Both the position numbers and the translations under genes were made by a program. Below the pieces are notes generated by a model. It saw only the letters and a list, made by a program, of their open reading frames with translations, did no database searches and had not been told where the DNA came from. 64,000 bases of DNA from Rhodospirillales bacterium (GTDB taxonomy: Bacteria; Pseudomonadota; Alphaproteobacteria; Bin95), in NCBI GenBank assembly GCA_038143065.1, contig JAYQLI010000035.1, forward strand, positions 1,696,894 to 1,760,893, given 5' to 3'. The stretch's first letter is position 1. Each line of letters opens with the position of its first letter. This document shows, piece after piece, positions 1-64,000 of the stretch.

Positions 1-580
1 CAAGGTTCATTGGGAAGGCATCTGACGCCTCTATCATCTTTGAAATGTGCCACTCACCGGGAGTGCAAGTAGTAGCATTTGTGCCAGTCGCCGGTCCTGT
101 ACCACCGCCTAACATAGTTGTTACGCCCGAATATAAAGCCTCATCAATTTGTTGAGGACAGATGAAATGGATATGAGAATCAAACCCACCTGCAGTTATT
201 ATTTTTCCCTCTCCGGCAATAACTTCCGTGGATGGTCCAATAATTATATTTACACCTGGCTGAACATCTGGATTGCCCGCTTTTCCTAAAGAAACAATCC
301 GGCCGTCCTTAATACCAATATCCGCTTTCACAACGCCCCAATAATCAAGAATTAAAGCATTTGTGATTACCGTATCTACCGCCCCATCACTCCGGCGCAC
401 TTGGGACTGCCCCATCCCATCGCGGATCACTTTCCCGCCACCAAACTTCACCTCATCGCCATAAATTGTGTGGTCTTTCTCAACCTCGATAAACAGTTCG
501 GTATCTGCAAGTCGCACTTTATCGCCGACCGTTGGTCCAAACATATCTGCGTATGCTGCACGTGAAATTTTTGTTGGCAT
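1..580 (-). CDS. ureC: Urease subunit alpha, 5' part (runs off the window start)
   Basis: Manual translation from ATG at 580: [36 protein letters not shown]...[18 protein letters not shown]...[15 protein letters not shown]...[21 protein letters not shown]; directly follows ureB. Confidence 0.97.
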
Positions 581-582
581 CT

Positions 583-900
583 TTAGTTTTCCTTATTGAG
601 CGCACCCATGACTTCACCTCTGAAGCCAACTACGCGTTGCTCACCTTGGAATGGAACAAGTTGAACTTGTCGGGTCTGGCCTGGCTCGAAACGGACTGCT
701 GTTCCCGCTGCAATATCAAGCCTCATCCCTATCGCAGCTTCCCTATCAAAATTGAGAGCCGGATTAGTTTCTGCAAAGTGGTAATGGCTCCCAACCTGAA
801 TTGGACGATCGCCAGTGTTTGCTACACTCAGTGCTATAGATTTCAGGCCCAAATTTAATTCAATCTCACCATCTGCAACGATATATTCTCCAGGAATCAT
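583..900 (-). CDS. ureB: Urease subunit beta
   Basis: MIPGEY...[19 protein letters not shown]...[17 protein letters not shown]. Confidence 0.97.
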
Positions 901-911
901 TCGACGGCTCC

Positions 912-1214
912 CTAACGAATTGGATTGTGAACAGTGACCAGCTTCACACCATCGGGGAATGTCGCTTCTACCTGAATGTCATGGATCATTTCAGGGATTC
1001 CATCCATAACTTGTTCTCTTGTGAGAACATGTGCCCCGGCCTCCATCAGATCTGCAACACGCCGACCGTCACGAGCTCCTTCAACCACGAAATCTGTAAT
1101 AAGGGCTATTGCTTCCGGATGGTTAAGCTTGACGCCTCGGTCAAGCCGACGACGCGCCACCATGGCGGCGCAAGCAATCATCAATTTATCTTGTTCACGC
1201 TGTGTTAGCCGCAT
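912..1214 (-). CDS. ureA: Urease subunit gamma
   Basis: [11 protein letters not shown]...KLNHPEAIA...[20 protein letters not shown]. Confidence 0.97.
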
Positions 1215-1223
1215 ACTTTCCCC

Positions 1224-2042
1224 CTAACAACGCCAAACTCTAGGCACTTCTGCAGGACGGCCCAATGCAGATGCCCTAATTATTGAAATAATTTCTCCAA
1301 GTTGCTGTTTGAGCATTCCAGCCTCATTTCCCAACATGCGAACTACAAGCATGCCCCTAACAATGGTTGCTCCCCCCATCGGCCCGATAGCATCACGCGC
1401 CGCGCCTAGAACCTCACTCGCATTTGCTCCTACATAGAAAATGGTTGCTAGTGCCCGAGCATTAGAAAAACCAAGAGAAGAGCTTAAGGAAGAAAGCCCA
1501 CCCTCAACACGCAAGCCCTCGCGCCAAATAGGCTGACCCGCAACATCAATGCTCCAACGGTCTAGGAAAATACCCCTAGTAAAATCTTCTTTCATGGCCC
1601 ATCGCCCAAGAACAAACATTTCAGAAAGAAGAAGGCACGATCTTGCACCCAAACTTATATTTACTGCTCTGTTAAGCTTAGCCCCATCAAATAGGATGCT
1701 TTCCTGGGGCAGGTACTCAAGTGTTGAGTCATCCTCAATTTTTATGACAGTCCTTATCGAAGCTGGCATATCTATGGAGCGATATATTTTCTCGGCTGCT
1801 TGTCCTGTGACTAGAGCTTGAGCGTTTTGCGCGACAAGAATTTCAACGTGCGAGGTATCTCCTCCCGCAATCCCACCAGATGTATTAGCAAGCACAGCTT
1901 CAGGAATACCCCCCTAAACGGAGGGGGTTAGTATGCGCACTGGAGCACTTGCATAACGCTCAACTATACTATTGCGATTACAACGATTAGCGAATGCTAA
2001 TCGCGCAGCTCCATGGCTCCGCTGAAGCTGATCATCAGACAC
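1224..2042 (-). CDS. ureD: Urease accessory protein UreD, with one in-frame TAG at 1914-1916
   Basis: ORF 1224-1895 has LANTSGGIAGGD, TGQAAEKIYRS and LEYLPQESILFDGA. The same frame extends upstream past a single TAG to a GTG at 2042 (MSDDQLQRSHGAARLAF...). Confidence 0.88.
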
Positions 2043-2730
2043 TGAGTCGGCGTCGAACATCTGCTTCATCCAGTTCAGACGGGGCACCCGCCATTACTAC
2101 TTCACCACGATCCATAACCACATATTTATCAGCTAATTCCTTCGCAAAGTCGAAATACTGTTCAACTAAAATGATAGCGATATCGCCTTTGGTTACCAGA
2201 GACCGGATCGCTGCCCCAATTTGTTTGATGATAGAGGGCTGTATTCCTTCCGTAGGCTCATCAAGTGCTAAAAGTCTTGGCCTCATTACGAGCGCCCTTC
2301 CGATCGCAAGCTGCTGCTGCTGCCCACCAGAAAGATCGCCACCTCGCCTCCCCAACATCTCTTGCAATACGGGAAATAGTTCAAACACATCAGCAGGAAT
2401 GAAACGATCTTTCCTTGGGAGCATGCCAAAACCGGTCTTTAAGTTTTCCTCGACAGTTAGCATCGGAAAAATCTCTCGGCCCTGAGGCACTAAAGCAATC
2501 CCAGCACGCGCACGATCGGCTGCGCCCATTTGCGTGATATTATTTTCTTCCCATGATACCGATCCACCTTGGACACGCGCCTGCCCAAGGATGCCGCGAA
2601 TGAGACTAGTCTTTCCGACACCATTGCGGCCAAGAATACACGTGACTTCGCCCTTAGCAGCAGTCATCGTCACAGAACGCAAGGATTGGCTTGCACCGTA
2701 ATAGAGGTCGATGTTGCTAACCTTCAACAT
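2035..2730 (-). CDS. urtE: Urea ABC transporter ATP-binding subunit
   Basis: Walker A GRNGVGKT, LSGGQQQQLAIGRAL, LDEPTEGIQPSII; urt operon position. Confidence 0.93.
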   Translation of the reverse strand: MLKVSNIDLYYGASQSLRSVTMTAAKGEVTCILGRNGVGKTSLIRGILGQARVQGGSVSWEENNITQMGAADRARAGIALVPQGREIFPMLTVEENLKTGFGMLPRKDRFIPADVFELFPVLQEMLGRRGGDLSGGQQQQLAIGRALVMRPRLLALDEPTEGIQPSIIKQIGAAIRSLVTKGDIAIILVEQYFDFAKELADKYVVMDRGEVVMAGAPSELDEADVRRRLSV

Positions 2731-2732
2731 TT

Positions 2733-3497
2733 CTAGCGTCCCAAATAAACTTCGATTACGGCTTCATTGTTAGAGACATCGTCTAATGAACCTTCGGCGA
2801 GTACCGAACCTTCGTGTAATGCAGTCACTTTGCAGTCGAGAGCTCGCACAAACTCCATGTCATGTTCGACGACCACAACTGATCTTTTGCCGCCTGAAAT
2901 CTGCTTTAACATTTCTGCTGTTTGCATAGTTTCAGCGTCAGTCATTCCAGCAGCCGGCTCATCAATGAGTAGAACATCAGGTTCCTGAGCCAGCACCATA
3001 CCAATCTCTAACCACTGCTTCTGACCGTGCGACAAAGCCCCAGCAGTATCATTTGCTCTCGGCGCTAATGCGATTTCATTCAATATGCTATGAATTCGGT
3101 CATAGTCTTCATTTGAAAGGCGAGCAAACAATGTCTTGCTTGCACGCCTGTCGAGCTTAAGAGCTAACTCCATATTCTCAAAAACAGTATGGCTCTCGAA
3201 TACAGTTGGACGCTGGAATTTCCGCCCAACACCTAATGACGCTATCGCCGCCTCATCTAACTTGGTTAAGTCGTGACGGCCGTGAAGTAGAACGTCCCCT
3301 TTGTCAGGCCGGGTTTTGCCCGTAATAACATCCATCATAGTTGATTTACCCGCACCATTTGGACCAATGACAGCTCGCAGTTCGCCTGGCTCTAAGAACA
3401 AGCTGAGTTCATTCAGTGCTCTGAAACCATCAAAAGTTACAGTCACACCACTTACGTAAAGACTAGCGTTGGTAAGAACGGGGCTGGTATCAATCAT
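2733..3497 (-). CDS. urtD: Urea ABC transporter ATP-binding subunit
   Basis: [40 protein letters not shown]. Confidence 0.93.
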
Positions 3498-4614
3498 TCC
3501 TAACCTCCACGGAAGGCAGACTAGGTTTTAGAAAACGCTTCATAAGATTGCTTAGCCTCCCCATCTCTCCAACAATGCCCTTCGGAAAAAAGAGAGTTAC
3601 GGCGATAAAGAGGCCTCCAAGTGCGAAAAGCCAAATTTCTGGCAATGCCCCTGTTAAGTAGGTTTTGAGATAATTTACAGCTACCGCGCCTAGGGCTGCG
3701 CCGACTAAGGTTCCACGACCACCAAGTGCAACCCAGACAATTATTTCGATAGAATTTGCTGGAGAGAATTCTCCCGGGTTGATGATGCCTACCTGCGGAA
3801 CAAATAGTGCACCCGCCACACCTGCGATCATTGCGGAAACTACAAAGGCTACGAGCTAGTATCCTTCAGGCTTATATCCAAGAAAACGCGTTCTACTTTC
3901 CTGATCCCGAACAGCTGCCAAGACACGACCATATTTAGACATAGTCATCCAACGGCAAATCAAATAACCACCAATCAATGCTGCTGCCGAAGACAGCATC
4001 AATGCCGATCGAGTACCTGTCGCTTGTAGGTCGAACCCCAAAAAGTCTTTAAAGTCCGTAAGACCATTATTGCCCCCAAAGCCCATATCATTTCGGAAGA
4101 AGGCAAGCATCAAAGCAAAAGTCATTGCTTGAGTAATAATCGAGAGGTAGACGCCCGTAACCCGACTTCGGAATGCAAACCAGCCAAATCCAAATGCCAA
4201 AGTGCCAGGTACAATCATGCACATCAAAATGGCAAAGAGAGGGCTATCAAAACCATTCCAATACCAGGGCAGTTCCTGCCAATTTAGAAACACCATGAAA
4301 TCTGGAAGGTCAGGGTTTCCATAAACTCCTCGATCACCAATCTCCCTCATTAAATGCATGCCCATGGCATACCCACCCAGGGCAAAAAATGCGCCATGAC
4401 CAAGGCTTAAAATTCCTGCGTAGCCCCAAACAAGATCAACAGAAATAGCAAGTAGGGCATAGCAAAGATACTTACCTATAAGGCCAATCATGTAATCCGG
4501 AACATGGAAAGGAGATGCTGTTGGAGTGTAGGCATTTAGCATTACAGCGCCAAAGGCCACCGCCAATACTGCGGATACGAAAATACGCCCTTTGCCATCT
4601 ATTAAGGAAAGCAT
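3490..4614 (-). CDS. urtC: Urea ABC transporter permease, with one in-frame TAG at 3856-3858
   Basis: ORFs 3856-4614 and 3490-3831 are in the same frame (...[21 protein letters not shown]...). Motifs [41 protein letters not shown]. Confidence 0.9.
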
Positions 4615-4617
4615 CTG

Positions 4618-6249
4618 TTAATTCTCCACCGCACGCCCTTTGAGGGCGAAAAGTCCGCGTGGCCTGCGTTGAATGAAGAGAATGATGGCAACCAGGACAA
4701 TTATCTTTGCAAGAACAGCGCCCGATACCGGTTCCAAAAACTTGTTCACGACGCCGAGCGACAAAGCTCCCACCAGTGTTCCCCAAAGATTTCCAACCCC
4801 ACCAAAGACAACCACCATAAAGCTATCGATTATATAAGACTGCCCGAGGTTTGGACTGACATTATCAATCTGGCTCAGAGCTACGCCCGCCATACCAGCA
4901 ACCCCCGAACCAAGCCCAAAAGTCAGTGCATCAACGCGAGCAGAACGTATACCCATCGCATTCGCCATCCTCCGGTTCTGGGTAACGGCTCGCATTTCTA
5001 GGCCGATGGAAGTGAAACGAATAAGCGCCCAAACTCCGAACAAAACCGCCAGTGCAAAAACTATTATCCAAATACGGTTGTAAGTGAGGAGCACACCACC
5101 AGCGAGCTCCATTGCCCCACTCATCCACTCTGGGTTCCCCACCTCACGGTTCGTAGGACCAAAAATAGAGCGAACAGCTTGCTGAAGAATTAATGACACT
5201 CCCCAGGTCGCAAGCAGTGTTTCTAGTGGCCTACCGTACAACCATCGGATAACGGAACGCTCTAAACCAATTCCTATCATCCCAGATGTTAAAAAAGCCG
5301 CTGGAACTGCAACAGCAAGCGAGAGGCCAAAATATTCTGGCGCAGCAGACCTAAAAACTTCCTGAATCACAAAAGTTACGTAAGCACCTATCATCACCAT
5401 TTCACCATGAGCCATATTTATGACGCCCATGACCCCGAAGGTTATGGCGAGGCCGATCGCAGCAAGCAGCAAAACCGAACCGAGGCTTATTCCTTGAAAT
5501 ACACTACCTATAGCTCGGTATAGGACTAAGCGATCTTCTACCGCATCAAGAGCTACAATAGCTGCTTGGCGGACTTCTATATCCTTCTCTGCTTCACCTG
5601 TGAGGGGAGTTAAAAGAGCACGAGCTTCACTGGCGTCGCTATCACCTAACGTAGTGACTGCAGCGATACGTTTCTCATGAGGTGCTTCAGGCCGTATATC
5701 AATGGCAGCGATTGCCAAGGACATTGCTCGGGCCACACTGTCGTCACCCTCTTTTTCAAGCGCCTTTATCAAAATAGAGCGCTGATTGGGATCAGGATTT
5801 TTCAGGATAACAGAAGCTGCTTCAAGCCTGACAGATGCATCAGAATGAGTGAGATTTAGGCCGCCAAGGAAACCTCTAATTAAACGTCTTAATTTATTAT
5901 TAACCCGGACTTTTTTTAATTCTTTTCCAGAGGCCGAACCTACCTCATCTAAGGACACTGGGTCGGATAGAGCGAAAGCGTCTCCCGCGCGCTTTGTGAT
6001 GTATAGTTGGTTGTCACTTTTCCTAAAATAAAGATTGCCCTCAGCCATTGCATTCAAAATAGTAGCGGCGGCTGGATGCCCGCTGCCTGCAAGTTTTTCG
6101 ATACCTTTGGCTCGTTTGGTTACAGACTTTTCACTGAGAAGAGTGAGCCCGGGCAATGTCTCTGAAGCTTGAGCGGATGCCACAGCCGCAACACTGGCAA
6201 ACACAAGCGCAGATAAAAACAATGCTACAAATTTGGTTATGTATCGCAC
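4618..6249 (-). CDS. urtB: Urea ABC transporter permease with N-terminal periplasmic HEAT-like extension
   Basis: GLAITFGVMGVINMAHGE, LYGRPLETLLATWG, IIDSFMVVVFGGVG. Confidence 0.93.
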   Translation of the reverse strand: MRYITKFVALFLSALVFASVAAVASAQASETLPGLTLLSEKSVTKRAKGIEKLAGSGHPAAATILNAMAEGNLYFRKSDNQLYITKRAGDAFALSDPVSLDEVGSASGKELKKVRVNNKLRRLIRGFLGGLNLTHSDASVRLEAASVILKNPDPNQRSILIKALEKEGDDSVARAMSLAIAAIDIRPEAPHEKRIAAVTTLGDSDASEARALLTPLTGEAEKDIEVRQAAIVALDAVEDRLVLYRAIGSVFQGISLGSVLLLAAIGLAITFGVMGVINMAHGEMVMIGAYVTFVIQEVFRSAAPEYFGLSLAVAVPAAFLTSGMIGIGLERSVIRWLYGRPLETLLATWGVSLILQQAVRSIFGPTNREVGNPEWMSGAMELAGGVLLTYNRIWIIVFALAVLFGVWALIRFTSIGLEMRAVTQNRRMANAMGIRSARVDALTFGLGSGVAGMAGVALSQIDNVSPNLGQSYIIDSFMVVVFGGVGNLWGTLVGALSLGVVNKFLEPVSGAVLAKIIVLVAIILFIQRRPRGLFALKGRAVEN

Positions 6250-6281
6250 CAGAGGGTCCAGTTATACGGCGGGAAGAGAAA

Positions 6282-6309
6282 CCGGGGCACAGCTGACACT
6301 GTGCCCCGG
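6282..6309 (-). terminator. Intra-operon hairpin after urtA (partial terminator or mRNA stabiliser)
   Basis: Perfect 11-bp inverted repeat CCGGGGCACAG-ctgaca-CTGTGCCCCGG, followed by TTTCTCTT on the minus strand. Confidence 0.7.
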
Positions 6310-6332
6310 GGCGTTCTGAGAACCAGAAAACC

Positions 6333-7631
6333 TTAATAGCTAGCTGCGAATTTAGGTGTTTCGCAGTTGCCACACACCCATGGGTAAGTCCAATCTGCCG
6401 TCAGTTTGGCGCTCTCAGGGATAAAGTCTGACCAAGCATCACCGATTACAACGCCATCGGTAGACCATACCGTCTCAAACTGACCATCTGCCTGTACTTC
6501 GCCAATAAGTACTGGCTTGGAAAGGTGATGATTAACATTCATGACGGCTACACCACCTGTGAGGTTTTTAACTTTTTGGCCATACATTGCCTGACGAACA
6601 GCATCCACATCAGTGGTTCCAGCCTGCTCAACGGCCTGCACCCACATTTTAAAGCCGATGTAATGCGCTTCCATGGGATCATTGGTTACACGCTTTTTGT
6701 CTTTAATGAATGCATGCCACTTTTTAATGAAGTCTGAATTTTCTGGTGTTTCAACTGACATGAAGTAATTCCACGCCGCCAAGTGCCCAACGAGCGGTCC
6801 AGTATCGATACCTGCTAATTCCTCTTCTCCAACAGAAAAGGCGACCACAGGTAAATCTTCTGCCTTCACACCCTGGTTAGCGAGCTCCTTATAAAAAGGC
6901 ACGTTTGCATCACCATTAATTGTAGAGACTACAGCTGTCTTTTTACCTTCAGAGGCAAATGCCTTAACCCGTGAAACGATTGTCTGCCAATCAGAGTGAC
7001 CGAAAGGAGTGTACTCCTCCATAATATCAGCATCTGAAATGCCTTTTGCGTTCAAGAAGGCACGAAGAATTTTGTTGGTTGTACGTGGGTACACATAATC
7101 AGTACCCAAAAGAGCAAACCGGGTTGCACCGCCACCGTCTTCACTCATGAGATACTCAACAGCGGGAATTGCTTGCTGGTTTGGAGCAGCACCAGTGTAG
7201 AAGACGTTTCTGCTGCTCTCTTCGCCCTCATACTGAACTGGGTAGAAGAGCATACTATTTAATTCTTCAAATACTGGCAGAACTGATTTACGCGAAACCG
7301 ATGTCCAGCAGCCAAAAACAGCTGAAACTTGTTCCTTAGAAATTAATTCACGCGCTTTTTCTGCAAACAGGGGCCAGTTTGAAGCCGGATCTACAACCAC
7401 AGCCTCTAACTTCTTACCGAGCAAACCGCCTTTGGCATTTTGGTCTTCGATCAGCATTAACATCGCATCCTTAAGCGTCGTCTCGCTAATCGCCATTGTT
7501 CCTGAGAGAGAATGGAGAATTCCAACTTTAATCGTCTCTTGAGCAGATGCCAGCGCGGACGAAAAAGAGAGCGCTCCCGTCATAAGGCCGGCTGCTGCCC
7601 ACCTTTTTAATTTGCTACTTCTAGACTTCAT
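6333..7631 (-). CDS. urtA: Urea ABC transporter substrate-binding protein
   Basis: Signal peptide; IKVGILHSLSGTMAISE, FGCWTSVSRKSVLP, FYPVQYEG. Confidence 0.95.
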   Translation of the reverse strand: MKSRSSKLKRWAAAGLMTGALSFSSALASAQETIKVGILHSLSGTMAISETTLKDAMLMLIEDQNAKGGLLGKKLEAVVVDPASNWPLFAEKARELISKEQVSAVFGCWTSVSRKSVLPVFEELNSMLFYPVQYEGEESSRNVFYTGAAPNQQAIPAVEYLMSEDGGGATRFALLGTDYVYPRTTNKILRAFLNAKGISDADIMEEYTPFGHSDWQTIVSRVKAFASEGKKTAVVSTINGDANVPFYKELANQGVKAEDLPVVAFSVGEEELAGIDTGPLVGHLAAWNYFMSVETPENSDFIKKWHAFIKDKKRVTNDPMEAHYIGFKMWVQAVEQAGTTDVDAVRQAMYGQKVKNLTGGVAVMNVNHHLSKPVLIGEVQADGQFETVWSTDGVVIGDAWSDFIPESAKLTADWTYPWVCGNCETPKFAASY

Positions 7632-7673
7632 GGTCTTGGCCTCCTAGCCGAAGTTCAACATAACTAGGAGAGG

Positions 7674-7689
7674 AGCAATATCCGTGCCA
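7674..7689 (-). promoter_or_regulatory. Sigma54 (-24/-12) promoter of the urt-ure operon
   Basis: Minus strand reads TGGCAC-GGATA-TTGCT, an exact TGGCAC-N5-TTGC match, 42 nt upstream of the urtA start. Confidence 0.85.
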
Positions 7690-7785
7690 AATTCAAATTT
7701 TTGCCAAAAATATTTTTAACTCTATGAAAAAAATAGGTTTTCATGATTGCCTACTTTTTTGGAAAAAATGTAGATGATCATTAGC

Positions 7786-7852
7786 TGCACAAAATATGAT
7801 GCGGTGCACAAATTTTAACTGATGCATTGTTGCGCTGCACTATTTTTGGGCG
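7786..7852. promoter_or_regulatory. Putative NtrC-type enhancer sites
   Basis: TGCACTATTTTTGGGCG at 7836-7852 fits GC-N11-GC with a TGCAC half-site. Further TGCAC-A/T-rich half-sites start at 7805 (31 bp away) and 7786. An AT-rich spacer separates them from the sigma54 site. Confidence 0.65.
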
Positions 7853-7859
7853 AATGCTT

Positions 7860-8888
7860 TCAGGACGTGCCAATTGAAAGAAGGTTTTCAACTGGCTTGT
7901 AAAGTTCCTCAAGATACGCCACGGCTTCAGCAGGTAGCTCAATCGACGCGGCTGCAACCAGTTGATCAAGCTGGCTAATCTTGGAAACCCCAACAACTGG
8001 GGCCGTCACCTCTGATTTTGTCAAAAGCCATGCAACGGCTATCTGAGCAGGCGTATGGCCCAACTTTTCGGCTACTTCGACACAACGAGCAGCAATTTTA
8101 AAATCCATCTCGCCGCGATAGAGGCCCTCTGTTCTCTTTCTGTCGCCGCCTTGAGAGCGTGTTGTAGTGCCACCATCAAAATCACCCTGATACGCACCCG
8201 TTAAAATGCCTCGCGCAAGGGGTGACCATGGGGTTAGACCTACTCCAGTTAAGGCACAGTAGGGGTTCATCTCCCGCTCTTCCTCGCGGTAGATTAGATT
8301 GTAATGATTTTGCATTGATATGAACTTAGTCCATCCATGACGCTCTGCCGTCATTTGCAACTCACAAAATTGCCACGCGAACATTGAAGAAGCGCCGAGG
8401 TAGAGAGCCTTACCTGCCTTAACTACGTCGTGAAGGGCCTCCATCGTTTCTTCGATGGGCGCGGTTCCTTTAGCCAAGCCCCCATGCGGGTGACGGTGAA
8501 TAATGAGCTGGTCCACATAATCGAGGCCCATTCGCTTCAAGGAAGCATCTATACCTTCCATCACGTGCTTTCGGGATAGACCACCTTGGTTTGGATTTTT
8601 GCCCATCGGAGCTGCCATCTTCGTGGTGACGACATATTGGTCTCGGGGAGCAAGTTCCCGCAGCAATGCGCCAACAACTTCTTCACACGCACCAAGCCCA
8701 TAAACATCTGCACAATCAAAATAGAATAGCCCATGGTCAAGTGCTGCTTTGAAGATTGGTCTAGCTTCATCAATTGGAAGTGTCCAATCCCCTTGGTGTC
8801 CACGGCCAGGCTCACCAAAGTTCATCGTTCCCAAACAAAGGCGCGAGACACTGAGCCCGCTCTCCCCCAGTTGAACGGTCTTAAGCAT
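7860..8888 (-). CDS. Aldo/keto reductase
   Basis: VSRLCLGTMNFG, FDCADVYG, GGLSRKH...SLKRMGLDYVD, SMQNHYNLIYREEERE, PWSPLARG. Confidence 0.93.
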   Translation of the reverse strand: MLKTVQLGESGLSVSRLCLGTMNFGEPGRGHQGDWTLPIDEARPIFKAALDHGLFYFDCADVYGLGACEEVVGALLRELAPRDQYVVTTKMAAPMGKNPNQGGLSRKHVMEGIDASLKRMGLDYVDQLIIHRHPHGGLAKGTAPIEETMEALHDVVKAGKALYLGASSMFAWQFCELQMTAERHGWTKFISMQNHYNLIYREEEREMNPYCALTGVGLTPWSPLARGILTGAYQGDFDGGTTTRSQGGDRKRTEGLYRGEMDFKIAARCVEVAEKLGHTPAQIAVAWLLTKSEVTAPVVGVSKISQLDQLVAAASIELPAEAVAYLEELYKPVENLLSIGTS

Positions 8889-8904
8889 CGGCTTTCCTTA
8901 ATGT

Positions 8905-9959
8905 TTAGCGAAGTGCAGCGTTAATCGTATCTAGAACTGACGACCCAGGGCACAGCGTGCTCTCGCGAAGCTTATTGAGAGGCACTGATGAGGTCTTCAT
9001 ATTGGAGTGAAGATCCTCGGGCAAAGGATCAAGGTAGAGAAGACCAGTAGCCAATTCACCGGCCTGGCTTTTCTCTTCAATGAAGCTAAGAGCCCCTGCC
9101 TTATCAGCCGGATCATAATCAGGCGTGATTTTCCTAAGCCTGAGTGTGACACCATCAGCCTGCGGCACCTCTACCATCTCTCCTGGACCGTATTCGGCGG
9201 TCATGGGCGGAGCGCCAAGGATCACATCAAGGCGATTTACAGTCTCGTTGTGCTCTCTAACAAAGTCATAACTCTTGGTTGACCCTGCGTGATTGTTGAA
9301 AGCAACACATGGAGACACAACGTCCAGGATTGCAGCACCTGGATGACTGATGGCTGCCTTAATCAGCGGAACAAGTTGCTGCTTGTCACCCGAGAATGAT
9401 CTCGCGACATAAGAAGCACCCATAATGATAGCAAGGCTTGCGAGATCGATCCCTGAATCGTTATTCACGGCACCCTTTTGGCGACGGAACCTTTATCAGC
9501 TGTCGCCGAGAATTGACCCTTGGTCAGTCCATAAACACCATTGTTCATAACGATGTAGGTCATATTGACCCCGCGACGCATGAGGTGAGCAAACTGACCC
9601 AAACCAATCGAAGCACTGTCTCCATCACCCGAAACACCCATATAGATGAGATCTCGATTGGCGAGATTAGCGCCTGTCAAAACACTCGGCATACGCCCAT
9701 GCACGGTATTGAAACCGTGACTTGCACCCAGAAAATAAGTTGGAGCCTTAGAGGAGCATCCAATTCCTGAGAGCTTAGCAACCCTATGCGGCTCTATCGA
9801 AAGCTCGAAGCAGGCTTGAACAATTGCAGCCGAGATCGAGTCATGCCCACAACCCGCACAAAGGGTCGAAATAGCGCCCTCGTAATCGCGCCTCGTTTTG
9901 CCAGCCTCATTCTTGGTTAAGGATGGGTGGTGTAGCTTTGGCTTCGTGATGTATGTCAT
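8905..9959 (-). CDS. 2-oxoacid:acceptor oxidoreductase beta subunit (TPP-binding), frameshifted near 9476
   Basis: STLCAGCGHDSI, SGIGCSSK, VHGRMPS, GDGD...NNGVYGLTKGQFS. The two ORFs join if one A is restored in AAAA. Confidence 0.9.
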
Positions 9960-11798
9960 GAGACAGCCCTTTCCAGGGAAACGACCTTTAATTCTTCCAT
10001 CTGCTCACCTATCGCTCTCGCAATAAAACGACCAGTGATTGGCGTTCCATCATAGTGACAAATAGGAATGAGACGCGCTGGGTCAATTTCAAGCTCGTTT
10101 GAGAGCATTCCCCTGACCTGGCCATCGCGGTTTTGCTCCACAATAAAGACCCTGTCGTGCGCCATAATGAATTCCTTTACGGAATTAGGGAAAGGAATGC
10201 GCGAAGGCGCATCGAATTAACGTGACCGCCTTTTTCCTCCAGCAGATCTATCGCCTCATCCATGGCTGGGCTTGTTGACCCAAAGTATATCACCCCATAA
10301 CGCGTTTGTTCTTGGCTCTGCCGAACAATCGGTTGCGGAACGAGCGATTTCGCCGTCTCAAACTTCTTAGCGAGGCGCTCCATATTTTCGATATAGTCTT
10401 TACCTTCTTCAGAGTAACGCGCGAACTGATCCTTAGTTGTACCGCGAGTAAAATACGCCCCCTTCGTTGGATGCGTACTCGGGATAGTGCGGAAAGGCAC
10501 CCCATCACCGTCAACATCTAGATACCGGCCAAAGGTCTTACCTGCATCTAATTCTTCCGCCGTCATAACCTTACCGCGGTCGTAAGTGCGATTATCATCC
10601 CAAGAAAGAGGGTTACACAGGCGCTGGTTCATGCCTATGTCGAGATCAGTCATAACAAAAATGGGCGTCTGAAGCCGATCAGCCAAATCAAGGGAATCGG
10701 CACCAAACTCGAAACACTCTCTTGGGTCTTCTGGGAAAAGTAATACGTGTTTCGTATCTCCATTAGACGCATAAGCAGCGGCTAAAATATCTGCCTGTTG
10801 GGTGCGAGTTGGCATGCCAGTTGATGGGCCGCCCCGCTGTACGTTGATGATTACGGCCGGCACTTCTGCAAAGTAAGCAAGACCTATAAATTCCGTCATT
10901 AAGCTGACGCCAGGACCTGACGTTGATGTGAACGCACGCGCACCATTCCAGCCTGCTCCTATAACCATACCAATTGCAGCAAGCTCGTCTTCTGCCTGGA
11001 CGATAGCGTAGTTAGCCTCACCAGTTTCCTTGTCATGGCGGTAGCGTTGGCAAAAGGCCTGGAATGCTTCTGCCAAGGAGGAAGACGGGGTAATAGGATA
11101 CCAGGCACAGACTGTGGCTCCGCCATAGACGCAACCAAGAGCCGCCGCTGCATTACCTTCCATGAAAATTCTATCGCCAACCTTATCTACTGGCTTGACG
11201 CCAAGCTTGACCATGTCTGATCTAGGTTTTCGTGGGCATAGTCGCGACCAAGCTTAAGAGCTTGTTTGTTCGCGCCAATTAACGCCTCCTTACCCTTGTA
11301 TTGCTCTCCAAACAGCTTCTCAATTACCTCTGGGTCAATGTCCAGGAGCACTGACAGAACACCGATGTAGATAATATTCTTAAAAAGCTGACGCTGCCGC
11401 GCATCCGTGTAGGTAGCATTACAAATTGCAGTCAGCGGCACTCCAATGACGGTGATGTCATCGCGAAATGCAGAAGACGGCATGGGTCGAGTAGAGTCAT
11501 AAAAGAGATATCCGCCTGGAGACAGCTCTTCCACATCCTGTTTCCAGGTCTGCGGGTTCATAGCAACCAGAAGGTCTACACCACCGCGCCTTCCAAGATA
11601 GCCCTTCTCACTCACCCTAACTTCATACCAAGTAGGCAAACCTTGAATATTGGATGGAAAGATATTCCGTGGACTTACTGGCACACCCATCCTGAGAATA
11701 GATCGGGCGAATAGCTCGTTAGCGCTGGCAGAACCAGACCCATTAACGTTCGCAAATTTGACAACGAACTCGTTAATCGCAGCTATAGATTCTGACAT
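9956..11798 (-). CDS. 2-oxoacid:acceptor oxidoreductase alpha subunit, frameshifted near 11220 and 10190
   Basis: ANVNGSGSASAN, IFPSNIQGLPTW, WYPITPSSS, QAEDELAA, STSGPGVSLM, QRGGPSTGMPTR, IVEQNRDGQ across three consecutive ORFs. Confidence 0.9.
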
Positions 11799-13597
11799 GC
11801 TGACCCCGCGTGTGTCATCTCAATATAGTGCTTCTGCATATCACAGGCCCCTGTTGGGCATCGTTCAGCGCAGAGGCCACAATGCAAGCAAACGTCCTCA
11901 TCTTTGACCATCACCCTGGCAGTAGGAAGAGGGTCCGAAACATATAGGTCTTGCTCTGTATTAAGCGCAGGCGCCGTAAGCCTTTGACGCACATCTGCCT
12001 CCTCACCATTAGGCGTGAAGGTGATGCAATCCATCGGGCAAATATCAACGCAAGCGTCACACTCTATGCATAAGTTCGTACTGAACACTGTTTGTACGTC
12101 GCAATTTAGACAGCGTTGCGCTTCTTTCCATGCAAGATCAAAATCAAAGCCAAGCTCGACCTCAGCCTTCATGTCGGTGAGGGCTTTAGTTTTTTCGAGG
12201 TGAGGCACTTTAAAACGAGCATCAACAGCGATGTCGTTGTCGTAGCTCCACTCGTGGATACCCATTTTTTGGCTAACGATATCTTGCAGAGGCGCCGGCC
12301 GCTCTTTGATGTCTTCACCTTCCAGCATTTTGTGAATGGAGATGGCTGCATCATGGCCATGAGAAGCGGCCCAAATGATGTTTTCCGGTCCAAAAGCAGC
12401 GTCGCCGCCAAAGAACACCTTTGGATGCGTTGACTGGAAAGTCACACGATCAACAACTGGCATGTCCCAACGGTCATCGAAATCGAGCCCAATATCTCGC
12501 TCAATCCAAGGGAATGAATTTTCCTGACCGATAGCGCAAAGGACATCATCGCACGGATAGAACGGGTCAGGCTCACCAGTTGGCACCAGCTTACGACGGC
12601 CATTCTCGTCATATTCTGCTTTAACCTTTTCGAAGGTCATACCAACGAGCTTTCCATCTTCGATGACAAAGCTTTTTGGTGTTTCATAATTAATAAAGGG
12701 AATATCTTCCACCATCGCGTCATCTTTTTCCCAAGGTGACGCCTTCATCTCATCGAATCCTGAGCGGACTATGACTTTTACGTCTTCTCCGCCAAGCCTA
12801 CGGGCCGTGCGACAGCAGTCCATTGCAGTGTTACCACCGCCCAGCACGATCACGCGCTTGCCAATCTTATCTATGTGACCAAAAGAAACAGATGAAAGAA
12901 AATCAATACCAATTTGGAAATTGGCTTCCGCCTCCTGACGACCTGGGATATCGAGGTCGCGACCGCGAGGAGCCCCAGTGCCCACAAACACCGCGTCCCA
13001 GCCTTCGTCTAGAATTTCTTTTAGACTTTCGATTTTTTTGTGAACAAAATTAATATTTCCAATGCTTGTGATGTAATCCATCTCTTCATCAATGACAGAT
13101 ACGGGCAATCGGAACGCAGGTATTTGGGTTCTGATCATACCCCCCAATTGTGGGTTCTGATCAAAAAGGGTGACCTCATATCCAAGCACGGCCAAATCGC
13201 GAGCCACAGTCAATGAAGCAGGCCCAGCACCGAGACACGCTACTTTTCGGCCATTAGTTTTTGCAGGCGCCTTTGGCATTCGCGGCGTGACGTCATCTTT
13301 ATAATCAGCAGCCACGCGCTTGAGGCGACATATTGCTACTGGCTCTTTCTTTGAGCCTGACAAATCTTCGTCTTCCACTCTGCCTCTACGACAGGCAGGC
13401 TCACAAGGACGGTCACAAGTGCGCCCAAGGATCCCAGGAAACACATTTGATTTCCAATTAATCATGTAGGCATCTGAGTACCGTCCATGAGCAATTAGGC
13501 GAATATACTCCGGCACCGGCGTGTGAGCGGGACATGCCCACTGACAATCGACGACTTTGTGGAAGTAATTTGGATCTGTAATATCTGTAGGCCGCAA
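11783..13597 (-). CDS. GltD-like FAD/NADPH Fe-S oxidoreductase with C-terminal 2x[4Fe-4S] domain (KorC-like)
   Basis: CQWACPAH, GRTCDRPCEPAC, GAGPAS, GGGNTAMD, CIECDACVDICP, CLHCGLCAERCP. Confidence 0.9.
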   Translation of the reverse strand: MRPTDITDPNYFHKVVDCQWACPAHTPVPEYIRLIAHGRYSDAYMINWKSNVFPGILGRTCDRPCEPACRRGRVEDEDLSGSKKEPVAICRLKRVAADYKDDVTPRMPKAPAKTNGRKVACLGAGPASLTVARDLAVLGYEVTLFDQNPQLGGMIRTQIPAFRLPVSVIDEEMDYITSIGNINFVHKKIESLKEILDEGWDAVFVGTGAPRGRDLDIPGRQEAEANFQIGIDFLSSVSFGHIDKIGKRVIVLGGGNTAMDCCRTARRLGGEDVKVIVRSGFDEMKASPWEKDDAMVEDIPFINYETPKSFVIEDGKLVGMTFEKVKAEYDENGRRKLVPTGEPDPFYPCDDVLCAIGQENSFPWIERDIGLDFDDRWDMPVVDRVTFQSTHPKVFFGGDAAFGPENIIWAASHGHDAAISIHKMLEGEDIKERPAPLQDIVSQKMGIHEWSYDNDIAVDARFKVPHLEKTKALTDMKAEVELGFDFDLAWKEAQRCLNCDVQTVFSTNLCIECDACVDICPMDCITFTPNGEEADVRQRLTAPALNTEQDLYVSDPLPTARVMVKDEDVCLHCGLCAERCPTGACDMQKHYIEMTHAGSACQNL

Positions 13598-13616
13598 GGC
13601 CGCACTCCCGAAAGCT

Positions 13617-13660
13617 GGTTAGTGCAACACTAACCGTTTCTTGTTCGTGATACTGGTCAA
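13617..13660. promoter_or_regulatory. Palindrome and FNR/FixK-like box upstream of the oxidoreductase operon
   Basis: GGTTAGTG-caa-CACTAACC at 13617-13635; GTGAT-actg-GTCAA at 13647-13660 (8/10 match to TTGAT-N4-ATCAA). Confidence 0.4.
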
Positions 13661-13859
13661 GTCTAGAGACAAGACCCCTTATCCTAAACCCAATGCCGCT
13701 TAACACGCTAGGCGTCAAGCAATTGAATAGTAAACTTAATGGGGAAATATCACATGTTTTTGCAAAACAATATCAAACTCTCGTAATTCAAGGGCATGAC
13801 ACTCCCGTTCTTGACAGCTACCCTTGGCAAAAGAATCAATTTGCGTTCAGGAGAGAACG

Positions 13860-14969
13860 ATGAAGACACGCGCCGCTGTAGCATTTGAGGCAGGGAAACC
13901 TCTGGAGATTGTGGAGGTCGATTTAGAAGGCCCAAAAGCAGGCGAAGTGCTTATCGAAGTTAAAGCTACAGGCGTTTGCCATACAGATGAATTCACCCTT
14001 TCAGGCGCTGATCCAGAAGGCGCCTTTCCTGCAATCCTAGGCCATGAAGGTGCAGGGGTCGTTATCGAGGTTGGAGCAGGCGTCACAACAGTAGCGCCGG
14101 GCGATCACGTAATTCCCCTTTACACACCCGAATGCAGAACCTGCGAATACTGCCTGAACCCTAAGACAAACCTCTGCCAAGCTATACGAACAACCCAAGG
14201 CGCAGGCGTCATGCCGGATGGATCTTCGCGCTTTTCTTATAAGGGTGAAAAAATCCTCCACTACATGGGGACATCTACATTCTCGAATTATACGGTCCTC
14301 CCAGAGATCGCAGTGGCAAAGGTCCGCAAAGATGCTCCATTCGATAAAATTTGTTACATCGGATGCGGTGTAACGACCGGGCTTGGTGCCGTTATGTTTA
14401 CGGCAAAGGTCGAACCAATGAGCCGAGCTATAGTCTTTGGCCTAGGAGGCATAGGCCTCAATGTCATTCAGGGCTTGAAAATGGTCGGAGCACGTCAAAT
14501 TGTTGGCGTGGATCTGAATGAGTCAAAAGTCCCATTGGCCAGACAATTTGGTATGACTGATTTCGTAAACCCCTCAAAAATCAAAGATGATCTTGTTGGG
14601 CATTTGGTGGAAATTACAGGTGGTGGCGCTGATTACACGTTCGAATGCATCGGTAATGTGGAGGTTATGAGAGCCGCATTGGAAAGCTGCCACAAGGGGT
14701 GGGGCGAAAGCGTTATCATTGGCGTCGCTCCGGCAGGAGCTGAAATCAATACCAGACCATTCCAACTTGTGACCGGCCGAGTTTGGCGAGGGTCAGCCTT
14801 TGGTGGTGCGAGAGGCCGCACGGACGTACCAAAGATCGTTGACCTTTATATGGAAAGTAAAGTCTCTATCGATCCCCTCATTACTCATACAATGCCACTA
14901 GAAGATATCAATAAGGCCTTTGACCTTATGCACGCCGGCGAATCAATACGTAGCGTTGTGATGTACTGA
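13860..14969 (+). CDS. frmA: S-(hydroxymethyl)glutathione dehydrogenase / class III alcohol dehydrogenase
   Basis: ATG at 13860 after a GGAGAG RBS; [42 protein letters not shown]. Confidence 0.95.
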
Positions 14970-14986
14970 GGTAAGACTTCGTCTGT

Positions 14987-16162
14987 CTATTCGGAGCGGA
15001 GCCTATCAATCCCCGCGCCATAGGTTGAAGGTGTGATGTCCACCCCAGACGCCCGCTTCTCAAGCCAATAGGCAACGGCGGGCGGAGTAGTAGCAATAGC
15101 GTCTGGAATGCCAAGTTTTATTGCAGCATCCATGGGCCAGTTGGGATTGTGCATTGCTTCGCGGGCTATTGCGATCAGATCTGCCTTGCCATCTTGAAGA
15201 ATGGCTTCAGCCTGGTCAGCATGGACAATAAGCCCAACTGCCATCGACATACATCCGCCATCACGCTTTAAGCGATCGGCGTATGGAACTTGATAGCCGT
15301 AGGTCACGCGACCTGCACTAACCACGGGCGATCCAGTCATTCCGCCAGAAGAGCAGTCGATTACGTCAACGCCAAGTGGTTGCACGGCCTGTGCAACATT
15401 GACTGACTCGTCAGGCCCAAATCCAGCGTTGTCCTCAACTGAAAGGCGAAGGAAAAGCGGCTTTTCTTCAGGCCAGAAACGTCGGGCCTCTTCAACAATT
15501 TCCATCAGAAAGCGCCGTCGATTTTCTTCCGACCCACCATATTCATCATTGCGGGCATTAGCTTGAGGAGAAAGAAATTGATGGATCAAATAACCGTGCG
15601 CACCATGAATTTCCAGAACGTCATAACCTGCTTCATGGCATCGCCTAACACCCTGCCCCCACATTCGAACAAGGTCCTGCACCTCAGACTTAGAAAGCCC
15701 GCGAGGTTCTGGGTCCCTGCCGCTGGCCAGAGATGAAGCTGACACTAGTTCCCACTTATTCCAATCCTGCACACCCTCGGCTTCAGCTGCCTCTTGAGTT
15801 AGCGGAGCACCGCCTTCCCATGGCCTGAAACGACGGGCTTTTCTTCCAGAATGGCCAAGTTGAATTGCTGCAACTGAACCATTTTCTTTTATGACTTTAG
15901 CAAGACGAGCAAGCCCAGGAATGTGTTCGTCCTTCCAAGCTCCCAAGTCACCAATCGTACCGCACCCTCGACGGTCTACCTTAGTTGACTCGACAAAGGT
16001 CAAACCTGCACCGCCTGCAGCATATCGGCCCACATTCATCAAATGCCAGTCCTGAGCGAACCCATCCTTGGCCGCATATTGATGCATAGGAGCAATTACG
16101 ACGCGATTTTTTAGCTCAACGCCACGAATAGAAATTGGCTGAAACAACATAGGAAGTGACAT
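14987..16162 (-). CDS. NADH:flavin oxidoreductase (Old Yellow Enzyme family)
   Basis: LKNRVVIAPM, IQLGHSGRK, EIHGAHGYLIHQFLSP..N.R.DEYGGS. Confidence 0.92.
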   Translation of the reverse strand: MSLPMLFQPISIRGVELKNRVVIAPMHQYAAKDGFAQDWHLMNVGRYAAGGAGLTFVESTKVDRRGCGTIGDLGAWKDEHIPGLARLAKVIKENGSVAAIQLGHSGRKARRFRPWEGGAPLTQEAAEAEGVQDWNKWELVSASSLASGRDPEPRGLSKSEVQDLVRMWGQGVRRCHEAGYDVLEIHGAHGYLIHQFLSPQANARNDEYGGSEENRRRFLMEIVEEARRFWPEEKPLFLRLSVEDNAGFGPDESVNVAQAVQPLGVDVIDCSSGGMTGSPVVSAGRVTYGYQVPYADRLKRDGGCMSMAVGLIVHADQAEAILQDGKADLIAIAREAMHNPNWPMDAAIKLGIPDAIATTPPAVAYWLEKRASGVDITPSTYGAGIDRLRSE

Positions 16163-16167
16163 TGAAC

Positions 16168-17046
16168 TTAGTCTCCTCGAGCGGAAGCCTGTCCTTGAAC
16201 AGTGAAGAAAGAAGCCGATTTAGGCTGCTCTGGCAGCTCAAGAATTGCGGGTGAAAGTCTGGCATTGCGCTTCTTAACACCACGAACAATCCGGCCCTCG
16301 TTTTCGTTGGGCATCGGGTTCCGAGCTATCGGCACAGCATCGGCTGCTGTGTACACGCAAATGTAAAGACCACGAGGGTTTACTGAAAGACTTGGGTCGG
16401 ATCCGTGAGCAAGTCGCGTGTGCATCAAACACACACTACCCGCCTTTCCAGTTACAGGCACATCCCTTGCCTTCATGGATGAAGTCACATCATCGGTCAT
16501 TCGACCTGTAAAGACGTCCCCCTCAAAAAGCGAATACAAAGGGCCTTTGTGGCTCCCAGGAACGACCTTAAGACAGCCATTTGTCTCCTCTACGTCGTCT
16601 AGCATAAGAAGGGCCGTTACGATGTCATCATTGGTGTGCGGCGTGAATAAGAAATCCTGATGATAGTGGACCTCTGTCGCAGCTCCAGGAAGCTTTTGAT
16701 TAATTTTACAATGATGAAACTTAACATCAGGCCCAATTAAGTCTGCCACCATATCTGTCATGGCAGAATTTTCCATGACATCCCTGAAAGGAGAATAGAT
16801 ATCCGATGGGTTGTTAATACGACGGAGTGCTGGCTTCTCAGCCGAATGCTCCGTACCCATGTCAAAGCGTGGACGCCCATCAATGGTTGGTGGACCATAC
16901 GGTTTTGAGTGAGAGCGGCTCTCCTCTGTCCATTCCGCCATTAGGCTTCGCATCGCAGCAAGTTGGTCTGCCGTGACGGCATTTTCAACAACAAGGCAAC
17001 CGTCCCGCCAAAACTCTTTCTTCTGATTTGCGCTTAGCACCATCAA
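16168..17046 (-). CDS. Phytanoyl-CoA dioxygenase (PhyH) family Fe(II)/2-oxoglutarate dioxygenase
   Basis: HQD iron ligands, NGCLKVVPGSHK, distal HGS...R. Confidence 0.88.
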   Translation of the reverse strand: MMVLSANQKKEFWRDGCLVVENAVTADQLAAMRSLMAEWTEESRSHSKPYGPPTIDGRPRFDMGTEHSAEKPALRRINNPSDIYSPFRDVMENSAMTDMVADLIGPDVKFHHCKINQKLPGAATEVHYHQDFLFTPHTNDDIVTALLMLDDVEETNGCLKVVPGSHKGPLYSLFEGDVFTGRMTDDVTSSMKARDVPVTGKAGSVCLMHTRLAHGSDPSLSVNPRGLYICVYTAADAVPIARNPMPNENEGRIVRGVKKRNARLSPAILELPEQPKSASFFTVQGQASARGD

Positions 17047-17939
17047 GATTTTACCTTCTGCCTCGCAGCAATAGCGTCAGCAAAAGAGAGAATGGCCCTC
17101 ATCCGGTCAGCAACAGGTACATCTACCATTTTGCCACGAACCGTGATTGCCCCTTCCCCTCTAGCTAGGGCCGCATCGTAAGCATCGACTATTTCACGAG
17201 CTTCTTCGACCTCTTCATCGCTAGGCCCAAAGACCTCATTTGCCACCTTAACCTGATTAGGATGGATGCAAGATGCCCCTCTAAATCCAGCTCGCTTAGA
17301 GAGACGCATCATCTCATAAAGTTTATCGATGTCTCTAAATTCAGCGATGGAGCCAATAAAGCCCATTGGAGCTACTCCGGCAGCCCTGGCGCAAGCAACG
17401 ATGTGCTGCTTGAAGGACAGCAACATATCGCTGTCCGTTGTTGATCCCATCGAAAGTGCAAAATCTTCTGAGCCCAATGAAACCGACATAACACGAGGGC
17501 TAGCCGTCGGAATATCGCGAGCATTTAAATAACCCTCAGCCGTTTCTATCAGTGGGCAAAGGAAGGTAGAGCCAACTGGCATACCCTTTTCCGCTTCAAT
17601 TTCTGAGACCACATTTGCCACTTCAGAAACGTGAGCGCCCGTATCAGTCATTGGCAAAAGAAGGGCCACGACATTGGGAGAAACAGACGCCTCAATATCG
17701 CGTGCCGCCAGCCGCCAGGGTCTATTAATCCGAACCGTCACATCAAGTCCTAGACCAGCAAGATGCGCCGCAACATCACCCAGCGCATCGCGAGCACGAT
17801 CCTTTTCGGATGCTGCAATAGAGTCTTCTAGGTCAAGAATAACAGCATCAGCGCCGACACCCGGCGCCTTCTCTACAAATTTCTGATTTAATGTCGGCAC
17901 GAACATCATTGAGCGCCACACTGGCGGTGTGAAAGTCAT
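17043..17939 (-). CDS. CitE / HpcH-HpaI family acyl-CoA lyase
   Basis: RSMMFVP, ADAVILDLEDS, IETAEG, LGSEDF, CIHPNQV, GKMVDVP. Confidence 0.88.
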   Translation of the reverse strand: MTFTPPVWRSMMFVPTLNQKFVEKAPGVGADAVILDLEDSIAASEKDRARDALGDVAAHLAGLGLDVTVRINRPWRLAARDIEASVSPNVVALLLPMTDTGAHVSEVANVVSEIEAEKGMPVGSTFLCPLIETAEGYLNARDIPTASPRVMSVSLGSEDFALSMGSTTDSDMLLSFKQHIVACARAAGVAPMGFIGSIAEFRDIDKLYEMMRLSKRAGFRGASCIHPNQVKVANEVFGPSDEEVEEAREIVDAYDAALARGEGAITVRGKMVDVPVADRMRAILSFADAIAARQKVKS

Positions 17940-17951
17940 CTCAGTTACTCC

Positions 17952-18705
17952 TTAGTGCCCCTGGAAGTTTGGCTTGCGTTTTTCACGGAAGGCTCTGCCG
18001 CCTTCCTGCTGATCTTCAGAACGCGAGATTGCAAGCAACTCATTTCTGGCAAGTCCTGCAAGCTCAGAAGGTCCCCTTGCAACAACAACGTCGCGAGTAA
18101 AGCGCTTCAGCGCACGAACAACGAGGGGAGCTGAGTCAGCAAGGATACGAGCATACTCATGGGCCGCAGCGATATGCTCACCCTTTGGAGTTACCTTATT
18201 CACTAGTCCAACTTCATATGCGCGTTGAGCTTTGTAATGGACACCCGTCAGCATGAATTCCATTGCGTGTTTGTGATTTATTCGAGCGGCAAGACCAGCG
18301 ATTAAGCCGCCACAAAAACCAATTTTGAGCCTCTGGATAAAAGAAGTCTGCCGTCTCATCAGCAATTGCCAGATCTGCAAATTCAACAAGGCAAAAAGCA
18401 CCTCCAACACAGTATCCATGCACAGCAGCAATTACGGGCTTGTCCAGCATCACACCAACGCCAGGCATACATTCCCAAAGCTCAGGATCACGGGGAGGGT
18501 CTTTAAGGTCAGCTCCAACTGAAAAGGCCCTATCACCGGCAGAAGTCAGCACTGCGACGCGATCATCACTATCCTGTAAACGCTGGAAGGCCTGCCGCAA
18601 CTCGGCCACTAACCCATTTGAAAGCGCATTCATTTTTTCAGGACGGTTTAACGTAATCGTGGCGACATGGTCTTGGGACGTATATGTGACGACAGGTTCA
18701 GACAT
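17952..18705 (-). CDS. Enoyl-CoA hydratase/isomerase, frameshifted near 18325
   Basis: ITLNRPEKMNAL, AFSVGADL, KPVIAAVHGYCVGG in ORF 18214-18705; GLVNKV...SEDQQEGGRAFREKRKP in ORF 17952-18431. Confidence 0.88.
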
Positions 18706-18863
18706 AGTTGGATTTTCCTAGAATCAAGCAATATTCAAAATCAGAACTCATAGAACAGCGTCGATGCAGTGCGCGCAAGACAGGCTCAGCACATTGACGC
18801 AAGAAAGCTCAATATTTTTCAGCGAGACCTTTGCAGTCGCAGCATCTGCGAAAAATAATCACC

Positions 18864-19718
18864 TCAAGATGTAACGGCCTCACCTTCGACGGTGATGCGG
18901 TGCATTAGGCGGCGCTCACCGTGATAATCATTTAAGGCCATGTGCCAGGTTGCACGGTTATCCCAAAATGCAACTGATCCTTTTGACCACTGAAAACGGT
19001 ACGTGAATTCTTGCCTCGCCGCGTGCGCATACAGTGTCTCTAGAAGCGGCTTAGACTCTTCATCAGTCCACCCTTCAAAGCGAAGAGTAAATCCTGGATT
19101 GACGTAGAGAGCTCTCTTGCCGCTTATCGGGTGACGGATCACGACAGGATGCACGGCGTCCTGCTGAGCCGCCTTTTCATTGCCAAGTCGGCCACCAAGG
19201 TCCTCACCACGCTCTTTGTAACGAGCCGACTTACCAAAAACATGTCGACTGGAATGAACAGCTTTCAAGTCCTCAAGCATTTCCTTCAAACCATCTGAAA
19301 GCGCTTCGTAAGCTGCAAATTGGGAGGAAAATATCGTGTCGCCGCCCATGCTGGGGGTTTCCCTTGCAACCAAAATCGAACCAAGGGCAGGAATTTGGTC
19401 GTAAGAATGATCCGTGTGCCAGCCACCTCCAATGTTGGCTTTTTGATCAGGCTCTTTCCGAACTTCCGCAATTTGGGGCCACCCATCCACATGCGCGAAG
19501 AAGCGATTGATGTTCACACCGCCAAATTTTTCGGCAAGCGCAATATGATGCGAAGGCTCCATATTTTGTTCACGAAAAAATAGGACGCCATGCTCGCCTA
19601 GAGCCGTTCTTAGCTCTGCAATTGCATCAGCAGAAAGGTCCTCGCCTAGATTGATCCCATCAACAAACGCTCCGCAATTGGGGCTAGCCTTGCTCACGTT
19701 AAAATTCATAAGGCTCAT
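18864..19718 (-). CDS. TauD/TfdA family dioxygenase
   Basis: WHTDHSY, GGDTIF, HPVVIRHP, FWDNRATWH...RLMHR. Confidence 0.92.
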   Translation of the reverse strand: MSLMNFNVSKASPNCGAFVDGINLGEDLSADAIAELRTALGEHGVLFFREQNMEPSHHIALAEKFGGVNINRFFAHVDGWPQIAEVRKEPDQKANIGGGWHTDHSYDQIPALGSILVARETPSMGGDTIFSSQFAAYEALSDGLKEMLEDLKAVHSSRHVFGKSARYKERGEDLGGRLGNEKAAQQDAVHPVVIRHPISGKRALYVNPGFTLRFEGWTDEESKPLLETLYAHAARQEFTYRFQWSKGSVAFWDNRATWHMALNDYHGERRLMHRITVEGEAVTS

Positions 19719-19759
19719 AAAAACACTCCAAACTTAGACTGCTGCCAAGGTCTCCCGCG

Positions 19760-21700
19760 TTAGCTGCGGTTCTGACGGTTCTCTACTAGATCCTCAACCA
19801 CAGCAGGGTCAGCCAAGGTTGATGTATCGCCAAGATTTCCAAAATCATCTTCTGCAATCTTGCGCAGTATGCGGCGCATGATTTTTCCTGAACGTGTCTT
19901 TGGCAGACCCGGCGCCCATTGGAGCCAATCCGGAGAAGCAATAGGACCAATTTCCTTACGAACCCACTGAACAAGCTCCTTTTTGAGGTCGTCTGATGGG
20001 TCTTCTCCGAGATTGAGGGTGACGTAGGCATAAATACCTTGCCCCTTAATATCGTGCGGCGCGCCAACTACGGCGGACTCTGCAACTTTTGGGTGAGCGA
20101 CTAAGGCAGACTCAACTTCTGCCGTGCCCATTCTGTGGCCAGACACATTTATTACGTCATCCACCCGACCAGTAATCCAGTAATACCCGTCTGCATCTCT
20201 CCGGGCCCCATCACCAGTGAAATATCTTCCCGGGTATGTTGAAAAATATGTATCTACAAAGCGCTGGTGGTCTCCATAAACCGTTCGCATCTGACCAGGC
20301 CAGCTCTCAGCGATACAAAGATTACCTTCGCAAGCGCCCTCCAGTAGCTTGCCTTCAGCATCGACCATAACAGGCTTCACGCCAAAGAATGGGAGGGTTG
20401 CTGAACCGGGCTTTAGGGCCGTAGCCCCGGGGAGTGGCGTGATCAAGATGCCACCAGTTTCGGTTTGCCACCATGTATCAACTATGGGGCACCGACCGTC
20501 ACCGACCACATTGTGATACCATAGCCACGCTTCCGGGTTTATGGGCTCACCAACAGACCCAAGCAGTCGTAAACTTTTGCGGCTTGCTGCTTTTACTGGC
20601 CCCTCTCCCTCTCTCATAAGAGCGCGAATTGCTGTCGGTGCAGTATAAAAAATTGACACGTTATGTTTGTCGCAGACCTGCCAAAAGCGGCTGGAGTCTG
20701 GATAATTTGGAACGCCCTCAAACATCAATGTCGTGGCACCATTAGCCAGTGGCCCATACACAATGTAGCTATGACCGGTTACCCAACCAACATCAGCCGT
20801 ACACCAGTAAATTTCGCCTGGCTTGTAGTCGAACACATACTCGTGGGTCATAGAGGCATACACAATGTAGCCGCCAGATGTGTGCAATACGCCTTTGGGT
20901 TTACCAGTGGAGCCGGAGGTGTAGAGGATGAAAAGCGGATCTTCCGCACTCATCTCTTCGGGCTCACAAGTTGCAGGCTGGTCAGCGCAGATTTCATGAT
21001 GCCAAACATCACGGCCACTGGTCATGTTAATGTCACCGCCAGTACGCTTTACAACAATGACCGTATCCACACTGTCGCAATGCTCCAAGGAAGCATCGAC
21101 ATTCGCCTTTAGAGGCACCTTACGCCCCCCACGCAAGCCCTCATCAGCGGTAATGACAAGCCTGCACTTCGAATCATCAATTCGCTGAGCAAGGCTATCC
21201 GGCGAAAATCCGCCAAAAACGATGGAATGCACTGCTCCAATTCGCGCACAAGCAAGCATGGCATAAGCAGCTTCAGGGACCATCGGCATGTAAATGCAAA
21301 CCCTGTCACCCTTTTGCACGCCCCGAGCCTTCATTGCATTGGCTAGACGGCATGTCTCGTCGTGCAGTTCCTGATAGGTAATTTTTTTATCGTCTTTGGG
21401 ATCATCGCCTTCCCAAACAATAGCGACCTGACTTGCTTTATCCTTTAAGTGTCTATCAATGCAGTTGGCAGACACGTTGAGCGTGCCATCCTCAAACCAT
21501 TTAATTGACAGGTTATCTTTGTCGTAGCTGACGTTTTTCACTTTTGTAAAAGGCTTAATCCAATCAACGCGCTTTCCGTGTTCGGCCCAAAAACCTTCAG
21601 GATCGTCGATGGAGCGTTTGTACATTTCAGCGTATTTTGCAGCATCAATATGCGCGGAGGCTGCAACCTCCGGCCGCGGCTGGAAAAGTTCGTCAGACAT
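19760..21700 (-). CDS. acs: Acetyl-CoA synthetase
   Basis: [33 protein letters not shown]; start taken at MSDELFQP (21700). Confidence 0.96.
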
Positions 21701-21877
21701 GATCGGTTCCATCCCTAAAATTATTCTTTCTTGAACACCAATAAATCCCGAGATGGTTTTGGTTTCAAGCAATTCGAAAAATAGTGCCGCTTTAGGTAGG
21801 GAAAGTCACTCCATCGATAAGAGTTTTATTATTTTAAAATATCGCCCTGTTTTTTCTCTAAACGAGAATCAAAACCC

Positions 21878-23005
21878 TTAAAAAGAGCAAACGTGGCCTG
21901 CCGCAATCATGGCCTTAAGTGTTGGAACCGGTCCATCTTCAGACAAAACTATCACATCTGCTCTCTGGCCTGACGCAATCCTACCCCTATCGCTGAGACC
22001 AAGAGCATCTGCAGCATGAGTAGAAACCAGCCCCCAACCCTCATGAAGAGGTATTTTGCCTTGGCTTGCTAAAATGAAGGGCGCATTCAACAAAGCAGGA
22101 TAATAATAGTCGCTCGCCAGCACATCACATAAACCCTTTGCCACCGCATCCGCGGCAGATTGAAGTCCTGTATGACTACCGCCACGCACAACATTCGGAG
22201 CCCCAGTACTATTGGATCCCCCAGCACTTTTGCTGCAGCAGCGGTGACATCTCCCATTGGGAATTCTGCGATATGACAACCAAGCTTGTGAAAATGCTGC
22301 CTGGTCTCTTCGTTAGCATCGTCGTGAGACAACATGGGGACACCTGCGTTTCGAGCAGCTTTTGCCAAATGCTCAATACCAGCTGCTTGCCCCTCATCCG
22401 CATCCCTTGCAACTCTCTCAAATAATGAAAGAAAGTCATCTAAGTTCATGCCAGATCGGCCAGCGTACACGCCCATTTTATCGGGGCTTTTTCTGTATCG
22501 GCGTATGTGAGGCAGATGGTCGTTAAAAGCGAGTGCATCTATACGTCCCTCCGCAATCCAGCCTGCCGTTTCCTCCACCATTCCAACATTTGCGGTTTCA
22601 AAGCGGAGGTGAAGACGAACATCAGAGGTATAGTGTGGCTTTAACCCCTCATGCACGCGCATAAATTCACGAAAGGCATCGGCGCTGCGAAGGCGGTTCC
22701 CATGAAAGCGTCACGCCGTGGTAGGCCGTTGTTATACCATTCGCGACGAGCTGCTTGTCCGTTTCCATCAAAGCAATATCGAGGGGAAAATGAACGCCCG
22801 GCCTTGGCATTAATTGGCGCTCGAATGCGTCACCATGAATATCAATGAGACCAGGTAAGACATACGCCCCACGCGCATCGATACGTTGACGCGTGGAATT
22901 AACGGTAGACCCAACGCTTGCAATTACACCGTCTTCAATGGCGACGCTAACGTCCTCAAAACCATCCGGCGTCAGCACACGACCATTCTCAATTAATACA
23001 TCCAT
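21878..23005 (-). CDS. phnM: PhnM-like metallohydrolase (ribose 1-methylphosphonate 5-triphosphate diphosphatase family), two frameshifts (~22695, ~22200)
   Basis: LPGLIDIHGDAFERQLMPRPG, NGITTAYH, AFNDH, SHDD, AEFP, GAPNVVRGGSH, LASDYY across three ORFs. Confidence 0.82.
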
Positions 23006-23010
23006 ATTCC

Positions 23011-23975
23011 CTACTTCAAGGCAATTTTAGAAAGGCGTTCTGTTAATTTCATAGCTTCATTCATAATTTCGCGGATGACCTCACCTGCGGGCTTTACGCA
23101 AGCTGGATCATTCAACATGCCCGCAATCTGACCAACAACGGCCTGATGTTGACCATCATATGTGTCATCTTGATGACGGCCCTTCCTGACGATCCGTTGA
23201 AGGCGCTTTAACTCGTCTTCCGCAGCTCCAGAAAGCCTCGCAGCCTCAAAGGCCTTTACTTCAGGGGTTGCAAACGCACGGACTGTTTTTCCCGTCAGGC
23301 TTTTCGAGACAATTGTCTCTTCCTCACTTATTTTCAAAATTGCATCTGAATACCAGCGACCTCCTGCACTCTCAGTCGTACAAATCAGTCGAGTGCCAAG
23401 TTGAACTCCTGCAGCACCCATAGCCATCGCCGCAAGGAAACCCCTTGCGTCACCAATTCCACCAGCAGCGACCACTGGCACCTTCACTGCATCAATTACC
23501 ATTGGCAACAAAGGCAAGGTTGCCACCGAACCTACGTGACCACCCGCCTCAGACCCTGACGCTACAATCGCATCAGCCCCCTCCGCCTCCAACCTCAGAG
23601 CGTGTCGGACGGTAGGCACAACGGGTATCACCTTTATGCCAACGTTTCTAAGATCACTAACAGCACGAGGACCCGGATCACCGAGACCAGTTGTAACGAC
23701 TGACACTTTCATGTCGATGCAAATAGCAGCCCTTCTTTCAGTAAATTTGGCGCCTAAGGGTGTTATGTTTACGCCGAAAGGCTTTTAGTCAGGGCCTGCG
23801 TCTCTTCAATTTGTCGAACAAGGTCCTCTTCGCGCTCTCCGTAGGTTGGTAAAACGCCAAGACCACCTGCCTCTGAAACTGCCGCTACAAGCTTGGGTTT
23901 ACCCGCGCCTTGCATAGCGCCTTGCAGGATTGGAAACTCAATCTCAAGGAGATCACATAATTCTGTATGAAACAT
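23011..23975 (-). CDS. Nitronate monooxygenase / FabK-like flavoprotein, frameshifted near 23785
   Basis: LCDLLEIEFPILQGAM, AVSEAGGLG, GSEAGGH, AAGGIGDARG, VQLGTR. Confidence 0.88.
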
Positions 23976-24131
23976 ATCCTCAACCGATTGGACTTGTTGG
24001 TTACACCAGTATATCTCCAACATCGTCGTGAATGGGAGTTTTATAGATGTCTAGCATGGAAATACGGGAGCGATGTCCGGCGGCCTGATATTTTATCAAC
24101 CGCCTTCTCCGCTTTAGGAAAATAATCAACG

Positions 24132-25472
24132 ATGCAGCTCTACAATTCTCTAGCCGCCGAAAAACAGACTTTTGAACCGGCAGACCCAAGTCGCGTAACG
24201 ATGTACGTGTGCGGGCCCACGGTCTACAACTTTGCACATATCGGTAATGCTAGGCCCGCAGTCGTCTTTGACTTGCTCTACCGCCTTCTCCGCCGACGCT
24301 TCGGTCCCGAGCACGTGGTCTACGCCCGAAATATTACGGACATTGACGATAAAATGATGGCCGCTGCCAAGGAAAGGGGAATAAAAACTTCAGATGTGGC
24401 TGCTGAATTCGAAGCAGCTTATCTGGCAGACATGGGCGCCTTGGGCGTGATGGCGCCAGACATCGATCCTCACTGCACGCACCACGTCCCCGAAATGATT
24501 GCCATGGCGGAAACTTTGATCGCCAAGGGCCACGCCTACGAGGCTGAGGGCCATGTTTTATTCAGCGTTCCTTCCTTTGACGACTATGGAAATCTCTCCA
24601 GACGCAGTCGAGATGAACAGGTGGCAGGCGCTCGCGTTGAAGTAGCACCCTTCAAACGTGATCCAGCTGATTTCGTTCTATGGAAGCCAAGTAGTGACGA
24701 TCAGGATGGATGGGAGAGCCCGTGGGGTCGAGGACGGCCAGGTTGGCATCTAGAGTGTTCGGCAATGGCCGAGAAACACCTTGGCGATGTAATCGATATT
24801 CACGGCGGCGGGGCAGATCTGAAGTTTCCCCATCACGAAAATGAGATCGCCCAAAGTCGATGTGCTCACGGGGCTGACGCGTTTGCGCGATACTGGATGC
24901 ACAACGGCTTCGTGAATGTCGATGCTGAAAAAATGTCAAAATCAATAGGCAACGTTTTGCTCGCCAGGGATTTATTGAATGAGGCTCCAGGTGAAGCGAT
25001 CCGATGGGCATTACTCTCTGCCCATTATCGTCAACCTCTTGATTGGAGCGACACACTGCTTAACCAATCGAAGCGTAATTTGGACAGGCTCTATCGTACG
25101 ATGGATGGCCTTCCTGAGGGTGCTACAGCAGAGCCACCAGCAGCCGTCCTCGCCGCTTTAGAAGATGATCTCAACACGCCCGCCGCCTTCGCGGCTTTGT
25201 TTCAGTTCGCACGAACGGCAAAAACGGCTGAAGACAGAGCAGCAATAAGAGCAGCTGGTGACCTCTTAGGCGTCCTTCAGGAAACTCCTTCAGAGTGGTT
25301 ATCAGGAGGTGCAAAGGTCGATCCAGCTGAAATAGAGCGATTAATAGAAGAGCGCCTTGAAGCACGTAAATCAAAAGACTTTGCAACTGCCGACCGCATA
25401 CGCGATGAACTTGCCGCCAAAGGCGTTGTCTTGGAGGACGGCGCTGGAGGAACGACTTGGCGGGTTGGATAA
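24132..25472 (+). CDS. cysS: Cysteine--tRNA ligase
   Basis: [46 protein letters not shown]. Confidence 0.97.
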
Positions 25473-25585
25473 ACCGTTAATGAATCATCGCGCTGGACTA
25501 AAAACTCTAGCCACACCCCGCAGCCCCTAGCATCTAAACCCACCATGAGAGATGATCATCTCGGATCACGAGAGGAACATTTTTC

Positions 25586-26353
25586 ATGGACATAAAAGGC
25601 AAGACGGTAATCGTGACGGGGGCAGGATCTGGGATCGGCTTTGCCCTCTCAAAAGCGCTGATTGCTGGTGGCGCAAAAGGCGTAGCAATGGCCGACTTAA
25701 ACGCGGAAAATCTCAAAATTAAAGCTTCAGAAATCGGCGGCCTAGCAATTCCGACAGATGTTTCAGACGAGGCAGCGGTTATAGCCCTTGTAGACAAGGC
25801 TGAAGCAGAAATTGGACCCGTTGACCTTTTCATCTCAAATGCCGGCATTAGTCCTAAGCCGGTTCGTGACGACAATGAACATTGGGACCAGCAGTTCCGC
25901 GTTCACGTAATGGGACACGTCTTCGCCGCTCGCACAACTGCCCCAAGAATGGCGGCCCGTGGGGGCGGCAAACTCGTCAATGTCGCATCAGCGGCAGGAA
26001 TGCTGATGCAAATGAATTCGGCCGTTTACACGGCAACAAAGCATGCAGCTTTGGGGCTCGCAGAGTGGCTGGCAGTCGAGTGGAAGCCAAAAGGCGTATC
26101 CGTCTCAGTCGTCTGTCCACTGAGGGTCTCAACGCCAATGACAGACGGGATGCCAGATTCAGGCACCGTGCGAGATGGCGTTATCTCGGCAGATGATGCA
26201 GCAGAAACAATTCTTGAAGGCATCGCAGATGACCGTTTCATGATCCTCACGCATCCAACTGCCGGCATGTATTGGGCAAAAAAAGCCGCCGACCCAGAAA
26301 GATGGATCGACGGCATGTCTAAGCTAAAGCAGAAAATTTCAGGCGGTAATTAA
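25586..26353 (+). CDS. Short-chain dehydrogenase/reductase
   Basis: TGAGSGIG, SNAG, ASAAG, YTATK. Confidence 0.92.
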   Translation: MDIKGKTVIVTGAGSGIGFALSKALIAGGAKGVAMADLNAENLKIKASEIGGLAIPTDVSDEAAVIALVDKAEAEIGPVDLFISNAGISPKPVRDDNEHWDQQFRVHVMGHVFAARTTAPRMAARGGGKLVNVASAAGMLMQMNSAVYTATKHAALGLAEWLAVEWKPKGVSVSVVCPLRVSTPMTDGMPDSGTVRDGVISADDAAETILEGIADDRFMILTHPTAGMYWAKKAADPERWIDGMSKLKQKISGGN

Positions 26354-26368
26354 ACCGCCTTATGATCG

Positions 26369-27432
26369 TTAAACGACGGCCACTCCATTTGCCGGGGAGC
26401 CAACAGCGCCCGGCAAGCGGATTGGTGGACAAACAGCAAAAAACTTGCTGCGCTTATTAGCCTTCAGGAACTGCGCCAGCTCCGTCAAAAACCAAATTTC
26501 ACCGAGGGGGACGCCGAGCTTAAAGAGGCAGTGCTGGTGCAGAGGGCTATTTGCGTATGTTTTGCCTGGAGCTGGACGCGCAGGGCTCTGCTCAACTGCA
26601 TAATTGTCTGCAATCATCGCAGCAACACCCGAATCAGTGATCCACTGAAGGAGTTTGTCGTCACGGCCATCAAGCGTCGCGCACGACTGATGCATCTGCT
26701 CGTGCGTAGGGTTCTTGCCTGCTTCTAGGATCACATCCGCAAAGCCCGTGTAAAAAAACATCAAGTCCCCAGCCTCAGGATGTGCATCTTGATCATCCAT
26801 AGCCTTCATCAGCATGTCGTAAGTTACGAGTTTGCGCTCCCGCCCAACGACATCAAATAGATTTACAAGATTACCTCTTCCAACAACGCCGTGCTCTGCA
26901 AAGGTATCGATACCCAATTTCCGAGCGCCCATTGGGCGTTCTTCTGGAGTACTTGAACCATCATCGTTGTAGATGACGGGACCAATAACATCCTCTCCGC
27001 CCTTGTAACCGTTGTAGTATCGGATCTCTGGGATCCCGTCCTCATCCGCATCAAATAACTGTCCCATATGGGCAAAACTGTCCCACTGAGAGGAGTATTG
27101 AAGTGTCATAGTTACCCTGTCATCGCAGCCAACATCGATATGAGCAGGGTTGTCCATCTTCAGGGGGTAATTGTAGCGAGGCGTACCGGATCCGCATCAA
27201 CTGTAGGTTCTAATTTTGGAGGAAAGCGGCGAGGGTTCAGCACATTACCGCCAGGATAATCTAGCGGCAGAGACAAGCAGAAACGCTGACCCGTCGTGAT
27301 TTCCTTGGCCGCTTTAAGAACAGCATCGGATGTCAAAAGGTTCAAGCGACCAAGTTGGTCGTCAGGACCCCAATCTCCCCAGGTCGAGCCTTCCGGGCGG
27401 CGGGTCCAACGAGGATTTGTAGGCTGGCTCAT
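26369..27432 (-). CDS. Cyclase family (kynurenine formamidase-like) metal hydrolase, frameshifted near 27185
   Basis: STWGDWGPDDQLGRLNLL, LQYSSQWDSFAH, ADNYAVE, LGVPLGEIW, PGAVGSP. Confidence 0.87.
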
Positions 27433-27566
27433 TTAACGCTTCCTTTTAATGCAATTTAAGCAACAGTCTTGCGCCATAAAATGGACAAGACAATGGGGTA
27501 ATATCTGCGATTAGATCACCCTATACTGCTTTAGCAGCCCGTTGCTTGAGATGCTTTATTTTTACC

Positions 27567-28831
27567 TCAAGGAGCGATGGAAATTGCCTTCTCAAAAAAG
27601 TCAGGGGCGCCAAAATTTCCTGACTTAAGCGCGAGGGCCAACGGCTGACCAACGGCTGAACACCAAGGAACTCCAGGGTCAATTTCCCTGCCAATTCGAA
27701 GGGCCTCCACACCAAGGCGCTGAACTACAGCCCCTGAAGTTTCACCGCCAGCAACAACGAGACGCCGCGCGCCCAATTCACAAAGCCCCGCAGCGACTGC
27801 TGCCAGGGCCTCTTCAACCAGGGCCCCCGCCTTGTCGCGGCCTATCTTAGCCTGGGCGGCACGAACTGCCTCTGGCTCAGCAGTCGCGTAAACTAGCAGA
27901 GGTCCATCCGCCAACTTTGAACTAGCCCAGACTAGCGCCTCGGTAGCCAGATCTCGTCCCTCAGCTAATGCTAGTGGGTCTATCTGAAATGCTGGGTGCT
28001 TTTCTTTAAATAAGCGTACCTGCTCGTTGGTAGCCCGACTACAACTTCCAGAAATTACAGCACTCATTCCCCCTACTTCAGGCAACTCTACTGCTGCACC
28101 AGTAGGCTCGAAAAGGCCAGCCGCCTCCAAGGCTGAAGGAATACCCACTGCAAGTCCTGAGCCCCCGTTAGCAGGGGATGATCAACTGAAGCTTCAGCAA
28201 GTACCCTCAAGTCTTCTTCATCTGTCGCATCAGCAATTACGAGTGATTTGCCTTCACTCAAAAGTGTTTTGAGCGCTGCTTCAACTGCATCCGAGCCCTT
28301 CCGAATAGATCGGTAGTCAACCAAGCCCACTTCCCGCTTCGATTGAGATGCTAGCACTCTGACAAGGCTTGCATCCGTCATAGGCGTTAAAGGGTGATCC
28401 TGCATTCCACTCTCATTAAGCAGGACATCACCCGCAAAAAGATAGCCCTTGAAAACAGTTCTCCCATTCTCCGGGAAAGCGGGGCAGGCAATAGCTTGTT
28501 GAGCCTCCAGTGCATCCATCAAAGCCTCAGCGACGGGGCCTATGTTCCCGCTTTCGGTAGAATCGAATGTTGAGCAGTACTTAAAATAGAAACGCTTAGC
28601 ACCGCCCGCCTGAAGCCATTTCAAAGCGTCAAGAGACTGCTGAATTGCATCCTCACGAGGGATTGTTCGCGATTTAAGGGCAACAATGATCGCGTCAGCT
28701 TCAATCTCGGAAGCTGGTTGCGTGGGCACGCCAATCGTTTGAACGGCTCTCATTCCAAAGCGCGCCAGCATTCCAGCTAGATCCGTTGCCCCCGTGAAGT
28801 CATCCGCTATACAACCAAGCACAACGGTCAT
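27567..28831 (-). CDS. otnK: 3-oxo-tetronate kinase (four-carbon acid sugar kinase), frameshifted near 28165
   Basis: LGCIADDFTGATD, FKYCSTFDST..GNIG, SGSCS, AGGETSG, LKSGNFG; adjacent to ltnD. Confidence 0.88.
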
Positions 28832-29730
28832 GATTTTTCTCCTTCACCCTCTGGAAGATCAATGCCAGTAAGTTTCTGAAAAACCTTAATCACGGCACTA
28901 TCGTTTTCTCGGCCATGCCCGCCAGCACTTGCAGCTAAAAACTGCTGGTGCGCGGTAGCTGCTAGCGGCAGTGGGAAGGTCATGTTGCGTCCCGCATCCA
29001 GCACGATACCAAGATCCTTCACGAAGATATTAACAGCACTCTTAGGCTGGTAATCGCCGTCAAGGATACTTGGACCACGGTTCTGGAACATCCAAGAGCC
29101 GCCTGCAGAATTACAAATCACTTCATAAACAGTGTTTAGGTCAGCACCTGAGCGAGATGCCAGAGCAAAGGCCTCCGCCATAGCCGCGATGTGAACGCCA
29201 GCGAGAAGTTGATTGATCATCTTTACAACGGAGCCCTGCCCCGCCTGATCACCCAATTGGTAAACCTTCTCAGAAATAGCATCCAGAAGAGGCCGCGCTT
29301 TCTCAAAGGCCTCTTTTGGCCCAGAGGCCATCACGGTCATTTCTCCAGCTGCAGCCTTCACAGCACCACCAGAAACGGGCGCATCCAAGAAAAGCAGTCC
29401 CATTGCCCCCAAGCGTTCGGAAAGTTTTGGCGGAAAATCTGGAGGGCTCGTAGCGCTAGCAAGAACAACAGCGCCTGGTGCAAGAACTGCCGCCGCACCA
29501 TTTTCACCGAAAAGAGCATCTTCCATTTGCTGGGCATTTATGACGAGAAGCAGCACTGCATCTGCAGGGCCAATTTCCACGGGCGTCGAAACGGCCTTGC
29601 CACCGCCAGCCTCAAAAGCGGCTCGCGCCTCAGAAAACACATCACAACCAATAATATCCAAACCAGCGGCGAGGCAGGATTTGGCAGCCCCCATCCCCAT
29701 CGCGCCTAATCCAATGACACCAACTCGCAT
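28828..29730 (-). CDS. ltnD: L-threonate dehydrogenase (3-hydroxyisobutyrate dehydrogenase family)
   Basis: GLGAMGMG, LDAPVSGG, KMINQLLAGVHIA, KSAVNIFVKDLGIV. Confidence 0.85.
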   Translation of the reverse strand: MRVGVIGLGAMGMGAAKSCLAAGLDIIGCDVFSEARAAFEAGGGKAVSTPVEIGPADAVLLLVINAQQMEDALFGENGAAAVLAPGAVVLASATSPPDFPPKLSERLGAMGLLFLDAPVSGGAVKAAAGEMTVMASGPKEAFEKARPLLDAISEKVYQLGDQAGQGSVVKMINQLLAGVHIAAMAEAFALASRSGADLNTVYEVICNSAGGSWMFQNRGPSILDGDYQPKSAVNIFVKDLGIVLDAGRNMTFPLPLAATAHQQFLAASAGGHGRENDSAVIKVFQKLTGIDLPEGEGEKS

Positions 29731-29734
29731 AATC

Positions 29735-30454
29735 TTATCCTTCTCTACCCTGCGCTCTCAGGTAACCGTTACGAAAACGCTCGCGCTCCTCTGGATCATA
29801 AATTCCAGCCGGCCGCTTTCGCGTCGCAAGGGTTGCGTAATATGGAGCACGCTCAATTAAAAAGTCATCCAGCATTTTTGAAAGTGCTGCCGTTGGCTCA
29901 TCCGCATCATCCACACGCAGGTCGATCCACGGCCAATGCTCCGACGTGACAATCTTTATTGCTGCGGATTGCTTGCCCCTCCTATCACCACCAGCCTCTT
30001 CGCCAGCGATCAGTGCATCAAGGAGCCTACGAGCAAAAGGCTTGTCGCCCCCACTGCTCCATACGGCCAATGTTTCAGATACAACTTCTGGTCGTTCCAA
30101 CATATTCCCAGCGACGGAGACACCATCCCCCAACAAATGTCCGCACCAATCAATGCACTGGGAACCCGTGAATGCAAAAGCGTTTCCCTCTGCATCTACA
30201 CCGTGAACCTGACGCCAAGCATGTCCTTCATCTGCCGCCGTTACAGAATTGATTGCTGCCTTAACACTCTCTCCACTTAGCACCCGCTCCAAAATAAGGG
30301 GCCCGTATAGGGGATTAGTTAGGGATTGGGTGGATATCGCGCCTACGCCGGCCTTCACCCACGGACAAAGGGAACCGACTGCCAGCACCTTTGATGCGGC
30401 AGCTACGCCAAAGCCGCCTGTAGCGGCATCTTTTGCAACGATGGACCAAGTCAT
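29735..30454 (-). CDS. DUF1028 family (Ntn-hydrolase-like) protein
   Basis: Start MTWSIVAKD..TG.FGVA at 30454; VAGNML, AGGDRRGKQSAA, DLRVDD. Confidence 0.88.
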   Translation of the reverse strand: MTWSIVAKDAATGGFGVAAASKVLAVGSLCPWVKAGVGAISTQSLTNPLYGPLILERVLSGESVKAAINSVTAADEGHAWRQVHGVDAEGNAFAFTGSQCIDWCGHLLGDGVSVAGNMLERPEVVSETLAVWSSGGDKPFARRLLDALIAGEEAGGDRRGKQSAAIKIVTSEHWPWIDLRVDDADEPTAALSKMLDDFLIERAPYYATLATRKRPAGIYDPEERERFRNGYLRAQGREG

Positions 30455-30505
30455 AGTCTCCCGCATACGATGGACATCAAACACCCGCAAGCTGGAGTTT
30501 GCCCG

Positions 30506-31380
30506 ATGGCAGAACAATTTGGTCTTTCTGATGATGAATACTTCTCGCGCAAGACAGTCTATCGAGATGATCTCTTCGAGGGACAAGTCGTTGTTGTGAC
30601 TGGCGCTGGCTCTGGACTTGGCAGAGCAACGGCAATTCTATTTGCCCGCCTTGGAGCTAAGGTGATCACATGCGGACGCGACCAAGAAAAACTCAAGGAT
30701 GCTGCAGAAGGTTTTGCTAAAAACGGAAAGCTTCTTGAAACCTCTGCCCTTTCGATTCGCGACGTAGATGCAGTTGACACCTTCATAAACGACGTATTCG
30801 AATGCCATGGTCGCCTGGATGTACTTGTAAACAATGCTGGCGGTCAGTTCCCCTTGGCCGCAAACAAAATTTCGCCAAATGGTTGGCGGGCAGTCATCGA
30901 TACAAACCTAAATGGCACGTGGAACATGATGCAGGCGGCTGCTCGTCAGTGGCAAAGCACTAAGATAAGCGGGAATGTCATCAACATAGTTGCTGATATT
31001 TGGCGCGGCATGCCGCAAATGGCGCACACAGCCGCCGCGCGCGCGGGAGTGATTTATGCCTCTAAGACGGTTGCAGTAGAGTGGGCAGAGTTGGGCGTGC
31101 GGGTGAACTGCCTCGCCCCAGGCTGCTGCGAAAGTTCAGCATTTGGCCGTTATCCACCGGCAGGTGCTGAAAGCTTCACGCAATCCAATCCAATGCTGCG
31201 GGCAGGCGACGAGTGGGATGTAGCGGAGGGTGCATCTATTTAGCATCAGATGCCGCTAAATTTGTGACGGGGGAAGTTTTAACCATCGATGGCGGGCAAC
31301 AACTTTGGGGAGATCCGTGGCCCGGCGGCAGACCCGAGCGATTTGAACTCGACTACTCGCGCTCTCGCATCGAAGATTGA
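30506..31380 (+). CDS. SDR, trans-2-enoyl-CoA/2,4-dienoyl-CoA reductase-like, frameshifted near 31230
   Basis: TGAGSGLG, NNAGGQF, HTAAARAG. The shifted frame continues IYLASDAAKFVTGEVLTIDGG to a TGA at 31380. Confidence 0.87.
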
Positions 31381-31500
31381 TTGTTAGGATTGCCTAACGA
31401 CAACATCTTACTTCACTAAATGGCATCAATGGGTTGCATTTAGCATGCCATTCATGGCCTCCTGAGTTTTCGAGTTTCAAATAAAGAAGGAAGAATAGAG

Positions 31501-31860
31501 ATGGCTATCCAAAGAATTGAAGTAACCACTGGACCTGGCCCTCGGATGAGCCGCTGCGTCGTCAATGGCGATACGGTCTACGTTTGCGGGCTAACAGCGT
31601 CCGACACGTCGGCAGATGTGAAGGGACAGACACAGCAGATCCTAGATAAAATTGACCATTACCTGAGCGAAGCGGGCACAGATAAATCAAAGCTCCTGCA
31701 GGCGCAGTTGTGGATTACCGATATGGCAAACTTTGCCGACATGAATTCAGTTTGGAATGCGTGGGTTGATCCAGAAAACCCGCCAGTTCGGGCATGCGTG
31801 AAGGCAGACCTTGCTCGCCCAGAAATCCTCGTCGAAATAATGGTAACGGCGACAAAATAA
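31501..31860 (+). CDS. RidA/YjgF family protein
   Basis: GPRMS, QTQQILDKID..L..AGTDKS, MNSVWNAW...PPVRACV...LVEI. Confidence 0.92.
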   Translation: MAIQRIEVTTGPGPRMSRCVVNGDTVYVCGLTASDTSADVKGQTQQILDKIDHYLSEAGTDKSKLLQAQLWITDMANFADMNSVWNAWVDPENPPVRACVKADLARPEILVEIMVTATK

Positions 31861-31885
31861 AAAGGCCAAAGGCGGAGTACGATAC

Positions 31886-34000
31886 ATGTATCGGGTTGGG
31901 GTTGATGTTGGCGGCACATTTACTGACGTAGTCGCCGTGCACGATGACGGCAGCGTAACGCTTGCAAAGGCCCCATCCACTCCAGAGGATCAATCCATTG
32001 GCGTTATGGCTGGCCTTGAAAGGCTAGCCGAACGCCTGAAAACAGACCTGCCCGGTCTATTCAAACAAACGGAGCGCATTGTTCACGGAGCTACCGTCGC
32101 CACCAATGCCTTACTAGAGCGAAAAGGCGCCAAGGTTGGACTGCTAACAACGGAAGGGCACCGCGACGTTTTAGAAATGCGGGAAGGCCTCAAACCTGAC
32201 AGATACAATCTGCGCATGCCGCCAGCACCGCCACTCATTCCGAGAAGGCGGCGCCTAGGCGTTGCAGAGCGGATGCGCCCCGATGGGCGGGTTGAAGTGC
32301 CGCTCGATGCGTCATCCTTGAAGACTGCCATTGAAACACTCAAACAGGATCAAGTTGAAGCAGTCGCGATTTGCTATCTTCACGCCTACAAAGACCCTTC
32401 CCACGAACAGGCAAGTGCTGACGCCGTTCGTGAAGCTATGCCTGGCGTCTATATAACCATCTCGTCAGACGTCCTACCTCAAATTAAAGAGTTCGAACGC
32501 GTCTCAACCACTGCCGTAAACGCTTACGTTGGACCCGCCGTTGGTCGATATCTTGGACAGCTAGAAAAACGCCTTCAGGCAGGCGGTTATATTGGTCCTG
32601 TACTAATTATTCTCTCCCACGGCGGCGTAGCACCCGTGGCAGATACAATACGCCTTGCAGCAGGCACAGTTCTCTCAGGTCCAGCTGGAGGAGTTGCCGG
32701 GGCGCGACGTTCAGCTGAATTGCTTGGAGTGCCAGACCTAATCCCCTTTGATATGGGAGGTACATCGACAGATATTTCCCTCATTTCAGGGGGTGAAGCG
32801 GCACTATCCTCCGACCGCGGTGTGGGTGGAGAGCGCGTTGCATTACCATCTCTGGACATTGTGTCGATTGCATCAGGCGGCGGCTCAATAGCGCGCGTGG
32901 ATGCGGGCGGCGTATTGCACGTTGGACCCGAAAGTGCAGGCGCAGTGCCAGGCCCCGCCTGCTACGGCAGGGGAGGCACGCAGCCAACCACAACCGACGC
33001 GAGTGTCGTTTTAGGCTTACTGGACGCTGAAAATTTCCCAGGCGGCGCCGCAACTCTAGACATGCCTGCTGCTGAGAAAGCCCTGGACGGGCTTGCAACA
33101 GCTTTAGATGTCGACCGCATGACGGCCGCCGAGGGCGTGCACCGCGTACTCAACACGACAATGGCCGAGGGAGTTCGATTAGTCTCCGTCCGAAGGGGCG
33201 TTGACCCAAGAAAATTTGCCCCTCTATCCTTTGGCGGTGCTGCCGGCGTTCACATCACTGAAATTGCCCGTGCCCTTGAAGTTAATCGAGTTTTTGCACC
33301 CAGAGTTGCCTCAGTGCTTTCCGCTTGGGGCATGCTTGCGACTGACCTCCGTTTCGAAGCAGCTCGCAGCCACATCGGAGATGCTAATGCTCTCGACGCT
33401 AATGGTTTAAAGGAGCTCTTCCGTGAACTAGAGGGGGAAGCGCGGGCCCGGCTAGAGCAGGCTGAATTTAAAGGCGAGGTAGTCATCAAACCATCCGCCG
33501 ACATGCGCTACGGGGAACAAATCTTTGAAATTGACGTGGCGCTGGATGGCTTAGACTTTAATGCTCCTAATCTAATGAGTGAGGTCGCGCGCCGTTTTCA
33601 TGCTCGCCATGAGGAATTATTCACCTACAGTCTGCCCGACCAAGAGCCCGTGCTCGTAAATGCGCGCGCCGCAGCCATTGGCGTCTTGCCCGCCCTTCCG
33701 CAAGAACCATCTGCACCGCCTTCAGAGAATGCTCCACCAAGAAGTCACCGTAAGGTTTATTTGAGCGGATCTTGGGTAGAAACACCTATTTATGATTTCG
33801 ACACACTGACTCCAGGGCAAAAAATTGACGGCCCCGCAATCGTCGAATCAGAAACAACTACAGTTGTGCTTCGAAGCGGTGACGAAGCCACCACAACGCC
33901 TTTTCGTTGGCTTGATATTGCCGTTGGAAAGGAAGAAAAAGGTGAGCGACGATCAACTGCCATGGCAGTGGCCAGAAGAAACTTGGCGGCCAATCGTTGA
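31886..34000 (+). CDS. Hydantoinase/oxoprolinase A subunit
   Basis: GVDVGGTFTD, HGATVATNALLE, LSGPAGG, DMGGTSTD, GPESAGAVPGPACYGRGG, DMRYGEQ. The true stop may be near 33945 if an A was lost in the run near 33936. Confidence 0.92.
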   Translation: MYRVGVDVGGTFTDVVAVHDDGSVTLAKAPSTPEDQSIGVMAGLERLAERLKTDLPGLFKQTERIVHGATVATNALLERKGAKVGLLTTEGHRDVLEMREGLKPDRYNLRMPPAPPLIPRRRRLGVAERMRPDGRVEVPLDASSLKTAIETLKQDQVEAVAICYLHAYKDPSHEQASADAVREAMPGVYITISSDVLPQIKEFERVSTTAVNAYVGPAVGRYLGQLEKRLQAGGYIGPVLIILSHGGVAPVADTIRLAAGTVLSGPAGGVAGARRSAELLGVPDLIPFDMGGTSTDISLISGGEAALSSDRGVGGERVALPSLDIVSIASGGGSIARVDAGGVLHVGPESAGAVPGPACYGRGGTQPTTTDASVVLGLLDAENFPGGAATLDMPAAEKALDGLATALDVDRMTAAEGVHRVLNTTMAEGVRLVSVRRGVDPRKFAPLSFGGAAGVHITEIARALEVNRVFAPRVASVLSAWGMLATDLRFEAARSHIGDANALDANGLKELFRELEGEARARLEQAEFKGEVVIKPSADMRYGEQIFEIDVALDGLDFNAPNLMSEVARRFHARHEELFTYSLPDQEPVLVNARAAAIGVLPALPQEPSAPPSENAPPRSHRKVYLSGSWVETPIYDFDTLTPGQKIDGPAIVESETTTVVLRSGDEATTTPFRWLDIAVGKEEKGERRSTAMAVARRNLAANR

Positions 34001-34889
34001 GAAGGTTCGCGCTGGTAAAAGCCTTAAGCCTGCCACTTGGCCAAATGGCGCGACTTGCGCTGTAGCACTCTCATTCGACAGCGACCATGAAACCTCCACA
34101 CTGCGCTGGGGAGACAACTCACCGGGATGGCTCTCAGGCAATCAGTACGGAGCCCGGCGCGGTGTACCGCGCATCCTTGAACTCTTAAAGCGCCACGATA
34201 TTCCCGCAAGCTTCTACGTACCCGCCGTCACAGCAATGCTACACCCGGAAGAGCAGCGCAGGATCATTGGCGAAGGCCACGAAATTGGGATCCATTCTTG
34301 GATCCACGAAATGAATGCGTCTCTCCCGCCAGAAGCAGAACGCGACATACAAATGCGCGCCGCTGACAAACTGGAAGAAATTGCAGGTGTTCGACCCGTA
34401 GGCATTCGCACACCCAGTTGGGATTTCAGTCCCGTCACGCTTGCCATTACAAGGGAAATGGGCCTCCTCTACGACTCGTCTCTCATGGCAGACGATGACC
34501 CGTATGAACTGGTGGAGGATGGCGAACCCACAGGCATTGTTGAGATCCCAGTTGAGTGGATCAGAGACGACATGCCCTACTTTGGCATGGATTTTCGCCG
34601 CTACTCCCGGCCACACACACCACCAAGTTCAGCTTTAGATATTTTTAAAGCAGAATTTGATATGGCCAAATTTGAAGGCGGACTATTCCAACTCACAATG
34701 CACCCTCACATCATTGGACACAGAAGTCGCATGATGATGCTGGAAGAGTTGGTGATGCATATAAAGGCGAGCGGCCCAGTTTGGTTTGCCACTCACGCTG
34801 ATATAGCTCGCTATTGCAAGGAACAAGCAGGCTTTAGAAAATCTGCAGAACCCAAGTTCTTAAATTCTAAGCCGTATCCTGAAGAATGA
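33942..34889 (+). CDS. Polysaccharide deacetylase (PuuE/HpPgdA-like) family protein
   Basis: Likely GTG start at 33942; WPNGATCAVALSFD, GHEIGIHSWIHE, GIRTPSW, YDSSLM, TMHPHIIG. Confidence 0.88.
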   Translation: MSDDQLPWQWPEETWRPIVEKVRAGKSLKPATWPNGATCAVALSFDSDHETSTLRWGDNSPGWLSGNQYGARRGVPRILELLKRHDIPASFYVPAVTAMLHPEEQRRIIGEGHEIGIHSWIHEMNASLPPEAERDIQMRAADKLEEIAGVRPVGIRTPSWDFSPVTLAITREMGLLYDSSLMADDDPYELVEDGEPTGIVEIPVEWIRDDMPYFGMDFRRYSRPHTPPSSALDIFKAEFDMAKFEGGLFQLTMHPHIIGHRSRMMMLEELVMHIKASGPVWFATHADIARYCKEQAGFRKSAEPKFLNSKPYPEE

Positions 34890-36464
34890 ATTCTGATCCC
34901 TTCTCCGCCACCATAATAACGGGCGCATTAATGTTGCCCGAAGGCATAGTCGGCATCACGGAGGCATCAACAACGTAGAGCCCGTCCAGGCCCCTCGCCT
35001 TCAGCCTGTCTGACACAACTGCCATTTTATCGGTGTCTGGCCCCATCTTACACGTGCCCATGACATGATAAGTGGTGGCACCAGTCTGATGAGCATATTC
35101 AAGAATTTCATCATCGGACTGAACACCAAATCCTGGAGCAAATTCTTCTTTTCGATATTTGGCAAAGGCCGGTTGATCAAATACTCGACGCACTTCTCTA
35201 AAGCCGCCAACGAATGCTGCTCGATCAATGGGATCGGCAAGAAAATTTGGCCTGATAGCCGGATGTGCCGTCGGGTCAGGCGACTGGATATGAATTGAGC
35301 CTTGGCTTTCTGGCCGACACTGGTACACGCCAATTGTCATGCCTGGCTCCTTGTGAAATTCACGGGTGATCGCGTCAAAGGAACCGTGCGCAAAGAAAAA
35401 CTGGCAATCCGGCGTATCCAGCTCAGGGCGACTTTTGACAAAGCCATGACCAATCCCGGCAGTCCACGTGAATATCCCGCGGCGCGTTAAGAAGTACTTC
35501 AATGCTTCTTTCACGAGGCTAAGACCGCGCGTTTGCTCGTTGAGTGTGATGCGCTGCGTTGTTCGCCAGCCAATGCGCGCGGCATAGTGATCGCGGTAAT
35601 TTTCACCGACGCCCATAAGCTCATGATTAACCTCTATGCCTTGAGCTTTTAAAATGTCTGGCCTGCCAATTCCTGAAAGTTCCATTAATTGTGGTGACTG
35701 CACTGCACCGCAGGCAAGAACGACAGATTTACCGGCCATCACTTCGCGGACCTTACCACGCTGACGGAAAGATACGCCCGTCACGCGTTTGCCCTCCATT
35801 ATGAGCCGTTCAGCAAACGCATTAGTCTCAACTGTAAGGTTTGGACGTGACCGCGCTGGCTCCAAAAATGCTCTAGCCGTTGACCAGCGGCGACCATCCT
35901 TTTGCGTCACTTGATAATAGCCAAAACCCTCTTGATCCTTGCCATTGTAGTCAGGGTTTCTCGGTACCCAGCCTCGACACCAGCGTCAACAAAAGCATCA
36001 ACCATTTCATGGCGCTCATACATGTCAGCTACATTCAATTCGCCAGATCCGCCGCGAACCTCATCACCGCCCCGCTCAAATGTTTCTGATTTCTTGAAGT
36101 AAGGAAGGACGTCTTCGTAACCCCAGCCTCGATTTCCTAGTTGAGACCACGTGTTGAAGTCGATTGGGTTACCTCGAACATACAGCATCCCATTGATTGA
36201 AGAAGAACCACCCAGAACCTTACCACGCGGGATTGTTACGCGGCGGCCGCGCGTACTTTCTTCCGCCTCAGTCTCGAAATTCCAGTTAAGTTTTGGGTGA
36301 AACAAAAGTTTCTGAAAACCTACAGGTATGTGGATCCACATATTTTTGTCCTCTCCGCCAGCTTCCAGCAGAAGGACTTTGTTTTTGGGGTCGGCGGACA
36401 AACGATTAGCAAGGACGCAACCCGCAGATCCAGCACCAACAATAACGTAGTCGAATTCACTCAT
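34867..36464 (-). CDS. GMC (choline dehydrogenase-like) oxidoreductase, frameshifted near 35958
   Basis: [57 protein letters not shown]. Confidence 0.9.
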
Positions 36465-36582
36465 ATCAAACTCGTAAAATAGAGAAATCAGTAATTAAGT
36501 ATGCACACGATAATGCCCGCTCGCCAACGGCCAAAAAAACGATCAAAATTATTCAAAAGAAATTGGAAGGGAGATTCGTACA

Positions 36583-37635
36583 ATGACACAAGCAAAGGCA
36601 TCACCAAGCGACGTAGAAGCCCGCATGAAGCCTGTCGATCAGGCGTGGCTCGATAGCGGCTTGGAAGATGTGCTCGAGCCTGATCTCCCAATTATAGATC
36701 CTCACCACCACCTTTGGGATTTTCGCAACTATCGTTACATGATCGATGAAATTCTTAACGATACGGGATCAGGCCATAACGTCAGATCTACAGTCTTCAT
36801 TGAATGCACAGCCATGTGGCGCCCGAAGGGTTCGTGCCCAGACCACATGCGGCCCATAGGTGAGACTGAATATGTAAACGGCATTGCAGCCATGAGTGCC
36901 AGTGGTCGTTATGGCGAAACTCGCGTAGCCGCAGGCATCGTATCGCATGCTGACCTTATGCTCGGCGATGGTGTTGAAGAGGTTTTAGCCGCGCACGATA
37001 ACGCGGGCGGTGGCCGTTTTCGCGGGATCCGGTATTCTGTCTCTCACGACGATGCGCCTGAAATCCATAACTCCCACACAGGCGCTCACAAAGACGCCCT
37101 TCAAACACCTGATGTTCAGGCGGGTCTCCGCAAGCTCGGCGACATGGGACATACATTCGAAGCTTGGATGTACCACCCACAACTTGAAAATCTTTCCATC
37201 TGCGCAGATGCAGCCCCCAATACAAAAATGGTTTTGAACCATTGCGGCGGCCCTCTTGGAATTGGACCCTATTCTGGAAAGAGCGCAGAGGTATTCCCGA
37301 TTTGGAAAGCCAGCATTCAGGAAGTCGCCAAAAGACCTAATGTCTACGCAAAACTTGGCGGGTTGGGCATGGTCATAAATGGCTTTGATTTCCAAAACCA
37401 AGCGAGACCGCCTTCCTCCGAGGATTTGGCAAAGAACTGGCGTCCATATATTGAAACGCTTATCGAGGCCTTTGGTCCTGACCGGTGCATGTTTGAGTCT
37501 AATTTTCCAGTTGATAAGATTTCTGGCAGTTATCGAACCTATTGGAATGCTTTTAAACGCCTAGCCGCCGGGGCAAGTGACAATGAGAAAGCCGCACTTT
37601 TCCACAATACGGCGAAGAGCTTCTACCGACTTTGA
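36583..37635 (+). CDS. Amidohydrolase family 2 protein
   Basis: PIIDPHHHLW, VLNHCGGP, FGPDRCMFESNFPVD. Confidence 0.9.
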   Translation: MTQAKASPSDVEARMKPVDQAWLDSGLEDVLEPDLPIIDPHHHLWDFRNYRYMIDEILNDTGSGHNVRSTVFIECTAMWRPKGSCPDHMRPIGETEYVNGIAAMSASGRYGETRVAAGIVSHADLMLGDGVEEVLAAHDNAGGGRFRGIRYSVSHDDAPEIHNSHTGAHKDALQTPDVQAGLRKLGDMGHTFEAWMYHPQLENLSICADAAPNTKMVLNHCGGPLGIGPYSGKSAEVFPIWKASIQEVAKRPNVYAKLGGLGMVINGFDFQNQARPPSSEDLAKNWRPYIETLIEAFGPDRCMFESNFPVDKISGSYRTYWNAFKRLAAGASDNEKAALFHNTAKSFYRL

Positions 37636-37690
37636 GTGAAAGACATCCTCTAGCTAAAGCAGCAACAATATTTCTACGTTCAAATCGGGG

Positions 37691-38302
37691 ATGAAGGTAT
37701 TCAATTTTTTTTCAATAGTGATCTTGTCTTCACTATTAACGCTAGCCGGCTGCACCCTTGAAGGGCTTGGCTCTGGTTCTGAACTAGTAAAAATGAAGCC
37801 CCTTCACCTTGCCAATCCAGCATCAACTTACTGCTTGGAAAAAGGAGGAAAGGTATTTTTTGAGCAAGATAAGAACGGAGCTAGGCATGGGATTTGCATC
37901 TTTGAAGACAACCGCCAATGCGAAGAATGGGCATTATTTCGTGATAGTTGCCCAATAGGCGGCATTAAGGTCACGGGCTACTCTTCATGGGAAGAAAAAT
38001 TTTGCGCCATTCGCGGCGGTAAACCTTTTGGTCCAAATTGCCTTCTTCCCGAAGATATTAATCTGTCAAAAGCTAAATTGGTGAATTACCGCTGCTCCGA
38101 AAAGAAAGGAGTATCGATAGCGTGGTCGGAAGATACAGCCATCTTATTTTCAGATCAGAAAAAACTGAGTTTCCGTCGCGCCATTTCTGCTTCGGGCGCT
38201 AGATACACCAACGATGGTAGGCAGCTATGGTCCTACAGAAAGAACGTGATGCTGTCTGATGGCTCAGACAAATCGGAAGAATGTATTCCCGCTAATGATT
38301 AG
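37691..38302 (+). CDS. Lipoprotein with DUF333 domain and C-terminal MliC-like domain
   Basis: Lipobox LAGC; ANPASTYCLEKGG...CEEWAL (DUF333); YRC...AISASGARY...LW (MliC-like). Confidence 0.75.
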   Translation: MKVFNFFSIVILSSLLTLAGCTLEGLGSGSELVKMKPLHLANPASTYCLEKGGKVFFEQDKNGARHGICIFEDNRQCEEWALFRDSCPIGGIKVTGYSSWEEKFCAIRGGKPFGPNCLLPEDINLSKAKLVNYRCSEKKGVSIAWSEDTAILFSDQKKLSFRRAISASGARYTNDGRQLWSYRKNVMLSDGSDKSEECIPAND

Positions 38303-38800
38303 TCGAAAACCTCATTAGGCAGAAAACCCCAAACAGAGCTGCGAGAGATCCATCCAGAGATATCTCCCTTGCGAGCTTCGCACCACTGCGGCTCACATTT
38401 TTTTGCTCTGAGGACGACGCCCTTCTCAACAAAAGCCTCCACCCGAGCATCTGACTTGCCCTTTGATAATAAAGGTGCTCGAGATGCAGTAACGTAGAGA
38501 GTGCGCGCTCCGCTCAGCAGTGGTGCATAAAGCCACCCCCTCTCACCATCATATAATTCAACTTCTCTCCACTGTTCCTCTTCATCGACAATCATTACTG
38601 GCATGCTGGCGCGCATAAGGCGCCACCGAACAGGATACTGGCCACCTGGCCCCACACGAAGATTTGCTTCATTTGCGCGAATTGATACGTATCTCGGAAT
38701 AGGGAGATTTGTGACTTTACCTACAAGGGGTCTCTTGAGCCGTCCCAGGGCCGGCGAATAAAACACCTAATAAAAACACAGCAAACGAGCGACTAATCAT
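38299..38800 (-). CDS. Exported bacterial SH3 domain protein, frameshifted near 38730
   Basis: LPIPRYVS..EANLRVGPG..YP, WREV...GWL, WC....GWI..VWG. Signal peptide MISRSFAVFLLGVLFAG begins at ATG 38800, overlapping the fbiC stop. Confidence 0.82.
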
Positions 38801-41241
38801 GCGCGCTCGTATTCCTTAGCAGCCCTATTAATAATCGGCGCCAATGGTGCCGCTTGCCGGGCGCGCTGTTGCTGGCTCTCAGGAGGAAAACCGTAGAGGG
38901 TTGCGCGCTGGCGGATTGGCCGCCCAATTCCGTAGGCTACTGCCTCCATGGCGTGGGGAGGCATCTCTTCGCCGTGGGCCGCGCCTGCAGCTCTTGTAAT
39001 ACTCTCATTCATGAGCGTCCCACCAATATCATTGGCACCCGCTTTGAGGGCAGCTGCAACACCTTCACTGCCAAGCTTTACCCAACTCGCTTGAATATTG
39101 GAGAACCATGGGAATAAAGCCAAACGAGCGACGCTATGCATTAGTATAGCTTCGCGGAATGTTGGCCCCATCCTGGCTAGCCCCTTCAGGTAGATGGGAG
39201 CTTCCTCCGCAACAAATGGAAGGGGTACTAATTCCGAAAACCCTCCACTCTCACTTTGAGCCTGACGAAGGCGCAGTAGGTGTCGTGCCCAATGCCTGTA
39301 ACTTTCCATATGCCCAAACATGATGGTCGCAGTTGAGCGGAGACCTATTTCATGAGCCGCGCGCATGACACCGAACCACTCTGCCGTATTCAGTTTGTCG
39401 GGACAAAGTGTTGCGCGAACCTCATCATCGAGAATTTCTGCAGCCGTACCCGGAAGAGTTCCAAGGCCAGCTTCCTTCAACATCAGAAGGAATTCTTGAA
39501 TAGGCATCCCCAGGGTCTCTGCCCCCTGCTTCACTTCCAGTGGAGTAAAAGCATGCACGTGAATATCAGGAGCTGCCGCTTTGACCGCCTCAAGAATATC
39601 TAGATAAGTTTTTCCAGTGTAAGCCGGGTGAATACCACCTTGGAGACAAACTTCAGTGGCGCCTCGTTCCCACGCTTCAGCTGTACGCCGACCAATTTCA
39701 TCAAGATCAAGAACGTAGGGCTGCCCTCTTAGGTTTTCAGTCAGTTTTCCCTTTGAGAAGGCGCATAATTGGCACTTGAAATAGCAGACGTTGGTGTAAT
39801 TGATATTGCGGTTTACTACATACGTCAGAGTATCACCCGATACTTCCTGACGAAGTGCATCTGCAGCAGCAGCTACAGCACTGAAGGCATCTCCACGAGC
39901 CTCGAAAAGTTCTTCAGCCTCATCCTCAGAGAGCATCCGATCCGCAAACGGCTTATCGAGGATCCGCGCCAAGCGAGAACCTATAATTGGGGCCTTGCGA
40001 GCCGCCAACAAATCTAAATCTTCTTTCGGAGCATCCGGTGACTTGCCCGTAACAAAACCATCAGTTCTTGCATAACCCTGTCCATCCATTGCTCTGCGGA
40101 CGGCAGGAGCTAGCTTGGCATCAATCCAGCGCGCAGCATCGACTGCATATGATGGATAAACCGTAAGTCTTTCAACGAGCAATTTACCGGCGGCGGCGGT
40201 TTCATCGGCAAGGCGCTGAAGGTGTGGCCAGGGAGCTTCAGGATTTACAAAGTCCGGTGTTACGGGTGATACGCCGCCCCAATCATTCACTCCTGCAGCG
40301 ACAAGGCGCACTAAACCGCCTGGAGAAAGATTAGGAGGCGCCTGGACACTCATTTGGCCGCCAAGAATTAGTCGAGCAACTGCTATAGTCCAGGCGAGGT
40401 CGTCGAGATCTGGTTCAGGCCAATCACGCATCTTGGTGTCAGGCTTCGCGCGGAAGTTTTGAATAATAACTTCCTGGATATGGCCGTACGCCTCGTGGAC
40501 CCGCCTGATTTCTAAGAGTGCTTCAATGCGCTCTACTCGTGTTTCACCAATGCCAATTAAGATGCCTGTGGTGAAGGGAACAGAAGCTCGGCCAGCTGCT
40601 TCCAGCGTTTCAATTCTAGCCATTGGACGCTTATCAGGAGAGCCATAATGCGGCATTCCCTTTTCAGTAAGACGCTCGGAAAGGCTCTCGACCATAATTC
40701 CCATAGAGGCAGAGACTGCGCGCAGCGCGCCCAAGTCTTCATCCGTCATTAAACCCGGGTTGAGGTGAGGAATTATACCCGTTTCCTCAAATACCAACTT
40801 CGCCATTGCCGCCAGATATTCAAGGGTCGTCGCATAGCCGAGCTCAGCCAACATCTCACGAGCGGCCCGATACCGAAGTTCCGGCTTATCACCCAGAGTA
40901 AAGAGAGCTTCCTTGCACCCCTGTGCCGCCCCAGCTCGAGCAGCTTCCAAAACCTGGTCAGGGGTCATAAAGACCGCCTCCCCCTTCTTGGGAGGCTTTG
41001 CAAACGTGCAGTAATGACAGACGTCGCGACACAAGTGGGTAAGGGGAATAAACACCTTACGGCTGTAAGAGATCTTATCCCCCCAATGAGCATCGCGAAG
41101 AGAAGCAGCAGCGGCAGTGAGGGGGATTAAGTCCTCTGCGCTAGTATCGGCCAAGACCAATGCCTCATCAGCGTAGAGCCTTGCTCCACCTGCAGCAGCA
41201 GCAATAATTTCGTCTAATGAGTGGTCCATCGGCGACGTCAA
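38797..41241 (-). CDS. fbiC: Bifunctional FO synthase (CofG-CofH fusion), F420 biosynthesis
   Basis: Two radical-SAM motifs, CRDVCHYC (ISYSRKVFIPLT...GCKEALFTLGDKPE) and CYFKCQLC (TYVVNRNINYTN...PGTAAEIL); GVNDWGGVSPVT. Confidence 0.95.
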   Translation of the reverse strand: MTSPMDHSLDEIIAAAAGGARLYADEALVLADTSAEDLIPLTAAAASLRDAHWGDKISYSRKVFIPLTHLCRDVCHYCTFAKPPKKGEAVFMTPDQVLEAARAGAAQGCKEALFTLGDKPELRYRAAREMLAELGYATTLEYLAAMAKLVFEETGIIPHLNPGLMTDEDLGALRAVSASMGIMVESLSERLTEKGMPHYGSPDKRPMARIETLEAAGRASVPFTTGILIGIGETRVERIEALLEIRRVHEAYGHIQEVIIQNFRAKPDTKMRDWPEPDLDDLAWTIAVARLILGGQMSVQAPPNLSPGGLVRLVAAGVNDWGGVSPVTPDFVNPEAPWPHLQRLADETAAAGKLLVERLTVYPSYAVDAARWIDAKLAPAVRRAMDGQGYARTDGFVTGKSPDAPKEDLDLLAARKAPIIGSRLARILDKPFADRMLSEDEAEELFEARGDAFSAVAAAADALRQEVSGDTLTYVVNRNINYTNVCYFKCQLCAFSKGKLTENLRGQPYVLDLDEIGRRTAEAWERGATEVCLQGGIHPAYTGKTYLDILEAVKAAAPDIHVHAFTPLEVKQGAETLGMPIQEFLLMLKEAGLGTLPGTAAEILDDEVRATLCPDKLNTAEWFGVMRAAHEIGLRSTATIMFGHMESYRHWARHLLRLRQAQSESGGFSELVPLPFVAEEAPIYLKGLARMGPTFREAILMHSVARLALFPWFSNIQASWVKLGSEGVAAALKAGANDIGGTLMNESITRAAGAAHGEEMPPHAMEAVAYGIGRPIRQRATLYGFPPESQQQRARQAAPLAPIINRAAKEYERA

Positions 41242-42266
41242 ATTCCAGATCGAACAGCCGGGAAAACTTCCTCGGCCAACAATTGCATTTGGTCCAATAC
41301 CATAGACTGCGGCATCCCAGGAAATTGGACGCCGAAGACAAAGTGATTAACACCAAAATTGCGCACGATGTCTATAATTTGATTCGACACTTCTTCTGGA
41401 GAGCCAAAGAGGAAACGGTCCTTAACTAGCTCATCAAATATAAGGCCAAGATTATCGTCACCCTTCGGCATAACCTTATCCTGACCCCATTCGTGATAAG
41501 CGTCGTATTTTGCCTTTAGAAAGGGTTCTGCCATGCGCATTGCTTCTTCTCTGCTGCGCGCAACCACGACCTCACGCATCATTGGAAAGTCTTCAGGGAG
41601 ATCACTTTTACCCGCATCCTCCAGAGCCTTTTTGTAAACATCCATCTGACGGGCAATGGTATCAATTCGGTTGTGAGGGTTTACAAACCAAGCATCAGCA
41701 ACTCGCGCAGCTCTAATGATTGCCTTATCTGCATTAGCTCCAACCCAAATTGGCGGCATAGGCTTTTGTAGCGGCTTTACTGGACAGCTTGCATCTAACA
41801 AGTTGAAGTGACTGCCCTGCATGGTGACTTTTTCTTCAGTCCACAAACGCTTCACAGCTTCAAGGTTTTCCTCCAAGCGCTGGCCCGCGCCCTTCATCGT
41901 CGTGCCGAAGGCCTGAAACTCAACTTCTCGGTAGCCCACGCCAACGCCAAAAATTAATTTACCTCCTGACATGACGTCGATATTTGCAAATGTTTCCGCC
42001 ACATCGAGCGGCTTATGTAGAGGCAAAAGAACAATGCCCGCACAAAGTCTTAGATTTGGTGCCTCCGCCATAATTCGCGAGAGAAAGGGTACTTGCTGAA
42101 AATCCAGGAGTGGGTAGGCAGAATAGTGGCTGCCCTTCATTAAGGTGTCGAAGCCCAGCTTGTCTGCCAAACGGGCCTGCTCACAAGCTTCCTGGAAACG
42201 AGCGTACATATCGTCGCCAAGTGGGTTTTGGCCGCGATTGAAAAGGCTGAAACGAATATTGGACAT
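41238..42266 (-). CDS. Luciferase-like (LLM class) oxidoreductase, possibly F420-dependent
   Basis: ADKLGFD, LLPLHKPLDVAE, GVGVGYR..EF, KPLQKPMPPIWVG, FGSPEEV; lies between cofC and fbiC. Confidence 0.85.
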   Translation of the reverse strand: MSNIRFSLFNRGQNPLGDDMYARFQEACEQARLADKLGFDTLMKGSHYSAYPLLDFQQVPFLSRIMAEAPNLRLCAGIVLLPLHKPLDVAETFANIDVMSGGKLIFGVGVGYREVEFQAFGTTMKGAGQRLEENLEAVKRLWTEEKVTMQGSHFNLLDASCPVKPLQKPMPPIWVGANADKAIIRAARVADAWFVNPHNRIDTIARQMDVYKKALEDAGKSDLPEDFPMMREVVVARSREEAMRMAEPFLKAKYDAYHEWGQDKVMPKGDDNLGLIFDELVKDRFLFGSPEEVSNQIIDIVRNFGVNHFVFGVQFPGMPQSMVLDQMQLLAEEVFPAVRSGI

Positions 42267-42294
42267 AGCTTAAAGCCCCCGGGTCCTGATTTCT

Positions 42295-42972
42295 CTATGA
42301 TTGCAGGGACGAGATACGTTTTGCAATCCCATTAGACCGTGCATAAGTAATACCCCTACTAACCCGGCCAACCTCTAATGCTCGCCCTAGGTCTTCTGGC
42401 GTATCCACATCTATCGCAATACCAATTAAATCTTCAATAATATTAGGAACAACTCCAGCTTTAGCAGCTTCAGCAAGGTGTGGCTCGAAGCTTACATGGC
42501 CAAAGTGCAAAGAAATTAGGTCGCCCGGAGTGAGAACCAAGCAGTTTGACCCTCTTCGCGCATGGTCCGGCGCAATGGACATAGCAGGTCGGGCTTTAGG
42601 ATGCTGAGCAATCATCAAGTCGATTTCAGATGACGTCACGAGAGGCACATCGGCAGGAAGCGTTAAGACCCCCTCGGCGCCTTCCTCCTTTAACAATCGA
42701 GCAGCACGCTCAACGGCCTCCGATTGGCCAATGTTTTCCGGCTCCCCTTCCACGCGCGCACCATAACGCTTTGCCAGCTCCGAAGCGGAGGGATCGTTGG
42801 TCAGCACTAATGTTCCGGCAAGGCCAACGGCGCCTGCAGCTGCAGCCAAAACATCCTCTGCCATCGCTTGAAATAGTCCTTGTCTTTCCTCCGGCGTAAG
42901 TACGGGGGCAAGACGCGTCTTAGCGTTTACAAGATCCTTGATAGGGATGACGCACCAGATACCATCACTCAT
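42295..42972 (-). CDS. cofC: Phospholactate/PEP guanylyltransferase, F420 biosynthesis
   Basis: VIPIK...AKTRLAPVL..EER, LPADVP, GSN, FGHVSF..H, DVDTPEDL. Confidence 0.9.
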   Translation of the reverse strand: MSDGIWCVIPIKDLVNAKTRLAPVLTPEERQGLFQAMAEDVLAAAAGAVGLAGTLVLTNDPSASELAKRYGARVEGEPENIGQSEAVERAARLLKEEGAEGVLTLPADVPLVTSSEIDLMIAQHPKARPAMSIAPDHARRGSNCLVLTPGDLISLHFGHVSFEPHLAEAAKAGVVPNIIEDLIGIAIDVDTPEDLGRALEVGRVSRGITYARSNGIAKRISSLQS

Positions 42973-42976
42973 TCAA

Positions 42977-43270
42977 TTATCCGAGACTTAGTGGTGGAGG
43001 TGGTGCACCCCCAATAATAGAGTAGACGAAGTAGGCGTAAGCAGCGCCAGCCAAAAGATTAATCATCAAATAGGCCTTACGCACATCGGCTACTTCTACA
43101 GGCCCCGAACGGGCCTTAAAAATTGCCCACATTTTTGTAAGCGGACCCACTGAAAACATCTGACATCCGAAGGCCAGCAATGCGACCTTAGGGCCCCACG
43201 TATTGTAGGCAATCGCGGCAGGAAGTGCCCACACAAGGATGCGCAGGCCCTTGAATAGTTCTTCACTCAT
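42977..43270 (-). CDS. Small hypothetical membrane protein
   Basis: Start MSEELFKG overlaps the upstream stop (ATGA); 2-3 hydrophobic segments. Confidence 0.65.
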   Translation of the reverse strand: MSEELFKGLRILVWALPAAIAYNTWGPKVALLAFGCQMFSVGPLTKMWAIFKARSGPVEVADVRKAYLMINLLAGAAYAYFVYSIIGGAPPPPLSLG

Positions 43271-43572
43271 GCGCCCTCCACCGCCAATCTGATCCACTCG
43301 GCAAGATCTTCCTCCAGCTCGTGACCTGCTGGAGACACACTAATAATACCCGGTATATCCGCCTCTCCCATCGGGTCTATTCTATTACGAGCGAGCGCTT
43401 CAGCTGCCGCATCAGGGGACATACGAAGAACAAGTTGGTCGTTGACCACGCCCGCGCACATACGCCCATCCAAATAAAACATTAGACCGCCAAATAATTC
43501 TCGCTCACTTGGCTCACCATAGGAAGACATTGCGCGCCGCACACGTTCAACGAGAATATCGTCATAAGGCAT
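43267..43572 (-). CDS. TfoX/Sxy N-terminal domain protein
   Basis: MPYDDILVERVR...ERELFGGLMFYLDGRMCAGV...L.LR...L.EWI. Confidence 0.8.
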   Translation of the reverse strand: MPYDDILVERVRRAMSSYGEPSERELFGGLMFYLDGRMCAGVVNDQLVLRMSPDAAAEALARNRIDPMGEADIPGIISVSPAGHELEEDLAEWIRLAVEGA

Positions 43573-43675
43573 AAACAGTTCGTCCCCCGAATATCAGTCA
43601 GAATTTCTGTTTTCTGCTTGGAATATACCCAAATAAAATTTGAAATGATGAATAATTAAAAAACATAAGGTGCGA

Positions 43676-44578
43676 CTATCCAGTAATGGCAGCAGCAACC
43701 AAATTCGCATCTGCGTACGCCCCAGAAACCTGACCATCATGCCCAGAGCGAGCGGCGCCAATAGCAAAAAGACCATTGATTGAAGTTTGGCAATTATGAT
43801 TAACAATAAGTGCCCCAGAAGCATCGCGGGCTACTGATGTTGGAACCAATTCAGTAGCCGGTTCAACGCCGACAAATACAAAGACCGCGCGGGTTTCAAT
43901 TCTCTCTACGCTACCACCGCAATTCACCTCTATCGCATCAACCCCCGTATCTCCAACGACTTCCAGAACAGATGCATCAGTCTTGATCTCAATATTTGTC
44001 TTACCTTCAGCCTCTGTTGTGAATTCGTGGCGGGCACGGGGTTCAGGGCCTCGTATTAATATTTGAACCTTCTTGCAAAGCGTTGCCAGATGCAGGGCCT
44101 CTTGGAAAGCCGCGTCACCGCCTCCTACTACAACGACCACTTCCTCCCCTCGGTACAACGCCCCATCACAAAACGCACAAGATGAAACGCCAAAACCGGT
44201 TAATCTCTCTTCTCCAGGCACCCCAAGTTTTTCAAGGCGAGCGCCCGTTGCCACCACCACATTTGGAGCCGACAATTCTAACTCGGGCAAGATCCAAAGA
44301 TTACCATGCTGCTCCAGGCTAGCGGCAGTTCCCATCCTGTAGTCAACACCCGCCTCCAATGCATTGCCTAAAAGAATGCCTGCAACATCCGCTCCCGATT
44401 GGCCCTCAATCCCTTCCGGACCCGTTAAATCTCCGACATTGGCTATCAGACCACCCATGTAACCATCATCAACGAGCGCCGTACTTACCCTCTTATTCGC
44501 CAAATCCGTAGCAGCTTTCATCCCAGCGGGACCTGCTCCGACTACAATGGCGGAATGGGTGGCCTCTACAGTAAACAT
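43676..44578 (-). CDS. Thioredoxin reductase-like flavoprotein (CAFC redox motif)
   Basis: VVGAGPAG, VVATGA..LGVPGEE..G.GVSSCAFCDG, VGGGDAA; the second FAD motif is altered (TSINGLFAIGA). Confidence 0.88.
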   Translation of the reverse strand: MFTVEATHSAIVVGAGPAGMKAATDLANKRVSTALVDDGYMGGLIANVGDLTGPEGIEGQSGADVAGILLGNALEAGVDYRMGTAASLEQHGNLWILPELELSAPNVVVATGARLEKLGVPGEERLTGFGVSSCAFCDGALYRGEEVVVVVGGGDAAFQEALHLATLCKKVQILIRGPEPRARHEFTTEAEGKTNIEIKTDASVLEVVGDTGVDAIEVNCGGSVERIETRAVFVFVGVEPATELVPTSVARDASGALIVNHNCQTSINGLFAIGAARSGHDGQVSGAYADANLVAAAITG

Positions 44579-44591
44579 CAGTCCATTACCC

Positions 44592-45593
44592 TCAAGGAAA
44601 AATCAGCGGCATGGTTTGGATCCTCGACCCTCCAGCCCAAATGGGAAGACACGTCATTTTTACGCCAGGACCGCCAGTTACAATTGGATGAATTGATCCA
44701 GGTTCAATGGCACCGGGCGCAGCGCTTTCAACTGACGCTATATCACCTAAAACCTGTCTACGATCTTGATGTATGAATGACTGTATTTCCGTAGTGCCCC
44801 AACCATGCTTCGCTAGGTCTGCAACCATTTCCGGGCCAATTAGAAAAATTTGATCACCGGCCTCGCGCATCCTCCCAGACCCGGCAACTGCACTCGCAGC
44901 TGCTAGCGCTGCGGCCATTGGAGCCAGAATTGCCTCTGGAGTATCACGTTCATCAAGAGGAAGGACTTCCATCGTCCCAGAAACTCCAAGAACAGTGACT
45001 GCATCAACAGAACCCAAACCTAGCCGCTCAGTTAGAGAGGGGAGACCTCCTAGGGGGTTTTCAGGGAAACAAAAGGCCAGCTTGCCCGGCTGGCCCATTG
45101 TAGCCATATCTCCGACGGTCTCTTTTGCCCCTCCTATATTCCTCAGAACAAGAGCGATCGCACGACCCAAAGTTGAATTTGCTCTATTCCCAGGCCCCAA
45201 ACAGTTAACGCCATGGTTCATGCCCAAATTCTCAGCAACTGGCCCGTGAACGATCGTTGCGACGGCCGGCGTCCCGGTCGTTGTCATAAGCCCCAAGAGG
45301 TTAAAGTCTGGATTTAACATCGCCGATACTGCAGTCAGAACGACTGGAACAGCCCCAGGCAGTGCTCCAGCCAGCACACAATTGTAAGCAACAGCCCTAG
45401 CCGTCAAATCACCAAACATCGGCATTACCATGCCGTGAGAGACATCCGGATTATTGACGCCAACTAGCATTGAAGAAAGGCGCGTCTCTGTTGGCGGCAC
45501 CATTGGCAAGCCATCAGATAAGCCAGCCTCTTCAAGCGTTGATTGTGCTTCCTCCCACGATAAAGCAGGATCTAAGATGGGCCAATTACTCAA
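44592..45593 (-). CDS. Uncharacterised protein, UGSC-operon partner 2
   Basis: Probable TTG start at 45593 overlapping the upstream TGA. Motifs GLSDGLPMVPPT, NCLGPGNRANSTLGRA, DMATMGQPGK.AFCF.EN are shared with partner 1. Confidence 0.85.
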   Translation of the reverse strand: MSNWPILDPALSWEEAQSTLEEAGLSDGLPMVPPTETRLSSMLVGVNNPDVSHGMVMPMFGDLTARAVAYNCVLAGALPGAVPVVLTAVSAMLNPDFNLLGLMTTTGTPAVATIVHGPVAENLGMNHGVNCLGPGNRANSTLGRAIALVLRNIGGAKETVGDMATMGQPGKLAFCFPENPLGGLPSLTERLGLGSVDAVTVLGVSGTMEVLPLDERDTPEAILAPMAAALAAASAVAGSGRMREAGDQIFLIGPEMVADLAKHGWGTTEIQSFIHQDRRQVLGDIASVESAAPGAIEPGSIHPIVTGGPGVKMTCLPIWAGGSRIQTMPLIFP

Positions 45594-46629
45594 CGTATCG
45601 GCAGTCGCTCTGAGCAAGCTTCAGTGAAACCAAAAGTTGGAATGACTGCAGAATGTTTGCCCGGCCCTCCCGCCACGACAACCTGAATATCCTCTGGAGT
45701 ACGAGAGTGGTAATAACGGCCATTCTGAATGACTTGACCGCGCTCTTCGTAATTTTTCTGATTTTCTTTCGACACTCGCTCAACTGGCGTTGCACTGTCG
45801 TGATGCAATTTTCTTGAATTGCAGGAACTGTCCAACCATCCCGTTTCATTGTAGCTGCGTGTTCCGGCCCTATGACCACCATAAATGGAGCAGATCCATA
45901 TATAGTGTTCGCTCCCGTCTGTGATATCGAACCGGCAATAGTTTGCAGTAGTCCATCACCAGTCGTGCTGCCATGATCATTAACATTGTGCGGTGGTTCC
46001 GCAGGCAGGAGAGTAACTACACTGTCTTCAGCATTAAAACCACGGCGAACGTGGTACGGCTCCCAAGGGCTCTCTTCTTCATTCTCACCAAAACAGAATG
46101 AGTACTTTGCCGGCGAACCCTGTGTTGAGCGATCCATATCGCCTGGCTTGCCCCCTCCTACGTTCATCATAGTGAGCATCAAAGCCCTGCCTATAGAGGC
46201 GTTTGAACGCCATCCCTGACCAAAACAGTTCGCACCACAGTTAATTCCCATGACGTTCCGAGCAGGACCATTGACTACAATCATCGGCGCGCATGGATGC
46301 GTGGTAGCTAGCGTTCCGTGCAGGTTGTAATCGGGGTTTAAAATGGCACGGACCGCAGCAACCACTGCCGGGAAATATTCCGGTTTACAACCCGCCATTA
46401 CAGCATTCGCCGCAATTGTTTCTAGGGTGGGCAGGACAAGACGCGGAGACATTGGTGGAAAGGGAGCATTGTCTCCATGACAAGTCGCAACACACGCGGC
46501 AACTTTTGCTTCCGTTGGTGGGATCATAGGCATGCCATCGCTCCAACCCTGTTCGATGGCAAAATCATTAAATGCGTCAAAGTCCATATCGCCGAGGTCT
46601 AATACCTCGTCGTTCAGGGGGTCGCTCAT
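45590..46629 (-). CDS. Uncharacterised protein, UGSC-operon partner 1, frameshifted near 45810
   Basis: GWSDGMPMIPPT, IAANAVMAGCKPEYFP, NCFGQGWRSNASIGRA, DRSTQGSPAKYSFCFGENEEESPW. The C-terminus continues in ORF 45590-45835 (PEDIQVVVAGGPGKHS). Confidence 0.85.
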
Positions 46630-46650
46630 AGAAGCTCCTGAATTAATGAA

Positions 46651-46676
46651 GGCCGACGATCGATAGACCGTCGGCC
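46651..46676 (-). terminator. Intra-operon hairpin between the selenoprotein gene and partner 1
   Basis: Minus-strand RNA GGCCGACGGUC-UAUC-GAUCGUCGGCC (11 bp, one G-U) followed by UUCAUUAAUU. Confidence 0.6.
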
Positions 46677-46682
46677 AAATTG

Positions 46683-47207
46683 TTAGGCCGCTAGGACCGT
46701 CTTAAGTTCACCAAACGCCGTCTGAATGCGTTCCCTTAATTCTTCTTCATTTAAGCCGCCCACGGGGTGCTTAACAATTAGAAGTTTAGGATTTGCACCC
46801 CGAGCTTTTGCTTGCGCGCGAACCAGCGGCAAGAAAGTCTCAGTGATGACAATGTAGGTTTCAACGCCCGCTTCTTCAAAGGTCATGCTGTCATGGAAAC
46901 TCCACGACGAACATGACCCTCAATCCGCTAAGGCGACGATGGCACCCCGATAATTATTGACTACACGCTCAACTAACTCGGGAGGCGCTGGATGGGCGGC
47001 ACTTGGTTTGTCCATGTAATCGACGTTATCGATGGACCTAAACTCACCCATCAGCTTGCGAACCCCCTGGAGTAACTCCATAGCGTTGGGCTTTGAATTT
47101 GAAATGATGGCTACCGGATCGTTGAGCCAATCTGTTGGGCTTTTAGCTGATGCGGTCTTTGCACCCGCATCCTCCTGCCTGCCAAAGGAAGGGTTAACGA
47201 TGCGCAT
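46683..47207 (-). CDS. UGSC-family selenoprotein, 174 aa, Sec (UGA) at codon 96 (46920-46922)
   Basis: ORFs 46920-47207 and 46683-46886 are in one frame: ...GAIVALAD-[UGA]-GSCSSWSFHDSMTFEEAGVET...HPVGG... Also N-terminal NSKPNA and KPSAAHPAP, strong RBS GAGGAGG, and a hairpin directly 3' of the UGA. Confidence 0.88.
46881..46918 (-). other. Putative bacterial SECIS element
   Basis: RNA after UGA-G: GGUCAUGUU-C-GUCGUGGA-GUU-UCCAUGAC-AGCAUGACC. 9-bp lower stem, single C bulge, 8-bp upper stem; the apical loop G lies 20 nt after the UGA. Confidence 0.8.
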
Positions 47208-47236
47208 GGGTTTTCCTCCTCACGCAATGAAATTCA

Positions 47237-47298
47237 CCTCAAAGAGTTTGAGGCTTGCTGAAAGAGTTTACGAAGTGCCGCCGTTGCTGCAAAGAGTT
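47237..47298. repeat. Three AAAGAGTT direct repeats in the leader of the selenoprotein operon
   Basis: AAAGAGTT at 47241, 47261 and 47291. Two are preceded by TTGCTG(C); the first sits in the palindrome CCTCAAA-gag-TTTGAGG. Confidence 0.6.
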
Positions 47299-47563
47299 CC
47301 GAGGAAAGAAGGTAAAAATATCTAAAAATTAATACTTAAATTCTAATGAAGGCTTTGATACGTCGATCGCAATAATGCGCAAAATATTGTGCTGCCGATG
47401 CCTGACGCGCTCAATTTCCCGCGAACAAGAAGCTAGTTGCACGAGCACCAAGAAAGCTCGAGCCAATGCTCTGTGGCATCAGCAGCATTTTCTTACTAGA
47501 TCAGCTATCAGCAGTATTTCACAAGCTAACCTATGGTTCTGTATTTTAGGAAATGCATCATAG

Positions 47564-47587
47564 ACGGTGGGGCAAGGACCCCACCGT
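47564..47587. terminator. GC-rich hairpin downstream of the Cys-rich gene
   Basis: ACGGTGGGG-caagga-CCCCACCGT; no clear U-tract. Confidence 0.5.
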
Positions 47588-47606
47588 TGATCCGCAGACT
47601 TGAAAC

Positions 47607-48681
47607 CTACTTACCGAAGTATTTGCTGCACTTTGGATAGGTGTAAGAGGCAACCACATCAGCAACACCACTTGTATCAACGATGGCAGCAATCTGCGCC
47701 GACATGCGTATCAAGTCTTCCTCCGTGACGGCACTTTTCCCAGTATTATAAGCCGTATACCCCTTCAAAAAGGGCTGGGCATTATCGTAGGCCGTTTTAC
47801 CAGTGTTATAAGCTGTTTCAGCGTTCTGAAGAGCAGGAGACGCTTTTTTAGCCGCCTCATATGCTTCTTTTAATTCTTCAAATTTCTTTTTAAGTTTAGC
47901 AAGCTTGCTTGTGTCGTCTGCCGAAGAGGCCGCTTTTGACGCTGCCCCCGAGCCACCGGCAGTTGAGATGTTGAGCGCTAAATTCCCGACGGAACTGACC
48001 TGACCAAAGACAATCGAAGCGCATGTAGCACTGTCTTTTGCTGTCCCCATACCGCAATTCACCCAGCCCTTTGGATTTTGTGCCCAACAGACCGGACCCA
48101 CGCCCTTGAAATTGGCAGGGCATTTTTTGTAGCACAGCCCAGCATCCAGTTGCTTACCGCTACATCCTTTGTTGCGGATCTTTCCTACCTCAATTTTTTT
48201 CTCGCACGAATAATCTGCTATCCGTGCCCCCATACCCAAAGCCTTGCAGTTTGGCTTGTTGGCGTAACAGAAAAGCCCTTTTTTGTGTAACCGTCGCGGC
48301 ATTTTTTATACCATAACGCTCCATCTTTTTCACAATCCTGTTTGGTTGCCTTTTTACAGGCTTTCTTTGATGTCCAACCACCGCCTCGGCCATAATCAGC
48401 TTTTTCTTTTCTGCAATAAAGGCCGTCGTCTCGCATGCCGTCCGGGCAAACAGTGTGGCAGTCTACGCCAGAACGCTTCTTACCTATTGGACACCTTTTG
48501 TAGCAAAGCTCCCCAACTTTTCCGCCCCACGTGGGCATTTTGAGGGAACAGTACCCGCCCCGCGCGTAGTAGAATCCTTCCAACAAAACTCTGCCTGCTG
48601 TGCCGTCGCGCCCTGCGCCGCAAAGGCAAGCATTAGGAAAGTTGTCAAATAAATGAATATACGCGGGATAAAATTTGTCAT
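47607..48681 (-). CDS. Secreted cysteine-rich repeat protein (~358 aa), two frameshifts in A-runs (~48520, ~48282)
   Basis: ATG 48681 with RBS; signal peptide ending ATA-Q. Three ORFs join by adding one A each; three LCYKxC-type repeats. Confidence 0.8.
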
Positions 48682-48777
48682 TTTACTCTCTGACAATAAT
48701 GAAGTAGCTCGAAAAAATGTAAACAAAGATACAAAGCAGAGCAAACTCAGCAAAATTTCTCTAGAATTAATCCCTCA

Positions 48778-49122
48778 TTAAATTGAAAGAACTGATCCAC
48801 CAACCGTGGAACGCCCCTCAATGCCTTGTGCGCGTGCGCTGCATCTTCATGTGCGAAGCGCTGTATTTCTGGGACTACAATTTCTCCACTTGCAAGCAGT
48901 CCGATCAATTCCAACACCCTCTCCATTAATTCGGTTCGGGACCTTGTGTACCAATCAAGACCCGCACTCGTGATGTAGAGAGAACCGCGCGGATTTAATT
49001 CGAAGATGTTAAATGGCGTCCTTGTTGCAGATCAGTGTTTGCCCAGGCTCTGGTATTGGAACGTTATCAAGCTTGAGGACTTCTGGCCCTCCATGCTCAT
49101 GGATCCTTATCGCTCTACTCAT
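48778..49122 (-). pseudogene. Internally deleted NADPH:quinone oxidoreductase (zeta-crystallin family) remnant
   Basis: MSRAIRIHEHGGPEVLKLDNVPIPEPG (N-terminus) abuts PFNIFELNPRGSLYIT...AAHAHKAL..GRSTVGGSVL (C-terminus) within 345 nt. Confidence 0.75.
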
Positions 49123-49224
49123 CAAATGGTCCAATCTTGTTTTCAGGGGCGCTTGCCATTGGTGTTAGTTTCAATCCACCCTATCCCATACTGATCATCT
49201 TCCCCAACACTGGAGGGATCTCAA

Positions 49225-50216
49225 ATGGACGTCGAACTTTCAATTGAGGATGCCAGAGCCTTAGCTGAACGCGTGCTCATCGCTCAGGGACAAAGAGCAG
49301 ACTACGCTTCCTTGATAACTGATCACCTCATAGACTGTGAACTTCGGGGCCTGGATTACGGCGGACTGCCACGACTTGTCAGTATCGTAGAACGGTTGGA
49401 GCGAACTGGACCTCCCCCAGGGCCCGTTGAAATCGTCCGCGAGACCCCTGTTTCTGCAAAGATTAAGGGACAAGATAATCTGGGCTACGTCGTCGCCTAC
49501 AAGGCCACAGAAATAGCGATTGCCAAAGCAAAGAACATGGGCCTTGCCGCCGTCGCCGGCGATGACACCTGGTACACTGGGATGCTTTCCTACTTTGCCG
49601 AGATGATGGCCGCTGAAGGCCTAGTCTCAATGATTGCCTCTAACGCTTCACCTTGGGTTGCGCCTGAGGGCGCTGTGGACGGGCGATTTGGCACAAATCC
49701 GATCTGCTACGGTTTTCCAAGCTTGGGTGACCCAATCATTTGGGACATAGGCACATCAAACATCATGCACGCGGAGGTACTCTAGCAAAGCGCCTAGGTA
49801 AACCTCTAGAACCAGGGAAAGCGTGGGATGCAGATGGTAAGCCAACTACAGACCCTGATGCGGCTCTCGCTGGAGCATTTACGGCTTGGGGCGGTCACAA
49901 AGGGTCCGGACTAGCGCATGTAGTGCAATTGCTAGGTGCAATGGCAGGATCACCAGTCATGCCACCCGATTTAGCCAAATTTGGTTTTGTGGTGATTGCG
50001 ATGAAACCCGATCTCTTTAACCCGGAGGCAGACTTTCGCGCTGCAGTTTCCGAATATGCCGACGCCGTTCGCACTGCCCGGCCAGTAGAAGGAGGGCCTC
50101 AACCCCGAATGCCCTTTGATCGTTCTGCAACACTGCGCAGAAAACGCAAGACTGCAAATATAATCCGAACGCCCCAACTGGCCTACGATCGACTGCTCGC
50201 TATGAGTGGCAGTTAA
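49225..50216 (+). CDS. Ldh_2 family oxidoreductase (malate/sulfolactate/ureidoglycolate dehydrogenase-like), frameshifted near 49780
   Basis: DHLIDCELRG..YGGL.R, FGTNPI, WDIGTS, DADGKPTTDP, WGGHKGSGLA. Confidence 0.88.
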
Positions 50217-50400
50217 TTAAGATAAGGCTTCTATAGAGATTTTAGAATGCCAGCTTGGGCCAAGCCTTGATCCTTCCTGTTCAAATCTTTTTGGCAATTG
50301 GAGCAACCAGGATGTTGCCGTTAGCACATAAAGACTGCCAAGGTTCTTTTTCAAAGTTCTTAAAGTTTGAGACCTTTCACTCACAATAGGAGTTTCAACT

Positions 50401-51051
50401 ATGTCACGCGGCCTACTTCTCGTCGGCTTTGATTTTGCCAAAGCCCACACGGACGAGTTTCATGACTGGTACGACCTGGAGCATGTTCCAGAAAGGGAAG
50501 CTGTCGCTGGATTTGGATTATGCGAACGCTGGCTGGACGTTGAGAACCCGACGGTCGCAGTCGCCTCTTATGACTTAGATGCTCTATCTGTGCTGAGGAG
50601 TGACGCCTACAAAGCCGTCGCCTACGAGAACCTCTCCGTATGGTCAAAGCGGGTAACGGCGATGTGCGATCGCAAACTTCGCTTTGAAGGCGACCAAACT
50701 CTGCCTGGAGATCTTGCGGCACCGGCGGGTGCTGGAGGCCTTCTTGTAAATGCTATGAACTGCGCGGCTGAGGGCGAAGCTGACTTTAATGCTTGGTATA
50801 ACGAAGAGCACATTCCATCTCTCGCGGCCGTTCCAGGCTGCATGGCGGCGCGTCGCTTTGTTCAAGCCTCTGATCAGCCTGAAAGTGCTGACGGGAGAAA
50901 ATACGTCGCCATTTACCACCTCGAGTCTCCTGACGTTACCAAGACTGAAGCGTGGTCAAAGGCAGTGAATACCCCATGGACTTTGAAGGTTCGCCCGCAT
51001 TTCCGCGATAGGCTTCGCATCCTCTGCAAACGCTATGTTCGCGGCGCTTAA
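50401..51051 (+). CDS. Duplicated dimeric alpha/beta-barrel (EthD/DUF4286-like) protein
   Basis: Internal repeat EFHDWYDLEHVPEREAVAGF / DFNAWYNEEHIPSLAAVPGC. Confidence 0.78.
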   Translation: MSRGLLLVGFDFAKAHTDEFHDWYDLEHVPEREAVAGFGLCERWLDVENPTVAVASYDLDALSVLRSDAYKAVAYENLSVWSKRVTAMCDRKLRFEGDQTLPGDLAAPAGAGGLLVNAMNCAAEGEADFNAWYNEEHIPSLAAVPGCMAARRFVQASDQPESADGRKYVAIYHLESPDVTKTEAWSKAVNTPWTLKVRPHFRDRLRILCKRYVRGA

Positions 51052-52283
51052 GCCTCAGCCAACTGCAAACGAGCTCTCACGATCAAGCTAGAGATGATTA
51101 AAAGGTTGGCTAGGTTGAACAGGGCGCCGATGATGAAGCCAAGCTGGTAAGAGCCAGTGAGGTCGACGCTAATTCCACCTAGCCAAGCTCCCAAAGCCAT
51201 ACCGCCGCCGGCGCAGAGAATAACCAAGCCAGTCCGGCGCCCCGCCTCCGCAGCTGGTAAAAATTCTCGGACAATAATTGGGTAGCAGGGAAGTATTCCT
51301 CCATAACCGAGACCAAAAAGGGCTCCGACAAGGTAAAGCGACGTCAAATCATTCACAAAGGCGAGTGCAAATAGAAAAATCATTTGCGCAGTCGAGAAGA
51401 CAAAAATCGCCTTTAATCCGCCAAATCGTCCAGATAAAAAGCCAACTCCAAAGAAGCTGGCAACAGCGGCACACGCTAACATAAGCGATAAGATTTCAGC
51501 GCCGCGCGCAGGGTCATAACCCAGATCACTCACATGACTTACTAGATGAGCGAGCGGTAATGACATCGCCACACAGCAGCCAATAGAGGCAAAACACAAT
51601 GTGATTTGCATGCGCCTTGGGGACAGGATTAGAGCCTTTGCTCCATCAGGTCGTTTTGCTAGCGCAGGCGCGATAATAGTCGTCGGTGGACGCATCTTAA
51701 GAACTAGGCAAAGCGGCAAAAGTGTCACCAAGGTGAACACCCCGTACCAGAAAGAGGTATCGCGCCAGCCGTAAATGCCAAAAGTGTAATTAAAAATTGG
51801 AGGCCAGACAGCCCCAGCGAGAGCCTGTCCAGAGCCAACAATACCAACTGCCATACCTCGTTTGTGCTCAAACCATCGCGTTATATTTGCCGTTAACGGT
51901 GAAAATAGAGCAGACCTTCCAAGTAGCCCCATCATTACGCCGTATATGAAAAACAATTGCCACTCGTTCGAAATATAAGTCGTAAGAAGAGCACCTCCCC
52001 CAATCATCAGTGCACCAACGAAAGCGGGGACTGCCATTCCCAAGCGATCAAGCACCCAGCCCATGAATATGCCGCCCACTCCACCTCCGAAGTACTGAAG
52101 GGAGTAAGCTATGGAGGGAATTGTTCGCGGCCACTCGAACTCTGCGCTGATAAGTTTCAGTGCGACGACGAGGAAATAGATACTTCCCGTTCCAACAATC
52201 ATAAAAATCAATGATGCTAAAAGAACTAAGTAGCGTTTTACGTTGAGGCCGTCGTCTGGCGCTCCAGTGTGTGGCATTTCCAT
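51048..52283 (-). CDS. MFS transporter (MCT/OFA-like)
   Basis: About 12 hydrophobic segments, GWVLDRLG, TRWFEHKRGMAVG; start at MEMPH (52283). Confidence 0.9.
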   Translation of the reverse strand: MEMPHTGAPDDGLNVKRYLVLLASLIFMIVGTGSIYFLVVALKLISAEFEWPRTIPSIAYSLQYFGGGVGGIFMGWVLDRLGMAVPAFVGALMIGGGALLTTYISNEWQLFFIYGVMMGLLGRSALFSPLTANITRWFEHKRGMAVGIVGSGQALAGAVWPPIFNYTFGIYGWRDTSFWYGVFTLVTLLPLCLVLKMRPPTTIIAPALAKRPDGAKALILSPRRMQITLCFASIGCCVAMSLPLAHLVSHVSDLGYDPARGAEILSLMLACAAVASFFGVGFLSGRFGGLKAIFVFSTAQMIFLFALAFVNDLTSLYLVGALFGLGYGGILPCYPIIVREFLPAAEAGRRTGLVILCAGGGMALGAWLGGISVDLTGSYQLGFIIGALFNLANLLIISSLIVRARLQLAEA

Positions 52284-52293
52284 TTTGCAGTCT

Positions 52294-53409
52294 CTACGCA
52301 GCCTGTGGCAGGGCGCGCGAAATGCGCCCCTTGAATTTAGGAAGTACTCTTTCTGAAAAAATCCTAGCCGCCTTAGCGTGAGGATAGCCGGACAGGCAGA
52401 AACTTGAACAACCCGCTTCGACAAATTCGTCTAGCGTCGCTGCAACTTGGTCTGGATTTCCAACAACAGCGATACCAGCTCCAGCGCGCACCTTGGAAAT
52501 ACCTGCCCAAAGGTGCGGCGCAAGCATCATGTCTTCGCCGGATTCTTCTAGGAGTTTCCATACTTGTCTATTTGCTTCTGATGTCTTTCGAATACCTTCA
52601 ACGGCATCATTTTTGCCCCTCATATTAGCGAGGCGCATTCCATCGGCGCCAGCAACTAATTTCGCCGCATCGGCCCCCGCCTCATCCTCCGTCTCGGCGC
52701 AGACAATCTGCAAGCGCATGCCAAATTGAAGGACTTCCTCTCTTCCATATTTGCGAGCTCGAACCTTCAAATCTTCAATCTTTTTTGCAATACCGGATGG
52801 TCTATCACCCCAGAATAGGTGCACCGACGAGTGCTTTGCCGAAATCTCAAGGGCCTGCTCTGAAGCTCCTCCAAGAAAAAATGGAGGATGCGGCTGCTGA
52901 AGGGGCTTCGGCTCAATCGAAGCATCTACTTGATAGTGCTTTCCTTCAAATCCTATCGGCTCATTACTAGTCCAAAGCCTCTTCATGATTTGGACTTCTT
53001 CGTCCATTTTCTCGTAGCGAACTTCCTTCATATCGGGAATGCCATCCGCTTTAGTGTCATCATCATTGATGCCCGCAATCAAATTTACGCAAAGTCTTCC
53101 GCCCGAAATTTGGTCAAGTGTTGCAAACATTTTTGCTGAAAGAACAGGGTTGCAGTAGGCAGAGCGAAGGGCGATCAAGGGTGCTATATTCTTCGTGCGG
53201 GCAGCGTAGTAGGAGCCGACCACTGTCGCCTCCCAACAGGCAGCGTTTACAGGCATCAGCATGTAGCTGAAACCCGCTTCATCCACGACATCAACTATTT
53301 CATCAAAGAGTGCTCGGCTCTGTGGGATATGACCAGATGGGTCAGCCAGCCAGGTGCTGTCTCCACTGGTGGGCAAGAACCAGCCAAAAGTAATCGGGGT
53401 ATTCGACAT
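52294..53409 (-). CDS. LLM class flavin monooxygenase, SsuD (alkanesulfonate monooxygenase)-like
   Basis: FGWFLPTSGD, ATLDQISGGRL.VN, PLQQPHPPFFLGGAS, PHLWAG...RAGAGIAVVG.PDQVA, LSGYPH. Confidence 0.85.
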   Translation of the reverse strand: MSNTPITFGWFLPTSGDSTWLADPSGHIPQSRALFDEIVDVVDEAGFSYMLMPVNAACWEATVVGSYYAARTKNIAPLIALRSAYCNPVLSAKMFATLDQISGGRLCVNLIAGINDDDTKADGIPDMKEVRYEKMDEEVQIMKRLWTSNEPIGFEGKHYQVDASIEPKPLQQPHPPFFLGGASEQALEISAKHSSVHLFWGDRPSGIAKKIEDLKVRARKYGREEVLQFGMRLQIVCAETEDEAGADAAKLVAGADGMRLANMRGKNDAVEGIRKTSEANRQVWKLLEESGEDMMLAPHLWAGISKVRAGAGIAVVGNPDQVAATLDEFVEAGCSSFCLSGYPHAKAARIFSERVLPKFKGRISRALPQAA

Positions 53410-53738
53410 GGAGCATCTCCTCGCGCATATCATTTAAATGATTGCTGGATAAAGGTCCGCTGGCAATGCATCTTCACCTGCGTCTGGAATGAGAAATTTA
53501 TTGTAAAGAAATTTACACGCACCTCTTTATGTCCTTCCAAAATTTTTGTGCTGTGCATTTTGTCAACTAGATTGATTGACCAACGCCCAGTCTCTGACAT
53601 GATCTTAACGTTTGACCCCGTAAGTTTTCACGTTGCTATCGCGGGTACTATCAAACACTAGTTCAGGTGAATTGCGGCATTCCGGTAATAGGTAGCCAAA
53701 AATACACAGGTCAAAAACCAAACTGAGGGACCTAGGAC

Positions 53739-55272
53739 ATGGGCCGAAAAATTTTACTCGTAACCGCCGATCAACAAAGGCATGACGCGCTTGGTTGCAA
53801 TGGAGGAAAAATTGCTCGAACGCCTGTGATTGATGGTCTTGCTAGGGACGGAATAAACTATAAGCGCGCGCACAATCAAAACGTTGTCTGTATGCCAGCA
53901 CGTGCGACAATTATCTCCGGCCAACATGTTCGCACTCACGGAGTTCGTATGAATGGCATACCTCTTCCAGAAGATACGCCAGATATTGCTCGCCTTCTTA
54001 AGGAACAGGCGGGATATAAAACAGCCCTCATTGGTAAAGCTCATTTTGAACCGGCATCTGCTCCGGGAGCACCCTATTTCGAAAACTATGCCGCCTCCAA
54101 AAATCATAACGGTCCCCACAGAGGGTTTGATCGGATGGAACTATCTGGACATACAGGGAGGTCTGGACGCAGCCTCTTTCATTATCCCAAATGGTTGGAG
54201 GAAACTTCACCAGGCGCCGCTGAATCATTTCAAGAATATGTATCTCCTGAGAAGGAGATAAGTGGAAAACCAGGGGGAGATACTGGTGCAGTTCAGGTAT
54301 GGCACAATGCAGTTCCTAAGGAATTGTATCACACAAATTGGGTAGCCGAACGCACCATTAACTGGCTCGATAGTTTAGAGGCCGACGTGGATTGGTTTTG
54401 CTGGATGAGTTTTCCCGACCCACACCACCCATGGGATCCTCCGATTTCTGAAATCACACGCTGCAATTGGCGCGATCTTGAATTGCCGGATGCTTTTCCT
54501 GGAAGCGTTGAGGATACAATCAAGATATTGGAACAAAAACCTCGCCATTGGCTTGATTGGTACCTTGGCCATAAACAGTTTGCTTACGAGGTGCCAAAGA
54601 ATTTCGTCCCCGCTCAGATGAGCACAGACCAAATTCGCGAGGTAAACGCTATGTGTCATATTGAAAATGAACTGATCGATGAAGCCTTAGGACGAGTTCT
54701 TGGCCACATAAATGAGCGAGGTTGGGGCGAAGATGTAGATGTTATTTACACCGCTGACCATGGAGAATTTCAGGGTGACTTTGGCATGTTATTCAAGGGG
54801 CCTTATCACGTTGACGCTTTGATGCGTCTACCAATGATTTGGCGACCCGCTCCATCTGCCAAAATACCCTCAGCAATCATTAACCAACCAGTTGGGCATG
54901 TTGATATCGCGCGTACGATAGCTGATGTAGCAGGGGTTAAGGCTGACCCAAGAATGCAAGGTGCACCTTTGCCAACCTCATCCAGTAACGATCGCGAGCG
55001 TGTCATAACTGAGTGGGACGGCGGATATGCAGGCGAAAGCGTGACGCTCCGAACTCTGTGCCGAGACAATTATGTCCTAACAGTTTGTGAGCCCGGGTCA
55101 GTACATGATGGAAGTGAGGGCGAGCTCTATGACTTGGAAAACGATCCCAGACAATTCCATAATCTTTGGGATGACACATCGCGAGGAAACCTAAAGAGAT
55201 CTTATCGCCGACCTTTACGACAACCTTCCAGAAGTTCGTGATCCCCCACTCGATCAAGTAGCCTTAGTCTAA
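53739..55272 (+). CDS. Formylglycine-type sulfatase, C-terminal frameshift near 55195
   Basis: TADQQR, CMPAR signature, ALIGKAH, SFPDPHHP, TADHGE, ELYDLENDP; the shifted frame ends TAA 55272. Confidence 0.9.
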
Positions 55273-55343
55273 AACAGACTACAAATTAGACATTTCTGCA
55301 TTAACTTGGTTCAATTTTGAGGCGTTGATAGCAAGATAATCCA

Positions 55344-55745
55344 ATGGACCTGAATGACGACCTTCCAACCCTCGACGACATACACGACACTCTAATGTTT
55401 GTCTGGCAAACGTTCTTCGATCAACTTGAAGAGCTTTGGCATGACAAACCTGGAAGCGATCTTGAAACACACTGGGATGGAGAAGCTATCCGGATGCGCT
55501 ACAGACTATTACCGGATACAGGGGCCGGTGATACGGAGTTGGTGGAATTGCAAATCGGTAATGAAAGTTCAGATTTTTTGACAAGAGGCATTTTTACGAC
55601 AGCTTCCTCTGACCCAACTAACGATCACGCCGGAAAAACTGTGCAATGGACTTCAAGTGGAGATTATGAGGCCTTCATCGCCTGGATGGTGCCTTGGGTC
55701 TCAAAGGTAATTAATGAAGGTCACGGATGGATAGAGGCGCCTTAG
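55344..55745 (+). CDS. Hypothetical acidic protein
   Basis: 133-aa ORF filling an intergenic gap; no recognisable motif. Confidence 0.55.
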   Translation: MDLNDDLPTLDDIHDTLMFVWQTFFDQLEELWHDKPGSDLETHWDGEAIRMRYRLLPDTGAGDTELVELQIGNESSDFLTRGIFTTASSDPTNDHAGKTVQWTSSGDYEAFIAWMVPWVSKVINEGHGWIEAP

Positions 55746-55872
55746 TTTTCGCCAATAAAATTCCAAAATGGCAGCAAAAACGTAAAAACTTTGCTGTGAT
55801 ATTTGACATTCTTAAACAACAAGATGCTTAATCAAATAAAGTATTCTTGCCTTGTAAAAAAGTCGCCTCTTT

Positions 55873-57612
55873 ATGAAAAGCAAATTTAAAAAATTTACAA
55901 AAATCACAATTATTTCATCTTTTTCTGCAATTTTATTGGCAAGCTGTGCCGAAAATCGAAGCAGTTACATATCCTTATTAAGTGATAGCAGGGAAAGAAA
56001 TCTGTCGACTTTTGATAGAGCATCAAAGGCAATATCGAAAGGGCAGTATGGAGATGCATCAAGGATACTCAACCAAAATTTATTGGCTAACGTAGTAGAT
56101 GCGCGCCTACACTTTTTGAATGGACTTTCGTACCACCTTCAAGCTTATCGAGGAAACTTTAACAACCTCCTGCTCGCTCAACACGGCTACAGGGTGGCAC
56201 TGCGTCTAGATCCATATAACGCTCTCTATTTACGACAAATGAGCATACTTGAAGAGCAGTTAGGGGATTTTCAAAGTGCATTGCGTTATCAGGCGGAAGC
56301 TGCAGTACTAAAACCCAACTCCATATTAGATAGAAAACTTACTGCAAGATCTGCCTATCTTTCTGGATCATTTGAAGAGGCTCTAATTCTTTTTGAGTCT
56401 TTTCTCACAGACACTCCCGATGATGCAGAAGCACTTAGCGGAGCAGCAATTTCGGCAGCTGCATCAGGGGATGCTGTCCGCGCGGAAGCACATTTAAAAG
56501 CTCTTTCAAGCATTGGCAAACAATCAGAGGATTTTGCTCTTTTGAGGGAGAGGGTAGAAACTTGGAGTAATTACCGGAAAGTCGGTCGAGCAATTTTGCA
56601 GCAGGCGGGGAAACAAAAGAAAATGTAAAAACCGATACCAAGGACAGTACCCCTGAAACTATTGTTTTTGATATCATGTTTATTGAATTGTCGCGGTCAG
56701 TAGCTACGCGCAGGGGGGTTAATTTATTTGAAGGACTAGCTTTTACGCTTGGCCAAGACCCAGCAGGAACATCAGCGCTCTCTAGAATTGCAGAACAAGT
56801 AGATACTAGAGGAACTCTGACAGAGACTATAACTACAGCAATAAGTATTCCCGCAATAACCTACTCACTAAATATTTTTAATTCGGCCGAGTCAAAGGCT
56901 GAAATCGTAAGCAATCCATCTTTGGTCGCTACGGTTGGTAAAGAGTCAGTATTGTTTTCAGGACTTCAAATGGTCGCTGCTGAGACCTCTGGCGTCGATT
57001 CAAACACAATTCAAGTGGATCAGGAAATAGGTTTAAAACTGACGCTAAAGCCAGAAATTTTAGAGAATGGTAAGATTTCCCTTGAACTGGGCGTCGAAAA
57101 TTCCAGGCTATCTGCACCAAACACTGATATCATTACATTCCGCCTACGCGTGGACGTGGCCAAAACAACTGCGAATGTCCACGCCAATCTGGATTTTGAT
57201 CAAACTTTAGTTATCGGTGGTTTAAATCAACGATCTGAGTCTGTCTCATCGAGCGGCACACCATTATTAGGTGATGCACCAGTTGTAGACACCGTATTTT
57301 CACACCGTGCGAGGAATAAATTTGAGAACTCAGTTGTTATCCTAGTCACGCCAAGAGCTACCGAGACTTTAAAAAGAGCGTGAGAATATAGGGGCAACTA
57401 ATACTGCGAAAATCAAAACGTCAGAAATATTACTTGATGGCTACCTTAAGGCGATCGGTGCTAGGCCAGAAACATACAAAAAGGATACGTCCTCCCTTCA
57501 GGCGGAAGATATGCGCATGATCAGAGTGCGCGACCTGCCGAAATCAACCTGGTGGAGGCAAGAGGAACTGGAAAAAATTATAGATAAGGCGCGTGAAACT
57601 GAAACTCGTTAG
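55873..57612 (+). CDS. TPR-lipoprotein fused to a secretin (type II/III secretion family) domain, split by probable frameshifts (~56580-56620, ~57373)
   Basis: Lipobox LASC and TPR-like helices in ORF 55873-56628. Secretin motifs in ORF 56676-57383 (IVSNPSLVA..GKES, IGLKLTLKPEI, QTLVIGGL, GTPLLGDAPVV..VFS, VILVTP). The secretin frame is open from 56571, and an 80-codon +1 frame runs to 57612. Confidence 0.72.
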
Positions 57613-57765
57613 TGGATTAGATAGGTTCAAACGCTAACAAGCCTTGAAATCGTATTGCTTGAGGGCCCTACAAGCGAAAAATCATGTTTAATATGTTGCA
57701 TCGCAGCATCGAATGCATATAGTCCGGTCTTCAATTCTCCCCGCACGTAAATATTTGGAATAGCT

Positions 57766-59361
57766 TTGCTTAAGCAATCATTCGCAGCAGCAACTCCCAG
57801 TTCGCTGCTTGGCATGGGCCGTGTGTCGCCCAATCTTTTAAAAACTGAAATCTTAGCGGGGCTTACGGTAGCTTTAGCCCTTGTTCCTGAGGCTGTCGCA
57901 TTCGCTTTTGTAGCGGGCGTCCATCCGCTTGTAGGCCTATACGCAGCTTTCATAGTTGGCCTGATAACAGCATTAATTGGTGGGCGCCCTGGCGTGATCT
58001 CGGGAGCAACTGGCGCATTAGCTGTTGTAATGGTTTCCCTAGTAGCTGAGCACGGCGTCCAATATCTTTTCGCAACAGTCGTTCTAATGGGATTAATCCA
58101 GATAGCAGCCGGCTTGTTGCGACTTGGAAAGTTCATCAGGCTTGTTCCTCATCCCGTGATGCTTGGCTTCGTCAATGGACTGGCAATAGTCATTTTCCTA
58201 GCGCAGCTGACCCAGTTCCAAATACACAGTTCCGACGGCAGTAATGCTCAATGGATGTCCGGAATGCCTCTTTACGCGATGTTAGCCCTGACTGGGCTTA
58301 CAATGGCTGTAATATGGATTATCCCAAAGTTTACATCAGTAATCCCAGCGCCACTGGCGGGGATTGTAGTCGTGGTTGCGATCGTAATGATCTTTGGGAT
58401 TGATGTGCCGCGCGTGGGAGACTTGGCGTCGATAAAAGGCAACTTACCTGAGTTTGCATTGCCTATTGTGCCAATGAATTTGGAAACATTTAAAATCATC
58501 CTGCCATACGCTGTAATATTGGCCGCTATTGGGCTTATTGAGAGCCTGCTCACCCTGAACTTAGTTGGAGAAATCACCGAAAAACGTGGCGGCGCTTCTA
58601 AGGAGTGTGTGGCTCAAGGGTTAGCCAACACAGTCACCGGTTTCTTTGGTGGCATGGGTGGCTGCGCCATGATTGGTCAGTCCATGATCAATGTTAAATC
58701 AGGCGGGCGCACGCGCCTCTCAGGTATAACTGCGGCAGTATTTCTGCTGGCATTTATCCTCATCGGATCTGAACTGATCGAACAAATTCCTCTGGCTGCA
58801 CTTGTTGGCGTTATGTTCATGGTCGTAATCGGCACCTTCGCGTGGCGAAGCCTCAAAATAATTCGCAAAATTCCCTTCACAGATGCTGTTGTAATGCTGC
58901 TTGTCACAGTAACAACCGTCATGACTGACCTGGCCGTCGCGGTGGTCGTAGGCGTGATTGTCTCTGCACTTGCTTACGCTTGGAATAACGCAACCCGTAT
59001 TCGCGCCGTGGTCAGAACATCCCCTGAGGGAGCGAAGGTGTATGAAATCGAAGGTCCATTATTTTTTGGATCTACCGATGGCTTCGCAGAACTCTTCCAA
59101 CCGAAAGGCGACCCAGCAGCAGTCACCGTAGATTTTCTCAAAAGTCGTATTGTGGACCAATCTGCTTTGCAGGCAATTGAAACGCTTGCAGAAAAGTATG
59201 AGGCGGAGGGGAAACAGTTGACATTGCGCCACCTCTCTCGTGACTGTCATCGATTGTTGAACCGCGCGGGGCAACTAGTCGTCGAAGGTGACGATGATCC
59301 AGAATATGGGCTAGCCGTTGACTACTCCGTTAGGACAGGAATTTTGGGAACGGGGCATTAA
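57766..59361 (+). CDS. SulP family inorganic anion transporter with STAS domain
   Basis: LAGLTVALALVPEAVAF, GGRPGVISGATGA, GGMGGCAMIGQS, YEIEGPLFFGS. Confidence 0.94.
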   Translation: MLKQSFAAATPSSLLGMGRVSPNLLKTEILAGLTVALALVPEAVAFAFVAGVHPLVGLYAAFIVGLITALIGGRPGVISGATGALAVVMVSLVAEHGVQYLFATVVLMGLIQIAAGLLRLGKFIRLVPHPVMLGFVNGLAIVIFLAQLTQFQIHSSDGSNAQWMSGMPLYAMLALTGLTMAVIWIIPKFTSVIPAPLAGIVVVVAIVMIFGIDVPRVGDLASIKGNLPEFALPIVPMNLETFKIILPYAVILAAIGLIESLLTLNLVGEITEKRGGASKECVAQGLANTVTGFFGGMGGCAMIGQSMINVKSGGRTRLSGITAAVFLLAFILIGSELIEQIPLAALVGVMFMVVIGTFAWRSLKIIRKIPFTDAVVMLLVTVTTVMTDLAVAVVVGVIVSALAYAWNNATRIRAVVRTSPEGAKVYEIEGPLFFGSTDGFAELFQPKGDPAAVTVDFLKSRIVDQSALQAIETLAEKYEAEGKQLTLRHLSRDCHRLLNRAGQLVVEGDDDPEYGLAVDYSVRTGILGTGH

Positions 59362-59431
59362 CCTGTCGTAATGGGCTGGTCGCCGCAGAGCTTAATATGC
59401 AATCTTAGCTTTCCCCCTCTGGAGAGTTTTG

Positions 59432-60553
59432 ATGGCTAAGATCACTGAAGTATCGGCAGCTCTTGTTCGCGTTCCTTTAGATAACCCAACATCGTTTTCA
59501 ACGCGGCGCGTTCTAGCTCGAGATTTCATATTAACTCGCGTTGCCGCCGATGATGGCCATGTGGGCATTGGTTTTACTTATGGTGGCAGCTAAGGAGGTT
59601 CGATTACTACTGAGGCAGTGCGCACGCTCCTTCGCCCTGTTCTTTTAGGAGAGGACCCATTCAGAGTAGAGGGCCTTTGGGAAGATATGTACCAGGAAGC
59701 TCTACTTCAGGGCCGAACGGGTTCAGCGATGAGGGCATTGAGCGCTCTGGATATCGCCCTTTGGGACCGCAACGCGCGCGCTGCAAACCTCCCTCTCTAC
59801 AATATGCTTGGAGGTAAAGCTAAAGGGTCGGTTAAAGCTTATGCGAGCGGCGGCTATTATCTTGAAGGCAAGACGCCATCGATGCTTGGCGAAGAACTGG
59901 CCGGCTACCTGGAAATGGGATTTGACGCGGTCAAGATTAAAGTAGGCCGGTTAGGACTAAGCAAGGAAAGGGATAGAATAGCCGCTGCGCGAGAAGCTAT
60001 CGGCGATGACACAGCTTTGATGCTAGATTGCAACAACGGCTGGCGAGAGCTTGAAACTGCGTTGCGCTACATGCGCGTTTTTGAGCCTTACAATCCTTAC
60101 TGGATTGAAGAGCCATTCTTGCCGGACGATCTAAACAGTCATGCAGAATTAGCAAAGCGAACACCTGTGCCAGTCGCTACAGGAGAAATTGAATCTGGCC
60201 GTTGGCGGTTTAAGCAAATTATCGATCAAGGTGCAGCAATGATCCTGCAGCCCGATGCCGTCTGCTGTGGCGGCATAACCGAGTTCCGCAGGATTGCTCA
60301 AATGGCTGCGGCTGCGGGTGTTTCAGTTTGCCCGCACGCTTACCATGAGATGCACATTCACCTCTCAGCAAGCCTGCCCAATGTTCCTTACTCCGAGTGC
60401 TTCACTGATGATCAAGTCGTAAATTTCCGCAATCTTATTGACCATCAAATTGAAATCCGAGACGGACAACTCATCCTGCCTGACAAACCCGGCATTGGTT
60501 TCGACTACCTCCCTGATGCGGTAACAAAATTTGCAGTTGAGGATTGGGCTTAG
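59432..60553 (+). CDS. Mandelate racemase/muconate lactonising enzyme family, in-frame TAA at 59591-59593
   Basis: ATG 59432 (MAKITEV...) is in frame with ORF 59618-60553; SALDIALWD, KIKVG, MLDCN, WIEEP, ATGE, QPD. Confidence 0.88.
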
Positions 60554-60616
60554 CGGTCCAAGTCTCAGGATAGGGCCAAGACTCGTAAGGAGAGGGTGGA
60601 AGACATTCAAATGGCA

Positions 60617-61396
60617 TTAATTTGGTCGTACAGCACTTGGCCAGTCTTCGAGAAAATCAGTCGGTGATGGACCAAATTCCTTCTTAAAGGCGAATGTAAA
60701 AGCACTTGGGCTCTCATACCCGCATTTGCTAGCAACCTCTTTGATTGAGTGGTTACTGCCTAAAAGCTCAAAGGCTTTGGAAAATCGAACCCGCCGGCGC
60801 CAGACAGAAAATGTCATACCCAAATCAGTCTTGCAGAGACGAGCGAGCGTCTTGGGCGAGGCGCCTGTTCGTTCTGACAATTCTTCCAGAGACATTACTG
60901 TGGAGGGATCAGCCAGCAACTGCTGACAGACTTTTTGAAGCCTTGCATCGCGTGGCAGGGGAATATTAAGAGGTAGGGCCGTAGCGCTAGCCAATTCAGT
61001 TGTTATGAGTTCTGCAATCTGCTCTGCTCGGCGATTACCAGAAAAGTCCATTGGCTCACCGGCAAGTGCCGTGATCAACTCCCGCAATAATGGGCTAACC
61101 ATCAGCACTTTAATTTCTGAAGAGCTAGATGATGCGATGTAAAGGGTCCTCATCTCTACATCACCACAAATTTCAATACTGTGCTCAATACCGGCTGGCA
61201 CCAGAAGAGCGCGATCGGGAGGAACAACCCAAGCATCCTCAGATGTGCCAATCCTCATTACCCCTGAAACGGCGTAGATGAGTTGATCTCGCAGATGCTG
61301 ATGCGGGTCAATGACAAAACCATCATTAAAGCGCTTTGCCATCACGGCTAAACTCTGAGGAAGTTCTTGATAATCACGCGGGTCTATACTGCGCAT
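60617..61396 (-). CDS. AraC family regulator (cupin + HTH)
   Basis: HQHLRDQLIYA..G...WVVPP.RA, LPRDARL, GYESPSAF..AFK. Confidence 0.92.
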   Translation of the reverse strand: MRSIDPRDYQELPQSLAVMAKRFNDGFVIDPHQHLRDQLIYAVSGVMRIGTSEDAWVVPPDRALLVPAGIEHSIEICGDVEMRTLYIASSSSSEIKVLMVSPLLRELITALAGEPMDFSGNRRAEQIAELITTELASATALPLNIPLPRDARLQKVCQQLLADPSTVMSLEELSERTGASPKTLARLCKTDLGMTFSVWRRRVRFSKAFELLGSNHSIKEVASKCGYESPSAFTFAFKKEFGPSPTDFLEDWPSAVRPN

Positions 61397-61409
61397 GGTA
61401 TATTTTACC

Positions 61410-61451
61410 GATTTTTGTCCGTTTCTCGACGATATATGTCCTTACATCGAC
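61410..61451. promoter_or_regulatory. Tandem 21-bp direct repeat, probable AraC-family operator
   Basis: GATTTTTGTCCGTTTCTCGAC / GATATATGTCCTTACATCGAC (15/21 identical) between the divergent AraC and MFS genes. Confidence 0.7.
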
Positions 61452-61494
61452 AGTGCACCTGTTGCAATCTATCCAAAACAGTTGTGAGGCCAAG

Positions 61495-62724
61495 ATGGTT
61501 ACCCGCGATACCAAGTATTTTCTGCTTTTGAATGTAGGTCACTTTCTAGACCATTATTTCATGCTGATATTTGCAACCGTTGCAGCGCTAGCGCTGACTT
61601 CAGGCTGGGGCATGAGCTATGCAGAACTATTGGTATACGGAACGCCTGGTTTTACTGCCTTTGCCTTGTGCTCGCTTCCAATGGGAATGCTTGCAGATCG
61701 CTACGGCAGAGACCGAATGATGGTGGTTTTCTTTATTGGTATTGGCGTATCTTCGATACTTACTGGCTTTGCTCAGACGCCGCTTCAAATGGGAGCGGGA
61801 CTACTTTGCATTGGTATTTTTGGCGCAATTTACCATCCAGTTGGCCTCGCCATAGTCACAGCGCGCTGGAAGAAGACCGGTATGCGCCTAGCCGTCAACG
61901 GGATATGGGGCAATCTCGGCGTTGGCTGTGCTGCTTTAGTAACTGGGATAATGATTGACCTGGCCGGCTGGCGTTCTGCCTTTTTCGTGCCAGGCGTGAT
62001 TTCTATTTTGTTTGCTCTTCCATATTGGGCTGTCTCCCGCGAGATCGAGGCCTTGGCCGTAGCCCCCACTGGCGGCGCAGCAGCAACAAAGCCTGCCTAT
62101 TATGGCCCCATGTGGCGGGTGTTATTGTGCGTCTACATGACGGCCGTACTTGGCAGCATAGTCTTTCAATCGAGCACTGTCGCACTGCCAGAAATCTTTG
62201 AGGAGCGGCTCGTAGGACTGGCCGATAGGATCGCTACAATCTTCGCATCCCTTAAGATGGAGTCAGCATCGGTCATCGGAGCCTTAGCATTTTTAGTATT
62301 TGCCGCCGCATCTCTTGCACAACTAGTAACCGGTTATCTACTTGACCGTGTAGGGGCAAGGCCAACACTAGCTCTCGTTACCGTCGTACAAATAATCACA
62401 TTATTGATGATGCCAGGCCTAACTGACCTTGCCGTCTTAGCCGTAGCTTTGGGAGTTATGTTGGGCGTATTTGGCCAAGTGCCGGTGAACGACTTCCTAA
62501 TTGGAACCACTGCCTCACAGCAATCTCGCTCGCGCGCCTTCGGCTTCCGTTACATGGTGAGCTTTCTGGCATTCTCAGGAGCCTTGCCACTCATAGCTAT
62601 TGTTCAATCCAATTGGGGTTTTGACGGATTGTTCTATGTGCTGATGACTTGCGCCTTGGTGATACTCTTGGGCAGTCGAGTTCTGCTGTCTAACCCCTCT
62701 CATGCAGCAAAAGCCACCTCATAA
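61495..62724 (+). CDS. MFS transporter (fosmidomycin-resistance-like)
   Basis: LNVGHFLDH, GMLADRYG, AIYHPVG, NGIWGNLG; start at ATG 61495. Confidence 0.9.
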   Translation: MVTRDTKYFLLLNVGHFLDHYFMLIFATVAALALTSGWGMSYAELLVYGTPGFTAFALCSLPMGMLADRYGRDRMMVVFFIGIGVSSILTGFAQTPLQMGAGLLCIGIFGAIYHPVGLAIVTARWKKTGMRLAVNGIWGNLGVGCAALVTGIMIDLAGWRSAFFVPGVISILFALPYWAVSREIEALAVAPTGGAAATKPAYYGPMWRVLLCVYMTAVLGSIVFQSSTVALPEIFEERLVGLADRIATIFASLKMESASVIGALAFLVFAAASLAQLVTGYLLDRVGARPTLALVTVVQIITLLMMPGLTDLAVLAVALGVMLGVFGQVPVNDFLIGTTASQQSRSRAFGFRYMVSFLAFSGALPLIAIVQSNWGFDGLFYVLMTCALVILLGSRVLLSNPSHAAKATS

Positions 62725-62751
62725 GTTTCTGAGTTGTATGGATCCAAGGTC

Positions 62752-63210
62752 TTATTCGACTTCCGCCCAAAACATGAGCATTACGCAAGCATCCAGGGGC
62801 ATATCAGCTATACCCAAGGAGGTTCGAGTGTGGCGACCACGAGGGCCAAACACGTCATTAATCAAGTCAGATGCACCATTAAGAACTTGAGGGTGACCGC
62901 GATACCCGGGCGCACAGTGAACGCAACCTTCAATCCTGACAATTTGTCGTACTTTTTCTAAATCACCCGTCGCAGCTTGCAGCTGTGCAATACCGTTGAG
63001 AGCAGATAGGCGAGCAGCTTGATAACCATCTTCGTCACTAACATTCTCACCCAATCGACCCGGGTAGTGTAAGACGCCTTCAACCCATGCAACCTGACCA
63101 GAAGTCATAACTAAATTGCCTGTGCGTACCCAAGCCTCATAATTTCCAACACCCTTTGGGGCTTCCGGCAGGGAGAGGCCGAGGCGAGCAAGGTTTTCTA
63201 AAGCAGTTAT
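62752..63210 (-). CDS. RidA family protein (Atu1372-like)
   Basis: The frame extends upstream of the called ORF (LARLGLSLPEAPKGVGNY...GNLVMTSGQ); HPQVLNGASDL...GRHTRTSLG. The start codon reads ATA, so the start is uncertain. Confidence 0.82.
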   Translation of the reverse strand: MTALENLARLGLSLPEAPKGVGNYEAWVRTGNLVMTSGQVAWVEGVLHYPGRLGENVSDEDGYQAARLSALNGIAQLQAATGDLEKVRQIVRIEGCVHCAPGYRGHPQVLNGASDLINDVFGPRGRHTRTSLGIADMPLDACVMLMFWAEVE

Positions 63211-63346
63211 GATGCTGTGTTTCTTTCTCTGTGCGCAACGGGTGAAGTAAGCTGTCCACTCAAGCCACTTAAGACAATTAATTTTAGCTGGGTGGGCCTA
63301 AAGGGGTAATCGAACAAGTGTTTTGAACCAATAGACAGCGTTCAGT

Positions 63347-64000
63347 TTAATCAATCTTGGGTAAAAGCTCGTCCAAGCTCTTTTTGGCATCGCCATAAAA
63401 CATGCGGGTGTTCTCTTTATAAAAGAGGGGGTTCTCAATGCCGGAGTAGCCTGTACCTTGGCCGCGCTTCGACACGAAAACCTGTTTAGCCTTCCACACC
63501 TCTAGCACTGGCATCCCCGCAATAGGACTATTTGGGTCCTCCTGAGCGGCGGGGTTTACGATATCATTAGACCCAATGACGATGACAACATCTGTTTGAG
63601 GAAAGTCATCATTGATCTCGTCCATTTCTAGCACGATGTCGTAAGGAACTTTAGCTTCGGCGAGAAGCACGTTCATGTGCCCCGGCAGCCGGCCCGCAAC
63701 AGGGTGAATGCCAAAACGAACAGTTTTTCCCTTGGACCGCAATCGTTGAGTAAGCTCTGCAACCGTCTGCTGAGCCTGGGCCACCGCCATACCATATCCA
63801 GGAACGATAATAACTGTATCTGCATCATTAAGTGCTGCACCAACCCCATCAGCATCGATGGCGATCATCTCTCCATCAACTTCCATGGCAGGACCGCTAG
63901 ATGTCCCGAAGCCGCCCAGTATTACTGATAGGAACTTTCGGTTCATCGCTACGCACATGATGTAAGAGAGAATTGCTCCTGAAGAACCAACTAAAGCACC
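63347..64000 (-). CDS. pntB: NAD(P) transhydrogenase beta subunit, 3' part
   Basis: [62 protein letters not shown]. Confidence 0.96.

Follow-up and report, generated by a model that had tools for sequence, protein, structure and literature searches.

An in-frame UGA followed by a predicted SECIS hairpin in a UGSC-family gene of a Rhodospirillales bacterium, and its conserved operon with Unknown_1 paralogues and a TrxR-like flavoprotein gene

We analyzed a 64,000-nt stretch of DNA from a Rhodospirillales bacterium (assembly GCA_038143065.1, contig JAYQLI010000035.1), hereafter the window. On its minus strand a 95-aa ORF (46920..47207) and a 67-aa ORF (46683..46886) share one frame, and translation of 47207..46683 gives 174 residues with the TGA at 46920-46922 as the sole internal stop; the residues around it read ...IVALAD-U-GSCSSWSFHDSMTFEEAGVETY... 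The initial annotation had taken the two ORFs for a single frame broken by this TGA alone, and the translation confirms that reading. A GAGGAGG Shine-Dalgarno sequence lies 7 nt upstream of the ATG, and the N-terminus MRIVNPSFG is common to the orthologues described below. Three more genes are encoded on the same strand, so that the gene order is UGSC, Unknown_1 A, Unknown_1 B and TrxR-like flavoprotein. The features are as follows:

47215..47221, minus strand: Shine-Dalgarno sequence GAGGAGG, read directly in the sequence
46683..47207, minus strand: UGSC-family gene, very probably for a selenoprotein; 174 codons plus stop, a single frame with one TGA, PF24696 match
46920..46922, minus strand: UGA, putative Sec codon at residue 96, TGA conserved across orthologues
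46876..46923, minus strand: predicted SECIS hairpin (ViennaRNA fold, 22 pairs, UGA included)
46910-46923 with 46876-46889, minus strand: lower stem of the predicted SECIS, lineage-specific
46909, minus strand: bulged C of the predicted SECIS
46901-46908 with 46890-46897, minus strand: upper stem of the predicted SECIS, near-invariant
46898-46900, minus strand: apical GUU loop of the predicted SECIS
45586..46629, minus strand: Unknown_1 paralogue A, a partner-family protein whose frame breaks near 45808-45813, with the true C-terminus in ORF 45590..45835
44592..45617, minus strand: Unknown_1 paralogue B, 341 aa, 31-34% identical to A
43676..44578, minus strand: TrxR-like flavoprotein, 300 aa, C-A-F-C-D-G motif in the translation

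The read-through protein matches the Pfam family UGSC (PF24696) with 125.9 bits (E 2.4e-36; gathering score 25) over positions 2-170 of the 172 in the model. The match spans both halves, as had been proposed when the locus was first described as a 174-aa selenoprotein cut in two by standard gene calling. Against the NCBIfam model NF041046, 'UGSC family (seleno)protein', the protein scores 113.1 bits (E 1.1e-32, positions 5-146 of 147; model cut-off 125), and on sequence grounds this sub-cut-off score is that of a divergent subfamily (UGSCSSWSFHD) and not a failure of homology. TGA serves as a normal stop in the window and terminates 12 of the 36 ORFs of at least 250 aa, so the codon is not generally reassigned in this genome. 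We concluded that 47207..46683 on the minus strand is, very probably, one gene coding for a 174-residue selenoprotein of the UGSC family. The family is recognised but functionally uncharacterised, as the initial annotation had it and as PF24696, NF041046 and the literature agree. It was described by Zhang and Gladyshev in the Sargasso Sea and GOS selenoproteomes (PMC2398784); the parts of that paper drawn on here suggest a likely Trx-like fold, report a fusion to a conserved 'Unknown_1' domain (Figure S1A) and place UGSC among the most abundant selenoprotein families of ocean and freshwater metagenomes. In the relevant parts of two reviews from 2022 and 2026 (PMC9312934, PMC13188914) it is still listed as uncharacterised, and a full-text literature search for a functional study of UGSC found none. 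On these sources the family has been known since 2005-2008; the word 'hidden' used for this gene applies to gene calling only.

Searching 41 genomes with the protein gave an orthologue set made up of the window copy and 16 orthologues of 54-96% identity. All 17 carry TGA at the D-U-G-S-C column, exactly one TGA each (one copy bears an extra TAG), and all 17 share LAD-U-GSC[ST]SW. A second set consisted of 80 loci from named genomes anchored on Unknown_1 B, and some of these genomes overlap the first set. A UGSC orthologue lies within 3 kb at 74 of the 80 loci, with TGA at the column in 73 of the 74 and a partial match in the remaining one; the six loci with no UGSC match are 4.1-5.1 kb long, five of them being cut off by a contig end. 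Alignments with homologues run through the TGA without a break, one of the checks that had been named for this locus, and among 21 aligned family members the column holds TGA in 18, Cys in one and Gly in two (the alignment was made under a code with TGA as U, whereby terminal TGA stops became a trailing C in 12 rows and the motif was unaffected). The genome itself has five UGSC copies, four with one TGA and a fifth, fused form with D-G-G-T replacing the motif. Among 61 relatives searched the family was found in 41, including 36/36 of the same taxonomic family, and every UGSC match among the matches listed has one TGA. In an even sample of the phylum UGSC is rare: four of 301 genomes, the window's own counted, score above the cut-off, and one of the four is a Cys form.

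Database records reflect the same interruption. Among 81 database homologues 78 are N-terminal fragments with 55% query coverage, and the two fragments that we inspected terminate at ...AD, directly ahead of the U column. Two full-length homologues carry G or W there, which may be TGA translated under another code. Searching 1.84 billion representatives with a profile returned 5460 matches at E <=0.001; Cys stands at the Sec column in 128 of the best 150 full-length representatives among them, a count to be read as 'Cys or Sec' since Sec is possibly stored as C in this database. With the subfamily under the NCBIfam cut-off and nearly all homologues recorded as N-terminal fragments, gene calling keeps splitting this gene. 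Public reads were another proposed check on the TGA. Logan contigs from two DNA-library and two RNA-library runs were compared with the window over 45500-47300, and none of the differences listed falls at 46920-46922; one contig from an RNA library (such contigs may contain DNA) covers 46813-46940 and differs from the window only at 46851, leaving TGA and hairpin intact. As a side observation, the summed depth of RNA-library contigs is higher over UGSC than over the downstream genes, a measure that cannot rank genes.

The initial annotation had also placed a 17-bp bulged hairpin (46881-46918) just 3' of the UGA, with a G-initiated apical loop 20 nt downstream. Both are found in the fold. The hairpin consists of two helices of 9 and 8 bp separated by a bulged C, is capped by a GUU loop and forms the core of the larger 22-pair ViennaRNA structure; the upper stem begins 11 nt past the UGA, and the first loop base, a G, lies 20 nt past it. 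The 71 nt around the UGA fold with -31.3 kcal/mol against -16.95 +/- 2.84 (z -5.05), and none of 200 dinucleotide shuffles folds as well. Synonymous change is depressed over the same codons: the mean pairwise synonymous difference is 0.17 in codons +1..+15 and 0.08 in codons +4..+11, compared with 0.46 upstream and 0.48 downstream, and the 15-codon windows with the six lowest values anywhere in the gene begin at -1..+4. Across the 17 orthologues 93.8% of hairpin cells are paired, versus 37-52% for the structure in shifted positions. In the same 17 sequences one pair shows a two-sided change, a covariation signal not above shuffles (59/500).

A larger set of 67 distinct sequences separates the two stems. 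The upper stem-loop, UCGUGGA-GUU-UCCAYGA, is invariant in all 67 save for a G-U/G-C alternation at one pair, and the long lower stem is restricted to the window's lineage (80.5% of cells paired over the 67 sequences). Two-sided changes occur in 16 cells compared with 5.7 +/- 1.7 in shuffles, a number reached by 0/500. RNAalifold run on the same sequences retained the invariant upper stem alone and found no compensatory pairs; the upper stem gives no covariation signal because it never varies. From the invariant upper stem-loop and the lineage-specific lower stem, the conserved core is an upper stem of 7-8 bp that begins 11 nt past the UGA and is capped by a loop containing G and U. Folding of six Sec genes of the genome gave in each case a stem-loop whose loop contains GU and lies about 20-23 nt past the UGA; the SECIS layout is repeated in the other three Sec-UGSC genes and takes a looser form in the two GRDB-family selenoprotein genes. 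Sequence comparison shows, in sum, an in-frame UGA with a constrained predicted SECIS directly downstream.

The Sec machinery, which the initial annotation had suggested looking for, is encoded in the genome, with all four components above their cut-offs: selA (496 bits), selB (435 bits), selD (280 bits) and a tRNA-Sec gene (selC, 71.5 bits, anticodon TCA). The selA ORF stops 18 codons short of the end of the profile match. Relative to the closest relative (98.7% identical DNA) it has two compensating one-base indels; they lie 84 nt from each other, each within or next to an A-run, shift 28 codons and create a TAA. selA is intact in four of the five same-genus genomes searched, and the fifth, a genome of 87% completeness, yielded no match. 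From the sequence context the indels are probably assembly errors; if they were real, Sec synthesis could be impaired.

Downstream of the UGSC gene, Unknown_1 A and B match no Pfam family even at E <=10 and no NCBIfam family. Unknown_1 A is broken near 45808-45813, where the window lacks one base of an A-run compared with the closest relative. All four public runs carry an extra base at 45808, so the break is an assembly error and not the mark of a pseudogene, in line with the earlier suspicion that other internal stops in the window are probably erroneous. Restoring the base places the end of Unknown_1 A at 45590, so that its last 28 nt overlap the beginning of Unknown_1 B; intact orthologues of A are 346 aa long. 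The last gene of the operon matches TIGR01292 with 190.7 bits (cut-off 343) and Pyr_redox_2 with 119.9 bits. A promoter and terminator scan of 43400-47700 gave fewer promoter-like sites than shuffled sequence and nothing usable.

The association of UGSC with Unknown_1 recurs wherever we examined it. In this genome two proteins, one of 578 aa with Sec and one of 549 aa with no Sec, carry an Unknown_1-type domain fused to the C-terminus of UGSC; all five UGSC copies adjoin or are fused to an Unknown_1 domain, and six of the seven Unknown_1 copies lie with a UGSC. Beyond the genome, 24 of 25 additional UGSC loci contain an Unknown_1 ORF. Of the orthologous loci, the 13 long enough to span B all have the genes in the order UGSC, A, B, and three others stop at a contig end. 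At the 80 B-anchored loci Unknown_1 A is present in 77 and a TrxR-like gene in 50. Cultured strains carry the four-gene operon too: the records under the names Enhydrobacter aerosaccus ATCC 27094, Reyranella and Rhodospirillales bacterium URHD0017, for instance, contain UGSC with TGA, both Unknown_1 paralogues and the TrxR-like gene. The partner domain of this genome is very probably the 'Unknown_1' of the GOS paper (PMC2398784), the two being equated through the UGSC fusion described in the part of the paper used here. A conserved operon of four genes defines testable partners for UGSC.

AlphaFold2 (AF2), run with the 21-row alignment, predicts for UGSC a flavodoxin-like fold of five beta-alpha units (pLDDT 88.3, pTM 0.81). 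In the model Sec96 opens helix 97-112 directly after strand 88-94, and Sec96 and Cys99 would be placed like a redox-active UxxC pair at a helix N-terminus. A Foldseek search of the PDB with this model returned generic flavodoxin-like matches, all with TM <=0.50, the best being lumazine synthase, ParF, the EF-Tu G domain and flavodoxins. The model, flavodoxin-like and with no thioredoxin among its best 50 PDB matches, does not support the Trx-like fold put forward in 2008. The AF2 model of Unknown_1 B has pLDDT 84.5 and pTM 0.88; Foldseek found no structural relative for it in the PDB (TM <=0.30, rmsd about 16), and a search of the ESM Atlas gave unnamed clusters only. Searched by sequence with the UGSC, Unknown_1 and GRDB-like profiles, the PDB yielded no relative either. 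Across the Unknown_1 family an F-C-F motif contains a nearly invariant Cys, and there are invariant Arg, Asp, Thr and Glu positions.

The initial annotation had further noted a likeness to the Sec region of the proline and glycine reductase components PrdB and GrdB. Part of this held: the spacing is exact and a weak profile match with Sec on Sec is specific, scoring above shuffles, but the Pfam GRDB family itself (PF07355) gives no match to the UGSC protein at E <=10. The Pfam GRDB model ends just ahead of Sec, as its alignment with two GRDB-family selenoproteins of this genome shows; their motifs are ...LLLPV-U-PNC... and ...LAAN-U-PVC... UGSC and this pair have in common a strand, then U-x2-C-x11-E-x-A-G-[ILV]-[PE]-T, then a strand. 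Aligning 21 UGSC with 8 GRDB-like sequences, hhalign put Sec on Sec over 72 columns with a probability of 50.7% and an E of 1.6e-4, and the UGSC profile against single GRDB-like sequences gave E 0.015 and 1.6e-4. In a local re-run the score was 35.7; reversed alignments reached 11-13, and 100 block shuffles gave 21.4 +/- 2.3, none exceeding 31.5. Masking the U and C columns lowered the score to 29.8. The best 150 of the 5460 matches in the representative search are all UGSC family members, and they therefore carry no information on a GrdB link. From these alignments it is probable that the Sec-bearing half of UGSC is distantly homologous to GRDB-type proteins, and by the Pfam comparison UGSC is not a member of the GRDB family.

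Several other explanations of the locus have to be weighed. The assembly does contain one-base homopolymer errors, in Unknown_1 A at about 45808, in selA and in a split Ldh_2 gene (49225-50216), and the TGA could be a nonsense mutation or a sequencing error that makes the locus a pseudogene or an assembly artefact. We give this almost no credence, since the TGA is kept in 17/17 and 73/74 orthologues, the differences listed for the public contigs across it do not include 46920-46922, and the other errors seen in the assembly are homopolymer indels and not substitutions. There is virtually no chance, either, that two separate small genes of 95 and 67 aa are present with UGA as a true stop. Gene callers do yield such halves, as the 78 N-terminal fragments among 81 homologues attest, the two inspected ending before the TGA; yet a single PF24696 match runs through both halves, the 11 codons from the UGA to the next ATG are conserved, including the C of UGSC, and Cys homologues are single proteins, both the Cys form of the phylum sample and the 128 of the best 150 representatives that have Cys or Sec at the column. 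A damaged selA, with its two compensating one-base indels and a TAA between them, would allow UGA to be read through in this organism with another residue than selenocysteine, or the gene to be silent. This we consider very improbable: the indels lie in or beside A-runs, like the break in Unknown_1 A that four public runs show to be erroneous, close relatives have an intact selA, and SECIS and TGA have not decayed, the protein being 94-96% identical to the copies of two relatives, the closest included.

A different kind of alternative accepts the selenoprotein and disputes its partners. UGSC might act as a free-standing thiol/selenol oxidoreductase, a thioredoxin-like antioxidant, and not as a subunit with Unknown_1. 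It has a UxxC motif and a TrxR-like neighbour, and the family is treated as a probable Trx-fold redox protein in the parts of PMC2398784 and PMC13188914 used here. Against this, the predicted structure is flavodoxin-like with no thioredoxin among the best 50 PDB matches, and the Unknown_1 domain, adjoined or fused in all five copies of the genome and present at 24 of another 25 loci, points to a dedicated partner. We judge the free-standing oxidoreductase to be unlikely, but a serious contender.

The reading that we prefer for function, UGSC as part of a larger enzyme, can be set out as a sequence of steps. Following the established bacterial mechanism, SelB-GTP-Sec-tRNA(Sec) would bind the hairpin while the ribosome stands at the UGA, and selenocysteine would be inserted at residue 96. 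Unknown_1 A and B would make up the body of an enzyme and UGSC its redox-active subunit, a proposal made because the families adjoin or fuse wherever examined. After turnover, the selenenyl-sulfide of UGSC would be re-reduced by the TrxR-like flavoprotein with NAD(P)H. The system would be a pared-down counterpart of the selenoprotein B of glycine and D-proline reductases and probably distantly related to it. On the basis of gene neighbourhood and fusion, the chances are about even that UGSC serves an Unknown_1 A/B enzyme as such a subunit, with the TrxR-like flavoprotein recycling it, in a manner similar to selenoprotein B. Somewhat more tentatively, and a little short of an even chance, UGSC, Unknown_1 A/B and the TrxR-like protein may constitute a selenoenzyme, undescribed so far, that is driven by NAD(P)H in aerobic alphaproteobacteria of aquatic and soil habitats, with a Sec subunit that is an offshoot of selenoprotein B and a catalytic body of a fold that has no solved relative. 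If true, this would give a function to one of the commonest environmental selenoproteins.

Compared with known systems, the predicted SECIS resembles that of E. coli fdhF in being a hairpin immediately 3' of the UGA within the coding region, with a bulged base below the upper stem. The fdhF SECIS has an 11-nt spacing from UGA to upper stem and GU in the apical loop, and the same is found in UGSC. Unlike in the fdhF type, the stem has another sequence, and the lower stem of the window's lineage runs to an unusual 14 bp, the UGA itself being paired within it. The protein encoded last in the operon shares with TrxB (TIGR01292) the FAD/NAD(P)H fold and the CxxC-D-G redox motif (CAFCDG), but at 190.7 bits it remains below the cut-off of 343 and it is 30% identical to the genome's second TrxR-like gene, from which we take it to be a dedicated paralogue and not the housekeeping enzyme.

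With GrdB/PrdB, UGSC shares the succession of beta-strand, U-x2-C, helix, E-x-A-G-[ILV]-P-T and strand, and fusion and synteny suggest that, like selenoprotein B, it works with a larger partner. It differs in having no Pfam GRDB match and less than half the length; a partner of the GrdE/PrdA type (Gly_reductase family) was not detected, Unknown_1 having no Pfam match at E <=10. GrdB and PrdB belong to Stickland fermenters, and UGSC to marine and soil alphaproteobacteria of aerobic type. The closest counterpart is the published UGSC family, which the protein matches in a full-length profile alignment, in D-U-G-S-C with Sec at the conserved column and in a length of about 175 aa; in the parts of PMC2398784 used here, the adjoined or fused Unknown_1 and the aquatic alphaproteobacterial setting are also the same. 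The window copy departs from it in belonging to the UGSCSSWSFHD subfamily below the NF041046 cut-off (113.1 vs 125), in a predicted flavodoxin-like fold instead of the Trx-like fold put forward in that paper, and in being accompanied by two Unknown_1 paralogues and a TrxR-like gene instead of a single partner.

Unknown_1 is the partner family of the UGSC selenoprotein. The reading frame of its paralogue A (45586-46629, minus strand) is broken, being one base short in a run of A residues at window positions 45805-45815. Judged by sequence comparison, this break is an assembly error and not the mark of a pseudogene, because the extra base is carried by all four public runs compared and by the closest relative. 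The Ldh_2 gene is also split, its two ORFs lying in different frames and overlapping at 49740-49785, and the split is probably a further indel of the assembly:

49225-50216, plus strand: malate/L-lactate dehydrogenase (Ldh_2), split gene, 186-aa and 158-aa ORFs

Outside the window, the Sec machinery gene selA of the window's contig (about 594.7-594.9 kb; about 1470-1640 of the extracted locus L009) contains a pair of one-base indels that compensate each other. The two are 84 nt apart, each in or beside a run of A; they shift 28 codons and bring in a TAA. Four genomes of the same genus have an intact selA.

Minus-strand genes or ORFs lie on either side of the operon, and a short repeat lies within it:

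38797-42972, minus strand: F420 biosynthesis genes, directly downstream on the strand of the operon
46650-46676: GC-rich inverted repeat with perfect 8-bp arms, GGCCGACG...CGTCGGCC, after the stop codon of UGSC and before Unknown_1 paralogue A begins
47607-48753, minus strand: cysteine-rich ORFs of 231, 122 and 89 aa, just upstream of the UGSC gene

In the F420 stretch the bifunctional CofGH scores 1146 bits and CofC 150 bits, and a luciferase-like oxidoreductase of the F420 type is encoded as well. The stretch is separated from the operon only by a TfoX_N-like ORF and an unknown ORF of 106 aa. The 231-aa and 122-aa cysteine-rich ORFs share a repeated C-Y-K-[KR]-C-P motif; no family was matched in a Pfam scan of the 231-aa and 89-aa ORFs. 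The inverted repeat was not called as a terminator in the terminator scan.

Elsewhere in this genome UGSC and Unknown_1 occur as natural fusions, and GRDB-family (PF07355) selenoproteins are also encoded:

Locus L024, 1471-3207: UGSC::Unknown_1 fusion
Locus L025, 364-2013: UGSC::Unknown_1 fusion
Locus L066, about 2.093 Mb of the window's contig: GRDB-family (PrdB-like) selenoprotein gene
Locus L067, about 1.681 Mb: GRDB-family (PrdB-like) selenoprotein gene, 15 kb before the window

One fusion (578 aa) carries the motif C-U-G-S-C; the other (549 aa) reads D-G-G-T where the motif is expected, and therefore has neither Sec nor Cys at that place. In a relative with a UGSC orthologue (G018), one GRDB-family copy lies about 400 bp from that orthologue on the opposite strand. 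The motifs of the two GRDB-family selenoproteins of this genome are U-PNC and U-PVC, and the family was found in all 36 genomes searched of the same taxonomic family.
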